From an uncultured Candidatus Saccharibacteria bacterium (lineage in GTDB: Bacteria > Patescibacteriota > Minisyncoccia > Phycocordibacterales > UBA9973), in the NCBI GenBank assembly GCA_964634365.1, contig CAZWJU010000001.1, positions 167,028 through 231,027 of the forward strand: DNA of 64,000 bases. The letters are read 5' to 3'. Below are positions 1-64,000 of this stretch, piece after piece (within the stretch, counting starts at the first letter, position 1; each line of letters opens with the position of its first letter). The position numbers and the translations under genes were made by a program. Below the pieces are notes generated by a model. That model did no database searches. It saw nothing but the letters and a program-made list of their open reading frames with translations, and was not told the DNA's origin.

Positions 1-274
1 GTTTTTTAGCTTTTTCCATTCTATCTTCTCCTGTATCTGCGTCACCGAGGTTGTCTCCTGTAAGATGACCTACGTCCGTTAGGTTCATTACATAATCTAC
101 GTCAAAACCGTTGTATTTTAGAGTTCGGTGGACAATATCACCTAAAATATAAGTACGCCAGTTACCAATAGTCACATAGTCGTAGACCGTAGGACCACAT
201 GTATATAACCCCACAGTGTTGCCTGTAGATTTAAATTCCTCTATGTCTTTGGTAAGTGAATTATATAGTTTCAT
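1..274 (-). CDS. cysS: Cysteinyl-tRNA synthetase, N-terminal part (runs off the window start)
   Basis: The minus-strand translation from the ATG at about 274 gives [16 protein letters not shown]...[14 protein letters not shown]...[19 protein letters not shown], which matches the CysS N-terminus with an HIGH-region TIGN variant. There is no in-window stop, so it is absent from the ORF track. Confidence 0.7.
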
Positions 275-317
275 TGAGTCGATTATAGCCTGATTCTGTA
301 ATCTGACCAAATAGTAT

Positions 318-346
318 TGACTTTTTAAGCCTTTTCGCATAATATA
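318..346 (+). promoter_or_regulatory. Candidate sigma70-type promoter for rplU (TTGACT-17-TAATAT)
   Basis: The sequence ttgactttttaagccttttcgcataatat lies about 10 nt upstream of the rplU ATG. This region is divergent from cysS. Confidence 0.4.
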
Positions 347-356
347 TAGCTGTTAT

Positions 357-716
357 ATGGCAACAAAGAAAGCAACAAAAAAATCAGTTTCAAAGAGCGA
401 GGAATTCGCTGTTATTTCTACTGGCGGAAAACAATACAAAGTTAGCGCCGGGGATACTCTAACAATCGAAAAATTGCCTGGTAAATACAGCGCAGGAGAC
501 GAAATAGCCTTTGAAAAAGTACTCTTAGTAGATAACGGTAAAGACACAACTATCGGAACTCCTTATATATCTGGAGCGAAAGTAATGGCAAGCTTTATAG
601 AAAACGGCCGTCACCAAAAAGTTATCGTTATGAAATACAAGCCAAAAAGTCGTTACAAAAAGACAAATGGCCACAGACAAGAATTCACAAAAGTTAAAAT
701 CACAGCTATAAAATAA
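357..716 (+). CDS. rplU: 50S ribosomal protein L21
   Basis: The 119-aa product has the TGGKQYKV motif typical of L21. Confidence 0.9.
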   Translation: MATKKATKKSVSKSEEFAVISTGGKQYKVSAGDTLTIEKLPGKYSAGDEIAFEKVLLVDNGKDTTIGTPYISGAKVMASFIENGRHQKVIVMKYKPKSRYKKTNGHRQEFTKVKITAIK

Positions 717-745
717 AACCACTCAATTGAGTGGTTTTATTTTTA
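716..745. terminator. Intrinsic terminator (bidirectional; shared by rplU and convergent recR)
   Basis: The hairpin aaaccactcaattgagtggtttt is followed by a T-tract. Confidence 0.7.
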
Positions 746-1354
746 GTGCCTGTTACCAAGAGCATTTTTCAATGTATCACTATCTGCGTATTCAGGCTCG
801 CTTCCTGTAGATAGACCTCTTCCGAGTGAAGTAATCAGTATGTTTTTCTCTGTGCATAAATCCCTCAGTAAATTTCTAATATATGAATCAGTATGTTCTC
901 CGTCCGGAGTAGCAGGAAAAGCTAAAATAACTTCTTTTAGTCCACCGCCCGCAGATTCACTTATTGATCTTACCAGTTCACGTTCTCGGATGTGACTTTG
1001 TACATTTTTCTCGACAGGAGGTACGAGGCTACCTAGTATAAAATATTTACCCTTGTGTGCATGTGTACGCTTGAAGCTTTCACAGTCAGAATCTTTTTCT
1101 ACAACAAGTAGAGAAGTCAGGTCTAGATTTGTTTTTCTACACACATCACACAGACTTTCGTTGTTTTTTGCAAAGTGTATAAAACAAGACGGGCACATAG
1201 ATACGTTTGATTTTAAATTTGTTAGTTCTTTTATGAGCTCTTTTTTATATTCATCTGGAGCATTCAATAAAAAATATACGAAACGCCTCGCTTGGCGAAC
1301 ACCAATACCAGGGAATCTTTTGAAAATATTTGCGAGATTGTCTATTGGATCCAT
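743..1354 (-). CDS. recR: Recombination protein RecR
   Basis: The product has an FPGIG helix-hairpin-helix, a C4 zinc finger CPSC..CDVC and a Toprim region. Confidence 0.9.
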   Translation of the reverse strand: MDPIDNLANIFKRFPGIGVRQARRFVYFLLNAPDEYKKELIKELTNLKSNVSMCPSCFIHFAKNNESLCDVCRKTNLDLTSLLVVEKDSDCESFKRTHAHKGKYFILGSLVPPVEKNVQSHIRERELVRSISESAGGGLKEVILAFPATPDGEHTDSYIRNLLRDLCTEKNILITSLGRGLSTGSEPEYADSDTLKNALGNRH

Positions 1355-1372
1355 TTTTGTACTTTTTATATT

Positions 1373-2773
1373 CTAAAACATATCATTGTCGTCAATCTGT
1401 CTTGGCTTTGGTGGGGGAGTAAAACTTCCAAGATCTCCTTTTTCTATAGGTAGATAAGAACCGGTCTTGTCATCAAAATACAAGTCTACCTTGCCGGTAG
1501 GACCATTTCTGTGTTTTTCAATCAATATTTCTGCTAGGTTTGTTCGCTCAGATTGATCTTTGTATTTATCTTCTCTGTGTATGAACATCACAACGTCAGC
1601 GTCTTGTTCAATAGATCCCGAATCTCGGAGGTCTGAGAGTCTAGGCTTTCCACCACGAGATTCAACCGCACGAGAAAGCTGTGATAGTGCAAGTACTGGA
1701 ACATCCAAATCACGAGCAAGACCTTTTAGGGATCTAGATATCTCAGTAACTTGGTTCACCATCGAATCATAATTTTTAGATGTTGTCATGAGCTGTAGAT
1801 AGTCGACTATAATCAAACCTAAACCGTGCTCACTTTTTAATCTTCTTGCGGTAGCACGCATTCTCATAATAGAGTTTCCAGCTTGGTCATCGATAAAAAT
1901 CGGAGCCTTAGATAGCTTGTCTAGCGCGTCACGTAGGTTTGAGAATTCAGAATCAGCAGATAGTCTTCCTGTGCGAAGATTCCAAGCATCTACACGAGAC
2001 TCAGACGCGAGCATTCTGTCCACTAATTGTTGGGCACTCATCTCAAGAGAGAATATTCCTACTGGTATATTCTCTCTTGTTGCGGCCATACGAGCAATAT
2101 CGAGCGCGAGCGCTGTTTTACCCATAGACGGACGTGCAGCTAGAATAATCAGGTCTGAATTTTGCAATCCTGATAACATTGTATCCAAATCTTTGAATCC
2201 TGTTGGTACACCACGGAGCCCACCTTTTGTTTCGTGTAATTTTTCTATACGCTCCCATGCAGTAGAAAGTGTCTGTCTGATGCTTACAAATTTTTGTCCT
2301 TTTGGACTAGATGTAATACTGAAAATTCTTTTTTCAGCAGTATCCATAATATCTTCGATTGTATCGTCGGACTCACTAAAACCTAAATCTGAAACATAGT
2401 CGGCTGCGTCTATCAGTTCACGAAGTATATATTTTTTTGCAACTATGGACGCATAGTGCATAGCATTTGTAGCAGACGGCACAGATGCTACCAGTTCAGA
2501 CAAGTAACTCGCGCCACCGATATTTTCGAGCTCTTTTCTCTCAGACAATAGATTTGTCACTGAAACTAGGTCTATAGGCTGGTTTTTTGCAGCAAGGTCA
2601 AGCATCGCCTGAAATATAATCTTGTGTCTTGTACTATAAAAAGCATCTGTAGACAGAGTTTCTGCAATATCAATAATCGCTCCAGGCCTAACCATAAGCG
2701 AACCTAAAACAGCCTTTTCACTCTCTGTGCTTTGTGGTGGGACACGGATTTTATTGTCTTGTAGTTTCGCCAT
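1373..2773 (-). CDS. dnaB: Replicative DNA helicase DnaB (start probably the internal Met, MAKLQDNK...)
   Basis: An N-terminal DnaB domain is followed by a RecA-like domain with Walker A GxxxxGKT (ARPSMGKTA) and the DnaB signature IIVDYLQLM. Confidence 0.9.
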   Translation of the reverse strand: MAKLQDNKIRVPPQSTESEKAVLGSLMVRPGAIIDIAETLSTDAFYSTRHKIIFQAMLDLAAKNQPIDLVSVTNLLSERKELENIGGASYLSELVASVPSATNAMHYASIVAKKYILRELIDAADYVSDLGFSESDDTIEDIMDTAEKRIFSITSSPKGQKFVSIRQTLSTAWERIEKLHETKGGLRGVPTGFKDLDTMLSGLQNSDLIILAARPSMGKTALALDIARMAATRENIPVGIFSLEMSAQQLVDRMLASESRVDAWNLRTGRLSADSEFSNLRDALDKLSKAPIFIDDQAGNSIMRMRATARRLKSEHGLGLIIVDYLQLMTTSKNYDSMVNQVTEISRSLKGLARDLDVPVLALSQLSRAVESRGGKPRLSDLRDSGSIEQDADVVMFIHREDKYKDQSERTNLAEILIEKHRNGPTGKVDLYFDDKTGSYLPIEKGDLGSFTPPPKPRQIDDNDMF

Positions 2774-2893
2774 TGGGCTTGATTGTACCACATGAATTTT
2801 TTTATAAAATCCATAAAAGTGCATTTAAAAGTTAGTATCGTGTGGATTCTAAAATATTTCATAATTCTTGATATATTTGCTAAAATTAAGTCT

Positions 2894-3901
2894 ATGCAAA
2901 ATAACAAAACTATTGTACTAACAGGAGATAGACCAACCGGAAGGCTCCACTTGGGACACCTTGTAGGATCTATACAAAAAAGAGTTGCTCTGGCAGAAGA
3001 ATCAGACAAGTCTTTTTACATGATTGCAGACATCCAAGCTCTAACTGACAACGCAGACAATCCTGACAAAGTTCGCAATAACGTACTAGAAGTAGCGCTC
3101 GACAATCTAGCATGTGGCCTAAAACCTGAAAAAACTATTATGTACATCCAGTCAGAAATTCCTGAGATCGCAGAACTAACAGTATTGTTTATGAACTTAG
3201 TCACTTTAGCGAGACTAAAAAGAAATCCTACAGTAAAAGCTGAGATGCAACAGAAAGGCTACGGTGAAGACGTGCCGGCAGGTTTTTTAGCTTATCCAAT
3301 ATCTCAAGCTGCTGATATTTTAATTATGAAATCAAATCTAATCCCAGTAGGAGAAGATCAGTTTCCAGTTATCGAACAAGCAAATGAGATAGTAGATACT
3401 TTCAATCGTCTTTATGGAAATGTTTTTGATCGTATAAAACATATTAGTGGTGATACAGCAAGACTTGTGGGGACAGATGGCAACGCAAAAATGTCTAAAT
3501 CTCTCGGCAATTGTATATACTTGGCGGATAGTGATGAGACTATAGAAGAGAAAGTTATGGGCATGTATACAGACCCAAATCATATTCGCGTGGAAGATCC
3601 TGGTAAAGTAGAAGGGAATGTAGTTTTTACATATCTAGATATTTTTGACCCAAACAAAGATGAAGTTGCAGATCTTAAAAAACAATACGAAAAAGGCGGG
3701 CTCGGTGATGTAGTACTTAAAAAAAGGCTCATAGAAGTCCTAAAAGAAATAATCTCTCCGATACGCGAAAGACGAGAGCAACTCGCAAAAGATCCAAAAA
3801 TGATCATGGATCTACTTGAAGAAGGAACAAAAGAAGCTCGCAAAGTTGCTAGCGAAACTATGCGTGAGGTTCGTAGTGCACTAAAAATAGATTATTTTTA
3901 G
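2894..3901 (+). CDS. trpS: Tryptophanyl-tRNA synthetase
   Basis: The product has TGDRPTGRLHLGH (HIGH) and KMSKS motifs. The start was set at MQNNK (the ORF-track upstream extension looks non-coding). Confidence 0.9.
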   Translation: MQNNKTIVLTGDRPTGRLHLGHLVGSIQKRVALAEESDKSFYMIADIQALTDNADNPDKVRNNVLEVALDNLACGLKPEKTIMYIQSEIPEIAELTVLFMNLVTLARLKRNPTVKAEMQQKGYGEDVPAGFLAYPISQAADILIMKSNLIPVGEDQFPVIEQANEIVDTFNRLYGNVFDRIKHISGDTARLVGTDGNAKMSKSLGNCIYLADSDETIEEKVMGMYTDPNHIRVEDPGKVEGNVVFTYLDIFDPNKDEVADLKKQYEKGGLGDVVLKKRLIEVLKEIISPIRERREQLAKDPKMIMDLLEEGTKEARKVASETMREVRSALKIDYF

Positions 3902-3960
3902 TAAATTGACTTTTAGTAAAAAACTTATATAATGTGAGTAGATAAAAGCTTTTTCGTAAT

Positions 3961-5772
3961 ATGAATATAAAAAATAAAGAAAAAAAATTGGCTTTCAAGG
4001 ATTACAGAGACGGCATTAGAACAATCTGGCAGTTGATCACGGTGAAATACAAAAGAGAAATCTGGACACTTGTGATACTGTCTTTTTTTATTGCCATACT
4101 CGACGGTATAGTACCTCTCATATCTGGTAACTTCTTCGATAGACTCGTAGAGGTCAAAACAAATGCGAGCGCCGTATGGATATCGCTTGGCGTATTGATT
4201 GTAGTCACAACCATATCTTCTTTTGGTCAAAGATGGAAATACACTAAAAGCGACCTGGTAAACTACAAAATCATAACTGACTACCATGCAAATGTTGCAG
4301 CGAAACTTGTTCGTCTACCTATGTCATATCTAAACAGTAGACCGATGAGTGAGATCGAGCAAAAGTGCCAAAGAGCAGGGAACAATCTCGAGAACATGTT
4401 CCGAGATGTTTTAATAGAAATTCTTCCTGCTTTTTTAGGTATAATCGTAGCTTTTGTAACGGTCTTCACTATCAACACAACACTTTCGCTTATACTTCTC
4501 GGCGGGGTCTTGGCTTACATACTCGTAATACTGCAAACAGTGGGAGATGGTGCAAAGCTCCAACGCGAAAACCAGAAGCAATGGGTTAACGCATGGATCG
4601 CAAGATCAGATGGCTTGTACAATATTCCAACAGTAAAACAATTTGCTGCCGAAGATTTTGAAACAGAAAAAAATAGAAAGAACTTTACGGAAAAAGTCTT
4701 TGGTGCGCAGTTTAATCTCTGGAAGATGTGGAGCAAGATAAATCTCTGGCAGAAAATTATTATCTTGGTTACACAAACTATTGTTCTGTCTATGTCAGTA
4801 GGGTTTCTAAAAAACGATATTCTCTCTGCCGGACAAGTGATAGCTTTCAATGCTTATGTTGGTATGGTGTTTGGTCCGTTTTTACGCATGGGAAATATGT
4901 GGCGAACAATCCAAAATTCGATCATCAACGTACATGATGCAAACGAAATACTATCCATGACACCAGAAGATTATACGAAAGACAGCGCTGCTGCTAAAAA
5001 AATTAGCGGTGAAGTTGAGTTTAGGGGTGTCACTTTCTATCACGATGAGAGAAAAGTTATTTTGGACAATTTAAACTTCAAGGCAAAAGCCGGTTCTGTT
5101 GTCGCCTTTGTCGGTAAAACTGGATCAGGTAAAACATCTCTTACAGAACTAATATACCGATTCCACGAACCAACAAAAGGAGAGATCCTTGTAGATGGCA
5201 TAAATATTGGCGAATACAATCTAACATCTCTAAGATCTCAAATTGGAATCGTTCCACAAGAGCCTGTTCTTTTCGATTCAACTATCCGAAACAACATAAT
5301 GTATCCAAAAAGTAAGGTTAGTCAAAAAATTCTTGATGAAGTTGCTCGCAAGGCAGATTTGCTTGAATTCATAAAAGATCAACCTGATGGATGGGATACG
5401 GTAGTTGGAGACAGAGGCGTAAAACTATCTGGTGGACAACGCCAACGTATTGCAATCGCTCGAGCACTCTTGGCGAATCCTAAAATTTTAATTTTAGATG
5501 AATCTACATCAGCACTTGATGCAGAAACTCAGAAAAAAATTGAAGATTCTCTAAGGGAGCTCATGAAGGACAAAACTACTTTCATAGTTGCACACAGACT
5601 TAGTGCGGTACGCGATGCAGACAAAATATGTGTACTCCACAAAGGCAAGATTGTCGAAGAAGGAAATCATGAGGAGCTAATACAGATTCCAAATGGACGA
5701 TACAGAAAACTATATGAACTTCAGTACAGAGAAGCAGAGATAATCGAAGCTGAAAAAGTACTAGAAGAATAA
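3961..5772 (+). CDS. ABC exporter, fused permease/ATPase (MsbA/multidrug-like)
   Basis: A six-TM N-terminal half is followed by Walker A GKTGSGKTS, the LSGGQRQR signature and Walker B ILILDE. Confidence 0.85.
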   Translation: MNIKNKEKKLAFKDYRDGIRTIWQLITVKYKREIWTLVILSFFIAILDGIVPLISGNFFDRLVEVKTNASAVWISLGVLIVVTTISSFGQRWKYTKSDLVNYKIITDYHANVAAKLVRLPMSYLNSRPMSEIEQKCQRAGNNLENMFRDVLIEILPAFLGIIVAFVTVFTINTTLSLILLGGVLAYILVILQTVGDGAKLQRENQKQWVNAWIARSDGLYNIPTVKQFAAEDFETEKNRKNFTEKVFGAQFNLWKMWSKINLWQKIIILVTQTIVLSMSVGFLKNDILSAGQVIAFNAYVGMVFGPFLRMGNMWRTIQNSIINVHDANEILSMTPEDYTKDSAAAKKISGEVEFRGVTFYHDERKVILDNLNFKAKAGSVVAFVGKTGSGKTSLTELIYRFHEPTKGEILVDGINIGEYNLTSLRSQIGIVPQEPVLFDSTIRNNIMYPKSKVSQKILDEVARKADLLEFIKDQPDGWDTVVGDRGVKLSGGQRQRIAIARALLANPKILILDESTSALDAETQKKIEDSLRELMKDKTTFIVAHRLSAVRDADKICVLHKGKIVEEGNHEELIQIPNGRYRKLYELQYREAEIIEAEKVLEE

Positions 5773-5776
5773 ACCT

Positions 5777-5812
5777 AAAACCGCGAGTTTAAAACTTGCG
5801 GTTTTTTATTTT
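5777..5812. terminator. Intrinsic terminator after the ABC exporter
   Basis: The hairpin aaaaccgcgagtttaaaacttgcggtttttt is followed by a T-tract. Confidence 0.7.
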
Positions 5813-5819
5813 TAGAGTA

Positions 5820-5990
5820 CGATAAATATATCCACTGATCCGCTGACAACGGGGAGGAAAAGTCAAATATTTCAAGGTCATCTCGCTCGAAACGAGACTG
5901 ACGAAGTAGGGTGGCACCGCGTTTCAAACATGAATCGCCCCTGCGAATTTACAAACTAATGTAAGTTCGAAGAGGCGATTTTTGTTTCCT
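5820..5990 (+). promoter_or_regulatory. T-box riboswitch leader upstream of aspS
   Basis: The canonical T-box sequence AGGGTGGCACCGCG lies at 5908..5921. It is followed by a terminator hairpin (atcgcccc ... gaggcgat plus TTTTT at 5934..5986) that the T-box can pair into. An upstream GACAAC at 5845..5850 is the candidate specifier. Confidence 0.55.
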
Positions 5991-6007
5991 CTAGAGCTCT
6001 AAAAAAT

Positions 6008-7303
6008 ATGGTGAAAGCTATACATGTTTCTGAATTAAAAAATCATAGTGGTGAAAATGCTACTGTGCAAGGTTTTGTACATACACTACGTGTGCAAAGT
6101 AAAATTATCTTTCTAATAATCCGTGATGTTACCGGAATCGCTCAGACAGTCGTGGAGATAAAAGATCCGGAAGTATTTGAGATTGCAAAAAATCTATCGC
6201 ATGAATCAGTTGTGCGAATCAGTGGTTTGGTAAAAGACGTACCCCAAGCCCCAGGAGGATTTGAAATAGGTGTAGAGTCTATAGAAGTTTTATCAGTTGC
6301 AAATCCTGAACTTCCGATTCCAATTATTGAAAAAGGAAACGAGGAAACAGAGGCTCCAACACGTTTTGACTACAGATGGATTGATTTGCGCAAACCTGAA
6401 AAAACAAAAATATTTAAAGTTTGGACTGAACTTGAAAAAGGTTTTAGAAAATACTGGGATGAAAATGGATATACTCAGCTATACTCTCCATCTTTTATGT
6501 CTACTCCATCAGAAACTGGAGCTGAAGTTTTCGAAGTAAACTATTTTGACCGCAAGGCATATCTTGCTCAATCTCCACAGTTCTACAAACAAATGGGTAT
6601 CGCATCTGGTTTTGAGCGTGTGTTTATAGCTGGTCCAGTATTTCGCGCAGAAGAATCATTTACAACTCGCCATATGACAGAGTTTACTGGATGGGACTTT
6701 GAGATTGGTTTTATCGAATCACACCACGATGTTATGGACCAAGAAGAGGGCATGATAGTCGCAGGTTTTGAAAATTTAAAAGCAAAATTTCCAGAATTAA
6801 ATATAGAAGTTCCAGCTCGTCCATTTCCACGAATCAAAATGACTGAAGCAAAAGAAATCTTGGCAAAAGAGGGGATCGCAAGCTCTGAAGACCATGACCT
6901 TTCTCCAGAAGAAGAGCGCGCGATCTGTGAATATGTAAAGCGCGAGCGAAACCATGAATTTGTATTTATATGTGATTATCACAAATCAAAATCTGCTTTC
7001 TATCACATGAGACTTGAAGAGGGATCTGATAGATCTCGTCGCGCAGACCTACTCTTCCGTGGTATTGAGATCACAACTCTCGCTCAACGCGAACACAGAA
7101 TTGAAATACTTGAAGCTCAAGCAAAAGAAAAAGGGATGTCACTTGAGGCACTCTCTGACTACCTAAACTTCTTCCGTTATGGATGCCCTCCGCACGGAGG
7201 TGCTGGTATAGGCCCAGGACGTCTCATAATGAAGATTCTTGACCTTCCAAACGTCCGCGAAGCAACATATCTACCAAGAGATGTTAAGAGATTAAATCCA
7301 TAA
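6008..7303 (+). CDS. aspS: Aspartyl-tRNA synthetase, short archaeal/eukaryal-type class IIb (AsnRS not excluded)
   Basis: The 431-aa product has an OB-fold N-terminus and class II motifs FRAE and GGAGIGPGRL. GatB in the same window argues for a non-discriminating AspRS. Confidence 0.8.
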   Translation: MVKAIHVSELKNHSGENATVQGFVHTLRVQSKIIFLIIRDVTGIAQTVVEIKDPEVFEIAKNLSHESVVRISGLVKDVPQAPGGFEIGVESIEVLSVANPELPIPIIEKGNEETEAPTRFDYRWIDLRKPEKTKIFKVWTELEKGFRKYWDENGYTQLYSPSFMSTPSETGAEVFEVNYFDRKAYLAQSPQFYKQMGIASGFERVFIAGPVFRAEESFTTRHMTEFTGWDFEIGFIESHHDVMDQEEGMIVAGFENLKAKFPELNIEVPARPFPRIKMTEAKEILAKEGIASSEDHDLSPEEERAICEYVKRERNHEFVFICDYHKSKSAFYHMRLEEGSDRSRRADLLFRGIEITTLAQREHRIEILEAQAKEKGMSLEALSDYLNFFRYGCPPHGGAGIGPGRLIMKILDLPNVREATYLPRDVKRLNP

Positions 7304-7315
7304 AAATACAAGAAA

Positions 7316-8338
7316 CTAAAGGAGGTCAAGGAGTAAATCCTTGGCTTCTTTTAATTTACCCTCATCAAGATTTGATATCGTATCAGCATCTGAGTGATAC
7401 ACGGTCATAAGCTGATCAATATTTGAATAAATCGTAATCATTTTATTTTTATATTTATCAAATTGCCTAATTGGAAAAGCTAGATATATTATTTCTGGAT
7501 TTGAATCTAATTTAGGAGATCCGTTTCCTACACAATCTATGGGTATAATTTTCTCTGCAATATCAAAAAGATTCGAATATTTATCTTCAAATACTCTAAA
7601 ACCATGACCCCAATATGTAGGTCTGTCATAAGATAGTTCTTCGTTTGGGTCAAATACAAAAAGTGATTCTTTTATGATTTCTGGGTTCTCGATTATCGCA
7701 CTGAGTGCAACAGCGACACCAGAAGCATTATCAATCGCACCTACAGATATTGAATCGTAGTGGGCAAAGATTATATTTTTTGGATCTTTCAAATTACCCA
7801 CCAATATGTGAGCAACTTCTGTTTCAATTTTTTCTACTTTTACATCACCTTCAATATTTTTTGCATTTATTATTTTAGGTATATCTTTTTTTGATACTGC
7901 AATTGCTGGTGCAAAATAAAAATTTGAACATGAAATTTCTTCAGAATATGGATTAAAATTGATATTCTTGTTATCAAGGTTAAATCTAGACGGGGTTGTA
8001 GAGCTTAAAATACAAGACTTGGAATCAATCTTGCCTTCAGTATACGAGCAACCTTTACACTCAACACTTACTCCATCAACAACTAAAACAGAACTACAAA
8101 CTGGGACGACAGATTTAAATCTATCTAAGACAAAAGGGATACTACTGCTATTCAATGTATCTTCTATATATTTTTGAACCATTAAAAGATCGGCCCCTTG
8201 TCGATTTTTATACTTTACGATCTCTTTGATTATATCTGTTATATTTACCATAATTTTATATTTTAAATAAAATATTCCCCAGTACCAATAATAAGTACAC
8301 GGTAAGCACTGGGGAATACCAATAATTAAGAATGCCAA
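7316..8338 (-). CDS. M28-family zinc peptidase-like protein (start uncertain; may be the Met at about 8254)
   Basis: The M28 ligand motifs are present: AHYDS, GAIDNASG, NEE and YHSDAD. Confidence 0.6.
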   Translation of the reverse strand: MAFLIIGIPQCLPCTYYWYWGIFYLKYKIMVNITDIIKEIVKYKNRQGADLLMVQKYIEDTLNSSSIPFVLDRFKSVVPVCSSVLVVDGVSVECKGCSYTEGKIDSKSCILSSTTPSRFNLDNKNINFNPYSEEISCSNFYFAPAIAVSKKDIPKIINAKNIEGDVKVEKIETEVAHILVGNLKDPKNIIFAHYDSISVGAIDNASGVAVALSAIIENPEIIKESLFVFDPNEELSYDRPTYWGHGFRVFEDKYSNLFDIAEKIIPIDCVGNGSPKLDSNPEIIYLAFPIRQFDKYKNKMITIYSNIDQLMTVYHSDADTISNLDEGKLKEAKDLLLDLL

Positions 8339-9306
8339 TCGATAACTGCATCTGCTATATCAGAAAAGAACGAAACAGAATCTCCAGTTTTTTTATCTAA
8401 AAAACGAGATGTTATAGAATCGATCGCACTCGGACAATTAATTACATGCTTAGGCATACATAACATTTTATCATCAAGCGGTGGAACTTTCAGAACCAGA
8501 GGCTTAAATCCTGTACCACTTTCTATCAAGTTCACAGTGCTTTCAAAAAGCTTTTTAGCCTCACTAACCTGAGAAAGTTCGTTGTCATAAGTCTCAAGCA
8601 GAATCATAGAACCATCAATAAACCAACTAAAATACAAAGGATAATACCAATCAGAAATTGGACGATAATTTACACCCTCAATATCAACTTCTGATATATG
8701 CTTTTTCTTTGAAACTCTATTTTCAATAGAGAATACATAATCAGGTTTTTTTACTGATGAACGAACGTAGATCCTATCTAGATTTGATACGTCAACCAAT
8801 GCATCACTTTCACCAAATACTTTAGCGCGTAACCCAAAATGAAATTCCGGCAAGGTCTCTCCTGGTATATGTGAACTAGTTTTAATCATAGACAAAGGCA
8901 GTCCTGAATAATCCATAATTGACCCGTCGACGATACGCTCACCATAAAAATACAAATTCTTTTTTCTACCATAATCAGCCCATTTGAAATTTAAATAAGA
9001 TCTTTTTTCGTGATTATTGGGAGAAAAAGTATCGTCTAAAAAAGGCAGGGATAATAGGGGATAACCCAAAACATTGGCACCTATCTTGCAAGCCAAATCC
9101 TCTGTCCTTACAGAAGGAATCTGCCTACAAAGCGTCAGGTGAGTTTTATCTCCATCTAATCCAAAATATTTTTTAGTAATTCCGATAAAATCTTTTATTC
9201 CATAAGATCTTTCGATCCAGGAATTAATAGATTTGTGAATTTCGTCTCGTCTAACAAGACGGTCTTTAATAATAGACTCAAGAGTTTCTAATTTTGTGAT
9301 GTACAT
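8326..9306 (-). CDS. Uncharacterized protein, no recognisable domain
   Basis: This 326-aa ORF is coding-like and overlaps the downstream M28 gene by 13 nt, so the pair is likely an operon. Confidence 0.55.
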   Translation of the reverse strand: MYITKLETLESIIKDRLVRRDEIHKSINSWIERSYGIKDFIGITKKYFGLDGDKTHLTLCRQIPSVRTEDLACKIGANVLGYPLLSLPFLDDTFSPNNHEKRSYLNFKWADYGRKKNLYFYGERIVDGSIMDYSGLPLSMIKTSSHIPGETLPEFHFGLRAKVFGESDALVDVSNLDRIYVRSSVKKPDYVFSIENRVSKKKHISEVDIEGVNYRPISDWYYPLYFSWFIDGSMILLETYDNELSQVSEAKKLFESTVNLIESGTGFKPLVLKVPPLDDKMLCMPKHVINCPSAIDSITSRFLDKKTGDSVSFFSDIADAVIDWHS

Positions 9307-9327
9307 AAGACATGTAATTTAAATTGT

Positions 9328-9360
9328 GAAAAGAACAAAGCCCCTCTAATATCAGGGGCT
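9328..9360 (-). terminator. Intrinsic terminator-like hairpin in the 5' leader of gene 8326..9306
   Basis: On the minus-strand RNA the hairpin AGCCCCUGAUAUUAGAGGGGCU is followed by UUUGUUCUUUU, about 21 nt before the start codon. Confidence 0.5.
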
Positions 9361-9494
9361 CGTGTTTGAGTTTAAAAATATTTTAGCTATTACTAGTTAG
9401 GCAAAATAATTGAACGCAAAAATGAACCCCCGATTTTTCCTCGGTAATGTGTCCATTTAAAATTCATTTTTGCTACTATATTCATGTACTTCGG

Positions 9495-9522
9495 AGTATA
9501 CCTAGGGTGTAAATTTTGTCAA
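9495..9522 (-). promoter_or_regulatory. Candidate promoter TTGACA-16-TATACT (minus strand) driving a ~180-nt leader
   Basis: The reverse-complement of 9495..9522 reads ttgacaaaatttacaccctaggtatact. Confidence 0.45.
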
Positions 9523-9581
9523 TGTGTATAAATAAATCCGAAGCTTTTAATATCTAGTTTTTTAGCTTACAATAGCTCAAT

Positions 9582-10325
9582 ATGGAAGATGCGCCTACAA
9601 ACATCTATACAATAAAAACTGAAGCTTTTTCAGGTCCTTTTGACCTACTGCTCGAGCTAATCGAAAACAAAAAACTCTTTGTAAATGAAATCTCACTTGC
9701 AGAAATAACCGCCGATTATATAGAACATGTACGCAAGATGGAGTCGCTCAATCTAGGCCAGGCAACACACTTTGCAGTTGTTGCAGCTACATTGATTCTA
9801 ATCAAATCAAAATCTCTACTACCAAACCTTCCGCTTACAAAAGAAGAAGAAACTTCAATTGACGATCTAGAACTCAGACTAAAACTTTACCAAGCTATCA
9901 AAGATATTGCTCCTTTTATAAAAGAGAAGTATGGAAAAACAGTGCTTTTGTCGCTACCAGATAGACCAGTAGGATCAGTTCTATTTAGTCCAGATAAAAA
10001 TCTAAAAAAAGAAAGTGTCGAGTCCGCAATACGAAACGTACTCGGGTCTTTGCCAGTGAAAGTAAACTTACCTGAGGTAACAGTAAAAACAATGGTAAGT
10101 ATAGAAGAGATGATTTCTTCTCTTGAAGAGCGCATAACAAACACTATGACACTTTCTTTTAAAGAATTTAGTCATTTAGATAGCAAAGAGGTAAAGGAGG
10201 TAAAAATCCATACAATAGTTTCGTTCCTAGCGCTACTAGAGCTTGTGCGGACCGGAATTATTGATGTTGTGCAAACAAATGCGTATGATGATATAACAAT
10301 TAGTAAACAAATAGAAAATATATGA
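9582..10325 (+). CDS. scpA: Segregation and condensation protein A
   Basis: The product has an FSGPFDLLLELI N-terminal motif and a kleisin-like fold. Confidence 0.85.
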   Translation: MEDAPTNIYTIKTEAFSGPFDLLLELIENKKLFVNEISLAEITADYIEHVRKMESLNLGQATHFAVVAATLILIKSKSLLPNLPLTKEEETSIDDLELRLKLYQAIKDIAPFIKEKYGKTVLLSLPDRPVGSVLFSPDKNLKKESVESAIRNVLGSLPVKVNLPEVTVKTMVSIEEMISSLEERITNTMTLSFKEFSHLDSKEVKEVKIHTIVSFLALLELVRTGIIDVVQTNAYDDITISKQIENI

Positions 10326-10882
10326 ACATAGAACTTGATGCAAAAATTGAAGCCCTGCTTTTTTCAAAAGCTGAACCAGTAAGCATAAAAGAACTCATGA
10401 AGACTTTTGGTGAGAGTGAGACTAAAGTTACAGAGGCTTTGGATAAACTACGCGAGAATCTATCAAACAGAGGAGTGCGACTACTTTCTCATGATGGACT
10501 ATTTACTCTTTCTACTGCTCCAGAATGTTCTGTATTTTTAGATGAAATCAGAAGAGAGGAGCTATCAAAAGACCTTTCAAAGGCAAGTTTGGAAACTTTG
10601 TCCATAATCCTGTATACAGATAAGCCAACTCGCGGAGACATAGATTACATCAGAGGAGTAAACTCAAGTTTTATATTAAGAAATCTTCTTGTTCGTGGAA
10701 TGATAGAAAAAGATATCCATCCAGATGATAGTCGTAAATTCATATATAAACCTACTTTAGATCTTCTAAGATTCTTGGGAATAACCAATCTGACAGATCT
10801 GGAGAATTTTACAGAAACAAAAGAAAAGCTAAATGCATTTCGATCTTCCCAGAACGAAGAAAACCTAAAAGAAGAAGCATAA
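10322..10882 (+). CDS. scpB: Segregation and condensation protein B
   Basis: The start overlaps the scpA stop by 4 nt, and the product has a winged-helix ScpB pattern. Confidence 0.8.
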   Translation: MNIELDAKIEALLFSKAEPVSIKELMKTFGESETKVTEALDKLRENLSNRGVRLLSHDGLFTLSTAPECSVFLDEIRREELSKDLSKASLETLSIILYTDKPTRGDIDYIRGVNSSFILRNLLVRGMIEKDIHPDDSRKFIYKPTLDLLRFLGITNLTDLENFTETKEKLNAFRSSQNEENLKEEA

Positions 10883-10883
10883 A

Positions 10884-11834
10884 ATGTACCCGAGCCGCAC
10901 GACAATTTTTATTACGCTGTTTTTAACATTGGGTCTTTTGGTGATTTTTATCAACCAAAACAAAAAAAATGAATATTTAGAAATTGAAAAACAGATATTA
11001 GAATCGCAGTTAGTAAGCACTAAAGAAAAAATTTTTAATGAAATAAAAATCGATGCAAAATCGTTTGTCATAAAAGATATTGATTCGGGAGAGGTGATAT
11101 ATCAAAAAAATATGTATAAAAAGATGCCTCTGGCTTCACTAACAAAGCTAATGACTGCCTATGTATCGCAAAAATATGCCCCAAGCGACTTGAAAATAGA
11201 AGTTAACGAAAAAGATCTGGGGGCAATAGGGGACGCAAAGTTAAATCCTGGTGATAGCTGGCAGCTAGAAAACATATTGTCTTTTGCTTTGGTAAATTCA
11301 TCGAACGACGCAATAGAATCAATCGACAGAAACTTGTCTGCTTATTTTGGAGGAGAAAATAAGTTTGTAAAAAAAATGAATGAAGAAGCGGACCGTTTAG
11401 GTCTATATAGTATGGAATTTTTCAATGCCACTGGTTTAGATGTAGAACAAGCTAAAAACGGAGGCTATGGTTCTGCAAATGATATAGCAAAACTGACAAT
11501 AGCAGTGTTCAGTGACTATCCACATATACTAAAAGACACAGCTTTTCCAAAATCAAAATTTACATCTCTTACAAACAAAGAATATGAATCCATAAATACA
11601 AATACTTATATAGAAAAAATATCACCCATCCTTGCCTCAAAAACAGGTTATACAAATTTTGCAGGAGGCAATCTTGTGATCATAAAAGAAATAGAGGGCA
11701 GGAGAATCGTCTTGGTGGTAATGGGCTCAACTTATGAAGGCAGATTTGTTGATATGTCTATGTTAATCCATGCCACAGAAGAATATTTATATGCAAAAAA
11801 GGCTTATGATACAAAAAATTTAGCAAATAATTAA
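10884..11834 (+). CDS. D-alanyl-D-alanine carboxypeptidase (PBP5/6-like serine peptidase)
   Basis: An N-terminal TM is followed by SLTK (SxxK), SSND (SxN) and KTG motifs. Confidence 0.8.
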   Translation: MYPSRTTIFITLFLTLGLLVIFINQNKKNEYLEIEKQILESQLVSTKEKIFNEIKIDAKSFVIKDIDSGEVIYQKNMYKKMPLASLTKLMTAYVSQKYAPSDLKIEVNEKDLGAIGDAKLNPGDSWQLENILSFALVNSSNDAIESIDRNLSAYFGGENKFVKKMNEEADRLGLYSMEFFNATGLDVEQAKNGGYGSANDIAKLTIAVFSDYPHILKDTAFPKSKFTSLTNKEYESINTNTYIEKISPILASKTGYTNFAGGNLVIIKEIEGRRIVLVVMGSTYEGRFVDMSMLIHATEEYLYAKKAYDTKNLANN

Positions 11835-11855
11835 CACAATTGTTATACTGCTTAT

Positions 11856-12914
11856 ATGATAATAAATATAATCAAAGTATTTATACCAACCACAATAGCA
11901 TTCTTCTTAGGTATAGGGATGACCCCCTTCCTGATGCGTTTTTTTATAAAAAATAGACTTTGGAAAAGACATGCTAGAAGCGACGAATCTATCAACGCAG
12001 ATAAAATTTCTCCAACATTCTCTGCTCTACACAATACAAAAGAAGAGCTCGCCACTCCAAGAATTGGCGGGGTCATAATATGGCTTGCAACACTTGGAAC
12101 GGCGCTCATAATATTTTTGATATCAGTCTTTGTACCAAACGAACTAACAGACAAACTCAATTTTATAAGTAGAAATCAAACCCTACTCTTGTTGTTTGCG
12201 ATGCTTATATCTAGTCTTATAGGTTTAACAGATGACCTACTGACTATTTTTGCCAAACCAGGTGTTTTTGCAAATGGATTTCCTAGAAAATACATGGTCT
12301 CAATCGTCTTGCTTATCGGACTGATTGGTGGTTTGTGGTTTTACTATAAACTTGGAATATCAACCATAGCTATACCTGTTCTAGGGATACTTCCATTTGG
12401 TGTATTCTTCATACCAATATTTATGGCTGTTATATTTGCAGTTTTTTCAAGTGGAGTGATCGATGGCATAGACGGCCTAGCAGGAGGTGTTATGGCAACT
12501 ATATTTGGAGCATACGGAACAATTGCACTTCTACACAATCAAGTTGATATAGCAGTATTTTGCGCTGTTGTAACTGGAGCTATACTATCTTTTTTATGGT
12601 TCAATATTCCTCCAGCAAGATTTTATATGGGGGAGACAGGAATGCTTGGACTCACGGTAACTCTAACTATAGTGGCATTTTTAACAGATACAGTTCTACT
12701 ACTTCCAATAATTGCTTTCCCTCTATTTGCAACAGCACTATCATCAGCAATACAAATATTTTCAAAGAAATATTTCAATAAAAAAATATTCAAAGTTGCA
12801 CCACTGCACCATCACTTTGAAGCGCTCGGATGGTCAAGAGCAAAAATAACAATGAGATACTGGGTAATATCTGTAATATTTGCAATTATAGGAATAGTTC
12901 TATCTCTACTATAA
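11856..12914 (+). CDS. mraY: Phospho-N-acetylmuramoyl-pentapeptide transferase
   Basis: The product is a polytopic membrane protein with the PLHHHFE signature. Confidence 0.9.
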   Translation: MIINIIKVFIPTTIAFFLGIGMTPFLMRFFIKNRLWKRHARSDESINADKISPTFSALHNTKEELATPRIGGVIIWLATLGTALIIFLISVFVPNELTDKLNFISRNQTLLLLFAMLISSLIGLTDDLLTIFAKPGVFANGFPRKYMVSIVLLIGLIGGLWFYYKLGISTIAIPVLGILPFGVFFIPIFMAVIFAVFSSGVIDGIDGLAGGVMATIFGAYGTIALLHNQVDIAVFCAVVTGAILSFLWFNIPPARFYMGETGMLGLTVTLTIVAFLTDTVLLLPIIAFPLFATALSSAIQIFSKKYFNKKIFKVAPLHHHFEALGWSRAKITMRYWVISVIFAIIGIVLSLL

Positions 12915-12916
12915 AA

Positions 12917-14029
12917 ATGTCTAAATCTGGTAAGAATTCAATAGACAAAGTTTTCTTAGGGATTGTTGTGGCTTTAGTTATTTTTGGTTTAATATCTTTT
13001 ATATCTGCATCTTTAGGAATACTAGCTAAAAACGAAGAGAAATTTTACGGAGTATTGTTCAACCAGCTCGTACTTGGTCTCTTAGGTGGATCTATCGCAC
13101 TTTTGGTCTGCATGAAATACAAATATGATTTCTGGAGAAACAATTCTTTTTTAATATTTTTAGGATCAATTGTATTAACTCTACTTGTTTTTGTACCAGG
13201 CCTTGGGCTTAGTCACGGAGGAGCAAGGCGCTGGATTTCAATTTTTGGATTCTCTTTGCAACCAGTAGAATTCTTGAAAATTGGTTTTGTTATGTATTTT
13301 GCGGCTTATTTATCTTGGATAAAAAGCAAAGTTTCGGATTATAAATTCAGCATACTTCCTCTAGTATTGATGATTGGTGTTATTGCTTCTGTGCTACTAG
13401 CTCAACCAGACACAAAAAGTCTTATGCTCATAATAGCCGTAGGTGCATCTATGCTTTTTGTATCTGGTATACCGATAAAATACATAGTCTTACTAGTTTC
13501 TATTGCTGCGGCTGGTCTTATAGCGCTGGCTATGTTTACTCCTTATCTAACGGAACGCATAGAAACTTTTCTAGATCCAAGTAGTGACCCTAGCAACTCA
13601 TCTTATCAGCTCCAACAATCACTGATTGCTATAGGATCAGGGGGTATGTTCGGACGAGGCTTGGGACAGAGTATTCAAAAATTTAGCTATCTACCAGAAC
13701 CACAAGGTGACTCTATATTTGCAGTTATAGGAGAAGAATTCGGTTTTGTGGGATCTGTATTGTTGCTTGTACTGTACGTGGCTTTTGTCATGCGAGGACT
13801 ACATCTCGCATACAGAGCACCGGATTCTTTTAGTAGACTTTTTATAGTTGGAATTGTTATACTTTTTGGAGCACAATCTTTGCTGAACATAGCATCTATA
13901 GTAGGACTGTTTCCACTCACAGGAGTTCCGCTTGTTTTTATCAGTCACGGAGGAACATCCTTGCTTATTTCACTGGCTTCGATTGGTATAATACTAAACA
14001 TGTCAAAATATCAACGCAAAATTAATTAA
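12917..14029 (+). CDS. ftsW: SEDS-family peptidoglycan polymerase FtsW/RodA
   Basis: The product is a 10-TM SEDS protein. The start was set at MSKSG, 3 nt after the mraY stop. Confidence 0.85.
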   Translation: MSKSGKNSIDKVFLGIVVALVIFGLISFISASLGILAKNEEKFYGVLFNQLVLGLLGGSIALLVCMKYKYDFWRNNSFLIFLGSIVLTLLVFVPGLGLSHGGARRWISIFGFSLQPVEFLKIGFVMYFAAYLSWIKSKVSDYKFSILPLVLMIGVIASVLLAQPDTKSLMLIIAVGASMLFVSGIPIKYIVLLVSIAAAGLIALAMFTPYLTERIETFLDPSSDPSNSSYQLQQSLIAIGSGGMFGRGLGQSIQKFSYLPEPQGDSIFAVIGEEFGFVGSVLLLVLYVAFVMRGLHLAYRAPDSFSRLFIVGIVILFGAQSLLNIASIVGLFPLTGVPLVFISHGGTSLLISLASIGIILNMSKYQRKIN

Positions 14030-14032
14030 TTT

Positions 14033-15160
14033 ATGAGAATACTATTTACAGGAGGAGGAACCGGTGGGCACTTTTACCCAATAATCGCAATCGCCGAAGC
14101 ATTGAACAAAATAGCAGATGAAGAAAAGATTTTAAAATCTGAACTTTACTATATGTCTACTGAGCCTTATGACAAACAGGCACTTTTTGAAAACAATATA
14201 AAATTTATACAAGTAAACGCTGGTAAACTTCGTATATATCCTTCTCTTAAAAACATAACTGACATTTTTAAAACAGCAACAGGATGTATGGAGGCTGTTT
14301 TCAAGATATTTGCCCTGTATCCTGATGTGGTCTTTGGTAAAGGTGGTTTTGCTAGTTTCCCAGCATTGTTTGCTGCAAGAATTCTGCGCATACCAGTAGT
14401 TATACATGAATCAGACTCTGCTCCTGGTAGAGTAAACAAATGGGCAAGTAAATTTGCGAAACGTATCGCAATATCTTTCCCAGAAGCCATAGAGTCTTTC
14501 CCAAAAAACAAAACTGCTTGGACAGGTCAGCCTGTTCGCAGAGATATATTGCGAGGAGTAAAAGAAGGTGCACATGAATATTTTGGATTTGATCAAAATA
14601 TCCCTGTAATACTAATCCTAGGAGGTTCACAAGGTGCACAAAAAATAAACAATGCGCTTATAGACGCACTACCTGTTCTCTTGCCAAATTTTCAAATAAT
14701 TCACCAAGTTGGTCCAAAAAATATCGAGGATATTACAGAGACTGCAAACGTAATCATCGCAAACAACGAATTCAAAAAAAGATACAAGCCTATCGGATTC
14801 CTAAGCCCGCTTGCAATAAAAATGGCTGCCGGTGCTGCAAACATAATAGTATCTAGAGCTGGTTCAACTATTTTTGAAATAGCTGGCTGGGGAGTGCCTT
14901 CGATTATAATTCCTTTCGACAAATCAAACGGAGATCATTCTAGAAAAAATGCATACACTTATGCAAGAAGTGGTGCATGTGAAGTAATAGAAGAAACCAA
15001 TCTTTCTCCAAACTTACTCGCTGCAGAAATAACTGCAATAGTAGGGGATAGTACAAAAATAGAAAAAATGAAAAAAGCCGCACAAGATTTTGCACGACCT
15101 GAAGCAGCAAGTTCTATCGCACGAGAAATAATAAATCTAGCACTAAAACACGAACAATAA
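14033..15160 (+). CDS. murG: UDP-GlcNAc:lipid I GlcNAc transferase MurG
   Basis: The product has the GGTGGHFYP motif and a GT28 fold. Confidence 0.9.
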   Translation: MRILFTGGGTGGHFYPIIAIAEALNKIADEEKILKSELYYMSTEPYDKQALFENNIKFIQVNAGKLRIYPSLKNITDIFKTATGCMEAVFKIFALYPDVVFGKGGFASFPALFAARILRIPVVIHESDSAPGRVNKWASKFAKRIAISFPEAIESFPKNKTAWTGQPVRRDILRGVKEGAHEYFGFDQNIPVILILGGSQGAQKINNALIDALPVLLPNFQIIHQVGPKNIEDITETANVIIANNEFKKRYKPIGFLSPLAIKMAAGAANIIVSRAGSTIFEIAGWGVPSIIIPFDKSNGDHSRKNAYTYARSGACEVIEETNLSPNLLAAEITAIVGDSTKIEKMKKAAQDFARPEAASSIAREIINLALKHEQ

Positions 15161-15199
15161 AAAAGCCACCTGATCATATAGTGAGATCGGTGGCTTTTA
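15159..15199. terminator. Bidirectional intrinsic terminator (murG on the plus strand; candidate sRNA on the minus strand)
   Basis: The sequence AAAAAA-gccacctgatcatatagtgagatcggtggc-TTTT forms the terminator. Confidence 0.7.
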
Positions 15200-15298
15200 G
15201 GCATTCGGGTTTTGTTACACCCGAGGGGTACCTCCACTGTCAGTTTACTAAGACACCACAACCGGGAGGGTCGTTGCGGTTCCTGCGCTCAGATCTGT
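15159..15298 (-). ncRNA. Candidate small RNA (GC-rich, ~140 nt) of unknown class
   Basis: A minus-strand promoter TTGACT-17-TGcTACTAT (-35 at 15334..15329, -10 at 15310..15305) precedes a GC-rich segment with hairpin cgggt-gtaacaaa-acccg. The unit ends at the terminator shared with murG. Confidence 0.35.
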
Positions 15299-15374
15299 TT
15301 CCAATATAGTAGCATATTATAAATATTAAGTCAAGTATATTTAAAAAAGCCTTATAATTTGGTATACTTTTCAA

Positions 15375-16817
15375 ATGTCTACACAAAAGAAAGTTGTAAC
15401 TCGTTTTGCTCCAAGTCCAACTGGCTTTATGCATATTGGAGGTGTTCGCACTGCACTTTTTGCATGGGCTTTTGCTCGTAAAAATAACGGTACTTTTATA
15501 TTGCGAATCGAGGACACAGACAAAGCTCGTGAAGTAGAAGGTTCAATCGAACACATAATAAAATCACTGAAGTGGCTTGGTATAAGCTGGGATGAAGGAG
15601 TAGATATAGGAGGTCCGAATGCGCCATACCTACAGTCTGAAAGACTAGACTCTTATAAAAAATACGCACAGATTTTGATTGAAAAAGGTTTAGCTTATGC
15701 AGATCCGTACACAGAGGCAGAAGTAGAAGAGTTCAGAAAAAAATCCGAAGCAGAGAAAAAACCTTTTCTGTTTCGTGACTACAGACCTATAAATCCGCCG
15801 GCTTGGGATGGAACTATGCCACTTCGTCTAAAAGTTACAGATATAAAATCTTATCATTGGACAGATCTGGTAAGGGGCGAGCTTTCTGCTGGACCTGAAG
15901 CAGTCGATGATATTATTTTGATAAAAAGCGATGGATATCCAACATACAATTTCGCTCACATAATAGACGACCTAGAGATGGGTGTAACTCATATTATGCG
16001 CGCCGATGAGTTTATCTCATCGACTCCAAAGTTTTTGTCTATTTATGATGCACTTGGAATTGAGCGCCCTCTATTTGCAACCCTTCCGCCAATTATGTCT
16101 CCAGACGGCAAGAAAAAACTTGGTAAGCGTGATGGAGCAAAAGACATACTAGACTACAAAGAAGAAGGATATTTGCCTGAAGCTATGATAAATTTCCTTG
16201 TCTTTATAGGTTGGAATCCAGGAGATGAGCGCGAGATCATGACACCTGGTGAATTTATAGAAGCTTTTGAAATAGATAAAATTCAAAAATCAGGCGGGGG
16301 ATTCAACATAGAAAAACTAAACTGGATAAATCGCGAGCATATTAAAAAACTAAGTGACGAAGAATTTTTAAATAAAATTCAAGAATACATCCCTGAAAAT
16401 TTTAGAAGTAAAATTGAAAAAAATATTTCTGTTCTTATAAAAGAAAGGGTAGAAAAATTTTCTGATATAAAAAATATGTTTGAAAAAGGGGAATTGGATT
16501 ATTTTTTCGACAGACCAAAATACGACCCAAGCAAGTTGATATTCAAAGACTCTACAAAAGAAAGTATTACTGAAAATCTAAAGCATGGATACGACCTATT
16601 GAACAGTATAGAAGAGAAAAACTTCAATCTAGATTTTATAAAAGATACAATGATGAAAAGTCTAGAAAAAGAAAAGCGCGGACCAACCCTTCACCCTATA
16701 CGCATAGCACTATCTGGACTTGATCAATCCCCAGACCCATTTACCATCTCATCGATATTGGGTAAAAAAGAAACACTAGAACGTATCCAAACTGCAATAG
16801 AATCGCTTGTAAATTAA
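15375..16817 (+). CDS. gltX: Glutamyl-tRNA synthetase
   Basis: The product has PSPTGFMHIGG (HIGH) and KLGKR motifs. A TATAAT -10 lies at about 15353. Confidence 0.9.
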   Translation: MSTQKKVVTRFAPSPTGFMHIGGVRTALFAWAFARKNNGTFILRIEDTDKAREVEGSIEHIIKSLKWLGISWDEGVDIGGPNAPYLQSERLDSYKKYAQILIEKGLAYADPYTEAEVEEFRKKSEAEKKPFLFRDYRPINPPAWDGTMPLRLKVTDIKSYHWTDLVRGELSAGPEAVDDIILIKSDGYPTYNFAHIIDDLEMGVTHIMRADEFISSTPKFLSIYDALGIERPLFATLPPIMSPDGKKKLGKRDGAKDILDYKEEGYLPEAMINFLVFIGWNPGDEREIMTPGEFIEAFEIDKIQKSGGGFNIEKLNWINREHIKKLSDEEFLNKIQEYIPENFRSKIEKNISVLIKERVEKFSDIKNMFEKGELDYFFDRPKYDPSKLIFKDSTKESITENLKHGYDLLNSIEEKNFNLDFIKDTMMKSLEKEKRGPTLHPIRIALSGLDQSPDPFTISSILGKKETLERIQTAIESLVN

Positions 16818-16826
16818 GATTATAAT

Positions 16827-18140
16827 ATGAATTTTAAAAATAACACCAAAACAATTGTCTTTACGGTAATTATATTTGTGTTGTTTTTGTCTTTTGTAAT
16901 TAACAAAGCAGATGCCGATATAGCTAGCGACTTATCATCTAAAATAGAATCTCACACGAACGAAATAGACAAACTAGAAGCTGAAATAGCTAAATATCAA
17001 ACTGAATTAAACAATACGAGTAAAAATGCTCTATCTTTAAAAGGATCCATCAATGAACTCGATATATCAAAGAAAAAATTACAAGCTGAAATATCAGTCA
17101 CTGAAAATAAAATAAGCTCAACAGAGCTACGCATTCAGAAACTTAGCCTAGATATTGGAGACAAATCAAAAACTATAGATGTAAACCAACTTGCCATAGC
17201 TAGAAACATAGCAAAGATACATGAACTAGACTCAAACCCTCTAATCGTAACAATGCTTTCAAACGAACGCATTGCTGATGTATGGAATGAAATAGAGTCT
17301 TTAAAACGCATACAATCTGATGTGTACGACCACACTAAAGATGTTATAGCTGTACGCCACGGGCTCGAAGGTGATCGCAATGAAGAATTGGAAGCAAAAG
17401 AAGAGCTACTAGCTTTAAAAGATGAACTGAACGGTCAGAAGAAAGTTTTAGACATAAATATTAAAGATAAAAATAAATTACTTAGTGAGACAAAAAATCT
17501 AGAGTCAAATTACAAAAAGATATTGGCTGATAAGCTTGCGCTGAAAGCAGCTTTTGAAAAAGAACTTCAAGATTATGAATCTCAATTAAAATACGTACTA
17601 GATCCTAGTAAGATACCAACAAGAGGATCTCATGCACTCGGATGGCCACTTACAAACGTATTCATAACTCAAATGTTCGGAAAAACTGTAGACTCCGTAA
17701 GACTCTACACATCTGGATCACATAGTGGAACTGATTTTAGAGCTAGTATCGGAACACCAGTGCTAGCTATGGCAAGCGGTACAGTCGTGGAGAGCGGAGA
17801 TACAGATGCGACTTGCCGTGGTGCATCTTTTGGAAAATGGGTATTTATAAAATATGACAATGGATTGGCTAGTACATATGGACACTTGTCTTTAGTAAGT
17901 GCCAAAAATGGTGCGAGAGTAACACCAGGCCAAATCGTAGCTTATAGTGGAAACACAGGACACTCTACAGCACCACACTTGCATGTTAGTTTATATCCTA
18001 GTGATGCTGTGGACGTATCAGGAAAAGAAAGTATTGCTTGTAAAGGAAAAATACTTGTACAACCGAGAGCTGCGACAAATGCCTATTTAAACCCGCTAGA
18101 TTATATGCCAAGCTACACAAGCTCTATGATTAAAAGCTAA
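16827..18140 (+). CDS. Murein hydrolase activator/peptidase, EnvC-like coiled coil plus C-terminal M23 (LytM) domain
   Basis: A signal anchor and long coiled coil are followed by an M23 domain with HSGTDF and HLHVSLY motifs. Confidence 0.8.
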   Translation: MNFKNNTKTIVFTVIIFVLFLSFVINKADADIASDLSSKIESHTNEIDKLEAEIAKYQTELNNTSKNALSLKGSINELDISKKKLQAEISVTENKISSTELRIQKLSLDIGDKSKTIDVNQLAIARNIAKIHELDSNPLIVTMLSNERIADVWNEIESLKRIQSDVYDHTKDVIAVRHGLEGDRNEELEAKEELLALKDELNGQKKVLDINIKDKNKLLSETKNLESNYKKILADKLALKAAFEKELQDYESQLKYVLDPSKIPTRGSHALGWPLTNVFITQMFGKTVDSVRLYTSGSHSGTDFRASIGTPVLAMASGTVVESGDTDATCRGASFGKWVFIKYDNGLASTYGHLSLVSAKNGARVTPGQIVAYSGNTGHSTAPHLHVSLYPSDAVDVSGKESIACKGKILVQPRAATNAYLNPLDYMPSYTSSMIKS

Positions 18141-18174
18141 AAAACACCCTATCAAAAAGGTGTTTTTTGTTTTA
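18140..18174. terminator. Intrinsic terminator
   Basis: The hairpin aaaacaccctatcaaaaaggtgtttttt forms the terminator. Confidence 0.7.
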
Positions 18175-18431
18175 TGTATTACAACACAATTATATATGTA
18201 GTCAAGAGCGGGTAGGGCACGCAGATTCTAGAAATCAACAAAATACAATAGATCCAAACCACAAAATACTAATACTAGGGTAGAGGATGCGCTTAAAAAC
18301 GATTCTGGGGCCTAATAGATATAGGTCTACAGGACGAAGTGAGCTAGACAATAAACCAAGTAAATAAAGGGCTTATTTTAAAATATAACGTCGTAAAAGA
18401 TATATTGTGCGACGTTAGTATTCTAAATCCC

Positions 18432-19337
18432 CTAGGAGGAAACGCAAGCATTAAAGGTTGCTACGCCTGCATTGTAATCTGCTATATCTTCTTTAAGATT
18501 TGTAACAGCAGTGTTATATTCGTTTATCAGAGAGTTGTACTCCTCTACTAGGTCATTGTACCCACTAGACCACTTGTTTGTATTATTGACTTCCTCTAAC
18601 TTCAAATAAATATCTTCTTCCAAATTTTCTATTTCTAGTTCTTCTGTATCAATCTTTGACTTTAGGTCACTATCTATACCTGGGCAAGAATCAATAGACG
18701 CTCCAAAATGCTGTACTAGTATCCATGAATCAAATCCATCATACTTACCATAAACTATCCCGATCCCTATTTCTTTGAATTTTGGATTCAATATGTTTTC
18801 TTTGTGTGCTGGAGAATTCATCCACGCATCTACAACTTCAGACGCACTTTTAAAATCACCTCTGGCTAAATTCTCTCCGACAATTATGTATTCATAGTTT
18901 ACATCTTCCGCCAAGTCAGAAACTCCGATACCTTCTGGAGAGTCGTGTTCAAAGTATTGCCTATCCAACATGTCTTGCGCTTTCTTCTGTGCTGAAGAAG
19001 AAAGTTTTGTATTTTGATTTAAAATTGATACACCGACAGACTGTCTGTTCAAATTTGTATAGTATATGATGTTGGCTTGGTTTATCTGACTTGTACTACT
19101 AGTTGTTTGTGTACTATCTACACCAGTATCATCTCTTTCAAAAACAAGTGGATCTGGGAGGAGTTCCTTGAGCCCGCCAACCTCACTAGGTATTGAAAAT
19201 ATTTGATTCCCTATTTTTTCAATATCCGAATTTATTTCTGATCTAGAAAATAATTTATTATCTAAATTTAAAATTCCATACACAGAAAGTATTGTTAAAA
19301 TAAATCCTATGATTGATGTGATCCAGACTCTTCCCAT
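18432..19337 (-). CDS. Secreted/membrane-anchored CAP (SCP/PR-1-like) domain protein with C-terminal coiled coil
   Basis: An N-terminal TM is followed by a CAP domain with GENLARG and AWMNSPAHKENIL motifs. Confidence 0.7.
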   Translation of the reverse strand: MGRVWITSIIGFILTILSVYGILNLDNKLFSRSEINSDIEKIGNQIFSIPSEVGGLKELLPDPLVFERDDTGVDSTQTTSSTSQINQANIIYYTNLNRQSVGVSILNQNTKLSSSAQKKAQDMLDRQYFEHDSPEGIGVSDLAEDVNYEYIIVGENLARGDFKSASEVVDAWMNSPAHKENILNPKFKEIGIGIVYGKYDGFDSWILVQHFGASIDSCPGIDSDLKSKIDTEELEIENLEEDIYLKLEEVNNTNKWSSGYNDLVEEYNSLINEYNTAVTNLKEDIADYNAGVATFNACVSS

Positions 19338-19344
19338 CTTTTAT

Positions 19345-21231
19345 TTATTGAACAGTTACAGATTTGGCGAGATTTCTTGGTTTGTCTATATTGTTTCCTA
19401 ACTGCTTAGCAAAATAGTAAGCAAACAACTGTAATGGAATAACTTCGACAAGTGGATACATCAGAGCGTTGGACAGCTTTGGTATGACTATAACCTCGTC
19501 AGCATGTCTCATAACAGGAGCTTTTGCGCCCTCTTCGTCTGTAATCACTAGTATTCTTCCACCTTTTGATTTTATTTGCTCTATGGATATAGAGCCGATA
19601 GAAAACAAATCATCTTTCGGCAAGATCACGACAGATAGCGAAGATTCGTCTATGACAGCCATCGGTCCATGCTTGAGTTCACCCAGAGGGTAACTTCCCG
19701 CTTCCATATATGTAAGTTCTTTAAATTTAAGCGCGCCTTCGTATGCAATAGGCATATGTATTCCTCTACCTAAAAATTGAATTTTTTCTATATCTCGAAA
19801 AACTTCTGCTACTCTTTCTATTTCTTTATGATTTTCCAAAACCCTCTTCATCAATTCAGGAATAGCCTCGAGCTCTTTTACAAATGCTATACCCGCACTT
19901 TCACTCATACCATGAACTCTAGCTAGTGACAGACTAAACAAATAAAGTGTTATTGCTTGTGCTGTAAAAGCTTTTGTAGACGCGACACCAATCTCTGTCC
20001 CTGCGCGTGTATATATACCGGCATCACTCTCATGCGCTATTGCACTACCAACAACATTTACTATTCCTAGTGTAGTAAAACCTTTGCGCTTCATCTCCTT
20101 CAAAGATTCTAGAGTATCTGCAGTTTCTCCTGATTGACTGATACTTAAAAATACTGAGTTATCGGGGCTAAAGTTTTGTTTTCTATATCTAAATTCAGAA
20201 GCAATTTGCGCAGATACGTTTATAGGTGTCATACTCTCAATCAGCTCTTTGCCGAGCATACCTGCATTGTAAGCAGTTCCACAACCTACAATGTAAAGAT
20301 TTTCTATAGTTCTAAGTTTTTCTTTGTAATCAATAAGTCCACCTAAAACAGCCAAACCTCCATCTATGTTTGTTCTACCTAGTATTGTAGAGCGAGTTGT
20401 AGCTGGTTGCTCAAAGATCTCTTTTTGCATAAAAGTATCGAAATCCCCTTTCGATAAATCTTCGAGCAAAATACCTTCTATTATCTGTTCAGCTTTGTAG
20501 ACACGAGATCTTGCTGGTTGTTTGTATTTAAATATGTTGTGAGACATGTTCTCTGCATCAAGCTTAGCCATCTCGCCATCTTCTAAAACCAAATACCGAT
20601 CAGTGTACCTCAATATTGCATTTGTACTAGACGCAACAACAAACATCTCATTTTGTATTCCGATACTAATAGGACTACCATTTTTTACAACATAAAGATT
20701 TTTAGGATAATCTTTATGTATTATAGCTAGACCAAAACTCCCTTCTAAGAGAGACGCTGTCTCGACAATCGCGTCTTCTAAGCTTAAACCATTTTTGATT
20801 TTTTCTTCTATCAAATGTGGTACTACTTCTGTGTCAGTGTCGGACTTAAAATCATGTCCCAAGCTTTTCAAATTTTCTTTTAAAGACTCATAGTTCAATA
20901 TTGTTCCATTGTGAACAACCGCTATAGACTCTTCGCAATCAAGATGTGGATGAGCGTTTGATATTGAAGGCTTGCCGTGTGTTGCCCATCTGTTGTGACC
21001 TATTCCTACTGTAGTAAAAACTTTCTCTTCACCTATATTCTTCTTAAAACTACCGATGTCCATGTATTGACTTGGAGCACCCAAACATTTTCCTGTCTTT
21101 ATATTTTTCTTGTGAACAATCGCAATACCCGCACTATCATATCCGCGATATTCTAAATCTATTAGTGATTGAACCAAATTTTCTGATAACTCACTCTCTT
21201 CTTTTTTTAGTATTCCGATTATTCCACACAT
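19345..21231 (-). CDS. glmS: Glutamine--fructose-6-phosphate aminotransferase
   Basis: An MCGIIG N-terminal nucleophile domain is followed by two SIS domains. Confidence 0.9.
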   Translation of the reverse strand: MCGIIGILKKEESELSENLVQSLIDLEYRGYDSAGIAIVHKKNIKTGKCLGAPSQYMDIGSFKKNIGEEKVFTTVGIGHNRWATHGKPSISNAHPHLDCEESIAVVHNGTILNYESLKENLKSLGHDFKSDTDTEVVPHLIEEKIKNGLSLEDAIVETASLLEGSFGLAIIHKDYPKNLYVVKNGSPISIGIQNEMFVVASSTNAILRYTDRYLVLEDGEMAKLDAENMSHNIFKYKQPARSRVYKAEQIIEGILLEDLSKGDFDTFMQKEIFEQPATTRSTILGRTNIDGGLAVLGGLIDYKEKLRTIENLYIVGCGTAYNAGMLGKELIESMTPINVSAQIASEFRYRKQNFSPDNSVFLSISQSGETADTLESLKEMKRKGFTTLGIVNVVGSAIAHESDAGIYTRAGTEIGVASTKAFTAQAITLYLFSLSLARVHGMSESAGIAFVKELEAIPELMKRVLENHKEIERVAEVFRDIEKIQFLGRGIHMPIAYEGALKFKELTYMEAGSYPLGELKHGPMAVIDESSLSVVILPKDDLFSIGSISIEQIKSKGGRILVITDEEGAKAPVMRHADEVIVIPKLSNALMYPLVEVIPLQLFAYYFAKQLGNNIDKPRNLAKSVTVQ

Positions 21232-21244
21232 ATATTTATTTTAT

Positions 21245-21640
21245 TTAATAATTACAAGTTGATGACTTTGTAAAACCGGCACTTTCTGCCTCGGACGTAG
21301 AATTGAACCAAATCTTATTTTCTTCTTTGATTCTAGAAGCTCCGCTACATGAAGGCAGATAATATTTTGTACCACTTCTAGAGGCAACATATACACCATA
21401 AGAACTCTCAGATTCCTGGTATCCCCCACCCTGTTTTGAACCACTATAATCCTCGTATGTGGATACCTGACCTATAATAGATACTGTATCATTTTGCGCG
21501 GGCTTTTGGACGGACAATCTTCCCAGACCAAAAGAAGCGAGACATGTCAATACCAAAATCACAGAAAAGACTATTTCCAGGCCTATTTTCAAGCCCTCTA
21601 TATTACCCTTGATTTTTTTTGTATAATCACGTATACTCAT
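21245..21640 (-). CDS. Small membrane-anchored Cys-containing protein of unknown function
   Basis: An N-terminal TM is followed by a C-terminal GTKYYLPSCSGASRIKEENKIWFNSTSEAESAGFTKSSTC motif. Confidence 0.5.
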   Translation of the reverse strand: MSIRDYTKKIKGNIEGLKIGLEIVFSVILVLTCLASFGLGRLSVQKPAQNDTVSIIGQVSTYEDYSGSKQGGGYQESESSYGVYVASRSGTKYYLPSCSGASRIKEENKIWFNSTSEAESAGFTKSSTCNY

Positions 21641-21681
21641 TAATACTTATATTATAATAGTTTTAGTAATCAAGCGAACAT

Positions 21682-21954
21682 ATGGCACATCGAAAAGCGG
21701 GCGGATCAGCTAAAAACCTAAAAGACTCAAATCCTAAGTACCTTGGCACGAAGAAATACGACGGCCAGGCTGTTAATGCTGGAAACATAATAGTGAGACA
21801 AAGAGGGTCTAAAATACTCTCTGGGACAGGTACAAAAATGGGTAAAGATCATACAATTTTTGCTCTAGTACCAGGAAAGGTAAAATTTGGCTCAAAAAGA
21901 AAAGTTGGTTACGATGGACAAAAATCTACTAAGAAAATCGTAACAGTAATCTAA
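21682..21954 (+). CDS. rpmA: 50S ribosomal protein L27
   Basis: The product has MAHRKAGGS and IIVRQRG motifs. Confidence 0.9.
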
Positions 21955-21957
21955 ATA

Positions 21958-21994
21958 TAAAAAACAAAACCTCATTAAGAGGTTTTGTTTTTTA
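21958..21994. terminator. Bidirectional intrinsic terminator (rpmA / rplI)
   Basis: The hairpin aaaacaaaacctcattaagaggttttgtttttt forms the terminator. Confidence 0.7.
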
Positions 21995-22424
21995 TTGTGA
22001 GTTTAAAATCTCCCTTCTTCCCTTCTATCTCAACTTGTATTACATAGTCTCCAGTAGTTTTAAGTGGCTTATCTAATTTAATATATTTAGGATCTATATT
22101 TATTCTGAATTCTTTATTTAAAGCTTCAGATATTAGATTTGGACTTATACCTTTAAACAGGTGACCTGCTTCGTTTGCTTTTTCTTCGATTACTAGATTC
22201 TTTGAATTCAAATCCGCTAAAACTTTCTTCAGCAGACTATCCTCTATATCTTTATCGATTCTAGCCAGTTCTGCTATATGATTTAGATGCGCAACTGCTT
22301 TGTCTGTGGCAATTTCAGCAAATCTTTTTGGTATCAAGAAATTTCTGGCATAACCTTCATTTACATCAACAACAGCATTTCTTCTGCCTATTTTTGGTAT
22401 ATCTTTCAATAAAATTACTTTCAT
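21975..22424 (-). CDS. rplI: 50S ribosomal protein L9
   Basis: The product has MKVILLKDIPKIG and GYARNFLIPK motifs. Confidence 0.85.
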   Translation of the reverse strand: MKVILLKDIPKIGRRNAVVDVNEGYARNFLIPKRFAEIATDKAVAHLNHIAELARIDKDIEDSLLKKVLADLNSKNLVIEEKANEAGHLFKGISPNLISEALNKEFRINIDPKYIKLDKPLKTTGDYVIQVEIEGKKGDFKLTIKNKTS

Positions 22425-22427
22425 ATA

Positions 22428-23642
22428 TTATTTTAGATACTCAATTGCTTTTTGCATCTGTGTATCATTTTTATTTTCTAAGTCTTCTTTTGTTATGGAT
22501 ATATTTATATCTGGATCTAAACCATTACCGCTAAGTGAAACTCTATTAGGAGTTAGCCACTTTGCAATAGTCAGTTTTAGAGATGTAGTATCTGTTACAG
22601 GGATTAATTGTTGAACAGAGCCTTTACCGTAAGTTTTAGCCCCTATAAGAGTTGCCTTTTTGTATTCTTGAAGAGCTCCGGCAAATATCTCTGAAGCAGA
22701 AGCAGACCCCTCGTCTACAAGTACAACCATACTTAGGTCATCTTTCCCAATGCTGTATCCATGACTTCTATATACCACATCTTCAACATCTCCACCATAC
22801 GACTCTATTGCGACAACTTCACCCTTTGGTATAAACCAACTAGAAATATCAACTGCTCCATCCAAATACCCTCCTGGATTACCACGCACATCGACTATAA
22901 GTTTATTTGTATTTGATTTACTAAATTCATACATAGCCTGATTGAACAACTTTGTAGCATTGGATGAGAAGTTATACAGAGAAATTACAAATATTCCGTC
23001 TTCATTTAACTTATATGAAAGTGTAGGTATTTCTATAATCTGACGAGTTACAGAAACTTCTCTAGACTCCTCAGAATCCAAAGATAGCACTGTGAGTTTT
23101 ACTTCTGTACCAACTTCTCCGCGAATCAATTCTATTGCCTCATCTAGTGTCATATCGGCAGTAGAAACTGAATCTATTTTCAATATAAGATCACCTGATC
23201 TAAGACCCGCTTTATCTGCAGGAGTATTTTCTAGTGGTGCTATAACAACCAAAATTCCATCTTTCTGACCAATCTCGATACCTATACCACTGAATTCTCC
23301 ATTTATACTTTCTTCAAAAGACTTAGTTTCTCTGGGATCAAAGAAGTTTGAATGCGGATCACCTAAAGATTCAACTAGACCCTTTGTTGCACCCCAAACC
23401 TTATCTTGATTGCTTATATTTTTAGCATCTGGATATTTATCTTCAATCTGATTCCATACTTCCCAAAATGGAGAAAAGTCTGTTTCTTCTAGTAAGACTT
23501 CTGGCTCTTTGTTTGTTACTGCGACAACTTTATCTACCGCAGGACGATTACTATACCCAAAAGATACACCGGCAAAAAATACTAACACTAGTAAAACCAG
23601 ACTTACGATTACATATTTAAAATTTGATTTTATATTTTCCAT
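22428..23642 (-). CDS. Carboxyl-terminal processing protease (S41) with PDZ domain
   Basis: A PDZ domain carrying GLRSGDLILKID is followed by the S41 core VVLVDEGSASASE. Confidence 0.85.
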   Translation of the reverse strand: MENIKSNFKYVIVSLVLLVLVFFAGVSFGYSNRPAVDKVVAVTNKEPEVLLEETDFSPFWEVWNQIEDKYPDAKNISNQDKVWGATKGLVESLGDPHSNFFDPRETKSFEESINGEFSGIGIEIGQKDGILVVIAPLENTPADKAGLRSGDLILKIDSVSTADMTLDEAIELIRGEVGTEVKLTVLSLDSEESREVSVTRQIIEIPTLSYKLNEDGIFVISLYNFSSNATKLFNQAMYEFSKSNTNKLIVDVRGNPGGYLDGAVDISSWFIPKGEVVAIESYGGDVEDVVYRSHGYSIGKDDLSMVVLVDEGSASASEIFAGALQEYKKATLIGAKTYGKGSVQQLIPVTDTTSLKLTIAKWLTPNRVSLSGNGLDPDINISITKEDLENKNDTQMQKAIEYLK

Positions 23643-23646
23643 AATT

Positions 23647-24816
23647 TTATTCTTCTTTTAATGCTGCTTTAGTATAAGTGTTTGCTGGGTCCCATAGAAG
23701 CCATGAGTCTATACCTAACTCTTCTGTAGCATCTATCTGCTCTCTAACCATACCTGGAGTATACGTAGCACCTAGATTAAAATCTTGTAGCCAAGGCCTG
23801 AGTTTATTTATATCTTCTCCGATTACTGCAGTTCTATCTACCGCACCTTTCATGGAAATCTTTATAACCTCATATGGATTCGCTGCTGGGTTTGCAAAAC
23901 CATTCCATGTAGCAGGATAGTGAGACGGGTAAACCATAGGAGATACATAATCAAAATTTCTTACAGCATCTTCAAATATTTGCCCTATGTTTAGATCATC
24001 GGTATTGGTTGTAGTCATACCAAATATATCTGCTGATATTGGTATATTTTTTTCTTCAAAAGAGCTGTTCAAGTATTCAAAAAAAGACCTCATCACATCC
24101 GCTTTAACCTGTGTTCCACTTATTGGATAATAAATATCTTTCATGTTTCCGTCTGATGGAAATCGAATATAATCAAAATTCAACTCATCAAAACCTCTAT
24201 TGTAAGCTTCGTTACCTACAGCAACTGTATAATCCCAAACCTTTTTTGAACCAGCATCAATCCAGTGCATACCTTTTCTATCTCCCCAAGCAACGTTTTT
24301 ATCACTAGATTTTTTAACTGCCTCAGATGGCCATTCTTTAACTATATAAGGATCTTGGAAAACAGCGATTCGAGCTATGACGTATATACCTTTGGAGTGC
24401 AGTAATTCTATTAGAGCATCTACGTCTCTTATTCTATTCTCTGAAGCACCTATTTCTGTCAGATATGGATCGTTTGTCGCAAAAGATATTCTACCAGTTG
24501 AATCTTTTACATCTATAACTACAGTGTTTATCTCTGTTGTATCAATAATCTCAATCACACTATCTCTAAAATCAGTAGTGCCTGCTACCCAACTAGATAT
24601 ATACAAACCCTTAACTTTTTCTGGTGTTTCTATATGAGCAGCCTTTTTTTCTTCCGCTGGAACTTCTACCACATCTTCTTCTGATGCCTGTTTTTGTTCT
24701 GTAAAATTTACCGAGTTGTATCTGTTCGCAAAAACATACGGAACAGCAAAATATAACCCTACGGCTACAAAAATAAAAATTATTGCTGTTCCAGTCTTGT
24801 GAACAATCTTTCTCAT
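23647..24816 (-). CDS. Putative glycoside hydrolase-like TIM-barrel protein (GHL10/DUF4015-like)
   Basis: An N-terminal TM is followed by motifs NFDYIRFPSDG and YVSPMVYPSHY. The family assignment is tentative. Confidence 0.6.
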   Translation of the reverse strand: MRKIVHKTGTAIIFIFVAVGLYFAVPYVFANRYNSVNFTEQKQASEEDVVEVPAEEKKAAHIETPEKVKGLYISSWVAGTTDFRDSVIEIIDTTEINTVVIDVKDSTGRISFATNDPYLTEIGASENRIRDVDALIELLHSKGIYVIARIAVFQDPYIVKEWPSEAVKKSSDKNVAWGDRKGMHWIDAGSKKVWDYTVAVGNEAYNRGFDELNFDYIRFPSDGNMKDIYYPISGTQVKADVMRSFFEYLNSSFEEKNIPISADIFGMTTTNTDDLNIGQIFEDAVRNFDYVSPMVYPSHYPATWNGFANPAANPYEVIKISMKGAVDRTAVIGEDINKLRPWLQDFNLGATYTPGMVREQIDATEELGIDSWLLWDPANTYTKAALKEE

Positions 24817-25028
24817 ATACTATCGATTGTAGATATATTATCTTCTTTGTTTTTTATTGCTGGTTGTGAGCGTATAGATTTCTTGTAAAAAACATATGCT
24901 ATAAAACACACTCCGAGACCAGATAGGACAAATAAAATTCTACGCACAGAAACCGGAAATCCCAAAAATGATAATAAAGCTATCCAAATACCTAGGAAAA
25001 ATAAAATTCTTTCGTATGACATAATCAT
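24813..25028 (-). CDS. Small 2-TM membrane protein
   Basis: The 71-aa product is hydrophobic and overlaps the upstream gene by 4 nt. Confidence 0.4.
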   Translation of the reverse strand: MIMSYERILFFLGIWIALLSFLGFPVSVRRILFVLSGLGVCFIAYVFYKKSIRSQPAIKNKEDNISTIDSI

Positions 25029-25066
25029 AATTATATATTATTTTAAAATAATAAAGAAACTCTCTG

Positions 25067-25750
25067 TTACTTGCCACTGACGACAACCACAAACTCCCCG
25101 CGAACCTTATCTTTATTGGCTGAAAAATAATCCTGTATATACTGAGCACTACCCCTAACCACCTCCTCAAAATGCTTGGTAAGTTCACGACTGACCGCGA
25201 CTACTCGATTTTCATCTAAATGTTTTACAAGCTCTGTGATTGTCTTTTCTATTCTATGTGGAGATTCGTAAAACATAACAGTTCTTTTCGATTCAGATAT
25301 TTCTTTGAATAAAGTTTCTCTGCCTTTTTTGTGGGGCAAAAAACCTAAAAAAGTAAACTCGTTACCACTTATACCAGATATGGAATAAGCGCTGGTAAGC
25401 GCACTAGCGCCCGGAATTGCAACTATCTTCACCTCGTCTGGCAATTCTTTGTGAACTCTATCAACGAGCAACACCCCTGGATCAGATATAGCTGGAGTAC
25501 CTGCATCACTAACAAGCGCCACATCTTTACCTTCTTTTAGAAGCTCGATTATATGTTCTTCTTTGCCTTTTGTACTGTGACTATGGTAGCTAGTAGTCGG
25601 GGTGGATATGCCGTAGTGATCCAGTAAAACTTTTGTAGTCCGAGTATCTTCACAAGCAATAACTGAGACTTCTTTGAGTACACGAACAGCCCGGAAAGTT
25701 ATGTCTTCCAGATTGCCTATAGGAGTTGCGACGACGAAAAGTGTAGACAT
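25067..25750 (-). CDS. rsmI: 16S rRNA (cytidine1402-2'-O)-methyltransferase
   Basis: The product has the tetrapyrrole-methylase fold with ATPIGNLEDIT and ACEDTR motifs. Confidence 0.85.
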   Translation of the reverse strand: MSTLFVVATPIGNLEDITFRAVRVLKEVSVIACEDTRTTKVLLDHYGISTPTTSYHSHSTKGKEEHIIELLKEGKDVALVSDAGTPAISDPGVLLVDRVHKELPDEVKIVAIPGASALTSAYSISGISGNEFTFLGFLPHKKGRETLFKEISESKRTVMFYESPHRIEKTITELVKHLDENRVVAVSRELTKHFEEVVRGSAQYIQDYFSANKDKVRGEFVVVVSGK

Positions 25751-26161
25751 CTAAGAAAATATTTTAACTATCCAGTAGTAAATAAAAGTTGTAATAGCAA
25801 ATAAAACTCCTCCCCAAATAGTATCTACTAGAAGTATAGACTTTGGCCAATTCAGCAAAATTGCATAGTTTGTAAATTCATAAACAGCATAGACCAAAAC
25901 ACCAAACATAAAAGCAGATAGCAGTGCAGGACTCAGTCCCTTACTAGAAATAATAGGTGCAATAAAATATGCAAAAGACAAAGCTAGCGCTATGTATACA
26001 ACTAGCGCAGCGCCCATGTGTGTAGACAAAACCCCGTCTTTCATACGAGCAATCGGAGAAAGTGCGTTAGTATAAAAACCTTTCATCAAAACCCCTATCC
26101 AAAGATAATCCAAGCCGATCATTATGATAAATGAACCTAAAAATGAATATATGTATTGCAT
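25751..26161 (-). CDS. Integral membrane protein (DUF2177-like)
   Basis: The product has four TM helices and abuts rsmI. Confidence 0.55.
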   Translation of the reverse strand: MQYIYSFLGSFIIMIGLDYLWIGVLMKGFYTNALSPIARMKDGVLSTHMGAALVVYIALALSFAYFIAPIISSKGLSPALLSAFMFGVLVYAVYEFTNYAILLNWPKSILLVDTIWGGVLFAITTFIYYWIVKIFS

Positions 26162-26210
26162 GGATTTATTTTAACAAAAAACAACCCAAATTATAAGTAT
26201 TTTTAGATAC

Positions 26211-26239
26211 TTGACAAATGCATATAAATATGCTATACT
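26211..26239 (+). promoter_or_regulatory. Consensus promoter TTGACA-17-TGcTATACT (extended -10)
   Basis: The sequence ttgacaaatgcatataaatatgctatact matches the consensus exactly. Confidence 0.6.
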
Positions 26240-26245
26240 TCTTCT

Positions 26246-26385
26246 AGATGTTTAACACACCGGTTCATATCTATCTTTGTCGTTGGGACTTTGAGCTGTA
26301 GCTCACCCCAACTTCATGGAGAGGCCTAAGAAACCTCTCGTCAACTCACGGCTGCCCGATCAAAAGGGCGGCTTTGTTTTTATTT
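26246..26385 (+). ncRNA. Candidate small RNA 1 (~140 nt), unknown class
   Basis: The unit has its own consensus promoter, a nested hairpin gttggg..gagct-gt-agctc..cccaac, a hairpin gagagg-cctaagaaa-cctctc, and an intrinsic terminator ggctgccc-gatcaaaa-gggcggc plus a T-tract. There is no plausible ORF. Confidence 0.45.
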
Positions 26386-26398
26386 AAAATTAGTATAC

Positions 26399-26427
26399 TT
26401 GACAAATAAATACTAATATGCTATGAT
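26399..26427 (+). promoter_or_regulatory. Consensus promoter TTGACA-17-TGcTATGAT (extended -10)
   Basis: The sequence ttgacaaataaatactaatatgctatgat matches the consensus. Confidence 0.6.
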
Positions 26428-26433
26428 ATAGGC

Positions 26434-26555
26434 ATACTCGTACAAATGAACGCGAACATAAAATGCCGTGGACCCACAGTCTCGGCAAAAAACCTAGAGG
26501 GATAAAACCCTCAATCGACTCACAGCTATCCCGTAAGATGGCTGTGTTTTTTTAT
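26434..26555 (+). ncRNA. Candidate small RNA 2 (~120 nt), paralog of sRNA 1
   Basis: It shares the 3' architecture of sRNA 1: hairpin gaggg-ataaaa-ccctc, then tcgactcacagct, then terminator cagctatc-ccgtaa-gatggctg plus T8. Its T-tract overlaps the stop of convergent trhO. Confidence 0.45.
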
Positions 26556-27445
26556 TTAGCCAAAACTTTTTCAGTTTTTTTAGACAGACAGTCTTCCGAG
26601 CAAAACCCTTCCCCATTTTCTGTTAGACAATTTTCACAACATATAAAATGTTTGTGACAAAGTAGGTTCCCGCAGTTCACATAATTTTCTGAAGTGCTGC
26701 CACAGTTGTCACACTTTCCTATTGCCTCATGACTGTCGCCATCGAAGTGCATTACTTTTCTTTTATCAAAAACATAGAGGCTTCCTTTGAAATTTTCTCC
26801 TGGATATTTTTCCATATAACTTACTATTCCTCCATCGAGCTGATACACATCTTCAAATCCAACTTTCTTCAAAAATCCTGATGCCTTTTCGCATCGCACT
26901 CCACCAGTACATACTGTTAGTACAGTTTTGTCTTTTAGATCTTTGAGCTCATCTACCTTTTCTCGTAAGTCACGAAAATTTTCAAGCCCTGGGAAAATAG
27001 TTCCTTCGAACTTTCCACTTTTAAGCTCGTAGTCATTTCTCATATCAACAATATAAAAATCTTTGTTTTCTTCATACCATTTTTTCAAATCTTCTGGCTT
27101 CAATCTTTTACCAGTGAGCTTGTTTGGGTTTATGTCACCCTCTTTACCTAAATGCAGAGAGACTATCTCGTCGCGCACTTTCACAGACAGTCTAGGAAAA
27201 GCATCGCCAGTCCCCTCACTTCTCTTCCAGTGAATATCGGAAAAACCCCGGCGCTTACTCATCCAAGTTACGTATTTTTCTATATTTTCACTCTCACCTT
27301 CAAGCGTAGCGTTGATACCCTCTTCTGCTACTATAGTGCGTCCAGTAAGCCCTAAAACCTCGCATATACCCCTCTGCATACCCATTTCAACCTTAGGGTC
27401 CTTGATTTTAGTGTATTTGTAAAAAAGTAAAACTGTATATTTCAT
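26552..27445 (-). CDS. trhO: tRNA uridine(34) hydroxylase, rhodanese-domain protein (UPF0176/YceA family)
   Basis: The product has LLFYKY and GINATL motifs, a rhodanese CTGGVRCE active site and a C-terminal Cys-rich tail. Confidence 0.8.
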   Translation of the reverse strand: MKYTVLLFYKYTKIKDPKVEMGMQRGICEVLGLTGRTIVAEEGINATLEGESENIEKYVTWMSKRRGFSDIHWKRSEGTGDAFPRLSVKVRDEIVSLHLGKEGDINPNKLTGKRLKPEDLKKWYEENKDFYIVDMRNDYELKSGKFEGTIFPGLENFRDLREKVDELKDLKDKTVLTVCTGGVRCEKASGFLKKVGFEDVYQLDGGIVSYMEKYPGENFKGSLYVFDKRKVMHFDGDSHEAIGKCDNCGSTSENYVNCGNLLCHKHFICCENCLTENGEGFCSEDCLSKKTEKVLAK

Positions 27446-27469
27446 ATGATTAATATATACATTTTAGAC

Positions 27470-27500
27470 AAAAAAATAAACCCCTCTAGTGAGGGGTTTA
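27470..27500. terminator. Bidirectional intrinsic terminator (prs)
   Basis: The hairpin aaacccctctagtgaggggttt forms the terminator. Confidence 0.65.
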
Positions 27501-27504
27501 TGAT

Positions 27505-28503
27505 TTAATGAAATCCGTTTTTCATAAGCTCAGTCACAGAAATTCCATTGTGGATGTTTCCAATAACCCTTGCAAGAAGCTCGGAGCCTGAGACAATCTC
27601 CAGATTTTCAAATTTTTTGCCTGCTCCGATAATGCATGAATCTGTTGCCCAAACCTTCTTGAATGAACGAGATGATATATTTTCAAGTGCAGGCGGTGAA
27701 AATATTCCGTGGGTACACATAACATATACATCACGAGCTCCACGATCTTTGAGTGCGTCAAAAACTTTTGTTACAGTCCCAGCAGTATCAACCATATCAT
27801 CAACAATAACGCAATCCATACCGTTAACTTCACCCATGACATTTATCTTCGCAACCGCATTGTCCTTGCCTCGCTCTTTATGGGCAATTGCAACTTGAGA
27901 AGGCACACCTAGACGCTCAGCAAACCTTACTACATCTTTGGCTGCTCCTGCATCAGGAGACACGAAGCAAACATTTTCGACATCGATATTTTCTTTGATT
28001 ATTTCTGCCAACAATTCGGCAGTGTCGATGTTTTTCATATACTTACCCTCGGCAATTTTCGGTATACCCGCAATCGAAGGATTGTGAATCTTGAGTGTTG
28101 TAATATGATCAGCCCCAGACGCAATAATTAAATGGATCATCCACGCAGCCAATATTGGCTCGCGAAATTTACTCTCACGATCCTGTCTTGCATATGGAAA
28201 ATATGGGAGAACAAGGTTTACCCGGTGCGGCTCTCCACTTTTTAGAGCATAGAGGAGTGCTAGCATTTCTATGAGATCATCATTTAATTTTCCTTTACTG
28301 GCATCGATATGCGCAATAAGAAAAACATCGCAGTCACGGACTGTCTCTTCCTGATGAGTTAGAATTTCACCATCAGGATGCTCCACGAACATACTCTTAG
28401 ATACTCTGTCGAGATCTAAGTGACCGACAATACTCTCTGCCAAATCTTTGTTTCTACACAAAGAAAAAATCTTGATCGGATAAGGATTCAAATTTTTTAT
28501 CAT
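27505..28503 (-). CDS. prs: Ribose-phosphate pyrophosphokinase (start likely the internal Met, MIKNLNPYP...)
   Basis: The product has the PRPP-binding loop VIVDDMVDTAGT. Confidence 0.9.
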   Translation of the reverse strand: MIKNLNPYPIKIFSLCRNKDLAESIVGHLDLDRVSKSMFVEHPDGEILTHQEETVRDCDVFLIAHIDASKGKLNDDLIEMLALLYALKSGEPHRVNLVLPYFPYARQDRESKFREPILAAWMIHLIIASGADHITTLKIHNPSIAGIPKIAEGKYMKNIDTAELLAEIIKENIDVENVCFVSPDAGAAKDVVRFAERLGVPSQVAIAHKERGKDNAVAKINVMGEVNGMDCVIVDDMVDTAGTVTKVFDALKDRGARDVYVMCTHGIFSPPALENISSRSFKKVWATDSCIIGAGKKFENLEIVSGSELLARVIGNIHNGISVTELMKNGFH

Positions 28504-28543
28504 CTTTATTTGGTTTTTTGTGAAAAGAACAATCAAAATATAG

Positions 28544-28570
28544 CATACTTTACATAATTAGTAAAGTATG
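28544..28570. repeat. Perfect 9-bp inverted repeat catacttta-N9-taaagtatg between prs and the upstream gene
   Basis: The repeat is visible directly in the sequence and may be an operator or an AT-rich terminator. Confidence 0.4.
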
Positions 28571-28601
28571 TTGAAAATAGTACTGGAAAAAATACAGCTC
28601 T

Positions 28602-29417
28602 CTATGATCGTCTATGAAATCTCCCAAAAAGTTTCTTGCCTGGATAGAGCGGTATGAGCGGACTTGTTACTTTTTTGTATTCTTCGAACTCTACGTTGCC
28701 TACATACCTCGCCTCTGTCATAGGGATCCCGGAAACTTTTGTTATGAGGTATGTGATAGTTAGTGGACCGATAATTCCCCACCATGGAATCCCCGCAGAA
28801 AGAGAGATCAGCCACACACCCCACCACATAGTTACTTCGCCAAAATAGTTTGGATGCCGAGTTAGAGACCATAGACCACTTTTCATAATATTGCCTTTGT
28901 TTGCAGGATCTTTTAGAAAAGATGCAAGCTGTTTGTCTCCGACTGATTCGTATAGAAATCCGATTATCCAAACCCCCAATCCGACGACATCTAAAACTGT
29001 AGGAAAAAAACTGTCAGTATATTTGGATACAAGCATCACAGGAATTGAAATCAAGAGTAATAGAAAACCTTGTAACAAGAAAACTTGTAGGTAACTTCGT
29101 ATATAAAACCACCTTCCCCAATCCCCTCTCCATTTTGCATAACGAGGATCTTCGGCTTTATTCTTGTTGCGTTTGTATATATGACTCGCAAGTCTCATAC
29201 CCCATATAAAAACAAGTACTGAAATCAAAAGACTTCTCGGGTCTAGCTCGCCACCTATTATGTAGCTATATTTCAAAGAAACCAATGCGACAATAATAAA
29301 ACCAATTCCCCATCCAATATCTGCGATGTCGTTCCGCTTGTTTATGAGAGCAGCAACATACAATAAAGACATGTAAACAAATATTAACAGCGAACAAATT
29401 ATGAAAATATTTTGCAT
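28602..29417 (-). CDS. Polytopic membrane protein of the ICMT/PEMT/DUF1295 methyltransferase-like superfamily
   Basis: The product has multiple TM helices and a C-terminal RHPNYFGE motif. Confidence 0.6.
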   Translation of the reverse strand: MQNIFIICSLLIFVYMSLLYVAALINKRNDIADIGWGIGFIIVALVSLKYSYIIGGELDPRSLLISVLVFIWGMRLASHIYKRNKNKAEDPRYAKWRGDWGRWFYIRSYLQVFLLQGFLLLLISIPVMLVSKYTDSFFPTVLDVVGLGVWIIGFLYESVGDKQLASFLKDPANKGNIMKSGLWSLTRHPNYFGEVTMWWGVWLISLSAGIPWWGIIGPLTITYLITKVSGIPMTEARYVGNVEFEEYKKVTSPLIPLYPGKKLFGRFHRRS

Positions 29418-29454
29418 AAAATAATTTTAACAAAAATAGCCCCGGAGGGCTATT

Positions 29455-29889
29455 TTACATTCTGTATTTCTTTCTCTTCCATTTGTCGGCGATTTTTACG
29501 CGTGTGAGAGATCGCTCTAGTTCTGTTTCGTAGTGTTCGAAGTCTACATCCTCGGCATTGTGTTTCATCTTCATGATTTCATCTGCGCGAGCTTTTGCCT
29601 TAGATACTGCATCGTCAGTGATCTCAGATACATGCTCAGCGAAATCAGCAAGAACTTTTACCACGTTTCCAGCGACTTCAATAAACCCACCTGACACTGC
29701 CATAGGGATATATTCATCGCCTACTTTTGCAACAACGTCACCAGATGCAAGCGTTGAGATAAGCGGAATATGATCTGGGAGTATAGTGATCTCCCCTTCA
29801 GTTGTCGGCAAAGTCACCAAATCCACCGCTTCATCGAGCACGATGCGTTCTGGAGTGATGATCTTTAATTGTATTTTTTTAATGCTCAT
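29455..29889 (-). CDS. atpC: F1 ATP synthase subunit epsilon
   Basis: The product has the typical epsilon N-terminal beta-sandwich sequence and sits last in the atp operon. Confidence 0.9.
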   Translation of the reverse strand: MSIKKIQLKIITPERIVLDEAVDLVTLPTTEGEITILPDHIPLISTLASGDVVAKVGDEYIPMAVSGGFIEVAGNVVKVLADFAEHVSEITDDAVSKAKARADEIMKMKHNAEDVDFEHYETELERSLTRVKIADKWKRKKYRM

Positions 29890-29948
29890 AAATAATATAA
29901 CTTGGTAGTTTTTTTACTATAACTTCAAACCTATCACCTACAACCTGC

Positions 29949-31564
<1,616 letters not shown>

Positions 31565-31568
31565 AAAT

Positions 31569-32453
31569 TTAACTAACACTTGCCATTCCGGCACTAATTT
31601 CTGATATTTCTTTTGTGATCGCAGCCTGACGCGCTTTGTTGAACGCCAGTGTCAGATCATCGATCATTTCTCCTGCAGCTTCCGACGCATTCTTCATCGC
31701 CATCATGCGAGAGGACTGTTCAGACGCACTAGACTCTAAGAGCATTTGATACACCTGACTTCGTGCAAGTTTCTCTACAAGTGCAGACATGAGGACTTCA
31801 TACCCTGGCTCGAAAGTATAGGAATAGTTTGTAGAATGAGCCATTTGATCTAAATCTTCTACAGACTCTCGAACTTCATCTTTCGATATTGGAAGAAGCT
31901 GACGGACAACTGGTTTTTGAACAAGTGGATTTAGAAAATCTGTATAAGCAACAGATACCTTATCGTATTTTTCATTTTTGAAATCACTGATTATGAGATC
32001 TGCAATCGGCAATATTTCACGAAGTGTTGCGTTTTCTGGAAGCTCTAAGAACGAAGCGACGACATTTTGCCCGAGTCTTCGAAGTGCATTCTCGCCTTTT
32101 TTACCAACTGCAACGAAATCAATTTGCTGACCTTCGCTTTCACGGATCATTTGTAAAATCTTGCGGATAATCTGTGCGTTGTATGCACCACAGAGTCCAC
32201 GGTTGGAAGTTATGAGCACAACAAGAGACTTGCCACCTGTACGCTTTGTAAGTAATGCATGTTCTGATTCATTTTGAACAACAGACAGAGCCTCGAGTAG
32301 CGTCCAAGATTCGTGTGCATATGGACGAGACGAGACAGCTGAAGCAACGGCGCGCTTCATTTTGGAAGCAGAAACCAGCTCCATCGCTTTGGTTATCTTC
32401 TTAGTGTTTTTAACACTCTTTATTCGTCTTTTTATATCAAGTGATCCTGCCAT
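31569..32453 (-). CDS. atpG: F1 ATP synthase subunit gamma
   Basis: The product begins MAGSLDIKRRIKSVKNTKKITKAMELVSASKMKRA and has a conserved gamma C-terminus. Confidence 0.9.
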   Translation of the reverse strand: MAGSLDIKRRIKSVKNTKKITKAMELVSASKMKRAVASAVSSRPYAHESWTLLEALSVVQNESEHALLTKRTGGKSLVVLITSNRGLCGAYNAQIIRKILQMIRESEGQQIDFVAVGKKGENALRRLGQNVVASFLELPENATLREILPIADLIISDFKNEKYDKVSVAYTDFLNPLVQKPVVRQLLPISKDEVRESVEDLDQMAHSTNYSYTFEPGYEVLMSALVEKLARSQVYQMLLESSASEQSSRMMAMKNASEAAGEMIDDLTLAFNKARQAAITKEISEISAGMASVS

Positions 32454-32460
32454 AATAAAA
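32425..32460 (-). repeat. Repeat copy R1: atpG translation-initiation region (TAA-ttttatt-ATGGCAGGATCACTTGATATAAAAAG)
   Basis: This is one of three near-identical copies; see the findings. Confidence 0.8.
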
Positions 32461-32796
32461 TTAGGAACCTATTGAAAATAATAATATTATTCCTACAACT
32501 GCAAATACACAGTTAACAATCGAAACAGACATCAATGCTATATCTCCTTTTATACGTCCGACATTCTCAGTCTTTCGCATACAGCTTATCAGAGACTTAA
32601 TTACTCCACTAAGCGAAAAAATAATAGTCAAAACTACTAGAGAAATTAGCACAAGGAAAAATGGGCGTACCAAATCGCCAAGTTCAGCTTGTCTCGAGAT
32701 CAAAAAAGCAAAAGATAAGGATTCCAATATCCAAAGAATTGTCAGCGTGATATTTATTTTTATTAGTGTGTTTTTCATATCAAGTGATCCTGCCAT
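32461..32796 (-). CDS. Small 3-TM membrane protein, paralog C (the first 6 codons MAGSLD are a copy of the atpG start; the true start may be MKNT at 32778)
   Basis: It is paralogous to the two upstream ORFs in TM spacing and in the motif SLSGVIKSLISCMRKTEN. Confidence 0.5.
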   Translation of the reverse strand: MAGSLDMKNTLIKINITLTILWILESLSFAFLISRQAELGDLVRPFFLVLISLVVLTIIFSLSGVIKSLISCMRKTENVGRIKGDIALMSVSIVNCVFAVVGIILLFSIGS

Positions 32797-32806
32797 AAAT
32801 TAATAA
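32771..32806 (-). repeat. Repeat copy R2 (TAA-ttt-ATGGCAGGATCACTTGATATGAAAAAC)
   Basis: This copy is identical to R1 over about 27 nt except for 1 to 2 positions. Confidence 0.8.
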
Positions 32807-33141
32807 ATATTATTTTTGAATAAATTTGTAATTGCAAAGAAACCAACACTGCATACAAGAAGTGCTATCGATACAACACGCAACTTCCTTTCAAATCCCA
32901 ACATCAATGGATTATTCAATCGATTAATTTTTCTAGCACGCAGGAGACCTGAAACAGCAAAGACACAAGAGAACACTAGTAGGACAAAGGAAGAAATATA
33001 AGAAATCAGCATTGCCCAGAAAAAATATATATTCTGAGAATCAGCACCTAGGAAAAAAATAAGAATAATTACAACCCAAATTCCAACCAATATTTGATTG
33101 GTTCGGTAAATAAATTTTTCTGTTGTGTCTTTGTTTTCCAT
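32800..33141 (-). CDS. Small 3-TM membrane protein, paralog B
   Basis: The 113-aa product has the motif AVSGLLRARKINRLNNP between TM2 and TM3. Confidence 0.5.
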   Translation of the reverse strand: MENKDTTEKFIYRTNQILVGIWVVIILIFFLGADSQNIYFFWAMLISYISSFVLLVFSCVFAVSGLLRARKINRLNNPLMLGFERKLRVVSIALLVCSVGFFAITNLFKNNIY

Positions 33142-33154
33142 AATTGGTTAGGTT

Positions 33155-33190
33155 TATCTTTTTATATCAAGTGATTCTGCCATAAAATTA
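33155..33190 (-). repeat. Repeat copy R3 (TAA-tttt-ATGGCAGAATCACTTGATATAAAAAGATAA, forming a 9-codon mini-ORF MAESLDIKR)
   Basis: This is the third copy and differs by G to A at one position. Coordinates are +/-2. Confidence 0.75.
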
Positions 33191-33553
33191 ATGATTAAAT
33201 GAAAAAATAAATACGAGAACACAAAGTGTTAACATTCCCATAAGAATATTGGTAATTGAATACATAAACAATCCTTTATGCTTACCATCAAGAGGACTTG
33301 GGTTTTTTCTTTTAAAACCAGATAGGCGGATTATCGAAGAGATTCCAAATACTAATGAGAGTATCACCAAAAAAGGACTAATAAACATTAAAAACAAAAC
33401 AAAAATAATTCCGAAAAACGAAGTAGATTGACTAAAATATTCGCGATTATTTCCTATATTTTGGATCAATGTAATTATTAACAAGAGTACCCATGTTCCC
33501 CACAGGATTGAAATTATCTTATTTGTTTTTAGAATAAGATTTAATTTTTGCAT
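33188..33553 (-). CDS. Small 3-TM membrane protein, paralog A
   Basis: The 121-aa product has the motif GISSIIRLSGFKRKNPSP. The gene starts 3 nt after the atpA stop region. Confidence 0.5.
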   Translation of the reverse strand: MQKLNLILKTNKIISILWGTWVLLLIITLIQNIGNNREYFSQSTSFFGIIFVLFLMFISPFLVILSLVFGISSIIRLSGFKRKNPSPLDGKHKGLFMYSITNILMGMLTLCVLVFIFSFNH

Positions 33554-33555
33554 AA

Positions 33556-35058
33556 TTAGTTAAACGTGCTCTTAAAACTCTCAATCGTTTCTTTTAATTT
33601 AACTTCACTCTCATCACTCCACATTTTCTTCTCCACCACATCAGTCACAAATTCTTTACAATTTGCTTCTACATAGTCGATAAGCCCTGCTTCAAATTCC
33701 TTGATCTTCGCTACAGGTATCGTGTCCATGTATCCGCGAGTAAGTGCGTAAAGTGAGATTACTTGGTGTTGTACAAGCATCGGTGAGTACTGAGTTTGCT
33801 TGAGGAGTTCAACTGCACGGCGTCCGCGTTCGATCTGATTGCGAGTTGCTTGGTCAAGATCAGAACCGAATTGTGCAAATGCTTCTAGTTCACGGAACTG
33901 TGCAAGGTCGAGTTTCAAAGTTCCAGCCACTTTCTTCATAGCTTTGATCTGAGCAGAACCTCCCACACGAGACACAGAAAATCCGACGTTTACCGCAGGA
34001 CGAATACCTTTGTAGAAAAGGTCAGTTTCGAGGAATATCTGTCCGTCAGTGATAGAGATCACGTTTGTCGGGATGTATGCACTGATGTCTCCAGCTTGAG
34101 TTTCGATGATAGGAAGAGCTGTGATAGATCCTCCGCCGTGTTCAGGATTGCGACGACATGCACGTTCAAGAAGTCTTGAGTGAAGGTAAAAGACGTCTCC
34201 AGGATACGCTTCACGTCCTGGTGGTCGACGAAGAAGAAGCGAGATTTCACGATACGCAACTGCGTGCTTTGAAAGATCATCGTATATGATGAGCGCATCT
34301 TGGCCTTTGTGCATAAAATATTCTGCGATTGTAATACCTGCATAAGGAGCAAGGTATTGCATCGGAGATGGATCTGATGCTCCTGCCGAAACTATGACTG
34401 TATAGTCCATCGCTCCAGCTTCGCGAAGACGAGTTTCGAGTGCGCGGAGTTTTGAATCTTTTTGTCCGATAGCGACATACACGCAGATCATGTTCTGACC
34501 TTTTTGGTTCAATATTGTATCGATTGCGATTGCAGTTTTACCAGTTTGTCTGTCACCGATGATAAGCTCACGTTGTCCTCGTCCTACTGGAACAAGCGCA
34601 TCGATAGCTTTGATACCAGTTTGTACTGGTTGATCTACTGACTGACGAGTAATAACTCCCGGAGCGACGGATTCGATCGGCATATTTTTCTCTACCTTGA
34701 TATCACCTTTACCGTCGAGAGCTTGTCCGAGTGGATTAACAACACGTCCGACGATAGAGCCACCGACACCGATTTCAAGAATCTTACCTGTAAGACGAAC
34801 CTCCTGACCCTCTTTGATATTTCCGTAACCACCCAAGATGATAATACCTACTGTGTCGTCTTCTAGGTTTAAGGCTACACCTGTCGCACCATCTTCGAAA
34901 GTAACCATCTCAGACATCTTTACTCCGCGAAGTCCTGATACACGAGCAATACCATCTCCGACTTCAAGCACAGTACCTATCTCTTCACGAACAGCACCAC
35001 CATGGAAGCCGGCGATTTCATTTTTCAATTGTTCAATTATGTGTTTTGTGTTGGACAT
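33556..35058 (-). CDS. atpA: F1 ATP synthase subunit alpha
   Basis: The product has Walker [10 protein letters not shown]. Confidence 0.95.
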
Positions 35059-35095
35059 ATATTAGTATTTAGTGATTAGTAGTTAGCGAACAGAA

Positions 35096-35500
35096 TTATT
35101 TTAAGAGTGCTTGTCTAAATCTGTTTATTCGACCAGAGAGACTCGCGTCTATCAGATACTCGTCAGTTTTTATTTTCCATCCTGCAATCAGTTTTTTATC
35201 TATCTTTGTTTCTACCTCTACATCATCTGCCCCTACTTCTTTTTTAAAAATGCGAACTATTTCCTTTTCATGTGATTCAGATATTTTTTCTGGGAGCACA
35301 AGCTTCGCATAGACTATCTTTTTTTGACCTGTTGCTATCTTCTCGAATTTTTCCAGTATATTATCGACTTTTCCAAGCATCCTTCTTTTTTTCAGAAATC
35401 TTGCATATGTGTGTATGATTTTTGAAACATCTTCTACACTGTGACCTTTGGATATTTCGTACAAAATGTCAGCGTATTCGGTTGTACTATTTTTTTTCAT
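35096..35500 (-). CDS. atpH: ATP synthase subunit delta (OSCP), short form
   Basis: Its position and a C-terminal OSCP-like sequence support the call. Confidence 0.75.
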   Translation of the reverse strand: MKKNSTTEYADILYEISKGHSVEDVSKIIHTYARFLKKRRMLGKVDNILEKFEKIATGQKKIVYAKLVLPEKISESHEKEIVRIFKKEVGADDVEVETKIDKKLIAGWKIKTDEYLIDASLSGRINRFRQALLK

Positions 35501-35502
35501 TG

Positions 35503-36000
35503 TTAATTAAATTCTTTTACTGCTCCTTCTGATATCTTTGACTTTAGTTTTTCATCCATAACATCACCCAGTATCTTTTCTGCACTAGACACAACCAAGT
35601 GAGCCAACTCCTTTTTGGCCTCACCGAGCATTTTTGCCTTCTCTGCTTCAAGTTCCATGCGACCATTTTCGACAAGCTTTTGTGAATCTAGAGATGCTTT
35701 TACAAGCAAATCTTCGCGAATTTTTTCTGCATCTTTTTTTGCTTCGCTTATTAATACGAGAGATTCTTTGCGAGCCTCAGCAATAATCTTTTTATATTCT
35801 TCTTCAGTTTCTAAAAGCATTTCTTTATGCTTTTTTGCGTCTGTGAGACCAGTTGCGATCTTCACACTTCTTTCATCCATCAACTTGCCAAGTGGCTTGA
35901 TAGCAAATTTATACAATACAACAATCACTATCGCAAAGTTAACCATCTGAGCAATGATAAGTTTCCAGTCTATGTGAAATGTGTCTATAAGTGAATCCAT
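35503..36000 (-). CDS. atpF: ATP synthase Fo subunit b
   Basis: An N-terminal TM is followed by a long charged helix. Confidence 0.85.
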   Translation of the reverse strand: MDSLIDTFHIDWKLIIAQMVNFAIVIVVLYKFAIKPLGKLMDERSVKIATGLTDAKKHKEMLLETEEEYKKIIAEARKESLVLISEAKKDAEKIREDLLVKASLDSQKLVENGRMELEAEKAKMLGEAKKELAHLVVSSAEKILGDVMDEKLKSKISEGAVKEFN

Positions 36001-36016
36001 TTTTATAAAAAATTAA

Positions 36017-36313
36017 TTATATTTCTCCGTAATAGCTCTTGACCCTTTTTACAAATTCATCTACATCATCTTTGTGTAGCATGTAATCATGGTAAGAACC
36101 CGTACCTTTACCCTCTTTATCAAAAACATTTTTTAACTTCAAACCTTCGCCAAGATTTTCATAATCTGCATCTAGTCCATCAACAAATCTGCTTATGTAC
36201 TGGGTTTGTCTACCACCAAGAAGCTTTCTTGCTATGTCACTCATCTTTACAAACCCTTCCATGTCACAAGGTAAATTCTCGGGATTTTGATTTTCTTCAA
36301 TTTTTATTTTCAT
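36017..36313 (-). CDS. Soluble ~98-aa protein of unknown function encoded between atpE and atpF (start taken as MKIKIEENQ)
   Basis: The ORF lies on the operon strand and fills the 390-nt c-to-b subunit gap. It has no TM helix. The longer ORF-track version overlaps atpE. Confidence 0.45.
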   Translation of the reverse strand: MKIKIEENQNPENLPCDMEGFVKMSDIARKLLGGRQTQYISRFVDGLDADYENLGEGLKLKNVFDKEGKGTGSYHDYMLHKDDVDEFVKRVKSYYGEI

Positions 36314-36390
36314 ATTGAATCTGCAGTTAGCAGATAAAGATTTACGATTTTGATTGATAGGATCAAGCTCGTAAACCCAAAATCTACCAA

Positions 36391-36621
<231 letters not shown>

Positions 36622-36686
36622 TTATAATTTGCTCCACTTAAGTGGTTGCGGAGGCTCTATGATTTTCACAGAGTCTCCGTAAACAC

Positions 36687-37607
36687 CTATGCGTGAACAT
36701 GTTTTGCTTCGCTGTGTTCAGATCCGTGCTCTTCGTGGTCTTGTGATGCGATTGTGAAATACACGAGAGTGAGCATTGAAAATATCAATGCTTGTATAAC
36801 ACCTACAAGTATCTCCAAGAACAAAAACGGTATAGGTACTGCGTATGCAACAAGCGCTGCCATAGACGCAAGCAGAACCTCTCCAGCAAAAACGTTTCCA
36901 AAAAGACGAAAAGACAGAGATGCTATTTTTGCAAATTCACCAATTATTTCAAGCAATCCAACAAAGAATGTAATGGGCGCAACAATCAAAACAGTTGGTT
37001 CGTGACGAACCTTTGTAAAAATCTGCCCCAATGCCTTTAAATTAACATATTTATTGAACATTTTCCACCCACCAATTGTGACAATACCGAAGATATTTGC
37101 CCCTATAACCGATATGATCGCAAGGGCAATAGTTGTATTTATGTCTGCTGTACCTCCACGCAAAAATGGGATAAGAAGATTCTCTCCATGATGCTCCACT
37201 ACCTGACCAACTGACCCAGAACCTGGCAAGATCCCTAGCCAGTTGTTTATCAAAACAAAAAAGAAAAGTGATATAGATAGAGGAAAAACTTTTTTTGTAA
37301 GTTTGCGATCATTTGTAACTTGATCGGCCAAAGACAGAGCACCTTCGATTATGATTTCAAAAAGATTTTGCAACTTTCCTGGAATTTCTTTTAGATTTTT
37401 TCTTATAAGAACGGATAGTAGAACAATCACCAAAACAGCTCCCCATGAGGTAACGAGTGAGTTTGTTACTGGAAATTCTTTTATCTCTGCAACAGGTTCG
37501 GCGAAAAGGGTTATTTCATGAACAATCTCTTCGCTGTGTGAAGAAACTGATTGATCTGATGTTTCCAATTCACTGATTGGTTTAGCTGTTTCTGTGGTTA
37601 CTGACAT
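36687..37607 (-). CDS. atpB: ATP synthase Fo subunit a
   Basis: The product has RLFGNVFAGE (the essential Arg). Confidence 0.9.
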   Translation of the reverse strand: MSVTTETAKPISELETSDQSVSSHSEEIVHEITLFAEPVAEIKEFPVTNSLVTSWGAVLVIVLLSVLIRKNLKEIPGKLQNLFEIIIEGALSLADQVTNDRKLTKKVFPLSISLFFFVLINNWLGILPGSGSVGQVVEHHGENLLIPFLRGGTADINTTIALAIISVIGANIFGIVTIGGWKMFNKYVNLKALGQIFTKVRHEPTVLIVAPITFFVGLLEIIGEFAKIASLSFRLFGNVFAGEVLLASMAALVAYAVPIPFLFLEILVGVIQALIFSMLTLVYFTIASQDHEEHGSEHSEAKHVHA

Positions 37608-37608
37608 T

Positions 37609-37896
37609 TTATTTTACTTCTAATTTATTTTTGCTTTCATTTTCAATATCTGAAATAGCCTTCTTGGATTGTTTGACTATTAAAACCAGAGAAACCACAA
37701 AAGCTACGGCTATAAGAGAAAAGAAAAAAATCTTACCTGTACTAAAATATTTATCTAAAAATTTACCCAGCAAAACTGCAACGATTATCGGACCAGCTAT
37801 ATATCCTGATACTTGCACAAAAAACAAAACAGCACCGCGCCACCAAATAGTATTTTTTTTGTTATATTTTTCTATTTGTGTACTATTTTGATCCAT
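37609..37896 (-). CDS. AtpZ/AtpI-like small membrane protein preceding atpB
   Basis: The 95-aa product has 2 TM helices and sits immediately upstream of atpB. Confidence 0.5.
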   Translation of the reverse strand: MDQNSTQIEKYNKKNTIWWRGAVLFFVQVSGYIAGPIIVAVLLGKFLDKYFSTGKIFFFSLIAVAFVVSLVLIVKQSKKAISDIENESKNKLEVK

Positions 37897-37927
37897 TGAT
37901 TTTATTTGAATAGTTTATTTTTGAATA

Positions 37928-37937
37928 TTGTGATCAC
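37928..37937. promoter_or_regulatory. Perfect 10-bp palindrome TGTGATCACA about 35 nt upstream of the atp operon start
   Basis: The palindrome is seen directly and is a candidate operator. Confidence 0.35.
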
Positions 37938-38065
37938 ATATAATTTACTCGTCGTCACTCGTAAATTTCTGCGATCCCGCCTCGCGATTTTGTGTGCTCA
38001 CAAAATATCGCTCCGGCTCTCACTACGGTCAAAAAATTAAAGAAGTTTAATTTTTTGACTCTCAG

Positions 38066-38137
38066 TGAGCGTGGATGGAATCGGACCATCGACCTCTGTC
38101 TTATCAGGACAGCGTTCTACCACTGAACTACACGCTC
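38066..38137 (-). tRNA. tRNA-Ile (anticodon GAU), CCA not encoded
   Basis: The reverse-complement folds as a cloverleaf: acceptor GAGCGTG/CACGCTC, D arm GTTC..GAAC, anticodon stem CTGTC/GACAG with loop CTGATAA, and T arm GATGG-TTCGATT-CCATC. An upstream TTGCTA-17-TGcTATAGT promoter lies at about 38190..38220. Confidence 0.85.
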
Positions 38138-38212
38138 AAAAACTATGATTTGAAACAAAAATGCCAAACAGCTGGCGAAAAAACTATAGCAAAAAAAACG
38201 CATATTAGCAAA

Positions 38213-38250
38213 CAAAAAACCCTCAATTTAGTGAGGGTTTTTTGTTTTAA
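38213..38250. terminator. Bidirectional intrinsic terminator (RRM protein gene)
   Basis: The hairpin aaaaaaccctcaatttagtgagggtttttt forms the terminator. Confidence 0.7.
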
Positions 38251-38253
38251 AGC

Positions 38254-38562
38254 TTAGAATTCGCGTCTTTGTGGTCTGAAACCTCCTGAGCGTGCTCCGC
38301 CTTGTGGTCTATCACCTAGAGGACGTGCTTCGCTAACAGTTAGATTGCGTCCACCGAAATCTTTACCGTTAAACATTTCGATAGCAGAATCTGCATCTGC
38401 GTCTTGTTCCATCTCAACGAAGCCGAAGCCTTTTGAGCGACCAGACATTTTATCCATGATAATTGTTGCAGATAGAACTGCACCTGCTTGCTCAAAGTGT
38501 GACTTGAGCTCGTTGTCAGTTGTACTGTAAGGTAAACCTCCAACGTATAATTTTTTCGCCAT
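38254..38562 (-). CDS. RRM-type RNA-binding protein with Gly/Arg-rich tail
   Basis: The product has RNP2 LYVGGL and RNP1 KGFGFVEM. Confidence 0.85.
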   Translation of the reverse strand: MAKKLYVGGLPYSTTDNELKSHFEQAGAVLSATIIMDKMSGRSKGFGFVEMEQDADADSAIEMFNGKDFGGRNLTVSEARPLGDRPQGGARSGGFRPQRREF

Positions 38563-38745
38563 ACATTATCGTCACGCTCCTGCCTAAACAGTGCGGACAA
38601 ACTAATCTGAGTTTCCTCAGAAATTAATAAAGTACTCCGGTACTGTTTAACTCAAAACGTTGAGGCTTAAACCTCAAAACGAACAAGACTAACTAGACGC
38701 GAGAATACAAAAAGAAGTATACCACAAATATACTAAACCAACAAG

Positions 38746-39717
38746 TTATTCATCTTCTGCATCGCCAACAGTGCCTGATTCTAGACTGTCTATAATTTTA
38801 TCTATATTTCCAAGCATTATATTCGGAATATTGGACCAAGACTGTCTGATACGATGATCTGTAACACGATCCTGTGGAAAATTGTAAGTCCTGATTTTTT
38901 CACTTCTGTCCCCTGTCCCAATTTGATTTTTACGATCTGCAGAATATTTCTTTGCATCTTCCTCATCTTGGAGGGCCTGCAATTTTGCCGCCAAAATAGT
39001 CATAGCTTTTTCACGATTTTTAAGTTGAGTTCTCTCAGAAGTACAGCGCACATCTATACCAGTAGGTTTGTGAATAAGACGAACCGCAGTCTCTACTTTG
39101 TTTACGTTTTGACCTCCAGCTCCACCAGAACGAGAATATTCCATATCTAAGTCCGCCGGATTAATAACAAAGTTTACCTTTTTCTTTATCGGCAAAACTG
39201 CTACAGACGCAGTCGATGTGTGTATTCGCCCGTTTTTTTCAGTTGCTGGAACTCTCTGAACTCTATGTACACCAGTTTCGTAACGAAGTTTTTTATAGAC
39301 ATCTTTTCCGTGCAATTCAAAAGAAGCCTCTTTATACCCACCAGTATCGTTCATAGATTCATAGTTTTTTGTCCAAGACCATCCAAGTTTAGATGCATAT
39401 TTCTCGTACATTTCCGCAAGCTGTAGAGCAAAAAGTGACGCCTCATCGCCTCCTGCACCAGCTCTAACTTCAAGCACGATTTCATTTGGAAATTCTTCTT
39501 CTTCGATTTCGCGCGCAAGTATAGCTTCGATTTGTTTTATAACACCCTCTTTTTCTATACGGAGATTTTCAAGATCATTGTCCGCAAGCTCTTTCAAGCT
39601 TGGGTCAGAATCGAGTAGCTCTTTTACAGACAATTCGCTAGCTTCAATACGCTCAAGATTTTCAATTAAAAAACTTGTTTTATAATCTTTCTTTAATTCT
39701 TCTCGGTTTATTTCCAT
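38746..39717 (-). CDS. prfA: Peptide chain release factor 1
   Basis: The product has GGQ and PAT (RF1-type) tripeptides. Confidence 0.85.
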
Positions 39718-39788
39718 AGACTTATATTAACGCCCTAAATACAAAAAAGAAACCCTCTTGGTCTCTTTTTTGTATAAATTAATATTAT

Positions 39789-40001
39789 TTATTTTTTTGC
39801 AGCACTTTTTGCAACACGCTTTTTGAATCTATCTACGCGTCCTGCTGTGTCTAGAACTTTCTCGTTTCCTGTAAAGAAAGGGTGGCATTGGCTACAGATT
39901 TCAACAGTTATAGCTTCTTTAGTTGATCCTACAGGAAAAGACGCTCCGCATGCGCATGAAACTAGTGCGTTTGTATAGTGTGTTGGGTGTATGTCTTTCT
40001 T
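39789..40001 (-). CDS. rpmE: 50S ribosomal protein L31
   Basis: The product begins [10 protein letters not shown] and has Zn-ribbon cysteines. Confidence 0.85.
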
Positions 40002-40026
40002 CATATTTGAGTACAATAGCACGATT

Positions 40027-41409
40027 TTATAAACCTTGCAACGGGTCTATCATAGTCTCTTGGATAGTAGCTGCTTTAGCCATAACTTGGTTTCCATAGA
40101 AGGAATTTGCTGGTGAGGCCGAGTCACAAGATCTTCCAGAATAATATCTACAAGCTGCATTTCTCTCAGCTGTGTAAGTCTTTGCATTTGCACCCAAATC
40201 TCCCAAATAAATAGATGAGGCCATAAAAGCATCAGCCGGATTCCATGGATCAGGAGTTGCCTTGCCTACTGCTGCTCCAATTCTAGACTGGAACAGGGCC
40301 CATGTTGAAGGTATAAATTGTGCAGGCCCCATCGCTCCTCCGTAACCTACAGTCCAAGGACAAGAAACTCGAGTTTTATATGGATCTCTTCCTAGTGCTT
40401 TTGTAATATTCAAAAATGGAGTTACATCTCGAGTTGGCTTCATAACATTTAAAATTGTAGTTCCAGTATTTGCACCTACACCAGCTCCAGTAACTGGATC
40501 TGACAAATAACATGAACCAACGTTTTTACCCAGGTTAGACTCTTGGGTCAAAATAGCCAACACAAAAGCTGGTCTCACACCTGTCTTAAGAGAAGCAGCT
40601 TCTGCATACTTCAAAGCATCTCCGAATGGAATTGCTCCTGTGTCACGCAAAGCAAACAGAGCACTACGAATCTGTGCAGCCTTCTTTTGTCTTTCAGCTA
40701 AGACTGCCTGATATTCTTTTTCTTTATTTTTACTAATTGAAAGTAGTTTTTGCTTCTCGCTTTCTGATGTTTCAACTTTGCGTTTTGCACTCTCAATTTC
40801 AGCTTTTGCATCTAGCTCAGCATCTTGTTTTTTTCTTAATTCTTCTTTTTCATTTACAGTTATACCTTTTACCTCTTTGATTTCATCTACTGAAGATTTT
40901 ATGGATTCTTGTATTGAAGCAAAAGTATCTACGTCGTTATAAAAATCTGAGACAGTAGCGTTTGTAAGCATAACGTGCACAAAATTTGCATCATCTATCT
41001 GATGAGTCTTTCTGATCAGTTGGGCTAGAGATTCTTTAGTTTTAAAAAGTTTATCGTCTAAGTTAGTTATAGTATTGTTTTTTTCGTTTATCTCACTTGT
41101 TAATTTGCTTATAACAAGATTTTTTGCCTTTATGTTTAACTTGGCTTTTTCTATTTGAGTAGTTAGCACCTTTATGTCTCCAGATATAGAGGCTGATTGA
41201 CCTTTCTGGCTGTTTAATTCAGCTGTTTTTTGAGCTATTTCTGCCTCTAACTTAGCCAATTCAGCCTCTAGGACCTTTTTTTGATCCTCGGCTATAGAAA
41301 GCTCTGATGCATAGACCGTATTTGGTTCTGATGCATAAAAATAAGGAGCTCCTACTAAGCTAACCAGGGTCAATATAACTATTATTTTTGAAGCTAAATC
41401 CTTGAACAT
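40027..41409 (-). CDS. Coiled-coil protein with C-terminal lysozyme-like/lytic-transglycosylase-like domain (start taken at MFKDLASK)
   Basis: A signal anchor and long coiled coil resemble the N-terminus of the M23 protein at 16827. They are followed by the motif [10 protein letters not shown] and Gly/Ala-rich loops. Confidence 0.65.
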
Positions 41410-41485
41410 GTGGTTTATATTATAACATAACGAAAAACCCACCTGTCTTGTGACAAGTGGATTTCTCTTTGTTCTAAAATTCGTA

Positions 41486-42124
41486 TTATTCTGCAGCCTC
41501 TGCGCCTTCTTCGTCTTCTTTTTTACCTTTCTTTTCAACTTCTATTGCTGATAGATCAACTGGAGCTTCTTCTTTTTCTTCTTGCATAGGAGTAACTAGT
41601 GCGACAACTTCTTCTGGATCGGAAACCAAAGTAACACCGTTTGGCAAAGATATGTCTTTAGCGTGGATTTGGTCTTCTAGAGTCTTTAGAGAGCTCAAGT
41701 CTACATGCAATTCTTGTGGTAGATCCTTTGGTAGAGCACTGATTTCAACTTCATGCATAACCTTTACCAATGTACCCAAACCTTCTTTAACAGCATCTGA
41801 TATACCATCGAATTCTATAGGAACATTTACTGTAACAGCTTTGTTTGTATCGATAGCTAGAAAATCTACGTGTATAGGCGCTCCGCTAACTGGGTCAGTT
41901 TGCAGGTCGTGTATAAGTGTAGCCACTTCTCCGTCTGGAGTTTCGAGTGTTACCTGTGAAGACTCTCCTGCCTCTCTCCACACTTTTTTGAAAGCATTCA
42001 TATCAACTGTTATAGGTGTTGACTGTTTATTAAAACCATAAAAAACAGCTGGTATTTTGCCTTCGTTTCTAATATCTATTAGTTTGTCTGTAGCCTTTCG
42101 AGCTAATGCATTAAGTTTAAACAT
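41486..42124 (-). CDS. rplY: 50S ribosomal protein L25 / general stress protein Ctc
   Basis: The product has an L25 beta-barrel N-terminus and an acidic tail. Confidence 0.85.
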   Translation of the reverse strand: MFKLNALARKATDKLIDIRNEGKIPAVFYGFNKQSTPITVDMNAFKKVWREAGESSQVTLETPDGEVATLIHDLQTDPVSGAPIHVDFLAIDTNKAVTVNVPIEFDGISDAVKEGLGTLVKVMHEVEISALPKDLPQELHVDLSSLKTLEDQIHAKDISLPNGVTLVSDPEEVVALVTPMQEEKEEAPVDLSAIEVEKKGKKEDEEGAEAAE

Positions 42125-42166
42125 ACCAAGCTAGTATACTCAAAAAATTAAAATTGTAAAGCTTTA

Positions 42167-43903
42167 TTAGGAAGAGTGCCCCACGGTTGGACCATTTGGG
42201 CTAATAATATGGCTTTCTAGATAATTTTTATCCTCAAAAACTTTTTTATGTGGATTAAATATACCTTTTGGATCAAAAGTCTTCTTTATAGACTCAAAAA
42301 GAGAGCAGACTTCGGGACCATACATTTTCTTCAAAAATGGGGTTCTAATCAGGCCATCGTTGTGCTCTGCGTCTATTGAACCATGATATGAGAGCACAAG
42401 ATCGTAAACCTTTTCAGAGAGTTCCATTATGATGGGTCTAGTCTTTGGATCATTGAAGTCCATCAGTGGGATAATATGAAAGTTACCATTGCCAGCATGG
42501 CCCGCAATTGTATAAGTAATACTCTTGTACTGATTTAAGATTGTGTTTAGTTTTGGTAAAAATTCTGGCAAATGTTCTGGTCGGACAATTATGTCATCTA
42601 TAAAAGGAGCAGTCCTGCGACCTTTTACATGCTTGCGAAGTAGAGCAAAACTATCTCTGCGTATTGTCCAATACTTTTCTGCTTCTTGTGTGCTTTTTGT
42701 AACCCGTCCTCGTAACTTAAATGGAGTAAGTTTATTCAAGACATCTCTGCATTGTGAGTCCAGTTCTTCTTCGGTACTGCCAGTATATTCGATTAGTAAA
42801 ATCAATTTTGGAACACCTCCGGTGAGTATGAGCCACAATTCAGGCAAAAAAGACAAACCGAATTTTATAGTTCCAAAAAATCCCTTGGTTTTAATAAAGT
42901 CCATGAAAAATCTAACAGCAAGCATAAAAGTCTTGTTGTCGTAACTTTCTATGGACTCTGGATTTGTTTCAAGTATTGTATCTACAACCTCGCCCAACCT
43001 ATCTAGTTTATCTAAAAACACTACAGCAAGCTTTGAGGACATAGGTTTTTCTACTAGATAAAAAGTTATTTCTGTATTTATACCAAGTGTCCCCTGGGAG
43101 CCAACTAGTAGTTTTGTAAGATCAAAAATATTTTCTTGTTCGTTTGTATTTTTCTTTAAAACATTCCAAATATAGTAGCCTGCTGAATTTTTTGAAACAT
43201 TTGGACGTGCGGCGTCGATTGTAGCCTGATTGTTTTCTATAAGCTCAAAAATCTTTTTATGAACTTGCCCTTCTATATCAACCTGTGCAATTTTCGAATA
43301 TAGCTCTCTTCTATTTTCTGGAGCAATATTGTATGTGTGACCATCGGATAAAACAGTACGCAGACTTGCTACATAGTCTTCAGTCTTTCCATACCTTAGT
43401 GTAAGTTCCCCACCAGAATTGTTTCCGACCATTCCACCAACTGCGTTTATGCTTTTAGATGCTGTATAGGAAGGTAGTAGCAGATTCAACTTTTCTGCCT
43501 CTTTTTCAAAATCTCTATAAAAACATCCAGGTTCAACTACTGCCTTGCCCACAACTGTAACCGGCTTTGCCCCAGGAAAAAGAGGCTGGATAGTAAACGG
43601 GATTACTCGTTCAATTTTCTTGATCTTGTTCATGTACTTTGTGAAGTCCATGATTATGGATTCGTTTAGAGGACCTCCTGACATACAAGTGCCCGCTGCA
43701 CGCGCAGTAAGAGATAGGTCTGGATACTTTGACTTGTTGTCGTTTACCCATTGAACAAGATTTTCTATATCTTTTTCATTTTTAGGAAATACAACTAATT
43801 TTGGATGAACTTCAAAAAGACTCGCGTCATGCGAATATTTAATAAGCGTCTCCGCACTATCATCTACATCACCTTCAAAAAACTTTTTTATTTCGTCTTT
43901 CAT
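42167..43903 (-). CDS. FAD-linked oxidase (FAD_binding_4 plus C-terminal oxidase domain; GlcD/D-lactate dehydrogenase-like)
   Basis: A GG-rich FAD-binding N-terminal domain is present in a 578-aa product. Confidence 0.75.
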   Translation of the reverse strand: MKDEIKKFFEGDVDDSAETLIKYSHDASLFEVHPKLVVFPKNEKDIENLVQWVNDNKSKYPDLSLTARAAGTCMSGGPLNESIIMDFTKYMNKIKKIERVIPFTIQPLFPGAKPVTVVGKAVVEPGCFYRDFEKEAEKLNLLLPSYTASKSINAVGGMVGNNSGGELTLRYGKTEDYVASLRTVLSDGHTYNIAPENRRELYSKIAQVDIEGQVHKKIFELIENNQATIDAARPNVSKNSAGYYIWNVLKKNTNEQENIFDLTKLLVGSQGTLGINTEITFYLVEKPMSSKLAVVFLDKLDRLGEVVDTILETNPESIESYDNKTFMLAVRFFMDFIKTKGFFGTIKFGLSFLPELWLILTGGVPKLILLIEYTGSTEEELDSQCRDVLNKLTPFKLRGRVTKSTQEAEKYWTIRRDSFALLRKHVKGRRTAPFIDDIIVRPEHLPEFLPKLNTILNQYKSITYTIAGHAGNGNFHIIPLMDFNDPKTRPIIMELSEKVYDLVLSYHGSIDAEHNDGLIRTPFLKKMYGPEVCSLFESIKKTFDPKGIFNPHKKVFEDKNYLESHIISPNGPTVGHSS

Positions 43904-44637
43904 TTAGATCCTTCTATTATATCTAAAACATCCTTTGCAGAATTTTCTCCGATAAATCTTTCAAAAAGATGTAGATTGTCTAGATTGTATAAAATAGCAA
44001 CAACAGAAATTATAGAGACCACAAAGGCTGCTTTCAATACCGAGCCCAAAAGAAAACCAACAGAAGGGATCACTGTCACAGTTGCCAACAAAATAAACAT
44101 AAAGAAAAATATTAAAAACCACTGAAAAACTGGAATTCGTTCCTGAAAAATCATAACCATATTTTTTCTGAGAACCTGACAATCACCTAAGTTAGACAAG
44201 ATTCTTCCTAGAGACTGGTTTCTTAGACTTTCTTGTTTTTCATTGCCGATTTCAGTCTCTAAAATATCATGCATCCTAGTTATAGTGTTTGATTTATGGG
44301 TAAAATGATAATCCCATGATTTAGAATCAACCACTTTCTGATAATGATCTTTTATTATTTCTCCAAATTTATCTTGTATAGATTTGGAAATATTTCCAGA
44401 AACTCTATAGATTCCCGACATCTTACCGTCAAATGTACTTATAATCTCACGAATTTTTGTATATCGATTGCCCTGTCTTGTAATAAAAAATCCTGTAAAA
44501 ATCGAGAAGAAGAAAGTGGTAATAGTTATAAAAACTCTATCTGTATTTTCAGCACCAACAGGCACAGTAAAATATATGTATGACAAGATAATAAAAAGCA
44601 GGATCAATGCTATTTCAATTTTGTTGCGTATATGCAT
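43900..44637 (-). CDS. Membrane protein of unknown function
   Basis: The product has 2+2 TM helices and overlaps the upstream gene by 4 nt. Confidence 0.5.
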   Translation of the reverse strand: MHIRNKIEIALILLFIILSYIYFTVPVGAENTDRVFITITTFFFSIFTGFFITRQGNRYTKIREIISTFDGKMSGIYRVSGNISKSIQDKFGEIIKDHYQKVVDSKSWDYHFTHKSNTITRMHDILETEIGNEKQESLRNQSLGRILSNLGDCQVLRKNMVMIFQERIPVFQWFLIFFFMFILLATVTVIPSVGFLLGSVLKAAFVVSIISVVAILYNLDNLHLFERFIGENSAKDVLDIIEGSK

Positions 44638-44641
44638 AAAC

Positions 44642-45514
44642 TTATTGAATATGATTAAATAATTTTAATCTATTTTCTACCACCTCTTCTATCGCGTCTA
44701 CTGCTGGCCCAAGAATTTTTGATGGATTTATCTCGTTTGGATTTATATCTATACTTTCATCTACAGCATCTCTAAAAGCAAGTCTGATTTCTGAGTTTAT
44801 GTGTACAACTGAAATCCCAGCCTTGATCGCATTTGTAAAATCTTCATCACGCAAGCCTGAGCCACCATGGAGCACGAGCGGTATTTTTACAGTATCTTTT
44901 ATTGTCTTTACGAGACCTGCGTCGATATGAGGCTTGCCACTTTTTATAAGTCCATGAATTGAACCTACTGACGGAGCAAACATATCTATACCTGTACTTT
45001 CAACAAATCTTTTCGCATCTTCAGGTTTCGTTAAAACTCCTGCACCTTCTGGAATAGAATCTTTTATATCAGAACCGGATCCAATATATCCAAGCTCAGC
45101 TTCGACTAAAATATCACGACCAGTATTTTTACTAACTTCGCGAGCATAGTCTACACACTGTTTTGTGATTTTTACATTTTCATCGAAAGATAATTTTGCT
45201 CCATCAAATATGACCATATCAAATCCAGCGTCTATGCATGCTTTGACCGATTCAAAAGACGCATGATGATCAGCATTTAGAAAAATAGGATAACTGTCGC
45301 GTTCACGAATAGTTTTTACGAGCGCTGCGACTTCTTCGAGTCCAGCAAATTTTTGCTCTCCTTCTGATACACCAATTATTACTGGGAGACTAAGTTTCTT
45401 GGCTGCGTTGTATATTCCATGTAGAGCTTCTAAATTTGAAATATTGAAGTGACCAACAGCAACACCACGATTATCTGCTTCCTGTATGTATTCTCGTAAA
45501 TTTTTCATATACAC
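44642..45514 (-). CDS. fba: Fructose-bisphosphate aldolase, class II
   Basis: The product has the VAVGHFNISN motif and the LHGGSG loop. Confidence 0.9.
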   Translation of the reverse strand: MYMKNLREYIQEADNRGVAVGHFNISNLEALHGIYNAAKKLSLPVIIGVSEGEQKFAGLEEVAALVKTIRERDSYPIFLNADHHASFESVKACIDAGFDMVIFDGAKLSFDENVKITKQCVDYAREVSKNTGRDILVEAELGYIGSGSDIKDSIPEGAGVLTKPEDAKRFVESTGIDMFAPSVGSIHGLIKSGKPHIDAGLVKTIKDTVKIPLVLHGGSGLRDEDFTNAIKAGISVVHINSEIRLAFRDAVDESIDINPNEINPSKILGPAVDAIEEVVENRLKLFNHIQ

Positions 45515-45561
45515 AGTATACCCTATAGAATAATCAGCTCAAACTTTGTTATAATACTCGT

Positions 45562-46569
45562 ATGTTATTCAGCAAAAAACCATATGACTTTGTAGCAATC
45601 GGCGACGTAGTAACCGATGCATTTATTCGCCTAAAAGATGCTTCGACACATTGCAAGCTTGATCAGAGTGCGTGCGAGTTGTGTGTACGTTTTGGAGATA
45701 AAGTTCCATTTGAATCTGTAGAGGTAATACCTGCAGTAGGAAACTGCGCAAACGCTGCTGTTTCCGCAAGTCGCCTTGGTTTAAAAAGTGCTCTTATATC
45801 AACAGTTGGAGATGATCAAAATGGAAAAGAGTGTCTAATGGCCCTAGAAAAAAATAGGGTTTCAACAGACTACATGAGAGTAAATAGCGAATATCCTACA
45901 AACTATCATTATGTACTGTGGTATGACGTAGAGAGAACAATACTTGTAAAGCATGCGCCTTTCCCTCACTCTCTGCCTAAAAATATGCCTGGACCTAAAT
46001 GGATATATCTAACATCGCTTGGCGACAACTCTGTAGATTTCCACGAAGAGATTGCAGGATATCTAAAATCTCACCCAGAAACAAAACTCGCATTTCAGCC
46101 TGGAACTTTTCAAATTAAACTTGGTACAGAAAAATTAAAAGATATATATTCTGTTACAGAAATATTTTTCTGTAATGTCGAAGAAGCACAGAGAATTTTA
46201 AATTCACAAGAATCTGATAAATTGAAACTTATGGACATGCTCCACACTCTTGGTCCAAAGATAGTTGTGATGACAGACGGGATAAACGGAGCTTATGCAC
46301 GCGAAGAATCCGGCACAAGTTGGTTTATGCCTGTATATCCACACACACCATTTGAACGTACTGGAGCTGGTGACGCATTTGAATCTACGATTGCATCAGC
46401 TCTTGCTATGGGAAAAACTCTCAAAGAAGCTTTGTACTGGGCTCCTATAAACGCGATGTCTGTAACACTACAAGTGGGCGCACAAAAAGGACTCCTAACA
46501 AAAAATCAAATTGAAGAAAAATTAGCACAAGCACCTGCTGACTACAAACTAAAAAACTTGCGAAACTAA
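45562..46569 (+). CDS. PfkB-family carbohydrate kinase
   Basis: The product has the C-terminal TGAGDAF motif. Confidence 0.8.
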   Translation: MLFSKKPYDFVAIGDVVTDAFIRLKDASTHCKLDQSACELCVRFGDKVPFESVEVIPAVGNCANAAVSASRLGLKSALISTVGDDQNGKECLMALEKNRVSTDYMRVNSEYPTNYHYVLWYDVERTILVKHAPFPHSLPKNMPGPKWIYLTSLGDNSVDFHEEIAGYLKSHPETKLAFQPGTFQIKLGTEKLKDIYSVTEIFFCNVEEAQRILNSQESDKLKLMDMLHTLGPKIVVMTDGINGAYAREESGTSWFMPVYPHTPFERTGAGDAFESTIASALAMGKTLKEALYWAPINAMSVTLQVGAQKGLLTKNQIEEKLAQAPADYKLKNLRN

Positions 46570-46615
46570 TTTGACGTTTTCAAAATACAGTAGTACAATT
46601 CGAAAAAAGTAAAAA

Positions 46616-47116
46616 ATGGTTTTAAATGAAGGTAATTTGAAACGCCTATCCTCTGACTCAGCGGATAGAGCTATAGATTTTTGCATTAAAGCAAGTGAAG
46701 GTAAAACCAATATAGTTGGTGGAAGATTTAAAATATTTCTGCCTTATATTGAATCTCTCGGAGAAGTGTCGTTGCGTTGGAAAGAAATCAATCGCGATAT
46801 AGTATGCAAGGAAGCAATCTTGCGAACGCTTTTGCGAGATATTGATACAGAACTTGAAATCAGAAAAGTTCTTGTGTGGCACCTGAACGATGTGAATATT
46901 TTTCTCGACATCTGTGGGATGAAAAAATCCCGCCTTTCAAAGAAAGACAAGACCAAAGCCGAGTATATCGAATGTATAATTGCTGATTTGAAAATCTCAA
47001 AGCAATATCTCCAAGCACAGCTGAAAAACATAGAGGAAAAAATATTCTCCATGAAAACAGAACAGGAACATTCGCACTGTGTACTTGTAGAGATGAGAGA
47101 TAGATTGCTAAACTAA
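46616..47116 (+). CDS. Hypothetical protein
   Basis: This 166-aa ORF is coding-like, has no recognisable domain, and is followed by a terminator. Confidence 0.45.
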   Translation: MVLNEGNLKRLSSDSADRAIDFCIKASEGKTNIVGGRFKIFLPYIESLGEVSLRWKEINRDIVCKEAILRTLLRDIDTELEIRKVLVWHLNDVNIFLDICGMKKSRLSKKDKTKAEYIECIIADLKISKQYLQAQLKNIEEKIFSMKTEQEHSHCVLVEMRDRLLN

Positions 47117-47117
47117 C

Positions 47118-47146
47118 AAAGGTCCCACTTGGGACCTTTTAATTTT
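47118..47146. terminator. Bidirectional intrinsic terminator
   Basis: The hairpin aaaggtcccacttgggaccttttaatttt forms the terminator. Confidence 0.7.
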
Positions 47147-48149
47147 ATCTCTTCAATATTTTCTCAATAGCATCTTTGATAGCATCTTTACCCATACCAT
47201 AATGCTCTATAAGCTCATTTGGAGTTCCAGACTGACCAAACTTATCTTTGACTCCTACAAATTCTATTGGCACCGGGAACTCTTCAGCTAAAACTTCAGC
47301 AACAGCAGAACCCATCCCGGCGCTTGCCTGGTGCTCTTCTACTGTAACTATTTTTTTTGTCTCTTTTGCGAGCGCCACAACTCCCTCACGATCAATAGGT
47401 TTTATAGTTGCTAAATTCATAACCTTTACCTTAATCCCCTTTTTTTCCAAATCGCGTGCTGCAAGTAGAGCATTGCGAACAAGAGCGCCTGTTGCAATCA
47501 CTCCAACATGAGCCACTCCCTCTGGTTCATAAAAAATCTGTGATCTACCAATTTGAAACGGGGTTTCGTCTGTAGTCATGATACCAGTCTTCTCGCGAGC
47601 AAGACGCAAATATGCAGGTTTACCAATTTTCGATAAAGCCACTGTCGCCTTGCGAGCCTCTATCGCATCGCATGGAGAGACCACGATCATGTTTGGCATT
47701 GCGCGCATGATTGCAATATCTTCGATCGCTTGATGTGTTCCACCGTCTGGTCCAACAGACACTCCAGCATGAGAGCCGACTATTACTACAGGTCTATCGT
47801 TGTAAGCTATGGTCGTACGAATCTGCTCCCAGTTTCTACCCGGACTAAACATCGCATAAGACGAACAAAAAGGGATCTTGCCCATCGCAGCCATACCAGA
47901 AGCTACTGTTACAAGATTTTGCTCAGCAACACCTATTTCTATAAATCTATCTGGAAATTTACTTTTAAATTTATCCATCTTGGTACTCTCGGTTAAGTCA
48001 GCACATAGGGCGACAACCCGATTGTTTTCTTCGGCTGCTTTTACAAGCCCATCTCCAAATCCCGCACGAATCGGAACTTGCTCCACATCGTCGTTCCAAA
48101 CTTTTGTGTTTAGTTTTAGTTTAGGGTTTAGCATTTTATTGATGTTCAC
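47145..48149 (-). CDS. Transketolase, C-terminal (pyrimidine-binding plus C-terminal domain) subunit
   Basis: This is a split transketolase that overlaps the N-terminal subunit gene. Confidence 0.9.
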   Translation of the reverse strand: MNINKMLNPKLKLNTKVWNDDVEQVPIRAGFGDGLVKAAEENNRVVALCADLTESTKMDKFKSKFPDRFIEIGVAEQNLVTVASGMAAMGKIPFCSSYAMFSPGRNWEQIRTTIAYNDRPVVIVGSHAGVSVGPDGGTHQAIEDIAIMRAMPNMIVVSPCDAIEARKATVALSKIGKPAYLRLAREKTGIMTTDETPFQIGRSQIFYEPEGVAHVGVIATGALVRNALLAARDLEKKGIKVKVMNLATIKPIDREGVVALAKETKKIVTVEEHQASAGMGSAVAEVLAEEFPVPIEFVGVKDKFGQSGTPNELIEHYGMGKDAIKDAIEKILKR

Positions 48150-48999
48150 TTTTAATCTTGCCTCCTAAAGTTCGGAGCTCTTTTAATGCCATATCTGCTT
48201 GTTCTTTGTTTGGTGGTATGCCGTGCCATTTGAAATCTCTTTCAAAATCTTTTACTCCCTTGCCTGGAATTGTACGGGCGATTATTACGGACGGTTTTTC
48301 ATATACAGCTTTTGCCTTCATAATCGCAGAATCTACCATTTCAAAATTTTGCCCATCTACTTCTTGGACATGCCAATTGAAACTCTCAAACTTTTTCACT
48401 AAATCATCTAGTGGCATTATGTCTTCGGTATAACCATCTATTTGAATATTGTTTCTATCTACTATAGCGATTATGTTGTGGAGTCGCTCTTTTGCGCCGA
48501 GCATTACCGCCTCCCAATTATTCCCTTCGTTTAGCTCTCCATCACCTAAAAGGCAGTAAAAATATTTATCGCTCCGATTACCAGAATCGATCCTCTCAGC
48601 CAGAGCCATGCCGATAGTTTGCGACAAACCAGAACCAAGTGGCCCGGAGCTGGTCTCAAGCCACGGCATAAATTCGCGATGCGGATGACCTTGCAGACGA
48701 GAACCAAATTTTCGAAGGGTCTTCAATTCTTCAACTGGAAAATACCCGGCGTGCGCCATTGTTGCATAATACACAGGACAAATATGTCCATTTGAAAGCA
48801 CGAGTCGATCACGCTCTAGCCAGTCAGGTTTTTTAGGATCATGTTTTAGTGTATTGAAAAAAAGTAGAGTAAAAATATCTGCCATACCAAGTGGACCAGC
48901 AGTGTGTCCACTTCCTGCTTCTACGAGCATTTCAATAATAGACTTACGTATATCGTTCGCCTTTAACTCTAGCTCTTCGATTTTTTTATCACTCAACAT
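48136..48999 (-). CDS. Transketolase, N-terminal (TPP-binding) subunit
   Basis: The product has the GDGELNEG TPP motif. Confidence 0.9.
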   Translation of the reverse strand: MLSDKKIEELELKANDIRKSIIEMLVEAGSGHTAGPLGMADIFTLLFFNTLKHDPKKPDWLERDRLVLSNGHICPVYYATMAHAGYFPVEELKTLRKFGSRLQGHPHREFMPWLETSSGPLGSGLSQTIGMALAERIDSGNRSDKYFYCLLGDGELNEGNNWEAVMLGAKERLHNIIAIVDRNNIQIDGYTEDIMPLDDLVKKFESFNWHVQEVDGQNFEMVDSAIMKAKAVYEKPSVIIARTIPGKGVKDFERDFKWHGIPPNKEQADMALKELRTLGGKIKSEHQ

Positions 49000-49018
49000 C
49001 TATAAAGATATTATAACA

Positions 49019-49717
49019 CTATCCTAGATTTTTTAGCGCGCTTATAACAGCACGGGGGTCAGTAGACTTCCAAATCACAGAACCAACCACAAGTGTATTC
49101 GCTCCAGCTTCTATTATTTTCGGTGCAGTTTCTAAATTTACAGAACCATCTACACTAATAGACAAATCTTTGTACTGATTTCTGATAGTGCGTATCCTAT
49201 CCAAAACACGCTCATCGAATTCTTCACCTTGGAATCCAATCTTTTTAATCCCCATTAGCTGAACAAAATCTACATAATTCAAAAAAGGATATACAACCTC
49301 AATAGGAGTGTCGTTTCCTATCGAAATACCAATCTTCAAAATTTCACGAGTATACATATCTATTCCTTCTAAAAAATTCTTGAAATTATCTCCATCTCGG
49401 TCTTCTGCTTCTAGATGAAATATGATTCTCTTTACTCCCATTTTTATAAAAGTATCAAACTGTTTTTCAGAGTTTCTAACCATCAGGTCAAATTCAAAAT
49501 CTACTCTATCCCAAAAAGGCAAGCCTTCTTCTTCGGCTAAAATTTGTTCGAACTGATAATCATCGTTTCCATTGTATGGCCAAGTCGTATCTGGTACAAA
49601 ATCTCCATCCATCAAATCTAGCTGGACACTAGAAACCAAATCGAATACTAATCCGACTTTTGATTTTATATCTTCAATACCTTTCGGCATTATTGCGGGG
49701 ATTATCTCTATGCTCAT
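49019..49717 (-). CDS. rpe: Ribulose-phosphate 3-epimerase (start taken at MSIEIIPAI)
   Basis: The product has a TIM barrel with DLMDG and HLE..D motifs. Confidence 0.8.
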   Translation of the reverse strand: MSIEIIPAIMPKGIEDIKSKVGLVFDLVSSVQLDLMDGDFVPDTTWPYNGNDDYQFEQILAEEEGLPFWDRVDFEFDLMVRNSEKQFDTFIKMGVKRIIFHLEAEDRDGDNFKNFLEGIDMYTREILKIGISIGNDTPIEVVYPFLNYVDFVQLMGIKKIGFQGEEFDERVLDRIRTIRNQYKDLSISVDGSVNLETAPKIIEAGANTLVVGSVIWKSTDPRAVISALKNLG

Positions 49718-50160
49718 TGTCCTTGGTCTATTTTTATAATTCTGCGAACATGACGCTCGTCGCCTGAAAAAGGCCTCTCTAACCACAGACGCACTGCTTC
49801 CATAACCTCACTTTCTAGTACCATTCGAGCTCCGATAGATAAAACATTTGAATCATTGTGTTCTCGTGATAGAGCTATGATATCAAGAGCGCCTCCATAA
49901 TACACACATGCTCTGACACCCTCTATGCGGTTCGCAACTATTGCCTCACCTTCTCCAGAACCACCAAGTACTATGCCTCGCGCTCCGCTTTCACCAGCCA
50001 CAGCGAGTGCTACTGGTCGACAAAAATCTGGATAATCATCTGCTGAATCGTAAACATGCGCACCAAGATCAACCGCCTCGTGACCAAGTGATTCTATAAA
50101 TGGCTTCAGCTTCTCTTTTAGTTCAAACCCTGCATGATCTGTTCCTAAGTATATTTTCAT
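49714..50160 (-). CDS. rpiB: Ribose-5-phosphate isomerase B
   Basis: The product begins MKIYLGTDHAGFELK. Confidence 0.9.
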   Translation of the reverse strand: MKIYLGTDHAGFELKEKLKPFIESLGHEAVDLGAHVYDSADDYPDFCRPVALAVAGESGARGIVLGGSGEGEAIVANRIEGVRACVYYGGALDIIALSREHNDSNVLSIGARMVLESEVMEAVRLWLERPFSGDERHVRRIIKIDQGQ

Positions 50161-50170
50161 GTCTATATTT

Positions 50171-50482
50171 TTAATTTATATCTTTTGGTCGAATCTCTCC
50201 TACTAAATATTCCTCTCTATCTAATGGTCCGTCGTCGCTAAGCTTGAAAGAGGTATTCAAATCTTCTGGTTGAACATTTTTCAAAAGTGACTTTGTTATC
50301 CCATCCTCTTCAAAAAATTCAAGCTCATAGCTTACACCAAGCTTTGAATTAAAATATTTTTTTACCAAATTTGTCCCGGCTTCGCCTGTTTTTATAACTC
50401 TCATCTTTGCCGGAGCTTCACTTGGATTACTTGTCGGTGCTGTTTTTTTATTGAAATTAAAATTGAAATTAAGTCCCATCAT
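50171..50482 (-). CDS. Hypothetical protein
   Basis: The 103-aa product has no recognisable domain. Confidence 0.4.
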   Translation of the reverse strand: MMGLNFNFNFNKKTAPTSNPSEAPAKMRVIKTGEAGTNLVKKYFNSKLGVSYELEFFEEDGITKSLLKNVQPEDLNTSFKLSDDGPLDREEYLVGEIRPKDIN

Positions 50483-50487
50483 ATATA

Positions 50488-51078
50488 TTAGTTTAACGTT
50501 TCTTCTAAAATAATTTTTCTGCTAAAGCCCCCTCTTTTCTCAAACTTTTCCAGTCTTCTAAAATCTATCTCTTGTTTTGAAAAACCTTTATAGGCAATAA
50601 TCGCATCCAAGACTTCTAATACATCTGCAACTTCATCTATATTCTTGTCTTTTGCTAGCTCAGAAGCTTCTTCTTGGAGTTTTGTAAAAAGTTTATCTTC
50701 ATACTCTAGATCATCTGCAATATGAGTCTTGAAATCAACTCCGTTACTAGCGAGATGCTCTGGTATCAGATCTCTGACTAACTTATTGTAAGAAACTTTA
50801 ACCATATCTCCTATTTGAACCGCTGACATCTCGGCTTGTTCATTGTGTGTACTTATCTCATGTTTTGGCAACAGTAGAGATATAAAATAAGACAAGATAA
50901 AAGAATTGATCGCCAAAAGAATTGTTTCAAATATATTTCTGATTGTAATACTGTCTATAAAATTCCCTATTGAACTACTTTCTCCTACATTATATGCAAC
51001 TAAAACAACAGTCCCCCCTAACAAGAAGACTACAAGCCAAGAAATCAAGTGTTTTTTTGTTGGATGCATGATATCCAT
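50488..51078 (-). CDS. Membrane-anchored MazG-like NTP pyrophosphohydrolase domain protein
   Basis: An N-terminal TM is followed by the all-alpha EExxE motif region EEASELAKD..EVADVLEVLDAI. Confidence 0.5.
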   Translation of the reverse strand: MDIMHPTKKHLISWLVVFLLGGTVVLVAYNVGESSSIGNFIDSITIRNIFETILLAINSFILSYFISLLLPKHEISTHNEQAEMSAVQIGDMVKVSYNKLVRDLIPEHLASNGVDFKTHIADDLEYEDKLFTKLQEEASELAKDKNIDEVADVLEVLDAIIAYKGFSKQEIDFRRLEKFEKRGGFSRKIILEETLN

Positions 51079-51139
51079 AGTTTATATAGAATAGTCTACC
51101 AAGAGCTATTTTATATAGCAACAAAAAAAGACTACTGTA

Positions 51140-51469
51140 TTATCTTGCAATAGTCTTAAATTCTTTATGCTTTTGTTTGAGAATTATGGTTGTAAACATC
51201 CTATAATACTCAGTCAGCATATAAATACACTCGTGCTCGTTCCCACCTGTTTCCTCGATTATCTCGTTCCAATAAAGAAAATAGTATGTCTCAAGTTTAA
51301 CGGGAAAAGTCGGGTTTCCCATTCCGCAAAAAATGTAGGAATATTCCTCATCCACATAACTCATACCATCTTCAGCCCACACTCTCTCAAAATGATAAAC
51401 CAATTCTCTGTTTTCAAAATAAAGATAATAAAGAACGTTGACGATATTGCACTTAATATCCTGTTCCAT
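51140..51469 (-). CDS. Hypothetical protein
   Basis: The 109-aa product is Tyr/Glu-rich and has no recognisable domain. Confidence 0.4.
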   Translation of the reverse strand: MEQDIKCNIVNVLYYLYFENRELVYHFERVWAEDGMSYVDEEYSYIFCGMGNPTFPVKLETYYFLYWNEIIEETGGNEHECIYMLTEYYRMFTTIILKQKHKEFKTIAR

Positions 51470-51499
51470 TTTATTTTTTTAATACTATATCAACAAATT

Positions 51500-51533
51500 T
51501 AAAAATACCCTAACTGAGGGTATTTTTAAATTT
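51500..51533. terminator. Bidirectional intrinsic terminator (gap)
   Basis: The hairpin aaaaataccctaactgagggtattttt forms the terminator. Confidence 0.7.
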
Positions 51534-51539
51534 GTTGAG

Positions 51540-52562
51540 TTATTTTATAGTCTCTCCTGTCTTGATCACATGATCAACGAGTGTATATGTATACCCCATC
51601 TCATTGTCATACCAGCCCATTACCTTCACTAGATTTCCATCAACAACCCTGGTCATCTCTAGGTCAGCGATAGACGCATGAGAGTTACCCAATATATCGC
51701 TTGATACTAGTGGTTCGTTTGTAACTGCAAATAAGTCACTCCAGTGTGGGTCGTTAGATGCATCTGTCAGGATTTGATTCACTTCTTCTTTTGTTGTGTT
51801 TCTTTTTGCAATAAATGTTATGTCTACTATAGATCCAGCTGGAACTGGGACACGAATCGATATACCATCGAACTTGTTTTCTAAAACTGGAAAAGCTTTT
51901 GTAACTGCAACCGCAGCGCCAGTAGATGAAGGGACTATATTTTGAGCAGCAGCTCTTCCCTCTCGCAAATCTTTTTTACTTGGACCATCAACTAGAGCCT
52001 GAGAAGCAGTATATCCATGAACTGTATTTAGTATAGCTTTTTCAATCCCGATTTTTTCATGAAGTATTGCAATCAGAGGAGAGGCTGCATTTGTTGTACA
52101 AGATGCGTTGGATGTTATCTCGCATGTTCCAAATTTATCTTCGTTTACCCCAAGCAATATTGTCTCACCCGGGAATGATCCATCTCCTTTTGAAGGAGCA
52201 GATATAACAACTTTTTTCGCACCACAATCTAGATGGAACTTAGCTTTTTCATATGCTGTAAAAAGTCCTGTAGATTCTACGACTACATCTATACCGAGTG
52301 GTCCCCATGGGAGTTTTGTAGTGTCTTTTTCGGAAATAAACTTGATACGCTTACCATCTATAACAAAATCTGCACCATCCACTTCTACTTTATGACCCCA
52401 AGACCTATAAACCGTATCGTGACGCAAGAGGTATGCAAGACTCTCGATTGAACCGAGGTCGTTTACTGCGACTATTTCAATATCTTCACGCTCCCAAGCA
52501 ATTTTCAAAAAAGCTCGACCGATGCGACCAAAACCATTTATAGCAACTCTTATTTTTTTCAT
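51540..52562 (-). CDS. gap: Glyceraldehyde-3-phosphate dehydrogenase
   Basis: The product has INGFGRIGR and the SCTTN active-site cysteine. Confidence 0.95.
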   Translation of the reverse strand: MKKIRVAINGFGRIGRAFLKIAWEREDIEIVAVNDLGSIESLAYLLRHDTVYRSWGHKVEVDGADFVIDGKRIKFISEKDTTKLPWGPLGIDVVVESTGLFTAYEKAKFHLDCGAKKVVISAPSKGDGSFPGETILLGVNEDKFGTCEITSNASCTTNAASPLIAILHEKIGIEKAILNTVHGYTASQALVDGPSKKDLREGRAAAQNIVPSSTGAAVAVTKAFPVLENKFDGISIRVPVPAGSIVDITFIAKRNTTKEEVNQILTDASNDPHWSDLFAVTNEPLVSSDILGNSHASIADLEMTRVVDGNLVKVMGWYDNEMGYTYTLVDHVIKTGETIK

Positions 52563-52651
52563 TTGTTTATTATAACACTAGATTATTTTGTTCAATAGTG
52601 CACGTATTTAAGTAATATTAAAACAAAAAGAGACCAAATAGTCTCTTTTTG

Positions 52652-53155
52652 TTATTTATCCTCGCTTTCTATTGCTCGCTTGATCTCTTTTATATCAGTT
52701 TTTTGTTTCATTTCTCTAAGCTCTTCGTCATCTTCAGGAGATAGACCCAAGTGGTCATGTATCTCGTCTAACATGTTTAATATTCTTGTGATTTCTGCTT
52801 CTGCGCGTAGATTAAGTTCAAAATCAACTTCCTCGCGCATATCAGCAATCTTTGAAGATCGGTTTTGGCTCATCAAAACTATCACTGACAAAAATATTGC
52901 CTCAAGAGATACAGTCATGGTGAGGAAAGTAAATGGGTACGGATCAAAAGGAACAAGCCCACGTATAAGACCAGTATTCCAAACAATCCATATTATAAAT
53001 ACAATAATATTTATAACCAAAAACCAAGTTGAACCAAAATTTTCAGTTAACATATCAGCAAAACGCCCCATCTTGGTTTTCTTGTCTTTTATGCGAGCGC
53101 GAAAACCTACAATAGTCTCCGTCTTTGAATTTATATTTTTATTTGGTTCGTACAT
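52652..53155 (-). CDS. DUF1003-like 2-TM membrane protein
   Basis: A 2-TM core is followed by a charged C-terminal helix typical of DUF1003. Confidence 0.5.
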   Translation of the reverse strand: MYEPNKNINSKTETIVGFRARIKDKKTKMGRFADMLTENFGSTWFLVINIIVFIIWIVWNTGLIRGLVPFDPYPFTFLTMTVSLEAIFLSVIVLMSQNRSSKIADMREEVDFELNLRAEAEITRILNMLDEIHDHLGLSPEDDEELREMKQKTDIKEIKRAIESEDK

Positions 53156-53157
53156 AT

Positions 53158-53646
53158 TTATTTGGCCTGATATGAAATAACTATATCATCTTTGTCTCTC
53201 AAAATAGTATCTTGAAAAGTATCAACCATCTCTCCATTTACAGATACGACAATCTCATGAGTATCGTCTGTTTGAAAAGATAGGATATGTTGACTATCGA
53301 AAGGTTTGTCCCAAACTGCAAAGAAATCTCCTAAAGTAAAATCTTTCTCTATTGGCGACTCAACATGGATCACACCTCCACCCTCATGAGTGTGTATAGA
53401 ATTCATACACGTAACCTTTACTCCTATGTTTGGCGGAATATTTTGTTTCTCTCCGTTTATGATTATGGTTAGGTTTGGATGAATATGAAATTGTGTAGCC
53501 ATGTCTGTAGTACATAGAAGCGCAACTTCCCTACTGGTAAGAGGATCTTCAATACTTTTTTGCTCATCTATCTTGAAAAAACCAGTCAAAGCCAGTAACG
53601 CTAGTGCGATTATAATAACTAAAACAAAAATACTTTTTTTACTCAT
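53158..53646 (-). CDS. Secreted/anchored protein of unknown function
   Basis: The product has a signal anchor and an HTHEGGGVIHVE motif. Confidence 0.45.
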   Translation of the reverse strand: MSKKSIFVLVIIIALALLALTGFFKIDEQKSIEDPLTSREVALLCTTDMATQFHIHPNLTIIINGEKQNIPPNIGVKVTCMNSIHTHEGGGVIHVESPIEKDFTLGDFFAVWDKPFDSQHILSFQTDDTHEIVVSVNGEMVDTFQDTILRDKDDIVISYQAK

Positions 53647-53652
53647 ATTTTT

Positions 53653-54267
53653 CTACAAAAAATTTATTATGATCATAGCTATAGACATCGCTACCATGAT
53701 TAGATTTTCTACTACTGTTACATATGAAAGTGGTAAAGAGAATTTTGTACCTGCACAAGCGCATTCAATATTTGCACCACTCTTCAATACTTTGATTATA
53801 CCTAAAGTCTGAATACCAAGCATCGGAATCGTAAGCAAGGAAACAATCGTAGAAGCACTGTGAAAATGGAGCAGTAAGCCAAAGAAGAAAAATACAAAAG
53901 GATACAATCCCGCATACCAAGAAAACTTTTGTGCTATTGGATCATATTTCTTTAGAGTCTCGCTTGTAGAAGATAGTGAGTTAAGCTGCAAAGCTCCGAA
54001 AAAAATAAAGAATCCAGCCATAAAATCGTTTAGTATGTTGTCGAGTCCGTAGTTTGAAATAAAATAATATCTACCGAACATATACAAAAATATCAAACCC
54101 GCTAATACAAAAAGTATTCTGTAGGTTTTTAGAGCGGAAACAATCTGTGACTGATTTATCTTTTTTGATCCACTTGGAGCATGATGTTTGCAGTAGTTGT
54201 GCACCAAACCATCTTTATCTACAAACAAATGTGTTGCATCCATTGAGCAAAGTTCGCATTTAATCAT
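53653..54267 (-). CDS. Membrane protein with N-terminal CxxC and C-terminal CxC motifs
   Basis: The product has CELC..C..H at the N-terminus, 4 to 5 TM helices, and a CACAG tail. Confidence 0.45.
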   Translation of the reverse strand: MIKCELCSMDATHLFVDKDGLVHNYCKHHAPSGSKKINQSQIVSALKTYRILFVLAGLIFLYMFGRYYFISNYGLDNILNDFMAGFFIFFGALQLNSLSSTSETLKKYDPIAQKFSWYAGLYPFVFFFFGLLLHFHSASTIVSLLTIPMLGIQTLGIIKVLKSGANIECACAGTKFSLPLSYVTVVENLIMVAMSIAMIIINFL

Positions 54268-54276
54268 ATGTAGTAT

Positions 54277-55710
54277 TTATTGTAGCACCTCTTTTAATAT
54301 TTTCTGCACGAGCGCAGGGTTCGCAGAGCCTTTTGTTTCTTTCATGACATTACCGACAAGCGACATAATTGCATTTTCTTTACCTCCTTTGTATGTGGCT
54401 ACAATCTCTGGATTTGCATCTATAACTTTCTGTACGATTTCTTTTAATTGTCCTTCGTTACTGATTTGAGTAAAACCATATTTTTGAGAAATACTAACTG
54501 GATCACCGCCTTCGATAACCATAATACGCAACGTATCTTTAGTTCCTCTAGATGTTAGTTTCTGATCTGTATACATTGATATTAAGTCGGCGAAATATTT
54601 TGGATTCGGTAATTTTATTTCATTATTCTCCTTCCTAATCCCAACAAGATCAGAGGTTATATAATTTGAAGCTACGGTAATTTTTTCTTTATGAATCAAC
54701 TCCTTTGCAACCTCCTCAAACCAAGCACCAAGCTCTGTATCGTTTATATAACTTTCTATATCTTCATCTTTAATTCCAAAATCATTTTTATAACGCTCTC
54801 TTTTCTGTGTTGGCAATTCTGGAAGATCAGATTTTATTTTTTCAATATCAAAAAGCTTGCTGAGGTAAAGTTTCGGGATGTCTGGATCTGGAAAATATCT
54901 GTAGTCTTGTGCATTTTCTTTGCTACGCTGTGAAAAAGTAGACTGTTTCGCTTCATTCCAGCCACGAGTTTCTTGTACTATCTCACTTCCCTTGCCAGCT
55001 TCGATAAGTTTTATCATGCGCTCTGTTTCAAAAAGTATCGCGCGCTCGGCACTACGAAATGAATTCAAATTTTTCACCTCTACTTTTGTCCCATATACAC
55101 TCTTGTCGTCTGAGACAGACATATTCACTTCTACGCGCATTTCACCTTTGTCCATATTTGCTTCTGATACTCCAAGGTATAGGAGCACGAGCTGTAACTC
55201 ACGAGCAAATCTCCCAGCTGCTTTGGAAGCCAATTCTGCAGAATCAAATGTATGAGGTTCAGTAACAAGCTCCATAAGTGGCACTCCTGCGCGATTGAAA
55301 TCTACAAGTGAGAAATCTCCTCTATCGTGTTTTGAGTTAGCAGTATCTTCTTCGAGGTGTACACGCGTAATATCAAAATCCGCCAAGTGCCCACCAGAGA
55401 CTATTGGATATTTATACTGACTGATCTGGTAACCTTTTGGTATATCTGGATAAAAATAATTCTTGCGATCAAATTCGGTAAAATCAGCGATATTGCCATT
55501 TATAGCGAGACCGACTTTGATCACGTTCTCGATAGCCTTTTTGTTTGGCACAGGCAAAGTACCCGGATGCGCCATACACACAGGACAGATGTTTGTATTT
55601 GGCTTTTTCTCATTTGGATCATTTTTGCAAGCACAAAACATCTTACTAGATGTAGCGAGCTCTGCGTGTATCTCAAGTCCAATTGTTGTATAAAAAGTCT
55701 TTTCCACCAA
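54277..55710 (-). CDS. gatB: Asp/Glu-tRNA(Asn/Gln) amidotransferase subunit B
   Basis: The product has ICPVCMAHPGTLPV and a YqeY-like tail. Confidence 0.9.
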   Translation of the reverse strand: MVEKTFYTTIGLEIHAELATSSKMFCACKNDPNEKKPNTNICPVCMAHPGTLPVPNKKAIENVIKVGLAINGNIADFTEFDRKNYFYPDIPKGYQISQYKYPIVSGGHLADFDITRVHLEEDTANSKHDRGDFSLVDFNRAGVPLMELVTEPHTFDSAELASKAAGRFARELQLVLLYLGVSEANMDKGEMRVEVNMSVSDDKSVYGTKVEVKNLNSFRSAERAILFETERMIKLIEAGKGSEIVQETRGWNEAKQSTFSQRSKENAQDYRYFPDPDIPKLYLSKLFDIEKIKSDLPELPTQKRERYKNDFGIKDEDIESYINDTELGAWFEEVAKELIHKEKITVASNYITSDLVGIRKENNEIKLPNPKYFADLISMYTDQKLTSRGTKDTLRIMVIEGGDPVSISQKYGFTQISNEGQLKEIVQKVIDANPEIVATYKGGKENAIMSLVGNVMKETKGSANPALVQKILKEVLQ

Positions 55711-55790
55711 AAAAGTATAACAAAAATAATCTATTTTTATTAATTGACACAGTGTGACAAAAGTAGTACTTTGAAGACAAATGCACTTTA

Positions 55791-56735
55791 ATGAAAATCA
55801 AAAATAACCCAATCTACTCTGGTATATACGGAGAGATGGTCGGAAGACCATTTGAATTTGCATATTTTTACGTTACGAACAAAATAAATCCAAAAAACGA
55901 TAGTGATATCGATCCTGAAAAATATGCATTACTGCTTCCTATCTTGCGTACAGGAATGTATGAAAGAATTCATGCAGCTATAGGAAAATATTTCCCCACA
56001 AAAATAAAATTCTTGGAGGAATTTGTATACGGTGGAAAAACCCTAGTATATACAGATGATACTGTGATGACAGTTGCTACTATGGAGGCACTGCTTTTAG
56101 ACAAAGAAAATCCTGACTTCCAAAAAGCATACCTGAAGTGGGTAAAAAATTATCCAGATGCTGGTTATGGCGGAATGTTCCGCAAATGGATTAGGAGCAA
56201 AGATCAAAAGCCATACGGCAGTTTAGGAAACGGTGGTGCAATGAGAGTTTCTCCTGTTGCTTTCGTATCAGACGATATACTCGAGGTCGAGCGACTTGCA
56301 GAACTATCTGCAATAGTGACCCACGATCATCCCGAAGGGATTGACGGCGCCATAGCTGTAGCCGGATCAGTTTTCCTGGCAAAAAGACAGTTTGGGAAAA
56401 AATATATACATAAATATGTATCTGGATTTCCAAACTACAACATGCAAAGAAGGCTCGTGGATATTCGAAAAGATTATAATTTCTATTCTGAAGCACTGAA
56501 AAGTGTACCGGAATCAATAATCTGTTTCTATGAAGCAAGATCTTCAGAAGAAGCTATCCAAAATGCTCTCTCACTTGCAGGTGACACAGACACTATGGCG
56601 ATGATCGCAGGGGTAATAGCAGGATCATATTACAGAGACACCGCTGATTACATGGTTAACTATGTAAGAATGCAATTACCTGAAGAGATGAAAACAGTTA
56701 TCGATGCATTCGAAAATAAATTCATGAATGCATAA
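55791..56735 (+). CDS. ADP-ribosylglycohydrolase family protein (DraG-like)
   Basis: The product has the SLAGDTDTMAMIAG motif. Confidence 0.8.
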   Translation: MKIKNNPIYSGIYGEMVGRPFEFAYFYVTNKINPKNDSDIDPEKYALLLPILRTGMYERIHAAIGKYFPTKIKFLEEFVYGGKTLVYTDDTVMTVATMEALLLDKENPDFQKAYLKWVKNYPDAGYGGMFRKWIRSKDQKPYGSLGNGGAMRVSPVAFVSDDILEVERLAELSAIVTHDHPEGIDGAIAVAGSVFLAKRQFGKKYIHKYVSGFPNYNMQRRLVDIRKDYNFYSEALKSVPESIICFYEARSSEEAIQNALSLAGDTDTMAMIAGVIAGSYYRDTADYMVNYVRMQLPEEMKTVIDAFENKFMNA

Positions 56736-56770
56736 AAAAATCTGCCTATTTAGGCAGATTTATTTTTTAA
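56735..56770. terminator. Bidirectional intrinsic terminator
   Basis: The hairpin aaaaaaatctgcctatttaggcagatttatttttt forms the terminator. Confidence 0.7.
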
Positions 56771-57730
56771 TAGAGCAACAAGTTCATCGGATATTTTCTT
56801 TACAGATTTTTCGTCAAAAAGTGATACGGTAAATACTTTTTTCTTTAGCTTTGTAAATTCTTTGACCTTTGCTGCAAGCTCTTTCTCGTCAATCGCATCT
56901 GTCTTGGTGAGAATTATTATTTCATCTTTTTCACTCAAGCCTTCACCATAAGCTTCTAGTTCGCCGCGAACTTGTTTATAAGCTTTCATCATATTCATCC
57001 CATTTTCACAAGACACAAGATGAGCAAGTACCTTTGTTCTCTTTATATGTCTCAAGAATTTTATTCCTACACCCTTGCCTTCATGCGCACCTTCGATTAG
57101 TCCAGGGATATCAGCTATTATGTATCCATATAGATCGCCTAAGTTTGGATCAAGAGTAGTAAAGGCATAGTCACCTACTTTTGCTTTTGCATTTGTAATC
57201 GCATTTAAAAGACTGGACTTACCAGCATTTGGCAAACCCACAAACCCCATATCTGCAAGGATCTCTACAACAACTTTGAACTTCGCTTTTTCTCCGGTTT
57301 TACCTGGTGTAGCTTTTTCAGGAGTTGTGTTACGTGAACTTTTAAACTGTTCGTTCCCTCTTCCACCTGGGCCACCTTTCAAAATTTTCTCTATCTGCCC
57401 CTCTTCGCTAAGCTCTATTTCTAAGCCAGTATCCAAGTTTGTAATCTTGGTTCCTACTGGTAAATCAAAAGTAAAATCTCTTCCGCGTGCACCATGTTTT
57501 TTACCACCCATTCCAGCTTCACCTGGAAAAGCTTTGTAAGTCTTGTCTGCTACGTACTTTGAAAGCGCATCAAGGTCACGTATCGCGCGCACATATACAT
57601 CTCCTCCAGCTCCACCGTCACCACCAGATGGACCACCTTTTGGGATAAATTTTTCTCGACGCCAGCGAACAACCCCGTTTCCTCCACGGCCTGCTTCTGC
57701 GGTCAAAATCATCTCATCTATAAATCTCAT
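56750..57730 (-). CDS. obg: GTPase Obg
   Basis: A Gly-rich Obg fold begins MRFIDE, and the G domain has GLPNAGKSS. Confidence 0.9.
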   Translation of the reverse strand: MRFIDEMILTAEAGRGGNGVVRWRREKFIPKGGPSGGDGGAGGDVYVRAIRDLDALSKYVADKTYKAFPGEAGMGGKKHGARGRDFTFDLPVGTKITNLDTGLEIELSEEGQIEKILKGGPGGRGNEQFKSSRNTTPEKATPGKTGEKAKFKVVVEILADMGFVGLPNAGKSSLLNAITNAKAKVGDYAFTTLDPNLGDLYGYIIADIPGLIEGAHEGKGVGIKFLRHIKRTKVLAHLVSCENGMNMMKAYKQVRGELEAYGEGLSEKDEIIILTKTDAIDEKELAAKVKEFTKLKKKVFTVSLFDEKSVKKISDELVALLKNKSA

Positions 57731-57738
57731 TTTTTATA

Positions 57739-58080
57739 TTAGTTAAATTCTTTACCTTCTAATTTGGCAATAAGTTTTAATATTTCTTCTTTGTTGAGTA
57801 TTGAAATATTGTAGATATATCTTCCTCTCTCGTCTGGAAAACTAGATCTGTGATATGAAGCAAACCCTGCTCCATACTCACTATTTATCATATTGACTGC
57901 ACCCTTTATACTAGATTCATAGTATCCTCGCAAGTTATGCTTGCTTTCTATCTCACCTCTAATATTTTCAATATTTTCTAGAGCTTTCTTGAGTTTATCC
58001 AACTCTGAAATCTCCTTCTCTACCTTAGGAACACTTTGTTTATTTATATAATCCGGCTGATTAAAAATATCTAGTTGCAT
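57739..58080 (-). CDS. Hypothetical protein
   Basis: The 113-aa product has no recognisable domain. Confidence 0.4.
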   Translation of the reverse strand: MQLDIFNQPDYINKQSVPKVEKEISELDKLKKALENIENIRGEIESKHNLRGYYESSIKGAVNMINSEYGAGFASYHRSSFPDERGRYIYNISILNKEEILKLIAKLEGKEFN

Positions 58081-58081
58081 A

Positions 58082-58981
58082 TTATTTTTGATCTAAAGCA
58101 AGTTTAGCGAGGGCTACGGCTCCTTCACGTGTTTTTGTAACACAAAAAAATCTCTTATTATGACAAAAAACTGAACCCGTAACTCCAGTAATTTTTTCTA
58201 AATCTTCATCTACCAATCCTGCCCAGGTTTTTGGAAAATACATTCTGCTTTCAAATTGCCTAAACACAATCGGCACCATCTCGGCTCCCCATGTATTGTC
58301 TTGTCTTGGATAAACAACAATCATTGAATCTTTGTATTCATTTAAAACCTTTTTCCATGGAAGATACTGTGGCAACTCAATAATTCTTTTATCAGAAGTG
58401 TTTTTATATATATTTCGCACAATATCTTGTGCCTCAATCAGATCTTTTGTTTTTTTTATCATTCGACCAAGTACAACTTGTGCATACGAAACCAATTTAA
58501 CAAATTCAATATCTATATCTATTACCTCTTTCCAACTTGGTAAAAAAAGTGAATATAGGTTATGCAAATCAAAAGGCAATGCGTCTTCTCGAGTTGCTTT
58601 ATAAAGCTCAACTCCATTGTCTGGGGCATCGACTGCCTGCACAAGTTGAGAATCTATCTCCTCCGCAACCTCCTTGCTACCACAAAGTTTTTCTCCATAT
58701 TTTTTCCAAACCAATCCAAAAGATGCATAAGGAATTCCGTTTTCTCGGACCCCTGCTCCGCCTAACTGATGATGATCAAAACGCTCTCTTTCTTCGTCGT
58801 GTTCACCCCCAACATCCACAACAAAATCTGCTTTTTTTATTATTTCTTCATCTCGTGTACGAACTATTTTTATATTTTCATCTGGAAAACTCGCAAGTAT
58901 TGTCGCGCAAGCAAAAATATCATCGGCATGAAAACTTCCATTGTGAGCAACAAGTATCTTCTCCATATTAATCTCTATCAC
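58082..58981 (-). CDS. MYG1/UPF0160-family metal-dependent hydrolase
   Basis: The product has the HNGSFHADD motif. Confidence 0.8.
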   Translation of the reverse strand: MIEINMEKILVAHNGSFHADDIFACATILASFPDENIKIVRTRDEEIIKKADFVVDVGGEHDEERERFDHHQLGGAGVRENGIPYASFGLVWKKYGEKLCGSKEVAEEIDSQLVQAVDAPDNGVELYKATREDALPFDLHNLYSLFLPSWKEVIDIDIEFVKLVSYAQVVLGRMIKKTKDLIEAQDIVRNIYKNTSDKRIIELPQYLPWKKVLNEYKDSMIVVYPRQDNTWGAEMVPIVFRQFESRMYFPKTWAGLVDEDLEKITGVTGSVFCHNKRFFCVTKTREGAVALAKLALDQK

Positions 58982-59312
58982 CTAAAACTTTATCGCCAAT
59001 CCAGCTAAGTATAGACACTATGAGTGCACCAATCACCGCTGCTGTAAAATTATCTATACTAAATCCATCTATAAGCGTTGCCACGAACCAGAAAAACAAA
59101 CCGTTCAAGATTATAGAAAAAAGTCCGAGTGTGAGGATGTTTATCGGCAAAGTAAGTATCTTTACAACAGGTTTTACAATTAGATTTATAAAACCGAGCA
59201 CAGCACCGACTATAACTGCAGTAAGCAGTGTATCTACATGTATTCCATCTACAACATAAGGTACGGCCAAAACCGCAAGTGTGATTATGAGCCAATGAGC
59301 TAAAATTTTCAT
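58968..59312 (-). CDS. 4-TM membrane protein (phage-holin-4/YvlD-like family)
   Basis: The 114-aa product has four TM helices. Confidence 0.5.
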   Translation of the reverse strand: MKILAHWLIITLAVLAVPYVVDGIHVDTLLTAVIVGAVLGFINLIVKPVVKILTLPINILTLGLFSIILNGLFFWFVATLIDGFSIDNFTAAVIGALIVSILSWIGDKVLGDRD

Positions 59313-59337
59313 AAATATAGTTTTGAGCTACGAGCTA

Positions 59338-59706
59338 TTAGCTAGAAGCTTTCTTATCTAATAATTTTTTCATCATAGTCGATAACATTTTTTGTACTTC
59401 AGTTATTTTTAAATCTGCTAATTCATAATCCTTGTTAGGATATAAATCTCTGGCAATAATAATTTGTGTCTCGAGCTCTGCCACAGAACCTTGAGCAACT
59501 CTTAGAAAATGGGAAAAGTCTTTTCTTGTTGATCGTTGTCTACCTTCTGCAATGTTTGATGGAATACTTATCGCAGAGCGTCGCATTTGGGAAGTTAAGG
59601 AATATATTTCTGATTTAGGAAATTCTTCAGTTATCTTGTAAATAATCTTAACAAGTTCTATTGATCTTTGCCATACTATTAAATCTTTGTACGAATGTAT
59701 TTCCAT
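59338..59706 (-). CDS. Four-helix-bundle protein of the '23S rRNA intervening sequence protein' family
   Basis: The product has the motif WQRSIEL...IAEG typical of this family. Confidence 0.65.
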   Translation of the reverse strand: MEIHSYKDLIVWQRSIELVKIIYKITEEFPKSEIYSLTSQMRRSAISIPSNIAEGRQRSTRKDFSHFLRVAQGSVAELETQIIIARDLYPNKDYELADLKITEVQKMLSTMMKKLLDKKASS

Positions 59707-59737
59707 AAGCTCAAAGCTTGCACCTTATAGCTACCAG

Positions 59738-60193
59738 CTAAAATAATGAATCTACGACACTCTTTACATCTCCTCCGTCTGCTTTGCCTTTTAGGTCTTT
59801 CATAAGCTCTGCCATCAATTTACCTTTATCTTTTGGATCAGAGATACCGAGAGAATCTTTTTTATCACGAGCTATCTTTTCTACTTCAGATTTGTCCATC
59901 ATTTTTGGTAAATATACTTCTAGCACAGCTAGTTGTGCAGATTCTTCCAAAACCAAATCATCTCTACCTCCATTTTTAAATTGTTCTATTGAATCTTTGC
60001 GTTGCTTTGCAAGACGAGTTATAACAGCGAGCATCTCTTCATCGGTCAGCAAATCTTGCGGAGTGCGACCTTTAGACACAAGCTCGTTTGTCGCAGCTGA
60101 ACTAATACCACGCAAAACGTCTAGTCTCACCTGATCTTTAGCGAGCATCGCTTCTTTTATACTATCTTTTATTTGTTGTTGAAGATTTGACAT
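59738..60193 (-). CDS. GatB/YqeY-domain protein
   Basis: Its sequence is YqeY-like; the start was set at MSNLQQ. Confidence 0.7.
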   Translation of the reverse strand: MSNLQQQIKDSIKEAMLAKDQVRLDVLRGISSAATNELVSKGRTPQDLLTDEEMLAVITRLAKQRKDSIEQFKNGGRDDLVLEESAQLAVLEVYLPKMMDKSEVEKIARDKKDSLGISDPKDKGKLMAELMKDLKGKADGGDVKSVVDSLF

Positions 60194-60229
60194 ACAAATA
60201 TAATACCAAATCATGCTAGAATCTACTAT

Positions 60230-60952
60230 ATGCAATACAAACTTCTATTTTTAGACACAGAAACAACCGGCAATGAAGCAAAAGACCGTCTTTGCCAGAT
60301 TGCTTATAGCGACGGCAAGGCTCGTGTCGAAGCACTCTTCAGGCCCCCAGTCCCTATATCTATAGAATCTATGGCTGTTCACCATATCACAACCAAGATA
60401 GTACAGGACAAACCTGCTTTCAAATTCAGCACAGAACACGCATTTCTCGCAAAAAAATTCAAAGAAGAAGAAACCATAGTCGTAGCTCACAATGCTACTT
60501 TTGATCTTGAAATGCTCGCCAAAGAAGATCTGATACCTGACAAGTTTATTTGCACTTTGCGTGTTGCCAGATATCTGGACCCAGAAGAAAAGATCCCATC
60601 TTATAGACTTCAATACTTAAGATACTTTCTAGACATCGAGATTGACGCGACTGCACACGACGCACTCGGCGATGTGCTCGTACTTGAAAAATTATTTGAG
60701 AGACTTTTTAGAAAAATTGCCGATAGCGAAGAACTCACCGAATCACAAACTTACGAGAAGATGATAGAAATATCAAAAACTCCTTCGATTATCCGCACTT
60801 TTAGATTTGGAAAATACAACGGACAAAAAGTAGAAGAGGTTGCAAAGATTGATCGTGGATACTTAGAATGGATGCTCGCTCAAAAATCTGCAGTTGAAAG
60901 TGGAGGAGAAGACTGGATATACACACTCAATCATTTTTTAGGTAAAAATTAA
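60230..60952 (+). CDS. DEDDh 3'-5' exonuclease (DnaQ-like) with C-terminal DUF3820-like extension
   Basis: The product has Exo I FLDTETTG, an Exo II region, and Exo III HDALGD. Confidence 0.8.
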   Translation: MQYKLLFLDTETTGNEAKDRLCQIAYSDGKARVEALFRPPVPISIESMAVHHITTKIVQDKPAFKFSTEHAFLAKKFKEEETIVVAHNATFDLEMLAKEDLIPDKFICTLRVARYLDPEEKIPSYRLQYLRYFLDIEIDATAHDALGDVLVLEKLFERLFRKIADSEELTESQTYEKMIEISKTPSIIRTFRFGKYNGQKVEEVAKIDRGYLEWMLAQKSAVESGGEDWIYTLNHFLGKN

Positions 60953-60984
60953 AACGACCCACATGGGTCGTTTTTAAGTTTCCT
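60951..60984. terminator. Bidirectional intrinsic terminator
   Basis: The hairpin aaacgacccacatgggtcgttttt forms the terminator. Confidence 0.7.
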
Positions 60985-60986
60985 AT

Positions 60987-61304
60987 TCAATCATCACAAC
61001 CGCAGTCAAAAAATGCTGTGGTTTTTTCTTTGTGTTCACAATCGTAAACGGATATCTCCGGCGGTTTCGGCACACTTCGTATGCCGACAAACACCGCCCC
61101 GAGAACCGCCAGTACGAGGACCGCATAAGCAAGTCGGTAAACGACCGGTCGATGATTCTGAAACGGATAAATAAAATTATCCCACATTTTCTTGAACCAA
61201 AGACCAATTGATCTTCGATTTAATAAAATCGCCGATAGAGCGCTGAGGATAATAAAAAACCCGAGAAAAGCGAGCCCACCGGCCTCGCAAGATGAAATTT
61301 CCAT
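60987..61304 (-). CDS. Small 2-TM protein with C-terminal Cys cluster; locally GC-rich
   Basis: The product ends in the tail YDCEHKEKTTAFFDCGCDD, and the gene has GC clearly above the flanks. Confidence 0.4.
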   Translation of the reverse strand: MEISSCEAGGLAFLGFFIILSALSAILLNRRSIGLWFKKMWDNFIYPFQNHRPVVYRLAYAVLVLAVLGAVFVGIRSVPKPPEISVYDCEHKEKTTAFFDCGCDD

Positions 61305-61386
61305 AAGTTACGTTTTTTATTATTATAACTAAATAATAAAATTTGTCAAAAATTAAATCCCCCGCACTAGCGAGGGATTCTCAATT

Positions 61387-61674
61387 TTATTTTTTTACGA
61401 TCTTGTTTTTAAGATCCTGACTAAACCATCTTATCCACTTTGGCATATTGTGTTTAGTCTCCCAATCAAAGGCTCGCCAAACTCTCCACGCAAAAAAACC
61501 AAAGAAAACAAGTATGGCAATCCCTTTTGATAAATTTTCACCTAAGTCTAGTAGGTAAAAAAAATTTTTCAGTATTAAGCCTATTAAAAATGGTATACCT
61601 AAAAAATGAATCAAGAAAACAGGGATCAAAAACAAATCATATATAAGCTTTACAAGCTCAGTGTATATTTTCAT
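61387..61674 (-). CDS. Small 2-TM membrane protein
   Basis: The 95-aa product is hydrophobic. Confidence 0.4.
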   Translation of the reverse strand: MKIYTELVKLIYDLFLIPVFLIHFLGIPFLIGLILKNFFYLLDLGENLSKGIAILVFFGFFAWRVWRAFDWETKHNMPKWIRWFSQDLKNKIVKK

Positions 61675-61758
61675 TATTTAAACTTTATATAACTCTACTA
61701 CTATAAAAAAGCTGGTCAAACCTAACTATATTTTATAAATATTTGTTATAATTGGTAA

Positions 61759-62817
61759 ATGGAAAATTTAACCTTTGGAATTATTGGAGCAGTAGTCGCT
61801 GGTTTTTTAGTCTACTTGCTAACTAAAAACAAAAAAGATAATTCTGGCTCTACTGACGAATTATTGATTGAGCTCATTAAGAATGTTGACGCGAAGCTTG
61901 GGGAGTCACAAAAACAAATGAGCGAATCTATTCGTTATCAGACTTCAGAGTCTCAAAATCTTATTCATAAAATAACGGAGCAAATAAATAAAAGCCTAAT
62001 AGATGTTGTAAGGGAGCAAACAAAAACTAATGAAGCTACGACAAAATTCGTATCAATTGCAGAGCAATTGGGCAATCTTGAAAAAGTTCTTAAACACCAA
62101 AAACAACGTGGAAACTTAGGCGAAGCATCACTTGAACTTATCTTATCTAATATCCTGCCTCCCGATGCATTCACAATGCAATATATGTTTAAAAATGGCG
62201 AAAAAGTTGACGCCGTAATAAAGACAAAAGAAGGACTGATATCGATTGATGCAAAATTTTCACTTGATAATTATGAAAGGCTAATAAATGCAATCAGCGA
62301 TGAACAACGTTTAGAACTAGAAAATGATTTCAGGAAAGATTTAAAGAAAAGAATAGATGAGACATCCAAATATGTTAGAGAAACTGAGGGGACTCTCCGA
62401 TTTGCATTTATGTTTATCCCCGCAGAAGCAATATATTACGATCTATTAGTGAATGAAATCGGTGCAGTGAAGGTAAATACACGAAATTTGATTGACTATG
62501 CGAAGGAAAAAAATGTAATCATTGTCTCACCTACAACATTTGCCGCCTACCTTCAATCTGTGCTTTATGGTTTTAAGGCTTTTAAATTCGAAGAAACAGT
62601 AAAGGATGTTATGAAAAGAGTAGAAGAACTTGGTAAGCACTACAAAGCTTATGAGGAATTTCACAATAAACTTGGTAACTCTATAAACACAGTTTACAAT
62701 CATTACAATGCATCTGGAAAAGAGCTCAAAAAAATCGATAAAGATGTTTTGAAGATTACGGGAACATCAAATGAAATCGAGCCATTAATCTTAGATAAAA
62801 TGGACACCGAAGAATAA
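61759..62817 (+). CDS. rmuC: DNA recombination protein RmuC
   Basis: An N-terminal TM and coiled coil are followed by an RmuC C-terminal domain with FMFIPAEA. Confidence 0.85.
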   Translation: MENLTFGIIGAVVAGFLVYLLTKNKKDNSGSTDELLIELIKNVDAKLGESQKQMSESIRYQTSESQNLIHKITEQINKSLIDVVREQTKTNEATTKFVSIAEQLGNLEKVLKHQKQRGNLGEASLELILSNILPPDAFTMQYMFKNGEKVDAVIKTKEGLISIDAKFSLDNYERLINAISDEQRLELENDFRKDLKKRIDETSKYVRETEGTLRFAFMFIPAEAIYYDLLVNEIGAVKVNTRNLIDYAKEKNVIIVSPTTFAAYLQSVLYGFKAFKFEETVKDVMKRVEELGKHYKAYEEFHNKLGNSINTVYNHYNASGKELKKIDKDVLKITGTSNEIEPLILDKMDTEE

Positions 62818-63426
62818 ATGGAAGTTATATTAGGTACAATAGCTGGCGCAGGAGCAGTCGCTGGCTTAAAGAGAGTTTTCGATCGAGCACCGAAACGTAA
62901 AATCCCTGAAAACGGGATTGTATCGCCTGCGTCTGGAAAAGTTATCGAGATCACAGATATCAATCCAGCAAATTTTGAATTTATAAAAAAGAAAATTAAA
63001 AATTCTGTTTCACTTCCTGAGCTTGGACAGAGCGCGAAGATGATCGTAATAGAGATGAACATCCGCGACGTCCATGTTCAGCGCGCTCCGATAGACGGCA
63101 CAGTTATATATTCAAAACACTTTTCCGGTAAGCATAAAAATGTGATCCATAGTAAAAGTAAAAAAGACTCTGTATATATAAACGAAAAACAAATTACAGT
63201 TTTGAAAGGTGTAGATTTTTCAGTTGGCGTAATACAAGTAGCTGGATTTGTAGCTAGACGTATAAAATCCAGAGTGCATATGGGCCAAAATATTTCCAAA
63301 GGTGCAATCATCGGCAAGATTTCTTTTGGATCTCAAACTATACTCATCCTACCAAACACTCTAAGTATAAAAATAAAAATCGGGGACCGAGTCACTGACG
63401 GAGAAACCGTGATTGCACAAAATTAA
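62818..63426 (+). CDS. psd: Phosphatidylserine decarboxylase-related proenzyme (short archaeal-type)
   Basis: The product has an FGSQ self-cleavage motif near the C-terminus. Confidence 0.75.
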   Translation: MEVILGTIAGAGAVAGLKRVFDRAPKRKIPENGIVSPASGKVIEITDINPANFEFIKKKIKNSVSLPELGQSAKMIVIEMNIRDVHVQRAPIDGTVIYSKHFSGKHKNVIHSKSKKDSVYINEKQITVLKGVDFSVGVIQVAGFVARRIKSRVHMGQNISKGAIIGKISFGSQTILILPNTLSIKIKIGDRVTDGETVIAQN

Positions 63427-63455
63427 AACCACTTCAATTGAAGTGGTTTATTTTT
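63426..63455. terminator. Bidirectional intrinsic terminator
   Basis: The hairpin aaaccacttcaattgaagtggtttattttt is nearly identical to the rplU terminator at 716..745. Confidence 0.7.
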
Positions 63456-63972
63456 ATATATTCAAGATAAATTTACATTGACGGATCACATCTACAGGCC
63501 CACAATTCATCTCGATAAAATATCTCGCCCCGTCATACACATACTTTTCATGACCAGCATGAAGAGTAAGTCCGTCTGCTACAGGAATCCACGCGACACT
63601 TTTTACTTCATTTTTGTCTAAACCGTAAAAAGTATCGATGAATTTGTCTTTCGGTAAAAATGCAAAGTACACAGTCGTCTCAATCCAGGCATTGTCAGTG
63701 TTTCGATAATCGTCTGAATACTTTCGATACATCCTTTTCAACAGACGTTGATCGAAATTTTTAAATTGAGGAACTTCTTCGCCAAGCTCACGTAAAGCGG
63801 CTGTTACTTTTGACTCGCCTTTGTCTACCATTCCACCTACAACTGCATTCATACCATTGTCGGCACGCTTGATAGCTAAAAAACAGAGTAGGCCAGTTCT
63901 TGGGTGGATAGTTAACATTACTACATCTACCGCACGGTTGGCTCCCCAGTTATATAGAAGCCCGCGACCCAT
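63454..63972 (-). CDS. Nudix hydrolase (may extend beyond the window end)
   Basis: The product has the Nudix box GGMVDKGESKVTAALRELGEE. Confidence 0.7.
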   Translation of the reverse strand: MGRGLLYNWGANRAVDVVMLTIHPRTGLLCFLAIKRADNGMNAVVGGMVDKGESKVTAALRELGEEVPQFKNFDQRLLKRMYRKYSDDYRNTDNAWIETTVYFAFLPKDKFIDTFYGLDKNEVKSVAWIPVADGLTLHAGHEKYVYDGARYFIEMNCGPVDVIRQCKFILNI

Positions 63973-64000
63973 GATACCTGTCCTGCCACAAGGGTTTAGC

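Follow-up and report, generated by a model that had tools for sequence, protein, structure and literature searches.

A short leader in front of a two-gene cassette is probably a ribosome-mediated, leader-peptide transcription attenuator of the trp/his/phe type, controlling an operon that encodes an uncharacterized 326-aa protein (U326) and an aminopeptidase. The leader lies in a 64-kb stretch of DNA (64,000 nucleotides, hereafter the window). Of all strong terminators in the window, only that of the leader precedes a gene and does not also mark the end of a co-directional gene further upstream. The elements of the leader, their conservation, their alternative pairings and the geometry of these pairings were obtained by computation, and the coordinates are given in Table 1. 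The same order of promoter, short ORF, hairpins, terminator and U326 was found in about 45 non-redundant leaders from distant clades of Patescibacteria, and terminator-like hairpins equivalent to that of the window are present in the relatives. Because this layout is kept while the flanking genes differ, we conclude that the leader travels with the cassette. An initial annotation had recognized a layout suited to attenuation; this proposal can now be made specific, with the short ORF as the putative sensor and with 1:2, 2:3 and 3:4 pairings identified.

Table 1. Features of the leader and the cassette, in positions of the window.
Feature	Position	Strand	Basis
−35 hexamer TTGACA	9517..9522	minus	11/12 promoter match; conservation
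−10 hexamer TATACT	9495..9500	minus	predicted transcription start near 9488
Leader-peptide ORF, 30 codons + UAG, encoding MNIVAKMNFKWTHYRGKIGGSFLRSIILPN	9393..9485	minus	ORF comparison with other loci
Region 1, 5′ arm of helix P1 (GCAAAAAUGAAUUU), pairing with region 2	9460..9473	minus	MFE folds
Proposed stall site F9-K10-W11-T12-H13-Y14; UGG at 9455..9453	9444..9461	minus	motif recurrence and TGG frame bias
Region 2 (AUCGGGGGUUCAUUUUUGCGUU), pairing with region 1 (P1) or region 3 (antiterminator)	9413..9434	minus	folds
Region 3 (AACUCAAACACGAGCCCCUGAU), holding the terminator 5′ arm; antiterminator partner of region 2	9351..9372	minus	folds
Intrinsic terminator hairpin (regions 3:4), GAGCCCCU-GAUAUUAG-AGGGGCUU	9338..9361	minus	fold and terminator scan
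U-rich tail UGUUCUUUUC, holding conserved GTTCTTT (9336..9330)	9328..9337	minus	motif count in leaders
U326, 326-aa uncharacterized protein, first regulated gene	8326..9306	minus	homologue clusters and HMM search
Intercistronic hairpin UUCCCCAGU ... ACUGGGGAA, then AUUUUAUUUAAA	8275..8316	minus	compensatory changes in six relatives
M28-family zinc aminopeptidase, 311 aa, ATG 8251, PA-like inserted domain, second regulated gene	7316..8251	minus	ligands and fold

Promoter, terminator and genes of the cassette

The promoter TTGACA-16-TATACT (9522..9495, minus strand), which the initial annotation had described as a consensus promoter upstream of the gene at 8326..9306, matches the consensus at 11 of 12 positions and is the top promoter-like site in 8 kb. 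Since promoter-like matches are not enriched over these 8 kb as a whole (32 found vs 27 expected), its significance rests on conservation. Neither hexamer varies in relatives with U326 proteins of 84% and 64% identity, TTGACA at −35 is unchanged in loci L025, L030 and L029, and TTGAC[A/T/G] recurs 5′ of the distal short ORF in 25 units. The ATG of the leader ORF is located only 9 nt past the −10 box, with the predicted 5′ end about 3 nt away, and the ORF is therefore essentially leaderless. The AUG-initiated ORF noted earlier at the predicted 5′ end is thus present, but it comprises 30 codons plus the stop rather than 32. A spacing of 6–10 nt between the −10 box and the ATG was seen in 20 of the 25 units with a recognizable promoter, and nearly all of the ~45 leaders of U326 homologues contain a comparable short ORF.

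The strong intrinsic terminator annotated about 21 nt before the start codon was likewise recovered (9361..9338 plus tail). Its hairpin has 8 bp, five of them G-C pairs, within an extended stem at 9365..9335, and the tail ends (9328) 21 nt upstream of the U326 ATG at 9306. In 29 of 45 leaders the motif GTTC[ACT]TT was found no more than 75 nt from the start codon, where 0.03 occurrences per leader would be expected. The U-tract is imperfect (UUUGUUCUUUU); that transcription terminates there, that the short ORF is translated and that leaderless initiation operates in these organisms are assumptions.

A promoter scan of the 189 nt that separate the −10 box from the U326 ATG revealed no second promoter-like site, so U326 appears to be reachable only by read-through, and the hairpin is unlikely to be the terminator of an unrelated sRNA lacking read-through. 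This result bears on the idea that the leader forms a small-RNA or small-protein gene of its own, terminator included, while U326 is transcribed from elsewhere. Stand-alone units do exist in this genome, because two orphan units, each with a promoter, a transcript of ~130 nt and a terminator and with no downstream gene, are present in the window at 26200..26560. However, these orphan units are independent hairpins without alternative pairing, whereas the antiterminator complementarity of the leader is significant, and the leader always lies directly 5′ of U326, co-oriented with it, in unrelated genomic contexts. We consider an independent unit highly improbable.

The U326 gene is real, with 35 full-length homologue clusters and 539 HMM matches; the family is restricted to Patescibacteria, and the ORF is never disrupted in the relatives. 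The initial annotation recognized no domain in the protein, and both profile searches and structure prediction agree that it has no characterized relative. U326 showed no match in Pfam, NCBIfam, PADLOC or PHROG, a PDB profile search gave none, and the distant HMM matches are also devoid of Pfam domains. The predicted model has a pLDDT of 94.6 and its best Foldseek match in the PDB reached only E = 1.3e-3 and TM 0.27; U326 is confidently predicted to adopt a fold without a known relative.

On the other side of a 74-nt intergenic spacer, the second gene encodes a protein in which H164, D166, D174, E204, E205 and D239 are invariant among 38 sequences; together with a final His, H286, they correspond to the co-catalytic zinc ligands (H, D, E, D, H) and the catalytic D and E of M28. 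The zinc-ligand motifs align to those of YwaD, the Pfam PF04389 score is 35.1 bits (cut-off 21.3), and the AlphaFold model (pLDDT 95.6) matches PDB entries 2ek8 (Foldseek E = 9.5e-17) and 6hc6 (TM 0.68). Ligands, Pfam family and fold all support the earlier assignment as an M28 zinc peptidase with a complete ligand set. The protein shares its fold and zinc ligand set with PA-domain M28 aminopeptidases (B. subtilis BSAP/YwaD, the Aneurinibacillus aminopeptidase and P. aeruginosa PaAP), with Foldseek E values of 1e-16 to 1e-15 and TM up to 0.68. It differs from them in its length of 311 aa, in the lack of a signal peptide, in an identity of only ~13–15%, in its constant association with U326 and in the last His, H286, which is kept in 33 of the 38 sequences and replaced by Gln in 5. 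Given this length and the missing signal peptide, it is presumably cytoplasmic. The 13-nt overlap of the two genes in the initial annotation depended on a TTG at 8338 and is not supported, as relatives start at the ATG equivalent to 8251. The spacer contains a covarying hairpin rather than conserved coding sequence, and this putative element would act as a partial terminator or in mRNA processing or stability. The partner of U326 is an M28 aminopeptidase in nearly all loci, with an M1 aminopeptidase instead in a Giovannonibacteria clade.

Alternative pairings in the leader

The leader is more structured than expected by chance (z = −4.8, 0/200 shuffles). In the window, the antiterminator pairs 9434..9413 with 9372..9351 in segments of 11 + 4 + 3 bp, and 9473..9460 is the alternative partner. 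The region 2:3 duplex has an energy of −16.2 kcal/mol compared to a shuffle mean of −10.7 (z = −2.3, p = 0.02), a statistic that is modest when the window is taken alone. Across units, the 2:3 complementarity has a median z of −3.8 against shuffles, with p ≤ 0.01 in 74% of units, although the units are phylogenetically related and such counts, here and elsewhere, overstate the number of independent observations. When the fold was ended before region 4, the 5′ arm of the terminator paired with an upstream partner in 43 of 47 units. This partner lies downstream of the UGG codon in 36 of the 43 and, in nearly all of these 36, also inside the short ORF. It starts 15–31 nt from the UGG in 31 of the 36 (median 23 over all 43).

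We also masked the RNA that a ribosome stalled at the UGG, or at the stop codon, would hide, and then refolded the remainder. Masking up to UGG+15 changed the MFE structure from terminator to antiterminator in ~45% of 51 units, compared to ~1% of dinucleotide shuffles, and left the terminator as the MFE structure in roughly half the units. The window, L025 and L030 are among those that flip, forming the 11-bp helix AUCGGGGGUUC:GAGCCCCUGAU. With the ribosome placed at the stop codon, the terminator was retained in essentially all units. Region 1 is predicted to fall within the footprint of a ribosome stalled at the UGG. In many units, the window included, more than 15 nt separate the end of region 2 from the stop codon, which suggests that termination without a stall relies on kinetic coupling or on re-pairing of regions 1 and 2 rather than on a ribosome covering region 2.

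The pairings are maintained while their sequences change. Relative to the window, L029 carries a C-to-U change in region 3, for which regions 2 and 4 both compensate by G-to-A; the stem GAGCCCC/GGGGCUU becomes GAGCUCC/GGAGCUC, with the matching G-to-A in region 2. In L034/L072, L035, L040, L059, L020, L018 and L002 the helix sequences are wholly different and the architecture is the same.

This combination of changing sequence and constant architecture is relevant to a further explanation, in which a metabolite riboswitch or a protein-dependent antiterminator sets the choice of terminator and the short ORF is incidental. The strong structure of the leader would suit such a mechanism, and the conserved GTTCTTT(A)ACA beside the proximal hairpin could bind a protein. 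However, neither the window nor 19 related loci gave a match at gathering threshold to any Rfam family, the T-box and all known riboswitches included. The best scores were those of MicC and Phe_leader (E = 1.3 and 2.7), far below the gathering scores; Phe_leader scored 17.1 bits compared to a required 55. The clades share no sequence core, and nothing resembling an aptamer, beyond the in-frame Trp codon and the geometry of the helices, for which reason we rejected a riboswitch or T-box. The fixed 6–10 nt spacing of the ATG and the frame bias of TGG would also be left unexplained. This explanation, which includes the riboswitch alternative of the initial annotation, is scarcely probable. The Rfam leader families Trp_, His_, Phe_, Leu_ and Thr_leader are similar in how they work, but the U326 leader, with no match at their gathering scores, is a member of none of them.

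The short ORF and the candidate signal

The only features common to 47 non-redundant leader peptides are a polar N-terminus and an [F/Y]-x-W-[H/L/F] motif, present in the leader ORFs in the form [F/Y]-[K/F/Y]-W-[H/L/F]. TGG is in frame with the upstream ATG in 60 of 169 cases, compared to 22/169 and 36/169 in the shifted frames. The Trp codon is near-universal and stands in an aromatic context; most leaders have one Trp and no tandem run, and L075 has none at all. The candidate regulatory residues are mostly W, H, F and Y, with Cys-rich leaders in L009, L016 and L062 and F, I and L in L011 and L023; MACLCCL and MACFCCIIC are examples of Cys-rich leaders in some clades.

A conserved Trp might also act through the nascent peptide. 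In a TnaC-like sensor, the [F/Y]-x-W-[H/L] motif would arrest the ribosome in reaction to a small molecule, for instance a metabolite of the host or a free amino acid; only the input would then differ from tRNA charging, with the RNA switch itself unchanged. TnaC (MNILHICVTSKWFNIDNKIVDHRP) itself depends on a single conserved Trp and, in the E. coli tna operon, a short peptide with one critical Trp controls downstream transcription for catabolism or scavenging, as proposed here. Conservation in the U326 leaders is at the level of residues around the single Trp (−2, −1, +1) rather than of a run of identical codons, and the masking results and the geometry of the partner fit any stall at the Trp site. 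On the other hand, the motif is loose at +1, where H, L, F, A, Y or T is found, the residues 3′ of it are free to change frame, and the Cys-rich or Phe/Ile-rich tracts of several clades fit codon or tRNA sensing better. A nascent-peptide sensor is unlikely. Compared to TnaC itself, the 47 non-redundant peptides show no conserved Asp or Pro at TnaC-like spacing. TnaC responds to free tryptophan in the peptidyl-transferase centre and prevents Rho-dependent termination, whereas the U326 leader has an intrinsic terminator and an RNA antiterminator.

Compared to L030, the window carries a −1 indel, followed by a +1 indel 27 nt further on. This compensated frameshift converts GNRGFIFAFN (L030) into KIGGSFLRSI (window), rewriting 10 of 30 residues, after which frame and stop are regained. 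The nucleotides of region 2 are 100% identical between the window and L030, and identical in L025 as well, despite the different frame, and the ATTTTTGCG motif falls into three reading frames, depending on the lineage. A functional leader peptide is disfavoured because the frameshift alters ten residues while the nucleotides stay identical, which argues that the 3′ half of the leader ORF is probably under nucleotide rather than peptide constraint.

The frameshift and the three reading frames also speak against the view that the short ORFs encode RiPP-like or pheromone-like precursors, which U326 would modify and the aminopeptidase would trim, with a leaky terminator setting the ratio of precursor to enzyme. 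Tandem short ORFs, each with its own hairpin, are found in many loci (L004, L011, L012–L015, L017–L024 and L074; up to two copies per locus), the ORFs adjoin genes for a peptidase and an enzyme-like protein of unknown fold, and a K-[L/V]-I-F-A-L-like stretch is kept in one frame in most lineages, all of which would suit precursor peptides. However, the 3′ half of the ORF is the strand with two alternative helices and shows covariation with the terminator, no signal peptide, transporter, RRE-like domain or known RiPP enzyme domain was detected in either cassette enzyme, and the genes flanking the cassette vary between loci and are housekeeping genes rather than genes for export or immunity. Precursor peptides are thus very unlikely. 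Among the functions suggested by the initial annotation, the compensated frameshift likewise disfavours a maturation or immunity pair, and a nutrient-responsive system fits best.

Proposed attenuation and its meaning for Patescibacteria

For the attenuator that we favour, we infer from these patterns that the short ORF is translated and that ribosomes stall in it, and on the same grounds we propose a signal and a physiological role for the cassette. Transcription would start ~7 nt past TATACT, so that the transcript begins almost at the AUG of the 30-codon ORF. With plentiful charged tRNA, the ribosome would pass the F-K-W-T-H-Y cluster and then region 2; behind it, region 1 would re-pair with region 2 (P1), the terminator 3:4 would form, and RNA polymerase would stop at 9338..9328, yielding a transcript of ~155 nt. 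A stall at the UGG or a neighbouring codon would instead cover region 1 and leave region 2, which starts 21 nt downstream, free to pair with region 3. No terminator would then form, and transcription would continue into U326 and the M28 aminopeptidase. The signal is most likely scarce Trp-tRNA or, more broadly, scarcity of aromatic or His tRNAs, with Phe/Ile/Leu or Cys as possible alternatives in some clades. The output is most likely the release of amino acids from peptides inside the cell. The constant aminopeptidase partner (M28, or M1 in one clade) suggests starvation-induced peptide scavenging.

This design resembles the classical attenuators of Proteobacteria and Actinobacteria (trpL, hisL, pheL, leuL, thrL, ilvL) in its short ORF with regulatory codons, in the four-region logic of a 1:2 pairing, a 2:3 antiterminator and a 3:4 intrinsic terminator, and in a stall placed so that the paused ribosome frees region 2. 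The rhizobial trpL leader has a polar N-terminus followed by I-W-W-W, and the U326 leaders are similar in style. The U326 leader differs in having no sequence or covariance-model similarity to these attenuators, usually a single Trp in an aromatic context where they have codon runs, a leaderless short ORF and often tandem units. The classical targets are biosynthetic operons, whereas here they are U326 and an aminopeptidase in a Patescibacteria symbiont. The T-box of Firmicutes, which controls genes for aminoacyl-tRNA synthetases, transporters and peptidases, follows the same logic, from uncharged tRNA through antitermination to amino-acid supply, and has the same terminator/antiterminator output. 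Unlike the T-box, the U326 leader has no T-box sequence, Stem I, specifier loop or RF00230 match, and sensing would require translation of the short ORF.

Canestrari et al. (bioRxiv 10.1101/834739) describe a ‘Cys ribulon’ of mycobacteria in which the first cistron is likewise a leaderless short ORF, and pausing at codons for the scarce amino acid remodels the RNA and turns on the operon genes. The leaders described there are polycysteine, and some clades of U326 leaders are Cys-rich as well. As reported there, however, the control is translational, with stalled ribosomes unmasking a sequestered ribosome-binding site, and the targets belong to cysteine metabolism, whereas the output of the U326 leader is an intrinsic terminator with a U-rich tail in front of a peptidase cassette.

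A more speculative reading takes the aromatic leader peptides as the natural substrates of U326 and the aminopeptidase. The system would then be one of translation-coupled peptide maturation or signalling, in which synthesis of the peptide gates its own processing enzymes. In a milder version, U326 would be a peptidase of new fold or an enzyme of aromatic amino-acid salvage, and obligate symbionts would have an amino-acid-starvation ‘ribulon’ with U326 as its core output. We hold this reading to be quite unlikely.

Ultra-small symbionts make up the Patescibacteria (CPR), a very large radiation that is mostly uncultured and that, by published description, lacks the pathways to synthesize amino acids, nucleotides and lipids. 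We found no paper on attenuation in Patescibacteria and, in the literature and Rfam, no description of the U326 leader. The leader most likely represents a textbook control mechanism in a new lineage, placed before a new kind of target, and its ~45 diverse examples make it a candidate new RNA leader family for RNA database curation. It also offers a testable lead for the unannotated U326 family (539 HMM representatives), namely induction under Trp or aromatic limitation; a further lead is the constant aminopeptidase partner, which is M28, or M1 by non-orthologous replacement. The leader is carried by a cultured organism, Minisyncoccus archaeiphilus PMX.108 (locus L011), which provides a route to experiment. 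If the leader is an attenuator as proposed, it indicates that Patescibacteria gauge amino-acid supply by ribosome stalling through transcription-translation coupling, and that they respond by inducing peptide-degrading enzymes rather than biosynthesis, in keeping with a dependence on host-derived peptides.

Leader organisation in the window and across Patescibacteria

The initial annotation placed a promoter, a leader and a terminator ahead of two genes, and this arrangement proved real: a near-consensus promoter and a hairpin with a U-rich tail are present, and both are kept in relatives. Because consensus-like matches are common in AT-rich DNA (32 promoter-like matches were found, compared with 27 expected), the weight of the promoter comes from its conservation. 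The intergenic region is ~95% identical in relatives whose U326, the 326-aa product of the first cassette gene, is 84% identical, and a relative at 64% U326 identity keeps both hexamers, several leader blocks and the terminator. When the 64-kb window was scanned for terminators, the leader terminator was the only strong one standing ahead of a gene without following one, and no further terminator preceding a gene was detected. The leader ORF had been given as 32 codons and is two codons shorter. The leader folds with z = −4.8 relative to shuffled sequences. In the full-leader fold, the 5′ end (GUACAUGAAUAU) pairs with the U326 start region (AUGUCUUAUGUAC). We consider this pairing a coincidence, since GUACAU is self-complementary, AUGUAC follows from the Met-Tyr with which U326 invariably starts, and neither the related locus L029 nor other clades have the pairing.

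Features of the cassette, its leader and other elements (window positions)
Feature	Position or length	Strand	Remarks
scpA	9582..10325	+	divergent to U326
Intergenic region scpA–U326	275 nt		
Promoter TTGACA-16-TATACT	9522..9495	−	11/12 positions match; best promoter-like site in 8 kb
Leader ORF, 30 codons	9485..9393	−	start 9 nt past −10 box
Terminator hairpin, U-rich tail following	9361..9338	−	
GTTCTTT motif	9330..9336	−	forms terminator tail in the window
U326	9306..8326	−	
Intercistronic hairpin, U326 stop to M28 start	8316..8275	−	compensatory changes in six relatives; followed by ATTTTATTTAAA
U326–M28 spacer	74 nt		
M28-like gene	8251..7316	−	AspRS gene convergent beyond it
Two paralogous tandem orphan units	26200..26560	+	in gap between two minus-strand genes

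Loci carrying U326 homologues were collected with their flanks from species-representative genomes (24) and metagenomes (39), together with assemblies encoding particular homologues. Despite differing flanks, the 150–450 nt upstream of U326 always showed the same organisation. A promoter of the form TTGAC[A/T/G]-17-TAnnnT stands first, and the ATG of a short ORF lies 6–10 nt past the −10 box in 20 of the 25 units with a recognisable promoter. The short ORFs (18–55 codons) encode a polar N-terminus and then a Trp-centred aromatic patch, and are followed by one or two hairpins and a G+C-rich terminator. At many loci two such units stand in series, with a promoter on the distal unit only. More distant units have this architecture in common, not the sequence. 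Only four distinct sequences could be aligned with the window leader, and MAFFT misaligned the 3′ arm of L029; evidence for pairing was obtained from per-unit shuffle tests in place of a covariance model and formal pair counts.

Alternative pairing in the leader RNA

The leader RNA can be divided into four regions that form helix P1 (1:2), an antiterminator (2:3) and the terminator (3:4). Computation established the component parts and their conservation, as well as the alternative pairings and their geometry. In the unconstrained fold of the window leader, 9473..9460 pairs with 9429..9416 (P1) and the terminator forms. When the first 48–50 nt were masked, as by a ribosome decoding the UGG codon at 9455..9453, the optimal fold paired 9434..9413 with 9372..9351 (11 + 4 + 3 bp) and the terminator was gone. 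Across 51 units, masking at UGG flipped the terminator to the antiterminator in ~45%, compared with ~1% of dinucleotide-shuffled controls, and extending the mask to the stop codon left the terminator intact in essentially all of them. The 2:3 complementarity exceeded that of shuffled sequences with a family median z of −3.8 and p ≤ 0.01 in 74% of units; for the window alone, z was −2.3 (p = 0.02).

When the RNA was folded only as far as the terminator loop, the 5′ arm of the terminator found an upstream partner in 43 of 47 units. The partner lay downstream of the Trp codon in 36 of these 43, and in nearly all of the 36 it was also within the short ORF. It began 15–31 nt from the Trp codon in 31 of the 36 (median 23 over all 43), a spacing that is just beyond the footprint of a stalled ribosome. 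The helices are of unrelated sequence in different clades, for example GAGAGUUGGUG:CACCAGCUCUU, AUGAAGUCGGUUUUG:AAAAAUCGGCUUCAU and GGUCAGCUUUGG:CCAAAGCUGGCU; thus, the helices have covaried completely and the architecture has persisted. From the window to L029, a C in region 3 becomes U, and regions 2 and 4 each carry the corresponding G-to-A change; a strand with two alternative partners is expected to show this pattern.

The element is quite probably a ribosome-mediated transcription attenuator of the trp/his/phe type, for which we infer translation of the short ORF, stalling and the efficiency of termination. A ribosome stalled at the Trp/aromatic cluster would sequester region 1, so that regions 2 and 3 could pair and read-through into U326 and the aminopeptidase would be allowed. 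With translation unimpeded (or, in a design like that of the window, with no translation at all), the terminator would form. The initial annotation, which had proposed an attenuator or a riboswitch, was essentially right about attenuation, and its reading is here sharpened to a leader-peptide attenuator sensing Trp or aromatic amino acids. As for a riboswitch, Rfam searches of the window, the leader alone and 19 related loci, run with both gathering and permissive thresholds, gave nothing but tRNAs and noise below threshold.

Two further kinds of element were seen. Of 45 leaders, 29 carry the motif GTTC[T/C/A]TT, often TGTTCTTTAACA, 20–49 nt ahead of the U326 start (0.03 expected per leader). 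In several clades it stands apart from the hairpin, and it is missing from distal tandem units, so it belongs to the 5′ UTR of U326, not to the termination signal, and may be a second control site. It fits neither an anti-Shine-Dalgarno mimic, nor a complement of a leader segment, nor a promoter −35 box. The orphan units at 26.2–26.55 kb are a different kind of element. Each has a consensus promoter (TTGACA-17-TATACT or TATGAT), a transcript of ~130 nt, a strong terminator (26350..26373 and 26521..26546), an initial short leaderless ORF (MFNTPVHIYLCRWDFEL and MNANIKCRGPTVSAKNLEG) and independent hairpins (z = −3.4 and −5.0). No alternative pairing, Rfam match or co-directional downstream gene was found for them; each is probably a lineage-specific small RNA or small-protein gene.

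Constraint on the short ORF and the signal probably sensed

Among 47 non-redundant leader peptides, the sole common feature is [F/Y]-[K/F/Y]-W-[H/L/F]. In the family leaders, TGG is in frame with an upstream ATG in 60 of 169 cases, compared with 22 and 36 of 169 in the shifted frames. A RiPP-like or otherwise functional peptide would be an alternative product of such an ORF. Compared with its close relative L030, the window lacks 1 nt in a hairpin loop and has an extra 1 nt at a point 27 nt beyond; ten codons are thereby read in another frame (KIGGSFLRSI in the window, GNRGFIFAFN in L030) before frame and stop are restored (ILP...), and the nucleotides of region 2 are identical throughout. Moreover, the window and the related loci L025 and L005 each read the conserved ATTTTTGCG block in a different frame. 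Together, the compensated frameshift and the three-frame block indicate that what is constrained in the 3′ half of the ORF is the RNA and the openness of the frame, and not the encoded peptide. As judged from these sequence comparisons, this argues against a functional peptide, at least for the 3′ half, and such a constraint at the RNA level is a prediction of the leader-peptide attenuator.

Charged tRNA-Trp is the likeliest quantity for this attenuator to sense, and His, Phe and Tyr would contribute. Ligand-induced arrest of the TnaC kind is a live sub-alternative to tRNA sensing. The leaders of some clades are Cys-rich (MACLCCL, MACFCCIIC) or Phe/Ile-rich (KLFCLFII, KFFLFII), which fits a general response to amino-acid supply tuned to differing limiting residues. 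In one related locus (L073, 1735..2097), a gene of the Trp-repressor family (PF01371) lies divergently upstream of a U326 homologue that has no adjacent M28 gene. The gene is anecdotal, since tblastn found none in the other loci or the window.

In its working the element resembles the classical leader-peptide attenuators, but it belongs to none of the Rfam leader families. The mycobacterial polycysteine attenuators (bioRxiv 10.1101/834739) likewise have a leaderless short ORF. Their output is described as translational, a ribosome-binding site being unmasked; the U326 leader instead has an intrinsic terminator. T-box leaders follow a common physiological logic, but their defining elements are all missing here.

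The putatively regulated cassette and its genomic setting

The initial annotation had recognised no domain in the 326-aa protein, and this holds in family, profile and structure searches. U326 had no match in Pfam, NCBIfam, PADLOC or PHROGs, PDB sequence and profile searches gave nothing significant, and its distant HMM matches were likewise without Pfam domains. Its AlphaFold model is very confident (pLDDT 94.6, pTM 0.92), and the best Foldseek hit in the PDB was a vague Rossmann-like match (E = 1.3e-3, TM 0.27). The family comprises 539 representatives at E ≤ 1e-3, almost all of 310–340 aa. The pattern of invariant residues (R16, R61, E69, D70, D92, K101, H156, D172, S174, W220, Y221, Y222, E238, T239 and Y240) suggests an enzyme.

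The second gene had been read as an M28 zinc peptidase, correctly: because of its fold match and conserved zinc ligand set, the partner is a true M28 aminopeptidase that carries a PA-like insert (model pLDDT 95.6; Foldseek E = 1e-16 to the Aneurinibacillus aminopeptidase and B. subtilis BSAP). The reported 13-nt gene overlap does not stand. From gene calls in relatives, the M28 start is almost certainly ATG 8251 and not TTG 8338; moreover, what the spacer contains is not conserved coding sequence but a hairpin showing compensatory changes. This conserved hairpin is a candidate internal partial terminator, which may attenuate the M28 portion of the mRNA, or a candidate element for the processing or stability of that portion.

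U326 and M28 are adjacent at nearly every locus with sufficient downstream sequence. In the Giovannonibacteria clade (L006, 5043..7631; also L045–L048 and L067), an 863-aa M1 aminopeptidase (Peptidase_M1_N, M1 and ERAP1_C domains) occupies the position of M28, and the Trp-His leader is retained. This non-orthologous swap indicates that U326 needs aminopeptidase activity as its partner. Neither U326 nor M28 has a hydrophobic, signal-peptide-like segment at its N-terminus.

The window (G+C ~37%) holds compact housekeeping genes, such as ScpA/ScpB and a 431-aa class II (D/K/N-type) aminoacyl-tRNA synthetase (called AspRS). Homologues of U326 and M28 all come from Patescibacteria (CPR) MAGs, mostly Paceibacteria/Parcubacteria, and from Minisyncoccus archaeiphilus, which is in culture. 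In its strain PMX.108, grown in co-culture with Methanospirillum hungatei, the locus (L011; NZ_AP038758.1, around 684.4–693.4 kb) has two units in tandem. The leader matched nothing when searched as DNA against phage genomes, and a phage origin was rejected. Flanking genes vary by clade (scpA/AspRS, FUR/Zip, insertion within a ribosomal-protein operon). At L075 (1..5984), the leader-U326-M28 cassette and a diacylglycerol-kinase gene are inserted between the L2 and S19 genes, a placement suggesting that the cassette moves as a unit. At another locus (L004), the two tandem leader units are separated from the U326 homologue by a 93-codon ORF (3717..3998), whose end is 3 nt before the U326 start.

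Full-text literature searches returned no report of attenuation in Patescibacteria/CPR; the mechanism is a textbook one, and what is new is the lineage in which it occurs, the family of leaders and the cassette under control. Because the lineage is described as being without amino-acid biosynthesis pathways, the most economical reading of the cassette is that it would serve starvation-induced intracellular breakdown of peptides, releasing scarce amino acids.

Follow-up and report, generated by a model that had tools for sequence, protein, structure and literature searches.

An orphan small RNA gene candidate between murG and gltX in a Patescibacteria genome

In a 64-kb stretch of a Patescibacteria genome (the window, meaning the whole of the DNA analysed), the minus strand of positions 15159-15335, between murG and gltX, holds a complete gene cassette made up of a promoter, a body of ~100 nt and a hairpin terminator followed by six U residues. 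We consider the element very probably to be a real small RNA gene. On balance, and with modest confidence, we take it to be a stand-alone, lineage-restricted structured sRNA, probably a trans-acting regulator working by base-pairing. An earlier inspection of the letters and open reading frames (here, the sequence-only reading) had proposed a minus-strand sRNA with a strong promoter and independent termination, and this proposal holds up well: promoter and terminator are conserved among relatives, the stems covary and G.U pairs fix the transcribed strand. The element is an orphan among bacterial sRNAs, falling outside every catalogued family.

Locus, host genome and related copies

The source of the window is a low-G+C genome of Paceibacterota/Minisyncoccota type. 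Its nearest public relative, L001 (85% MurG identity), is labelled Candidatus Paceibacterota, a name that corresponds to the phylum Minisyncoccota in NCBI taxonomy, and the next-nearest relatives bear the labels Saccharibacteria or Nomurabacteria. Pfam assignments place mraY, ftsW and murG (14033-15160) upstream of the spacer and gltX (15375-16817) and an M23 peptidase gene downstream, all on the + strand, with 214 nt between murG and gltX. Base composition within this spacer is strikingly uneven, with a G+C fraction of 0.55 at 15200-15299, in surroundings of 22-37% G+C, beside 0.22 at 15300-15399 and against 0.35-0.42 in the flanking genes, much as the sequence-only reading had described in pointing to a GC-rich element within an AT-rich spacer. 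Downstream of the RNA element, gltX has a conserved -10 sequence of its own (TATACT) 6 nt ahead of its ATG, and its mRNA must therefore be leaderless. This arrangement is widespread in the genome, which is rich in leaderless genes: -10-like hexamers peak 6 nt upstream of ATG, and a Shine-Dalgarno-like (SD-like) motif is absent from 59 of the 72 ORFs in the window.

Relatives were gathered through a MurG-based scan with one genome per species, yielding 10 loci, to which Logan assemblies were added by protein search and exact look-ups (related assemblies being drawn from SRR17318452, SRR17347195, SRR11088447 and SRR11088468). Five sequence variants of the cassette emerged, comprising the window and MAGs or assemblies with a MurG identity of at least 85%; the carriers beside the window are L001, L011 and L012 (93%), and L013 and L014 (92%). 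In every case the copy occupies the same murG/gltX spacer and the same strand.

Promoter, terminator and predicted transcript

A promoter scan of the minus strand finds the -35 hexamer TTGACT at 15334..15329 and, across a 17-nt spacer, the extended -10 element TGcTACTAT (15306..15314), which together make a near-consensus promoter. The same motifs and spacing had been called from the sequence alone, with the -10 hexamer placed 1 nt away from its actual position; TACTAT lies at 15311..15306. Conservation follows these elements closely, in that ACTTGACTT in the -35 region and ATATG.TA.TAT in the -10 region are invariant in all six aligned copies and the variation falls in the spacer that separates them. 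The composite pattern TTGAC-N15-TGnTAnnAT occurs twice in 64 kb against an expectation of 0.09, a count of two is reached by none of 100 shuffles, and the second match stands ahead of another sRNA candidate at 26.4 kb.

RNA polymerase would start ~7 nt downstream of the extended -10, near 15299-15302 on the minus strand, transcribe ~140 nt and stop at a hairpin and U6 terminator abutting the murG stop codon. From the geometry of promoter and terminator, a transcript of ~141 nt (15159..15301, minus strand) is thus predicted, for which we infer a 5' end at 15299-15302, 6-8 nt past the -10, and a 3' end within the U-tract. The intrinsic terminator (15159..15198, minus strand), identified through arm complementarity and folding, consists of a hairpin at 15165-15194, extended to 15161-15198, and a U6 tract at 15164-15159 that overlaps the murG stop codon (15158-15160); its arms, 15161-15170 and 15189-15198, are 100% complementary. 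In sequence the hairpin differs from lineage to lineage, with energies of -14 to -17.5 kcal/mol and a following tract of U6 to U8. The terminator had been suggested to be bidirectional and shared with murG. The minus-strand half of that suggestion stands, but the + strand side is weak and peculiar to the window, where TTTT-AGG comes after the hairpin; in L001 and L011 that strand lacks a T-run, so the terminator is to be assigned to the minus-strand gene. Folding of the minus strand gives z = -3.3, with none of 200 shuffles as good, compared with z = -1.7 for the + strand.

RNA anatomy and covariation

Across the aligned copies, covariation shows a predicted fold that comprises a long bulged P2 hairpin, P3 and the terminator. 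At the base of P2, folding pairs CUGA (15289..15292, minus strand) with UUAG at 15248-15251 as P1, a short basal helix under a conserved 5' bulge, AG..CAG. Every variant could form 4-5 bp here, but the register slips by 1 nt between lineages, which leaves P1 a plausible rather than an established part of the fold. P2 itself, as called by RNAalifold, joins GGAACCGCAAC (15273..15283) and GUUGUGGUGUC (15252..15262), both on the minus strand, through 11 pairs in which 96% of cells are paired; sliding the partners 1 to 3 columns each way as a control lowers this to 40-54%, with 0-2 double-change pairs. The helix is closed by a C-rich apical loop of 10 nt, GACCCUCCCG (15263..15272, minus strand), which is unpaired in the minimum free energy structure and the ensemble in five of five variants, resembles the anti-Shine-Dalgarno (anti-SD) sequence and contains an invariant 8-nt run, UCCCGGUU (the apical-loop segment is also given as ACCCUCCCGG). 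Between P2 and P3 the alignment reveals a second conserved and mostly unpaired segment, the linker AACUGACAGUGGAGG (15231..15245, minus strand), with an invariant 10-nt run, CUGACAGUGG, and a prediction of unpaired linker in every variant.

P3 (15205..15224, minus strand) is the hairpin UCGGGU-GUAACAAA-ACCCGA, obtained by folding and from a hand-registered alignment, and is the real counterpart of the hairpin cgggt-gtaacaaa-acccg noticed in the sequence-only reading. It starts exactly 6 nt past GGRGG in all variants, and a variable linker separates it from the terminator. Its A-rich loop, of 8-10 nt, varies across the family (GUAACAAA, AUGAUCCAAA and AUAAUCAG), and the resemblance once drawn between its UAA.AAA-type loop and those of two sRNA candidates near 26 kb is superficial, as the loop is not conserved even within the element's own family. 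Alignment required some care at this point: MAFFT misplaces P3 by 2 columns in L011-L013 and a covariance model trained on that alignment inherits the error, and so the model-fitted alignment was not used for P3, the hand register being anchored instead on GGRGG+6. A local UGGA-GGUA-UCCA hairpin predicted in L011-L013 is not kept in the window and was rejected as a feature of the family.

Double compensatory changes affect five of the 11 pairs in P2 and three of the five shared pairs in P3 (U-A/G-C, C-G/A-U/G.U and G-C/U-A), counts that are indicative but statistically weak because the five sequences represent only about three independent lineages within one genus-level clade, and the shuffle control ignores phylogeny. 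The alignment also discriminates between strands. Fifteen cells of the structure are G.U pairs that become A.C on the + strand, so that 98% of cells are paired on the minus strand compared with 84% on the + strand, and the transcribed strand is therefore the minus strand.

Distribution, selection and origin

Beyond this clade the element is absent from the murG/gltX site in relatives with 53-72% MurG identity. In relatives with MurG identities of 72, 70, 58 and 53% the murG-gltX spacer is ~30-55 nt long and has no element, the loci with so short a spacer being L002-L005 and L015; L046 and L047 (65-66%) have unrelated minus-strand ORFs at the junction. With R1, a covariance model built on the core, the six copies score 85-115 bits; no paralog turns up in the window, nor any copy in ~215 kb from relatives with 42-72% MurG identity, a run with filters off included. 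Wider pattern searches gave only spurious matches: in JGI metagenome contigs, TCCCGGTT-N10-26-CTGACAGTGGRGG matched three times, always within coding sequence and evidently by chance, and in IMG/VR viral contigs a looser pattern matched 27 times, none of the matches exceeding 18 bits with the covariance model and none being a homolog. By blastn, phages and plasmids hold nothing similar to the element. As far as these tools reach, the RNA family is confined to a genus-level clade.

Within that clade, neutral divergence is considerable. Fourfold-degenerate sites of murG are 44% identical between the window and L001, and 29% of them are invariant across the five sequences, which is near saturation; at a per-site invariance of 0.29, an invariant run of 10 nt would, by our arithmetic, arise with a probability of ~4e-6 per position. 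Invariant blocks and compensatory stems against such a background make purifying selection evident. No ORF on either strand is conserved across the variants, and the lone open-looking frame on the + strand changes register between conserved blocks.

On the best reading, the cassette was inserted in this lineage at the boundary between the murG and gltX operons, a junction that is tight in other lineages. In L015 the junction consists of a hairpin terminator and then a conserved gltX -10 (GCTATACT) right before the ATG, and this sequence lines up with AAAAAAGCCTT.ATTTGCTATACT at the cassette's right-hand edge. In the window the cassette has copies of TAAAAAAGCC, a direct repeat of 10 nt, on its two sides. 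In relatives the repeat decays to AAAAAAGC or AAAAAA, and it is therefore not read as a target-site duplication.

Relation to known RNA families

Infernal searches against Rfam 15 at the gathering score, covering the whole window and five related loci, matched no family at the element, the sole hit being a tRNA at another place in the window. With the threshold relaxed to E<=10, the element from the window, L014 and L001 gave no SRP, 6S, T-box, riboswitch or ribozyme match. No housekeeping RNA was thus recovered, and the sequence-only reading was sound both in setting SRP RNA aside and in leaving the class open. Matches below threshold did occur, at no more than 21 bits where 41-111 are required, on the minus strand; they fell mostly on the part containing P3 and the terminator, to assorted trans-acting sRNA models, and differed in family from one variant to the next. 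In view of these searches the element is not SRP RNA, 6S RNA or a T-box, and its anatomy agrees. SRP RNA (RF00169) shares with the element a small size, high G+C and a strong promoter, but the element forms three separate hairpins, its two ends not pairing with each other, rather than one long hairpin, it has neither a GNAR tetraloop nor the internal loops of helix 8, and its conservation ends at a genus-level clade. 6S RNA (RF00013) is a rod with a large central bubble, and the multi-hairpin fold found here is not. A T-box (RF00230) or other cis-leader of gltX finds no model match, a + strand that is only 84% paired and a gltX -10 located downstream of the element. RF01820 and other curated models of trans-acting sRNAs reach only sub-threshold scores.

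At the level of sequence, the element nonetheless appears to possess what is generic to stand-alone sRNA genes, namely its own promoter, a Rho-independent terminator, no conserved ORF, and covarying helices P2 and P3. Useful comparisons can be drawn with two known systems. RsaE/RoxS (RF01820) are C-rich-loop sRNAs of Firmicutes, and the element resembles them as a stand-alone gene of ~100-150 nt with its own promoter and intrinsic terminator, and in exposing, in a hairpin loop, an unpaired C-rich motif (here CCCUCCC) capable in principle of pairing with mRNA sites that are G-rich or SD-like. It differs in having one C-rich motif rather than several, together with a conserved complementary GGAGG, in matching no RF01820 model, and in belonging to an unrelated phylum and a host that is nearly SD-free. 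Yfr1 of cyanobacteria, an RNA of ~50-65 nt, carries an anti-SD-like motif, conserved and unpaired, with two hairpins flanking it; the element likewise has its own promoter and, between its two covarying hairpins, a single-stranded stretch that is conserved, but Yfr1 is shorter and its conserved motif is another, and the element has no Rfam match.

Mode of action and competing explanations

In the mechanism we favour, the RNA would fold into a bulged P2 hairpin, standing on a possible P1 and exposing GACCCUCCCG, followed by P3 and then the terminator; the C-rich loop, the linker or both would base-pair in trans with G-rich sites of mRNAs encoded elsewhere, and a CCUCC:GGAGG pseudoknot might, instead or additionally, mask or present the seed. 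By analogy with characterised sRNAs we regard trans base-pairing as a finely balanced proposition. If it holds, orthologous mRNAs should carry conserved sites with complementarity to ACCCUCCCGG or ACUGACAGUGG. Within the 64-kb window, no complementarity of at least 8 nt to the conserved segments lies near a start codon, and in duplexes with 72 start regions the seeds reach energies no better than their shuffled versions do (for the loop, a share of 0.54 of the shuffles is at least as good, and for the linker 0.91). As the genome is so poor in SD motifs, classical SD-blocking by the C-rich loop would have few substrates.

The two conserved segments are complementary to each other, which suits a fold within the molecule no less well than a seed acting in trans. 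GGAGG in the linker (15231-15235) is complementary to CCUCC in the P2 loop (15265-15269), and the two possibly close an H-type pseudoknot that is sterically feasible as read from the sequence, with L1 of 3 nt, S2 of 5 bp and L3 of 12-16 nt over the 11-bp stem. The chief competitor to the reading we prefer, which this complementarity suits well, is a compact pseudoknotted RNA that works by shape, in which the conserved A-rich linker would run along the P2 groove and the molecule would bind a protein or small ligand as a lineage-specific RNP or, in one version, titrate the 30S anti-SD with its GGAGGU. We judge it unlikely, albeit the one competitor of real weight. To its credit, the two most conserved unpaired segments are the ones that pair, in 25 of 25 cells, and both one-sided substitutions in L001 (C-G to U.G and U-A to U.G) preserve the pairing; the geometry is feasible, no mRNA target is detectable within the window, and a strong SD-like GGAGGU is unusual where SD-led genes are almost absent. 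Yet the pseudoknot shows zero double compensatory changes, a 5-nt complement to a 10-nt loop would by our estimate occur by chance within 40 nt in ~20% of cases, the riboswitch and ribozyme models of Rfam give no match, in L011-L013 the GGAGG stretch could alternatively be taken up in the predicted local hairpin, and so narrow a distribution speaks against a housekeeping RNP. A more specific proposal, that a real CCUCC:GGAGG pairing defines a new pseudoknotted fold serving as an internal SD/anti-SD mimic that acts on the ribosome (as a decoy or sensor of the 30S anti-SD) or binds a ligand or protein, strikes us as improbable. Were it true, the element would not be one more sRNA that pairs with mRNAs but the first RNA class with a distinct function that is peculiar to Patescibacteria. 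Such a mimic would sit in a lineage in which SD-led initiation has been nearly abandoned.

Three further explanations carry little weight. That the cassette is what is left of an inserted gene or a mobile element in decay, or else encodes a small protein, is very improbable: the murG/gltX junction does take lineage-specific minus-strand inserts in relatives, and a direct repeat does bracket the cassette in the window, but this repeat degrades elsewhere in the clade, neither paralogs (in the window or the related loci) nor phage or plasmid similarity were found, no ORF is conserved, and the invariant blocks and compensatory stems bespeak purifying selection at a divergence where fourfold sites are near saturation. 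Scarcely credible, in our estimation, is a functional + strand acting as a T-box-like or attenuator cis-leader of gltX, or simply as the terminator region of murG. Its position directly upstream of gltX and the modest folding of the + strand would suit such a role, but on that strand the 15 G.U cells turn to A.C, the conserved promoter and U-tracts are oriented the other way, L001 and L011 have no T-run past the hairpin, no T-box model matches, and gltX has a conserved -10 of its own downstream of the element, which makes its mRNA leaderless. Just as remote is a highly divergent housekeeping RNA, SRP/4.5S or 6S, that Rfam models have missed. Patescibacterial RNAs are often atypical, and a strong promoter, a length of ~100-140 nt and high G+C are what one would look for in such a molecule; against this, RF00169, RF00013 and the other models come back empty at the gathering score and, for three variants, at E<=10, the GNAR tetraloop and helix-8 loops are missing, the ends form no rod, relatives with 53-72% MurG identity lack the element at this locus and no copy was found in ~215 kb of their DNA, so that this explanation is already largely refuted.

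Significance and related candidates in the window

For Patescibacteria (CPR), regulatory and structured RNAs are still all but unmapped, and among the papers covered by a full-text search none dealt with sRNAs of Patescibacteria or Parcubacteria, which is the main reason that the element merits follow-up. Its reach is limited by a narrow, genus-level distribution, but it is a clean and experimentally addressable candidate, whose promoter is strong and conserved and whose terminator is defined, and it has a pair of covarying helices and a pair of exposed segments that are invariant; if transcribed, it would offer a way into the post-transcriptional control of ultra-small symbiotic bacteria.

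The element may also have company. Two tandem sRNA candidates lie on the + strand of the same window, at 26241-26385 and 26430-26556, with a nearly identical promoter context (ATACTTGAC...AATATGCTA) and the same 3' layout of an A-rich-loop hairpin, a short linker and a terminator. Their 5' domains are unrelated to that of the element, and its covariance model misses them at E<=10. Together, the three similarly promoted loci hint at a small set of highly expressed sRNAs.

Predicted small RNA genes and the murG/gltX junction

Two tandem sRNA-like genes lie on the plus strand at approximately 26241-26385 and 26430-26556 (within 26195-26560), and the promoters of both, ATACTTGACAAAT...AATATGCTAT, almost match that at 15334-15306, which belongs to the predicted sRNA gene on the minus strand of the murG/gltX spacer (15159-15335). 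Folding scores are good for both (z = -3.4 and -3.9, respectively), and the two share a 3' module in which a hairpin with an A-rich loop is followed by ACUCAC and then by the terminator. Neither gene has a match in Rfam, and neither is detected by the covariance model built on the core of copies of the 15159-15335 element.

Comparison with relatives identifies the murG/gltX junction as a hot spot of lineage-specific insertions on the minus strand. At 66% MurG identity, L046 carries three small hypothetical minus-strand ORFs here (10896-12197), and at 65% identity L047 carries a single minus-strand ORF of 124 aa (11173-11547); in five other relatives the junction is without any insert. Elsewhere on the L046 contig, a TIR-domain protein adjoins a D12-class methyltransferase (16262-17917) and positions 4334-4984 encode an IS200/IS605 Y1 transposase. 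A role in defence or mobility is possible for these genes, which have no relation to the sRNA finding.

Within the window, the entire sRNA cassette is flanked by a 10-nt direct repeat, TAAAAAAGCC (15158-15167 and 15342-15351), whose right-hand copy lines up with the murG terminator region in L015, a relative lacking the element. The repeat is weaker in two related loci that carry the element, L011 (AAAAAAGC) and L001 (AAAAAA), and a target-site duplication is therefore an unlikely reading of it. Inside the cassette, the invariant linker, a conserved, mostly unpaired segment between hairpins P2 and P3, contains the quasi-palindrome ACUG-A-CAGU (15236-15244, minus strand), a sequence that could serve in RNA dimerisation or as a putative protein site at the DNA level.

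Translation start signals

The genome is poor in Shine-Dalgarno (SD) sequences and rich in leaderless genes: no SD-like motif precedes 59 of the 72 ORFs in the window, although the search favoured finding one, and -10-like hexamers are found 4-10 nt before the start codon in 17 of the 72 genes, peaking at 6 nt (eight genes). Such proximity is exemplified by gltX, whose -10 hexamer TATACT (15363-15368, plus strand) sits just ahead of the ATG at 15375, an arrangement kept in both L011 and L015. For ftsW, the longest ORF (12830-14029, plus strand; 399 aa) runs 85 nt into the end of mraY (11856-12914, plus strand); in relatives the gene is called at 368-370 aa, with its start directly after mraY, and translation of the window's ftsW probably begins some 29 codons downstream of the start of the longest ORF. 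The start-region search also returned the sole ORF in the window with a perfect GGAGG (TTTAGGAGGCAAGATTAAAAGTG) before its annotated first start, a GTG (47145-48149, minus strand), an outlier in so SD-poor a genome.

Follow-up and report, generated by a model that had tools for sequence, protein, structure and literature searches.

Two tandem mini-transcription units in a Candidatus Nomurabacteria spacer probably encode short cysteine-containing peptides

Our comparative analysis suggests that two small transcription units in a Candidatus Nomurabacteria genome (candidate phyla radiation) most likely encode cysteine-containing peptides of 17 to 21 residues and are not purely non-coding RNAs. 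The units lie side by side on the plus strand, each with its own promoter and terminator, within a 64,000-nucleotide stretch of DNA (hereafter the window). They occupy a 390-bp spacer (26162-26551) that is bounded by the start of a minus-strand DUF2177 gene, whose product is a membrane protein, and by the stop codon of the convergent trhO gene (26552-26554). A first-pass annotation had placed two such units here, and every feature that it described was found; its view of them as independent, paralogous transcription units is likewise supported. It had also proposed that both are purely non-coding, stable sRNAs, and this we no longer favor, as each unit has an ATG-initiated mini-ORF at or near its predicted transcript start. 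We put slightly better than even confidence in the units being separate mini-mRNAs for short peptides, a reading that includes a dual-function transcript. The coding reading is favored because the unit 2 ORF is intact in all eight distinct homologues, its indels are in frame, its pN/pS ratio is about 0.4 and the competing ORFs fail.

Promoters, terminators and the shared 3′ module

The unit 1 promoter (26211-26239) consists of a TTGACA -35 element (26211-26216), a 17-nt spacer and an extended -10 element, TGcTATACT, with its hexamer at 26234-26239. The unit 2 promoter (26399-26427), 188 bp away, has the same -35 element (26399-26404) and spacing, followed by TGcTATGAT (hexamer 26422-26427). 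Both match the first-pass description exactly. They are the two best sigma-70-like sites in 20 kb, with 11 of 12 matches each and a TG in both. In addition, the pattern TTGACA-N17-TATNNT occurs only at these two sites in the 64 kb, compared with a mean of 0.37 in shuffled sequence, where two matches were reached in 1 of 100 shuffles. The tRNA-Ile promoter, which had been described as being of the same style, shares the extended -10 element (TGnTATAGT) and the 17-nt spacing but not the -35 element, which is TTGCTA, for only 9 of 12 matches. Among the relatives, the unit 1 promoter layout is conserved in L099-L103, and the -35 element, spacing and TGn extended -10 element of unit 2 are kept in 8/8 variants. 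On the opposite strand of the spacer, a divergent TTGTCA-16-TATAAT site (26217-26190) faces the DUF2177 gene, and apart from this site no promoter-terminator unit was found on that strand. Strong promoters just 3′ of trhO in L014 and L019 were considered as further candidates and rejected, being ordinary mRNA promoters for a same-strand downstream ORF.

An intrinsic terminator follows each promoter after 110-140 nt, in agreement with the hairpins plus T-tracts reported initially. In unit 1 a short spacer, an ACUCAC motif (26344-26349), the terminator stem-loop (26350-26373) and a T-tract together span 26341-26381; the corresponding elements of unit 2 span 26516-26553 (ACUCAC at 26518-26523, stem-loop at 26521-26546, T7 tract), with the T-tract adjoining or overlapping the trhO stop codon. 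The two stem-loops rank first and third among the terminator-like sites. Each is the last element of a 3′ module that the units have in common, as had been noticed, and that recurs in all relatives: a hairpin, 7-8 nt, ACUC[AG][CU] and the terminator. The first element is hairpin 2, which is GAGAGG-CCUAAGAAA-CCUCUC in unit 1 (26319-26339), replaced by GGAA-GAAA-UUCC in L099/L102, and GAGGG-AUAAAA-CCCUC in unit 2 (26497-26512). The hairpin 2 stems are not alike between the paralogues. In unit 1, where neither is coding, conservation extends to hairpin 2 and to the ACUC[AG][CU] motif. The unit 2 terminator retains 100% of its pairs across seven distinct sequences, with two pairs changed on both sides, and these are the only compensatory changes in unit 2.

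The position of unit 2 invites another reading, that the units are cis-antisense or terminator modules whose main role is to terminate and insulate convergent transcription. The unit 2 RNA would overlap the trhO mRNA at its 3′ end and could pair with it, and the trhO terminator would be formed by the A-run together with hairpin 2, read as their complement. Hairpin 2 and the preceding A-run, read on the minus strand, indeed form a terminator-like site directly downstream of trhO (GAGGGUUUUAUCCCUC followed by UAGGUUUUUU), the unit 2 T-tract adjoins the trhO stop codon, and the A-run and hairpin 2 are retained in most variants. However, unit 2 is unchanged in L065/L111, where a different gene is the convergent neighbor, and the A-run is interrupted in the commonest variant, that of the L104 group. 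Unit 1 is left unexplained, its hairpin 2 having no U-run on the opposite strand, as are the consensus promoters and the conserved ATG and ORF. We therefore regard this reading as improbable.

Distribution and searches against known families

Homologues were sought with nhmmer, using single sequences and profiles, in two sets of loci, 65 around trhO in GTDB species genomes and 31 around DUF2177 in JGI metagenomes. Relatives carry homologues of both units, the conservation that the first-pass annotation had asked about, and matches are limited to close relatives with a TrhO identity of ~78% or more; at identities of 71% or less the equivalent spacer is absent. Three pattern scans of viral contigs found no unit homologues, and a six-frame search of all loci for CRGP-like motifs returned nothing beyond family members. 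As far as these searches reach, the family is restricted to one narrow Nomurabacteria clade. None of the fetched contigs, among them the complete genome CP064973.1, has a gene annotated within the DUF2177/trhO spacer. Unit 2 is present in 27 contigs, which represent eight distinct sequences. Unit 1 diverges strongly between sub-clades and is missing from 3/8 of the unit 2 variants; unit 2 is the conserved core gene and unit 1 a dispensable paralogue.

Neither unit belongs to a known family in the collections searched. An Rfam scan of the whole window returned tRNA-Ile only, as did ARAGORN (tRNA and tmRNA; 38065-38137), and a permissive Rfam scan of 26100-26700 gave chance-level matches, the best at 22.5 bits against gathering scores of 37-117. 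The covariance models and ARAGORN thus agree with the by-eye finding of no tRNA, tmRNA, SRP, 6S or RNase P signature. Searches of Pfam, NCBIfam and the PDB with the unit peptides gave no match at E values up to 10. A RiPP precursor was also considered and is unsupported: in the complete genome the neighbors within 10 kb are ATP synthase, prs, trhO, DUF2177, rsmI, DUF4015, an S41 peptidase and ribosomal proteins, and neither a radical-SAM enzyme nor another maturase lies within 10 kb on either side. Elsewhere in the window, at 15155-15334 on the minus strand, a third unit has a strong promoter and a terminator and lacks an ATG close to where its transcript is predicted to begin. Positions 15156-15285 of it give a weak, sub-threshold match to Phe_leader; this match says nothing about units 1 and 2.

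Translation initiation in this genome

The first-pass annotation had also remarked that no SD-led ORF fits the units. This is literally true, but an SD-like motif precedes only 3 of 52 long ORFs in this genome, leaving 49 without one, and given this scarcity the remark carries no weight against coding. Instead, the commonest distance from a -10-like hexamer to the start codon is exactly 6 nt (nine genes at 6 nt; 18/52 at 6-10 nt), which suggests that leaderless starts are common here. Both genes that flank the spacer are among those with a -10 element at 6-10 nt from the start. Loss of the anti-SD motif has been published for a Parcubacteria subgroup (PMC9297842), and on the strength of those 16S data this lineage, whose 16S rRNA gene lies outside the window, may have lost it as well. 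The start contexts of both units are usable in such a genome, with a -10 spacing of 8 nt in unit 1 and a short A-rich leader in unit 2.

The unit 1 mini-ORF (26248-26301) has 17 codons plus a stop and encodes MFNTPVHIYLCRWDFEL. The -10 hexamer precedes the ATG by 8 nt, which predicts an mRNA with no leader or almost none; this spacing is the same in both sub-clades and matches that of other genes in the genome. The sequence varies considerably among relatives: L101/L103 encode MFNRPVHISICRWDFEL, and L099/L102 have an 11-codon ORF, MKKCSLLYRCL. Start, frame and stop are nevertheless kept in 5/5 sequences, and between the two sub-clades the ATG aligns, as does the CUGUAR stop; the ORFs of units 1A and 1B differ in length by 18 nt. 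A rival 23-aa ORF (26316-26387) was rejected, its ATG at 26316 being CTG in L101. The end of the mini-ORF is enclosed by a nested hairpin (GUUGGG..GAGC-UGUA-GCUC..CCCAAC, 26283-26312), and the TAG stop lies in the inner loop; in L099/L102 another stem (AGGUGU/ACACCU) surrounds the same CUGUAA loop. Two close strains differ by a cluster of changes in the 5′ part of unit 1, which, on the boldest reading discussed below, might reflect fast change in target or partner specificity. In L101/L103 a 9-bp stem can form between the changed 5′ patch and the AUG region, and such a stem would hinder leaderless translation.

Coding constraint and RNA-level constraint in unit 2

The unit 2 mini-ORF (26446-26505) follows a predicted leader of ~12 A-rich nucleotides and has 19 codons plus a stop, encoding MNANIKCRGPTVSAKNLEG. 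In all eight homologues the ATG, the frame and the position of the stop (TAA or TGA) are kept, and the peptide has an invariant CRGPT core. Three independent indels fall within the ORF (+3 in L097, +3 in L099 and +6 in the L104 group) and all are in frame, while the indels outside it are of 2 nt (L065) and 1 nt (L102). The pN/pS ratio, 0.42 for the whole ORF, falls to 0.17 in the KCRGPT core, in which the Arg codon takes three synonymous forms, CGT, CGC and CGA. At least 33 substitution events have occurred and none breaks the ORF (P about 0.02); once the indels are included at (1/3)^3, the chance of both together is on the order of 1e-3, even with three frames allowed for. These figures come from eight distinct sequences, all of one narrow clade. 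The intact frame and its coding-type pattern of substitutions and indels, like the promoter and terminator anatomy and the conservation of the units, are direct observations. Competing frames did not withstand the same comparison. The 64-aa ORF at 26463-26657 exists as first reported, but its ATG is CTG in L100 and its frame is broken in L065 and L102. A programmed -1 frameshift at A_AAA_AAC before hairpin 2 was rejected as well: the commonest variant reads A GAA AAT in place of the heptamer, and the point at which the -1 frame ends is not conserved.

Other features of unit 2 weigh against the coding reading or suggest constraint at the RNA level. Variable sites are distributed over codon positions as 10:6:11, a weak third-position bias only, and variable columns are about as frequent in the ORF (35%) as in the 3′ untranslated part (34%). 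In codons 12-14 the first positions vary (S/P, A/P, V/I) and the third positions are fixed, a pattern that looks like RNA-level constraint, and a register shift preserves a hairpin at these codons. Hairpin 1 (UGCCG-U-GGAC CCACA GUCU-CGGCA, 26464-26487) lies inside the ORF, and the TAA stop lies in the loop of hairpin 2. The hairpins quoted in the first-pass annotation are predicted in both units, with folding z values of -2.85 for unit 1 and -4.28 for unit 2. Those in the 5′ parts had been taken as the sign of a structured RNA, yet they lack compensatory changes and are broken by some substitutions. In hairpin 1 of unit 2, C-G pairs are broken in two and in four of seven sequences. Pairing amounts to 90% in hairpin 1, where 2 of 9 pairs have unpaired cells, and to 86% in hairpin 2, where this is so for 3 of 5 pairs; in neither is a pair changed on both sides. 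For unit 1, RNAalifold was run on a MAFFT alignment, which is not a structural one, and was uninformative.

These observations bear directly on whether the units could be purely non-coding, trans-acting sRNAs, with an unstructured 5′ part that pairs with targets, hairpins and 3′ module as the scaffold, and mini-ORFs that are incidental. The strength of the promoters, the strongest in the window, and the predicted discrete transcripts ending at terminators are what such RNAs would have, and folding energies are below those of shuffled sequences (z from -2.5 to -4.3). A stem persists at the site of hairpin 1 by register shift in L100 and L102, despite substitutions, the 3′ module is kept across paralogues even where it is non-coding, and codons 12-14 have the pattern described above; the third unit, with no nearby ATG, indicates that RNAs of this kind may exist in the organism. 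The intact ORF with its in-frame indels, synonymous Arg codons and pN/pS ratio weighs against incidental mini-ORFs, and the broken, uncompensated pairs of hairpins 1 and 2 against a scaffold. The region directly after the conserved GUACAAAUG varies most, an unusual trait in a seed; the 64-kb window has no more sites complementary to the invariant UGCCGYGGACCCAC of unit 2 than chance would give, and Rfam has no match. On balance, a purely non-coding role is possible, though we consider it less probable than the coding one.

Every variant has its stop codon in a small hairpin loop, and a short ORF is followed by hairpins and then by a terminator. This is also the layout of leader-peptide attenuators or ribosome-arrest sensors, in which translation of the mini-ORF would control terminator read-through. 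In the window, GGGAUA of hairpin 2 can pair with UAUCCC of the terminator, and the RGP or W..D motifs of the mini-ORF peptides recall, as we assume, SecM and TnaC. However, no same-strand gene follows either terminator: unit 2 has its own promoter with a convergent gene end beyond it, and the arrangement is the same in L065, L097 and L104. The putative antiterminator pairing is, by inspection, not kept in L097, L065 and L102, and runs of regulatory codons are absent. The stop codon precedes the terminator stem by 18 nt, a distance which, given the general size of the ribosome footprint, is probably beyond the reach of a terminating ribosome. Attenuation is therefore very improbable.

Discussion

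Our analysis provides a rationale for how two such small units could be expressed as mini-mRNAs. In each, a near-consensus sigma-70 promoter with an extended -10 element would give a transcript of about 105-135 nt carrying one gene; transcription and its start sites, translation and peptide activity are what we infer. The unit 1 transcript would start within about 2 nt of the AUG and, being leaderless, would yield the 17-residue peptide, or the 11-residue version in the sister sub-clade. That of unit 2 would have its ~12-nt A-rich leader, without an SD, and encode a basic peptide of 19-21 residues around the Cys-Arg-Gly-Pro-Thr core. Both would be translated without an SD, as almost every gene of the organism appears to be. 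The shared 3′ module would then end transcription and probably stabilize the short RNA, and the complement of the unit 2 module may also terminate the convergent trhO. Some degree of RNA-level constraint probably acts on top of the coding constraint, and a dual-function transcript is thus possible. The two peptides have little in common beyond Cys-Arg; from their charge, our guess is that they act on a soluble partner.

Candidate phyla radiation bacteria have tiny genomes and a lineage-specific biology that is mostly uncharted, and in this case the two strongest promoters in 64 kb drive predicted transcripts that standard annotation has overlooked. If the peptides are made, they would be among the shortest conserved bacterial gene products, and the units a clean case of SD-independent or leaderless mini-gene expression. 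More generally, in genomes of this kind a missing SD is no ground for calling an intergenic transcript non-coding. A bolder possibility, to which we give a low probability, is that the units are the first examples of a previously undescribed class of dual-function mini-transcripts in candidate phyla radiation bacteria, lineage-specific, highly expressed, (near-)leaderless and joining an 11-21-residue cysteine peptide to a functional RNA scaffold. The scaffold would comprise the stop in a hairpin loop, the purine/pyrimidine hairpin and the ACUC[AG][CU]-terminator module. The very narrow distribution of units 1 and 2 limits their impact.

Several known systems resemble the units in part. Classical trans-acting sRNAs of the Hfq or ProQ type have a conserved 3′ terminator module, and the units are similar to them in their strong promoter, length of about 120 nt, unstructured 5′ part and 3′ hairpins with a U-tail. 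In the units, however, the most conserved segment lies in the ORF and has synonymous-type variation, whereas the region after the AUG is variable. Amino-acid operon leaders (Phe_leader and His_leader in Rfam) also combine a short ORF, whose stop is located within or close to a hairpin, with an intrinsic terminator after it. The units differ from these in having no same-strand downstream gene, conserved antiterminator pairing, regulatory codon run or Rfam match. Tandem type I toxin genes, such as Ibs/Sib and Ldr/Rdl, have tiny ORFs of about 18-35 codons in structured mRNAs, and like the units they are intergenic and occur as tandem paralogues. However, the unit 2 peptides are hydrophilic or basic, the others are too short or too polar to span a membrane, and no antisense RNA gene is evident at the spacer.

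Dual-function and small-protein sRNAs are exemplified by SgrS/SgrT, RNAIII/hld and SR1/SR1P. The units, limited to one Nomurabacteria clade, have no sequence or family relationship to these, and their ORFs are much shorter (11-21 codons) and leaderless or preceded by a 12-nt leader without an SD. They nevertheless have in common with small-protein mRNAs and dual-function sRNAs, which are among the subjects of a review (PMC12612679), a short independent RNA with an intrinsic terminator, the look of an sRNA and a conserved small ORF, and with dual-function sRNAs the signs of coding and RNA-level constraint in the same transcript.

Two strongly promoted, terminated units in one spacer

The 390-bp spacer (26162-26551) between the start of the minus-strand DUF2177 membrane-protein gene (25751-26161, PF09945) and the stop codon of the convergent trhO (26552-27445) contains two plus-strand transcription units, which the first-pass annotation had proposed to be stable sRNAs. 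In both promoters, TTGACA is separated by 17 nt from a TGn-extended -10 element, which is TATACT in unit 1 (ending at 26239) and TATGAT in unit 2 (ending at 26427). These are the top two promoter-like sites by score in the 20 kb scanned, and nowhere else in the 64 kb is TTGACA-N17-TATNNT matched (0.37 matches expected). Each unit ends in a G+C-rich hairpin followed by a T-tract (26350-26373 and 26521-26546), the hairpins quoted earlier are predicted (folding z-scores of -2.85 for unit 1 and -4.28 for unit 2), and the two units can be aligned across the promoter and the 3′ module. The initial observation is confirmed, because promoters, terminators, hairpins and alignment were all found. The absence of a match to known RNA classes also held: at gathering thresholds Rfam recognized tRNA-Ile alone in the whole window, a permissive scan of 26100-26700 gave only chance matches far under threshold, and ARAGORN found neither tRNA nor tmRNA in the unit region. 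No family in Rfam, Pfam, NCBIfam or PDB matches the units.

A third unit with a strong promoter and a terminator, ~145 nt long, lies on the minus strand at 15155-15334, between murG (14033-15160) and gltX (15375-16817). Its promoter is TTGACT-17-TGCTACTAT, and a U-run follows its terminator stem GCCACC..GGUGGC. Neither an ATG close to the predicted start nor a same-strand gene downstream is present, Rfam has no match, and the fetched loci contain no homologue. The unit folds well (z = -3.3), and CCCUCC could pair with GGAGG. As a candidate for a genuine sRNA, it is stronger than units 1 and 2. Two gaps of nearly 400 bp in a greedy list of ORFs of at least 70 aa (12161-12559 and 49787-50170) are by eye unlike AT-rich spacer, and could hold genes that were missed, carry frameshifts or have unusual starts.

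Few genes carry Shine-Dalgarno motifs

The first-pass annotation stated that no Shine-Dalgarno (SD)-led ORF fits the units. This is correct as to the SD, but fails as an argument against coding, as an SD-like motif precedes just 3 of the 52 ORFs of at least 150 aa in the whole window. Hexamers resembling a -10 element are most frequent at exactly 6 nt upstream of the start codon (9 genes) and lie 6-10 nt before it in 18 of the 52 genes, including the DUF2177 gene and trhO. Because of these two patterns, we infer that the organism initiates translation without SD, often on leaderless mRNAs, which seem to be the norm for the first gene of an operon. A published survey describes a Parcubacteria subgroup without the anti-SD motif (PMC9297842). 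The unit 1 ATG is 8 nt past the -10 hexamer in both of its sequence types, A and B, and that of unit 2 is 18 nt past, for a predicted leader of ~12 nt.

Coding signal in unit 2 and the unit 1 ORF

The unit 2 ORF from the ATG at 26446 encodes MNANIKCRGPTVSAKNLEG in the window. Among relatives, designated by L numbers, the peptide is MNANIKCRGPTVSAKNPEG in L101, MNANINCRGPTIPPKKLKG in L100, MNVYVKKCRGPTISAKNLEE in L097, MKAYIKCRGPTIPAKNLEG in L065, MKAYEKCRGPTVSAKNNLEE in L099, MDAYIKCRGPTIPPKNQEG in L102 and MNESIKCRGPTIPAENHLLEE in the L104 group. Start, frame and stop position are retained in all eight variants. Three independent indels within the ORF measure +3, +3 and +6 nt, and those outside it 2 nt and 1 nt. 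The ORF survives all of the substitution events, which number at least 33, where 11% of possible substitutions would break it (P ~0.02). Counting the indels as (1/3)^3 brings the combined probability to the order of 1e-3, even with three frames allowed for. The pN/pS is 0.42 over the whole ORF and 0.17 within its KCRGPT core, and the Arg codon varies among CGT, CGC and CGA. We therefore lean toward reading the units as two single-gene mini-mRNAs for Cys-containing peptides of 11-21 residues, possibly with a dual function. The long ORF at 26463-26657 was rejected, its ATG being gone in L100 and its frame shifted in L065 and L102. A canonical -1 slippery heptamer, A_AAA_AAC, is present at 26485-26492 in the zero frame of the unit 2 ORF, 3 nt 5′ of hairpin 2 (26497-26512). 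The commonest variant has A GAA AAT instead, so frameshifting was rejected and the heptamer is probably just A-rich sequence.

Coding evidence is weaker for unit 1 than for unit 2. Its type A ORF (26248-26301) encodes MFNTPVHIYLCRWDFEL, or MFNRPVHISICRWDFEL in L101/L103, and its type B ORF encodes MKKCSLLYRCL; on alignment the ATG and CUGUAR stop coincide, with gaps of 3 and 15 nt. An alternative ORF at 26316-26387 was discarded, its ATG missing in L101. Compared with the window, L101 and L103 carry a changed patch at 26258-26275, toward the 5′ end of unit 1. Of the 14 positions at which L101 departs from the window within the 390-bp spacer, 6 lie in these 18 nt (ORF codons 4-10); the two strains are 96.7% identical across 5.9 kb, and DNA around the patch is ~1% diverged. 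The L101 patch can pair with the AUG region in a 9-bp stem. It may be a hypervariable site confined to this stretch, or may stem from a short recombination event.

Constraint on the RNA

Some RNA-level constraint probably accompanies the coding signal, because several features point to it. The 3′ module (a purine-rich/pyrimidine-rich hairpin, 7-8 nt, ACUC[AG][CU] and the terminator) recurs in all 11 folded sequences of unit 2, type A and type B with differing stems, bearing out the common 3′ architecture noted earlier, and the stop codon sits in a hairpin loop in every type. In codons 12-14 of unit 2 it is the first positions, not the third, that vary, ORF conservation is no higher than that of the 3′ untranslated part, and a hairpin at the hairpin 1 site (26464-26487) persists in L100 and L102 by register shift. 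Pairing in the terminator is complete (100%) among the seven distinct unit 2 sequences compared, and in two pairs both bases have changed; hairpins 1 and 2 lack such compensation, and several of their pairs are broken. The stable-sRNA proposal stands as to two separate, terminated units, but not as to their being purely non-coding, with the unit 2 ORF intact in 8/8 variants; purely non-coding sRNAs are a less likely but plausible explanation.

The minus strand of hairpin 2, with the A-run at 26486-26496, reads as an intrinsic terminator for trhO, whose 3′ UTR would therefore be complementary to the 3′ ~55 nt of unit 2 RNA. This terminator-like complement would suit a minor cis-antisense or terminator role toward trhO, which we consider very unlikely given that L065 has another gene as neighbour and the L104 group has a break in the A-run. 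A leader-peptide attenuator is more improbable still, because no same-strand gene lies downstream. RiPP precursors and type I toxins were considered and rejected.

Distribution and significance

By its TrhO relatives, the window belongs to Patescibacteria/Paceibacterota, near Candidatus Nomurabacteria. A search of 65 trhO loci (species-representative genomes) and 31 DUF2177 loci (metagenomes) gave a single carrier of a unit, L065; tracing the exact proteins of close TrhO and DUF2177 relatives then added many contigs (L097-L121), including the complete 705-kb genome CP064973.1 (L099). Conservation in relatives, put forward earlier as a check, is found for unit 2 in 27 contigs with 8 distinct sequences. 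In relatives with TrhO of at most 71% identity, other genes adjoin trhO and no such spacer is present; the elements are therefore restricted to one narrow clade. In two more distant relatives, consensus extended -10 promoters lie just downstream of trhO (L014 4116-4200, L019 1388-1450), followed by a short hairpin with U-run and a same-strand ORF, an arrangement that may represent a short leader or an attenuator.

Unit 2 is retained throughout and unit 1 is dispensable. Unit 1, compared over window 26205-26398, is type A in the window, L100, L101 and L103, the very different type B in L099 and L102, and missing from L097/L098, L065/L111 and the 16-contig L104 group (within L104-L120), or three of the eight unit 2 variants. 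The two types of unit 2 promoter spacer define two sub-clades; as each includes some members with unit 1 and others lacking it, unit 1 was probably ancestral and lost more than once. In L097/L098, DNA upstream of the unit 1 promoter continues directly into the unit 2 promoter spacer, which fits deletion by recombination between repeated ATACTTGACAA promoter segments and suggests that direct promoter repeats can mediate gene loss.

In the mini-mRNA reading, unit 2 would be the core gene, and the 3′ module would provide termination and stability. The units are notable for unusually strong promoters, their lack of annotation and, in a member of the candidate phyla radiation, mini-genes with predicted leaderless expression, a weight limited by their restriction to one clade. 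In kind, they would be small-ORF or dual-function small transcripts, which is an already known category.

Follow-up and report, generated by a model that had tools for sequence, protein, structure and literature searches.

The atpA/atpG junction in the ATP synthase operon of a Nomurabacteria-like lineage is, as we hold with moderate confidence, a flexible islet in which diverged alleles are stacked and swapped by recombination, and the small membrane-protein genes found there (X1, X2 and X3) are passengers. If so, an essential, highly conserved operon in a reduced genome of the Patescibacteria can contain a micro-islet that varies between strains. The junction lies within a 64-kb stretch of DNA that was analysed as a whole and is called the window below. 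In the literature, we found no report of atpA/atpG inserts or of a Patescibacteria ATP synthase operon.

Three small genes inside a conserved operon

On the minus strand the gene order is atpZ-like (PF09527), atpB, atpE, atpF, atpH, atpA, X1-X3, atpG, atpD, atpC. Order and coordinates confirm the canonical F-type operon that an earlier note on this DNA had described, and the three open reading frames of 121, 113 and 105-111 aa that it had placed between atpA and atpG are present. Its spacing of 3 to 14 nt was wrong for X1 and X2: neighbouring genes of the islet are separated by 2-7 nt, and by 46 nt between these two, where a copy of the atpG start is located. The features are as follows.

36017 to 36313, minus strand: 98-aa soluble ORF at the atpE/atpF junction, a third variable slot (gene call in L001)
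33556 to 35058, minus strand: atpA (F1 alpha, 500 aa), left conserved anchor of the variable slot
33188 to 33553, minus strand: X1, 121-aa 3-TM protein, strain-variable cassette in slot 1
33157 to 33185, minus strand: R1, copy of the atpG start with 28 of 29 nt identical, between X1 and X2
32800 to 33141, minus strand: X2, 113-aa 3-TM protein, by ORF and TM prediction
32770 to 32798, minus strand: R2, copy of the atpG start with 26 of 29 nt identical, containing the first ATG of annotated X3 (MAGSLD-MKN...)
32461 to 32796, minus strand: X3, 3-TM protein of 111 aa (first ATG) or 105 aa (second ATG, at 32778), conserved family member in the clade
32427 to 32455, minus strand: R3, the real start of atpG (TTATGGCAGGATCACTTGATATAAAAAGA), with which the other copies are compared
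31569 to 32453, minus strand: atpG (F1 gamma, 294 aa), right conserved anchor; Pfam ATP-synt, E = 1.4e-89
31340 to 31561, minus strand: 73-aa (up to 84-aa) single-TM ORF at the atpG/atpD junction, a second variable slot

The left anchor atpA matches the Pfam families ATP-synt_ab_N, ATP-synt_ab and ATP-synt_ab_C (best E = 2.5e-84), and the AtpZ-like gene at the operon head (37609-37896) matches PF09527 with E = 1.1e-06. At the atpG/atpD junction, relatives carry unrelated ORFs of 184 aa, 148 aa or 92 aa; a duplication of the atpD start was searched for there and not found. The 98-aa ORF between atpE and atpF is 71% identical in L083 and missing from L084 and L088, and it gave no family match in Pfam, NCBIfam, PHROGs or PADLOC. 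Terminator-like sites in the operon are no commoner than in shuffled sequence, and together with the tight gene spacing this suggests that the X genes are co-transcribed and translated.

Each X protein contains three hydrophobic segments, and the loop between TM2 and TM3 is rich in K and R with a net charge of +5 to +7. The shared 3-TM topology with a basic TM2-TM3 loop that had been proposed earlier is thus borne out for all three, and from these properties an N-in/C-out topology in the inner membrane is predicted, with the basic loop on the cytoplasmic side. An AlphaFold2 model of X3 shows three helices at low confidence (pLDDT 63), and a Foldseek search of the PDB with this model returned nothing at E <= 0.001.

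The three proteins are 20-24% identical to each other at the amino acid level and 40-42% at the nucleotide level, the latter being near chance. Pairwise BLASTP gave E values of 0.005-0.03 and hhalign probabilities of 3-21%. In Smith-Waterman alignments, X1-X2 and X1-X3 scored 79 and 69 (shuffle means ~34-36, sd ~6), the X2-X3 pair alone was not significant, and in the set including X4 five of the six pairs scored 3-8 sd above shuffles. The case for kinship comes from the Smith-Waterman scores against shuffles and decoys and from transitivity, not from BLASTP or hhalign. Judged by these sequence comparisons, X1-X3 probably form one tiny, lineage-restricted and very diverged family. The description as diverged paralogs holds as a probable distant kinship, although the similarity is much weaker than had been stated.

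When X1-X4 and the alternative cassettes described below were searched against Pfam, NCBIfam, PHROGs and PADLOC, the X proteins showed no significant match. A hit to DUF6773 (E = 0.006) stayed below its cut-off. In hmmscan of X1-X3 against Pfam, neither ATP-synt_I (PF03899) nor ATPase_gene1 (PF09527) was matched at E <= 1. Consistent with the earlier statement that known accessory genes do not occur at this position, X1-X3 have no significant match to AtpI, AtpZ or any entry of these four collections. V-ATPase subunit e2 was considered as a relative and rejected, since a PDB profile search gave only E = 0.36, which was taken as chance. The X family comprises only 3 representative clusters among 1.84e9 proteins. 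Collection scans revealed further members in the L094-type organism only, and no relatives were found in viral contigs scanned with the family alignment or in metagenomes scanned with the X3 alignment. Every known member (X1-X4 and P0013) is located at the atpA/atpG junction, with none elsewhere among the 1.84e9 representatives.

Copies of the atpG start between the genes

The three R copies, which the earlier note had missed, are 90-97% identical and spaced 343 and 387 nt apart. By chance 0 such copies would be expected, and they form the strongest local direct repeat within the window. They are better conserved than the gene bodies between them (40-42% nt). To within ~2 nt, R1 and R2 stop at one and the same point of atpG. 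R1 forms a mini-ORF, MAESLDIKR* (33154-33183), which is followed 12 nt later by the ATG of X2. In sister strains the R1 ATG is lost (ATAGCAGAATC..., AGAGCAGAGTC...), so R1 is a relic in decay whose start is not conserved; a translated leader was ruled out for the same reason. The annotated N-terminus of X3, MAGSLDMK, is a copy of the MAGSLDIK of atpG. In relatives, R2 is present but has decayed in different ways (ATGACAGGATCACTAGGTATG; 6 nt deleted in L084; upstream ATG gone in L083), which indicates that the conserved start of X3 is the second ATG at 32778. The R3 sequence also opens atpG in L094, and differs by one change each in L084, L086 and L098. R2 co-varies with the local atpG start, with CTT in both in the window and CTA in both in L086. 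It is common to lineages with an atpA dS of ~1, yet is 26/29 identical to the atpG of the window; this is a point against the stacking model given below, which would need repeated recombinational refreshing of R2 or some constraint on it.

No R copy is present between atpA and the first cassette, nor in the L094-type genome with a single X gene. Upstream duplications of gene starts were surveyed for 9 atp genes in 100 loci: atpG gave 17, the other eight genes gave 0 (437 starts) and the controls 0. Start duplications were likewise not found at other operon junctions or elsewhere in the 64-kb window. Two further independent lineages carry an atpG-start duplication, namely L030 and L003, the latter detected only with a shorter 24-nt probe. 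The L003 relic encodes MASTKEIKRRI like the resident atpG and differs from it at 10/33 nt. As all of these changes are synonymous, the relic diverged as a functional atpG elsewhere, i.e. it derives from a foreign atpG. The duplicated length varies by lineage (~19, 27-29 and 33 nt).

Folding of the three R regions gave no significant hairpin (z-scores 0.35, -0.99 and 0.99 versus shuffles), and a search of Rfam gave no match; a structured RNA, a terminator and an attC site were ruled out on these grounds. The AGGA in R2 was also considered as a Shine-Dalgarno sequence for X3 and rejected, as no recognisable SD motifs were seen upstream of the genes inspected in this window, namely those of the operon and adjacent ones.

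Variation of the slot and origin of the array

Slot 1 is occupied here by X1; in its place L088-L091 have a soluble protein of 174 aa, and L092/L093 one of 119 aa. This exchange occurs among strains that are 93-100% identical in the flanks, and it breaks exactly at the atpA stop and at R1. Throughout, the X2 protein is 100% identical in 9 contigs spanning the three slot-1 types, with nucleotide differences that are only synonymous. Across the clade (88-99% atpA identity), nine arrangements were observed with 1-3 X genes plus unrelated cargo, and the islet measures 0.3-1.2 kb inside the single operon. The cargo in the same slot includes a pyrophosphatase-like protein and a weakly GNAT-like protein: a 118-aa cassette has a real PF00719 match, and the GNAT-like match of the 174-aa cassette (E = 0.011) is below the cut-off. 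In other lineages the junction carries an MntA/HepT pair, a Bro-N protein or a PQ-loop protein. The more distant Patescibacteria loci that were scanned by tblastn encode no X relative, and atpA abuts atpG in all but 16 of them.

The individual genes have different histories. X2 has an orthologue, P0013, that is the single occupant of the junction in L094-L096 and shares 47% amino acid identity with it, where atpA of the same comparison is 89% identical. X3 has orthologues with 74-86% identity, located beside quite different partner genes in other genomes. These contain many invariant polar residues (WI.ESLSF, Q.EL.D.VR, RKTEN), and with a dN/dS of 0.23-0.49 X3 is under purifying selection. In the same genome pairs the dS of X3 is 0.27-0.65, well below that of atpA/atpG (0.88-1.37). 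Sliding identity between the window and L088 is 99-100% in R1, X2 and the start of X3, 92-96% in the 3′ half of atpA and 72-77% in a patch of atpF, revealing a mosaic operon.

These patterns suggest that the array arose from stacking of alleles that had diverged in separate lineages, rather than from recent triplication in place. DNA from a relative with an atpA-Y-atpG layout would recombine homologously within atpA, and its other end would join illegitimately just upstream of the resident cassette. The gene Y would thereby arrive together with the 5′ end of the donor atpG, which would be left behind as the scar R. The atpA gene and the R copies would then offer two-sided homology, so that homologous recombination could swap the slot contents and partly refresh R. 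What would be expected of stacked alleles is seen at several levels: the cassettes have their nearest relatives outside their own array (X2 with P0013 at 47% versus 20-24%, the partners of X3, the contents of slot 1), the boundaries hold relics of a neighbouring gene (R1, R2 and the L003 relic, the last with the divergence of a foreign atpG), and the identity of the anchor flank is mosaic (window versus L088). Natural competence has been described for Saccharibacteria, which belong to the Patescibacteria (PMC10633639). Against the model, no possible donor was found in which X1 alone separates atpA from atpG, or in which the gene for the 174-aa or the 119-aa protein adjoins atpG, so that the proposed stacking intermediates were not observed.

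The earlier note had proposed a tandem triplication. In such an origin, one ancestral X gene with ~27 nt of the atpG 5′ end attached would have undergone two rounds of duplication in situ by unequal crossing-over; the copies would then have diverged, the similarity of R being kept by gene conversion with atpG or by selection. The X-R-X-R-X-R form with its periods of 343 and 387 nt would fit such an origin, as would the shared length, topology and weak collinear similarity of the three proteins and the co-variation of R2 with the atpG start of its own genome (CTT here, CTA in L086); the nearly identical end points of R1 and R2 in atpG could likewise reflect the copying of a single unit. It is nevertheless not the best description, and we consider it unlikely. 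The bodies are at near-chance nucleotide identity (40-42%) where R remains at 90-97%, and loss of the R1 ATG in sister strains means that R1 is not selected as a start. X2 is closer to P0013, the sole occupant in a genome without an R relic (47%), than to X1 or X3 (20-24%). Furthermore, X1 is replaceable, with non-X genes in slot 1 of near-identical strains, and the dS of X3 lies below that of its neighbours. Another possible origin is site-specific capture, with R as the attachment site of a recombinase and serial, integron-like insertion of promoterless cassettes upstream of atpG. The alternation of ORF and site, a first cassette that differs in close strains, the duplication of only the atpG start in three independent lineages, and typical mobile cargo in other lineages (a toxin-antitoxin pair and a Bro-N protein) all speak for it. 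On the other hand, R has neither a significant hairpin (z from -1.0 to +1.0) nor an Rfam match, no copy precedes the first cassette, and the duplicated length is not constant between lineages (~19, 27-29, 33 nt). The synonymous divergence of the L003 relic, typical of a foreign atpG, fits imported flanking DNA and not a target-site copy. In L083 and L084, the annotated genes up to ~6 kb away include no recombinase; those with a Pfam label are prfA, an RRM protein, atp genes, prs, DUF1295 and SIMPL. Capture of this kind is accordingly very hard to credit. Only slightly less remote is the broader idea that the atpG-5′ repeat is the working recombination site of an undescribed cassette-capture platform, with the X family as its characteristic cargo, possibly modulating or protecting Fo. 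If this were true, the atp operon, with its strong and constitutive expression, would serve Patescibacteria as a place to insert accessory genes, among them fast-evolving membrane and toxin-antitoxin genes.

Role of the X proteins and comparison with known systems

Along with the islet reading of the junction, the X proteins are probably co-transcribed passengers and not ATP synthase subunits. They would be expressed by read-through of the strongly transcribed atp operon, and they may be dispensable, fast-evolving membrane proteins instead of stoichiometric subunits. As a guess, their role could lie in the envelope, in interaction or in protection, under relaxed or diversifying selection.

The opposite view makes them lineage-specific Fo accessory subunits or assembly factors, analogous to AtpI, AtpZ or V-ATPase subunit e; being a view of function, it would go with stacking as well as with triplication. 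A functional tie would predict the observed linkage of the family to the atpA/atpG junction in every genome that has X, and the purifying selection and invariant polar residues of X3 as well as the weak, non-significant subunit e2 profile match (E = 0.36) point the same way. A stoichiometric subunit should occur wherever the enzyme occurs in relatives, but the distant Patescibacteria loci scanned have no X relative and in most of them atpA abuts atpG. Copy number (1-3) and identity vary in close strains, X1 can be replaced by soluble proteins and unrelated cargo enters the same slot. The X genes also diverge far faster than their Fo partners would (X2 47% versus atpA 89%), an intramembrane Glu conserved in X3 is missing from X1 and X2, and there is no similarity to AtpI at E <= 1. 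The suggestion of lineage-specific subunits in the earlier note is therefore quite improbable. Its other suggestion, an unrelated co-transcribed membrane system, comes closer to the evidence, with co-transcription itself being deduced from the gene layout. It could finally be argued that at least one of the ORFs, above all X1 as an orphan, is untranslated, and that the region is decaying junk tolerated between atpA and atpG. The sole match of X1 among 5.8e9 proteins is itself (identical copies), its GC content of 27.6% is the lowest in the operon, and the R relics are decaying. Against this, about 8% stop codons are expected at this base composition by our own calculation, and 121 open codons in DNA of 28% GC have a chance probability of ~3e-5, again as calculated by us. 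The X1 frame spans exactly from 2 nt past the atpA stop to 4 nt before R1. With the expected stop frequency and such an exact fit between neighbours, open frames of 113-121 codons are not due to chance. X1 moreover has the three TM segments of its relatives X2 and X3, to which it is significantly similar, in a clean arrangement that obeys the positive-inside rule. Purifying selection is clear for X3, and X2 changes only synonymously. We thus give next to no weight to untranslated ORFs.

For the interpretation of similar loci, a small membrane ORF inside an ATPase operon need not be a new subunit. The X family would be one more clade-restricted family of orphan membrane proteins, for which an envelope, host/phage interaction or Fo role is conceivable. 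Under the stacking model, the atpG-5′ scar would record the entry route of foreign cassettes and then make the cassettes modular, which would make it possible to follow, at the level of the sequence, how an uncultured and probably naturally competent group gains genes by recombination.

Small size, hydrophobicity and location within the ATPase operon are shared with bacterial AtpI/UncI, AtpZ and the AtpQ/AtpR of N-ATPases, and the first two properties also with V-ATPase subunit e. In sequence, the X proteins are not similar to these families (AtpI none at E <= 1; e2 only E = 0.36). AtpI and AtpZ are encoded at the 5′ operon head, upstream of atpB, whereas the X genes are located between the alpha and gamma genes, and the operon head has its own AtpZ-like gene besides them. 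Unlike known rotary-ATPase accessory proteins, X is variable in copy number and its genes seem dispensable among close strains.

Flexible genomic islets, or hotspots of horizontal gene transfer, occupy a fixed position bounded by core genes, and their accessory genes differ in close strains and are exchanged via homologous recombination in the flanks. The junction studied here resembles them in its fixed position between core genes and its strain-differing accessory content. It differs in being only 0.3-1.2 kb long, in lying within one operon and in having short, portable homology scars between the cassettes. With integron arrays it shares the ORF-site-ORF-site layout, promoterless cassettes read from an upstream promoter and strain-variable content, but R does not fold into an attC-like hairpin, IntI was not found within ~6 kb in L083 and L084, the first cassette is not preceded by a site, and the 'site' is a copy of a host gene start.

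Homology-facilitated illegitimate recombination (HFIR) has been proposed for the arrays of orphan immunity genes at T6SS loci of Vibrio cholerae and for orphan modules of Rhs/CDI loci (PMC5361080). As in these arrays, heterogeneous small diverged genes pile up beside a conserved anchor gene, flanks are mosaic, content differs in close strains and no dedicated integrase is known; newcomers with one homologous and one illegitimate end, and older cassettes that are kept and pushed along, are what we propose here. The differences are that the anchors are housekeeping ATP synthase genes in an essential operon, that the scar consists of the beginning of atpG, the gene downstream, and that the cassettes encode orphan 3-TM proteins beside which neither a toxin nor an effector gene was found, in or next to the array, with PADLOC, Pfam and PHROGs.

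The three ORFs between atpA and atpG

A complete F1Fo operon is encoded on the minus strand of the window. The three ORFs of 121, 113 and 105-111 aa that the earlier note placed between atpA and atpG are present (X1, X2 and X3). Its spacing of 3-14 nt has to be corrected, as the gap from X1 to X2 is 46 nt and holds a copy of the atpG start (R).

Features of the operon (window coordinates, all on the minus strand)
37609-37896: atpZ-like gene (PF09527)
Between the atpZ-like gene and atpA: atpB, atpE, atpF, atpH
36017-36313: 98-aa soluble ORF at atpE/atpF (143 aa in the ORF listing, then overlapping atpE)
33556-35058: atpA
33188-33553: X1, ORF of 121 aa
33157-33185: R1, 28/29 identical to R3, 4 nt past the X1 stop
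32800-33141: X2, ORF of 113 aa
32770-32798: R2, at the X3 'start', 26/29 identical to R3 (MAGSLDMK... vs MAGSLDIK... in atpG)
32461-32796: X3, ORF of 111 aa (105 aa if the second ATG at 32778 is used)
32427-32455: R3, start of atpG itself, reference copy
31569-32453: atpG
31340-31561: single-TM ORF of 73-84 aa at atpG/atpD
After atpG: atpD, atpC

A tRNA-Ile (GAT) gene (38065-38137, minus strand) lies ~170 nt upstream of the atpZ-like gene and separates an RRM-protein gene from the operon.

The common 3-TM topology and basic TM2-TM3 loop described earlier were seen in all three X proteins. In each, a K/R-rich N-terminus (+2 to +3) precedes three hydrophobic segments; the first loop between these is neutral or acidic and the TM2-TM3 loop strongly basic (+5 to +7), which implies an N-in/C-out topology. 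For ten X3 orthologues, AlphaFold2 modelled three helices, with low confidence (pLDDT 63). Direct pairwise similarity is weak, with BLASTP E-values of 0.005-0.03 and hhalign probabilities of 3-21%. Smith-Waterman scores were 79 for X1-X2 and 69 for X1-X3 (shuffle means ~34-36, sd ~6), and X4, a fourth relative from locus L086, scored 68, 79 and 65 against X1, X2 and X3. These scores are well above both composition shuffles and other small 3-TM ORFs of the same genomes; the X2-X3 pair by itself was not significant. The multiple alignment is collinear, with a common N-terminal N..(I/L)W, an F..(S/T)G closing TM2 and the basic loop. On this evidence we accept the three proteins as one family, by transitivity rather than from every pair directly. 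The family has very few members: when 1.84 billion representative proteins were searched exhaustively with a profile, the X3 cluster, X1 and a single X2-like protein (P0013, from L094) were all that came back. The HMM searches that had been proposed found no relatives in Pfam, NCBIfam, PHROGs, PADLOC or PDB.

Copies of the atpG start

The feature is richer than the earlier note described, which overlooked R. The minus strand of the window holds three copies of the atpG start TTATGGCAGGATCACTTGATATAAAAAGA; no matches are expected by chance, and these are the top local direct repeats across the whole window. R1 encodes a mini-ORF, MAESLDIKR*, followed after 12 nt by the X2 ATG. Its own ATG is missing in sister strains carrying the 174-aa and 119-aa arrangements, which marks R1 as a decaying relic. 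R2 is retained before X3 in relatives and decayed to varying degrees, pointing to the second ATG as the conserved X3 start.

Two other direct repeats were recorded in the window. A 30-nt repeat, ATACTTGACAAATGCATATAAATATGCTAT (26207-26236 and 26395-26424, 87% identical, 188 nt apart), includes a promoter-like TTGACA...TATAAAT in a region without long ORFs. A 25-nt repeat (20061-20085 and 21000-21024, 92% identical, 939 nt apart) lies within a 628-aa ORF (19345-21231) and may reflect an internal repeat of the encoded protein.

Variability of the junction among relatives

The synteny check suggested earlier showed small TM ORFs recurring at the junction within one clade. Among ~69 loci of distant Patescibacteria, atpA abuts atpG in most, and none of those scanned encodes an X relative. 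Gaps of >120 nt occur in 16 of them, the majority holding unrelated genes. Pfam matches in this cargo include a lycopene-cyclase-domain protein with an NTP_transf_2/HepT toxin-antitoxin pair (L006), a Bro-N protein (L030), a PQ-loop protein (L065) and a protein matching PsbP_2 (L003). In L006 (4967-5986) the lycopene-cyclase-domain protein is a small membrane protein, and the nucleotidyltransferase of the pair is MntA-like. In the X-bearing clade atpA is 88-99% identical, and nine arrangements were found.

Arrangements at atpA/atpG in the X-bearing clade (compared loci)
X2-like only, without R copy: L094-L096
X3 only: L098
72 aa, X3: L083
118-aa pyrophosphatase-like, X3: L084, L085, L099, L100
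133 aa, X3: L097
133 aa, X3, X4: L086, L087
X1, X2, X3: window, L001, L002
174 aa, X2, X3: L088-L091
119 aa, X2, X3: L092, L093

The nearest X2 relative (47%) is the sole junction occupant in another lineage. Strains with X1, the 174-aa or the 119-aa gene in the first position, each with X2 and X3, have flanks that are 93-100% identical, and homology between the variants breaks exactly at the last atpA codons and at or just before R1.

The atpE/atpF, atpG/atpD and (in relatives) atpH/atpA junctions are also variable, but without start-copy scars. The atpE/atpF junction is another variable slot: its 98-aa ORF, which has no family match, is 71% identical in L083 and missing from L084 and L088. 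At atpG/atpD, relatives carry unrelated ORFs of 184, 148 or 92 aa, and no atpD-start duplication was found among the inserts that many distant Patescibacteria have there. The atpH/atpA junction of L087 (1127-1348) and L088 (2510-2731) holds a 73-aa ORF, signal-anchored and containing Cys, which the window lacks.

Role of the X proteins and origin of the array

X3 is a genuine gene: its dN/dS of 0.23-0.49 shows purifying selection, and it has invariant polar residues in a periplasmic loop, a Glu embedded in the membrane and the motif RKTEN. Strain differences in X2 are synonymous only; no X1 orthologue was found. For the near-identical pair L088/window, X3 dN/dS is ~1, and selection may be locally relaxed or diversifying in the loop after RKTEN. 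Six amino acid differences between L088 (5184-5501) and the window (32461-32778) cluster in this cytoplasmic loop (CMRKTENVGRIKGDIAL vs CMPKTENVGLIEGGVTL).

We infer co-transcription of the X genes with the operon because gene spacing is tight and terminator-like matches are no commoner than in shuffled sequence; between atpA and atpG only weak ones occur, within X1 and X2. No Shine-Dalgarno-like motifs were seen upstream of ~20 window genes (26.5-40 kb), whose leaders are A/T-rich. Initiation in this genome thus appears SD-independent, and initiation signals are uninformative for the X genes.

All known X family members are located at the atpA/atpG junction, as would be expected of a stoichiometric subunit or of an Fo-associated assembly or accessory factor. 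We consider such a role unlikely, since the distant loci scanned do without an X relative, X copy number ranges from 1 to 3, soluble proteins stand in for X1 in close strains, the family diverges fast compared with Fo and F1 genes, and unrelated cargo occupies the same slot. For these reasons the X proteins are most likely co-transcribed passenger membrane proteins.

The R copies are 90-97% identical, whereas the gene bodies are near chance (40-42% in nucleotides, 20-24% in amino acids), which suggests that the junctions formed long after X1, X2 and X3 had diverged, or that R has been refreshed. Between genomes, X3 dS (0.27-0.65) is well under that of adjacent atpA and atpG (0.88-1.37), indicating that X3 was exchanged separately and more recently. 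Identity between the window and L088 is 84% in atpB-atpE, 90% in atpF-atpH, 92-96% in the 3' half of atpA and 99-100% from R1 through X2 to the X3 start, a mosaic that fits a replacement tract from within atpA to R1. A patch of atpF (35775-35925) is just 72-85% identical to L088, with neighbouring segments at 91-99%, and suggests a tract from a more distant lineage.

When the first 27 nt of each atp gene were sought upstream of that gene in 100 loci, 17 copies turned up for atpG and none for the eight others (437 starts) or in controls. The duplication was also seen in two further independent lineages. In L030 the Bro-N gene starts with MAGTKE, a copy of the atpG start. In L003, 10 of the 33 nt of the relic MASTKEIKRRI differ from the resident atpG, every change being synonymous, so this copy diverged as a working atpG of a different lineage and arrived together with the insert.

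Together, these observations fit homology-facilitated illegitimate recombination. Homology within atpA would serve as the anchor, the other end would be joined illegitimately, upstream of the cassette already in place, and the donor atpG 5' end would stay behind as a scar. Afterwards, atpA and R could serve ordinary two-sided homologous recombination. No donor intermediates for this stacking were found. Natural competence has been demonstrated in Patescibacteria (PMC10633639).

The observation is real, and its reading as a 'tandem triplication of accessory subunits' finds support only in part. A flexible islet or cassette stack shaped by recombination describes the feature best. What makes it unusual is its place within an essential operon and the atpG-5' scars that mark it. 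Its closest described analogue is found in Vibrio T6SS loci, where orphan immunity genes are stacked (PMC5361080).
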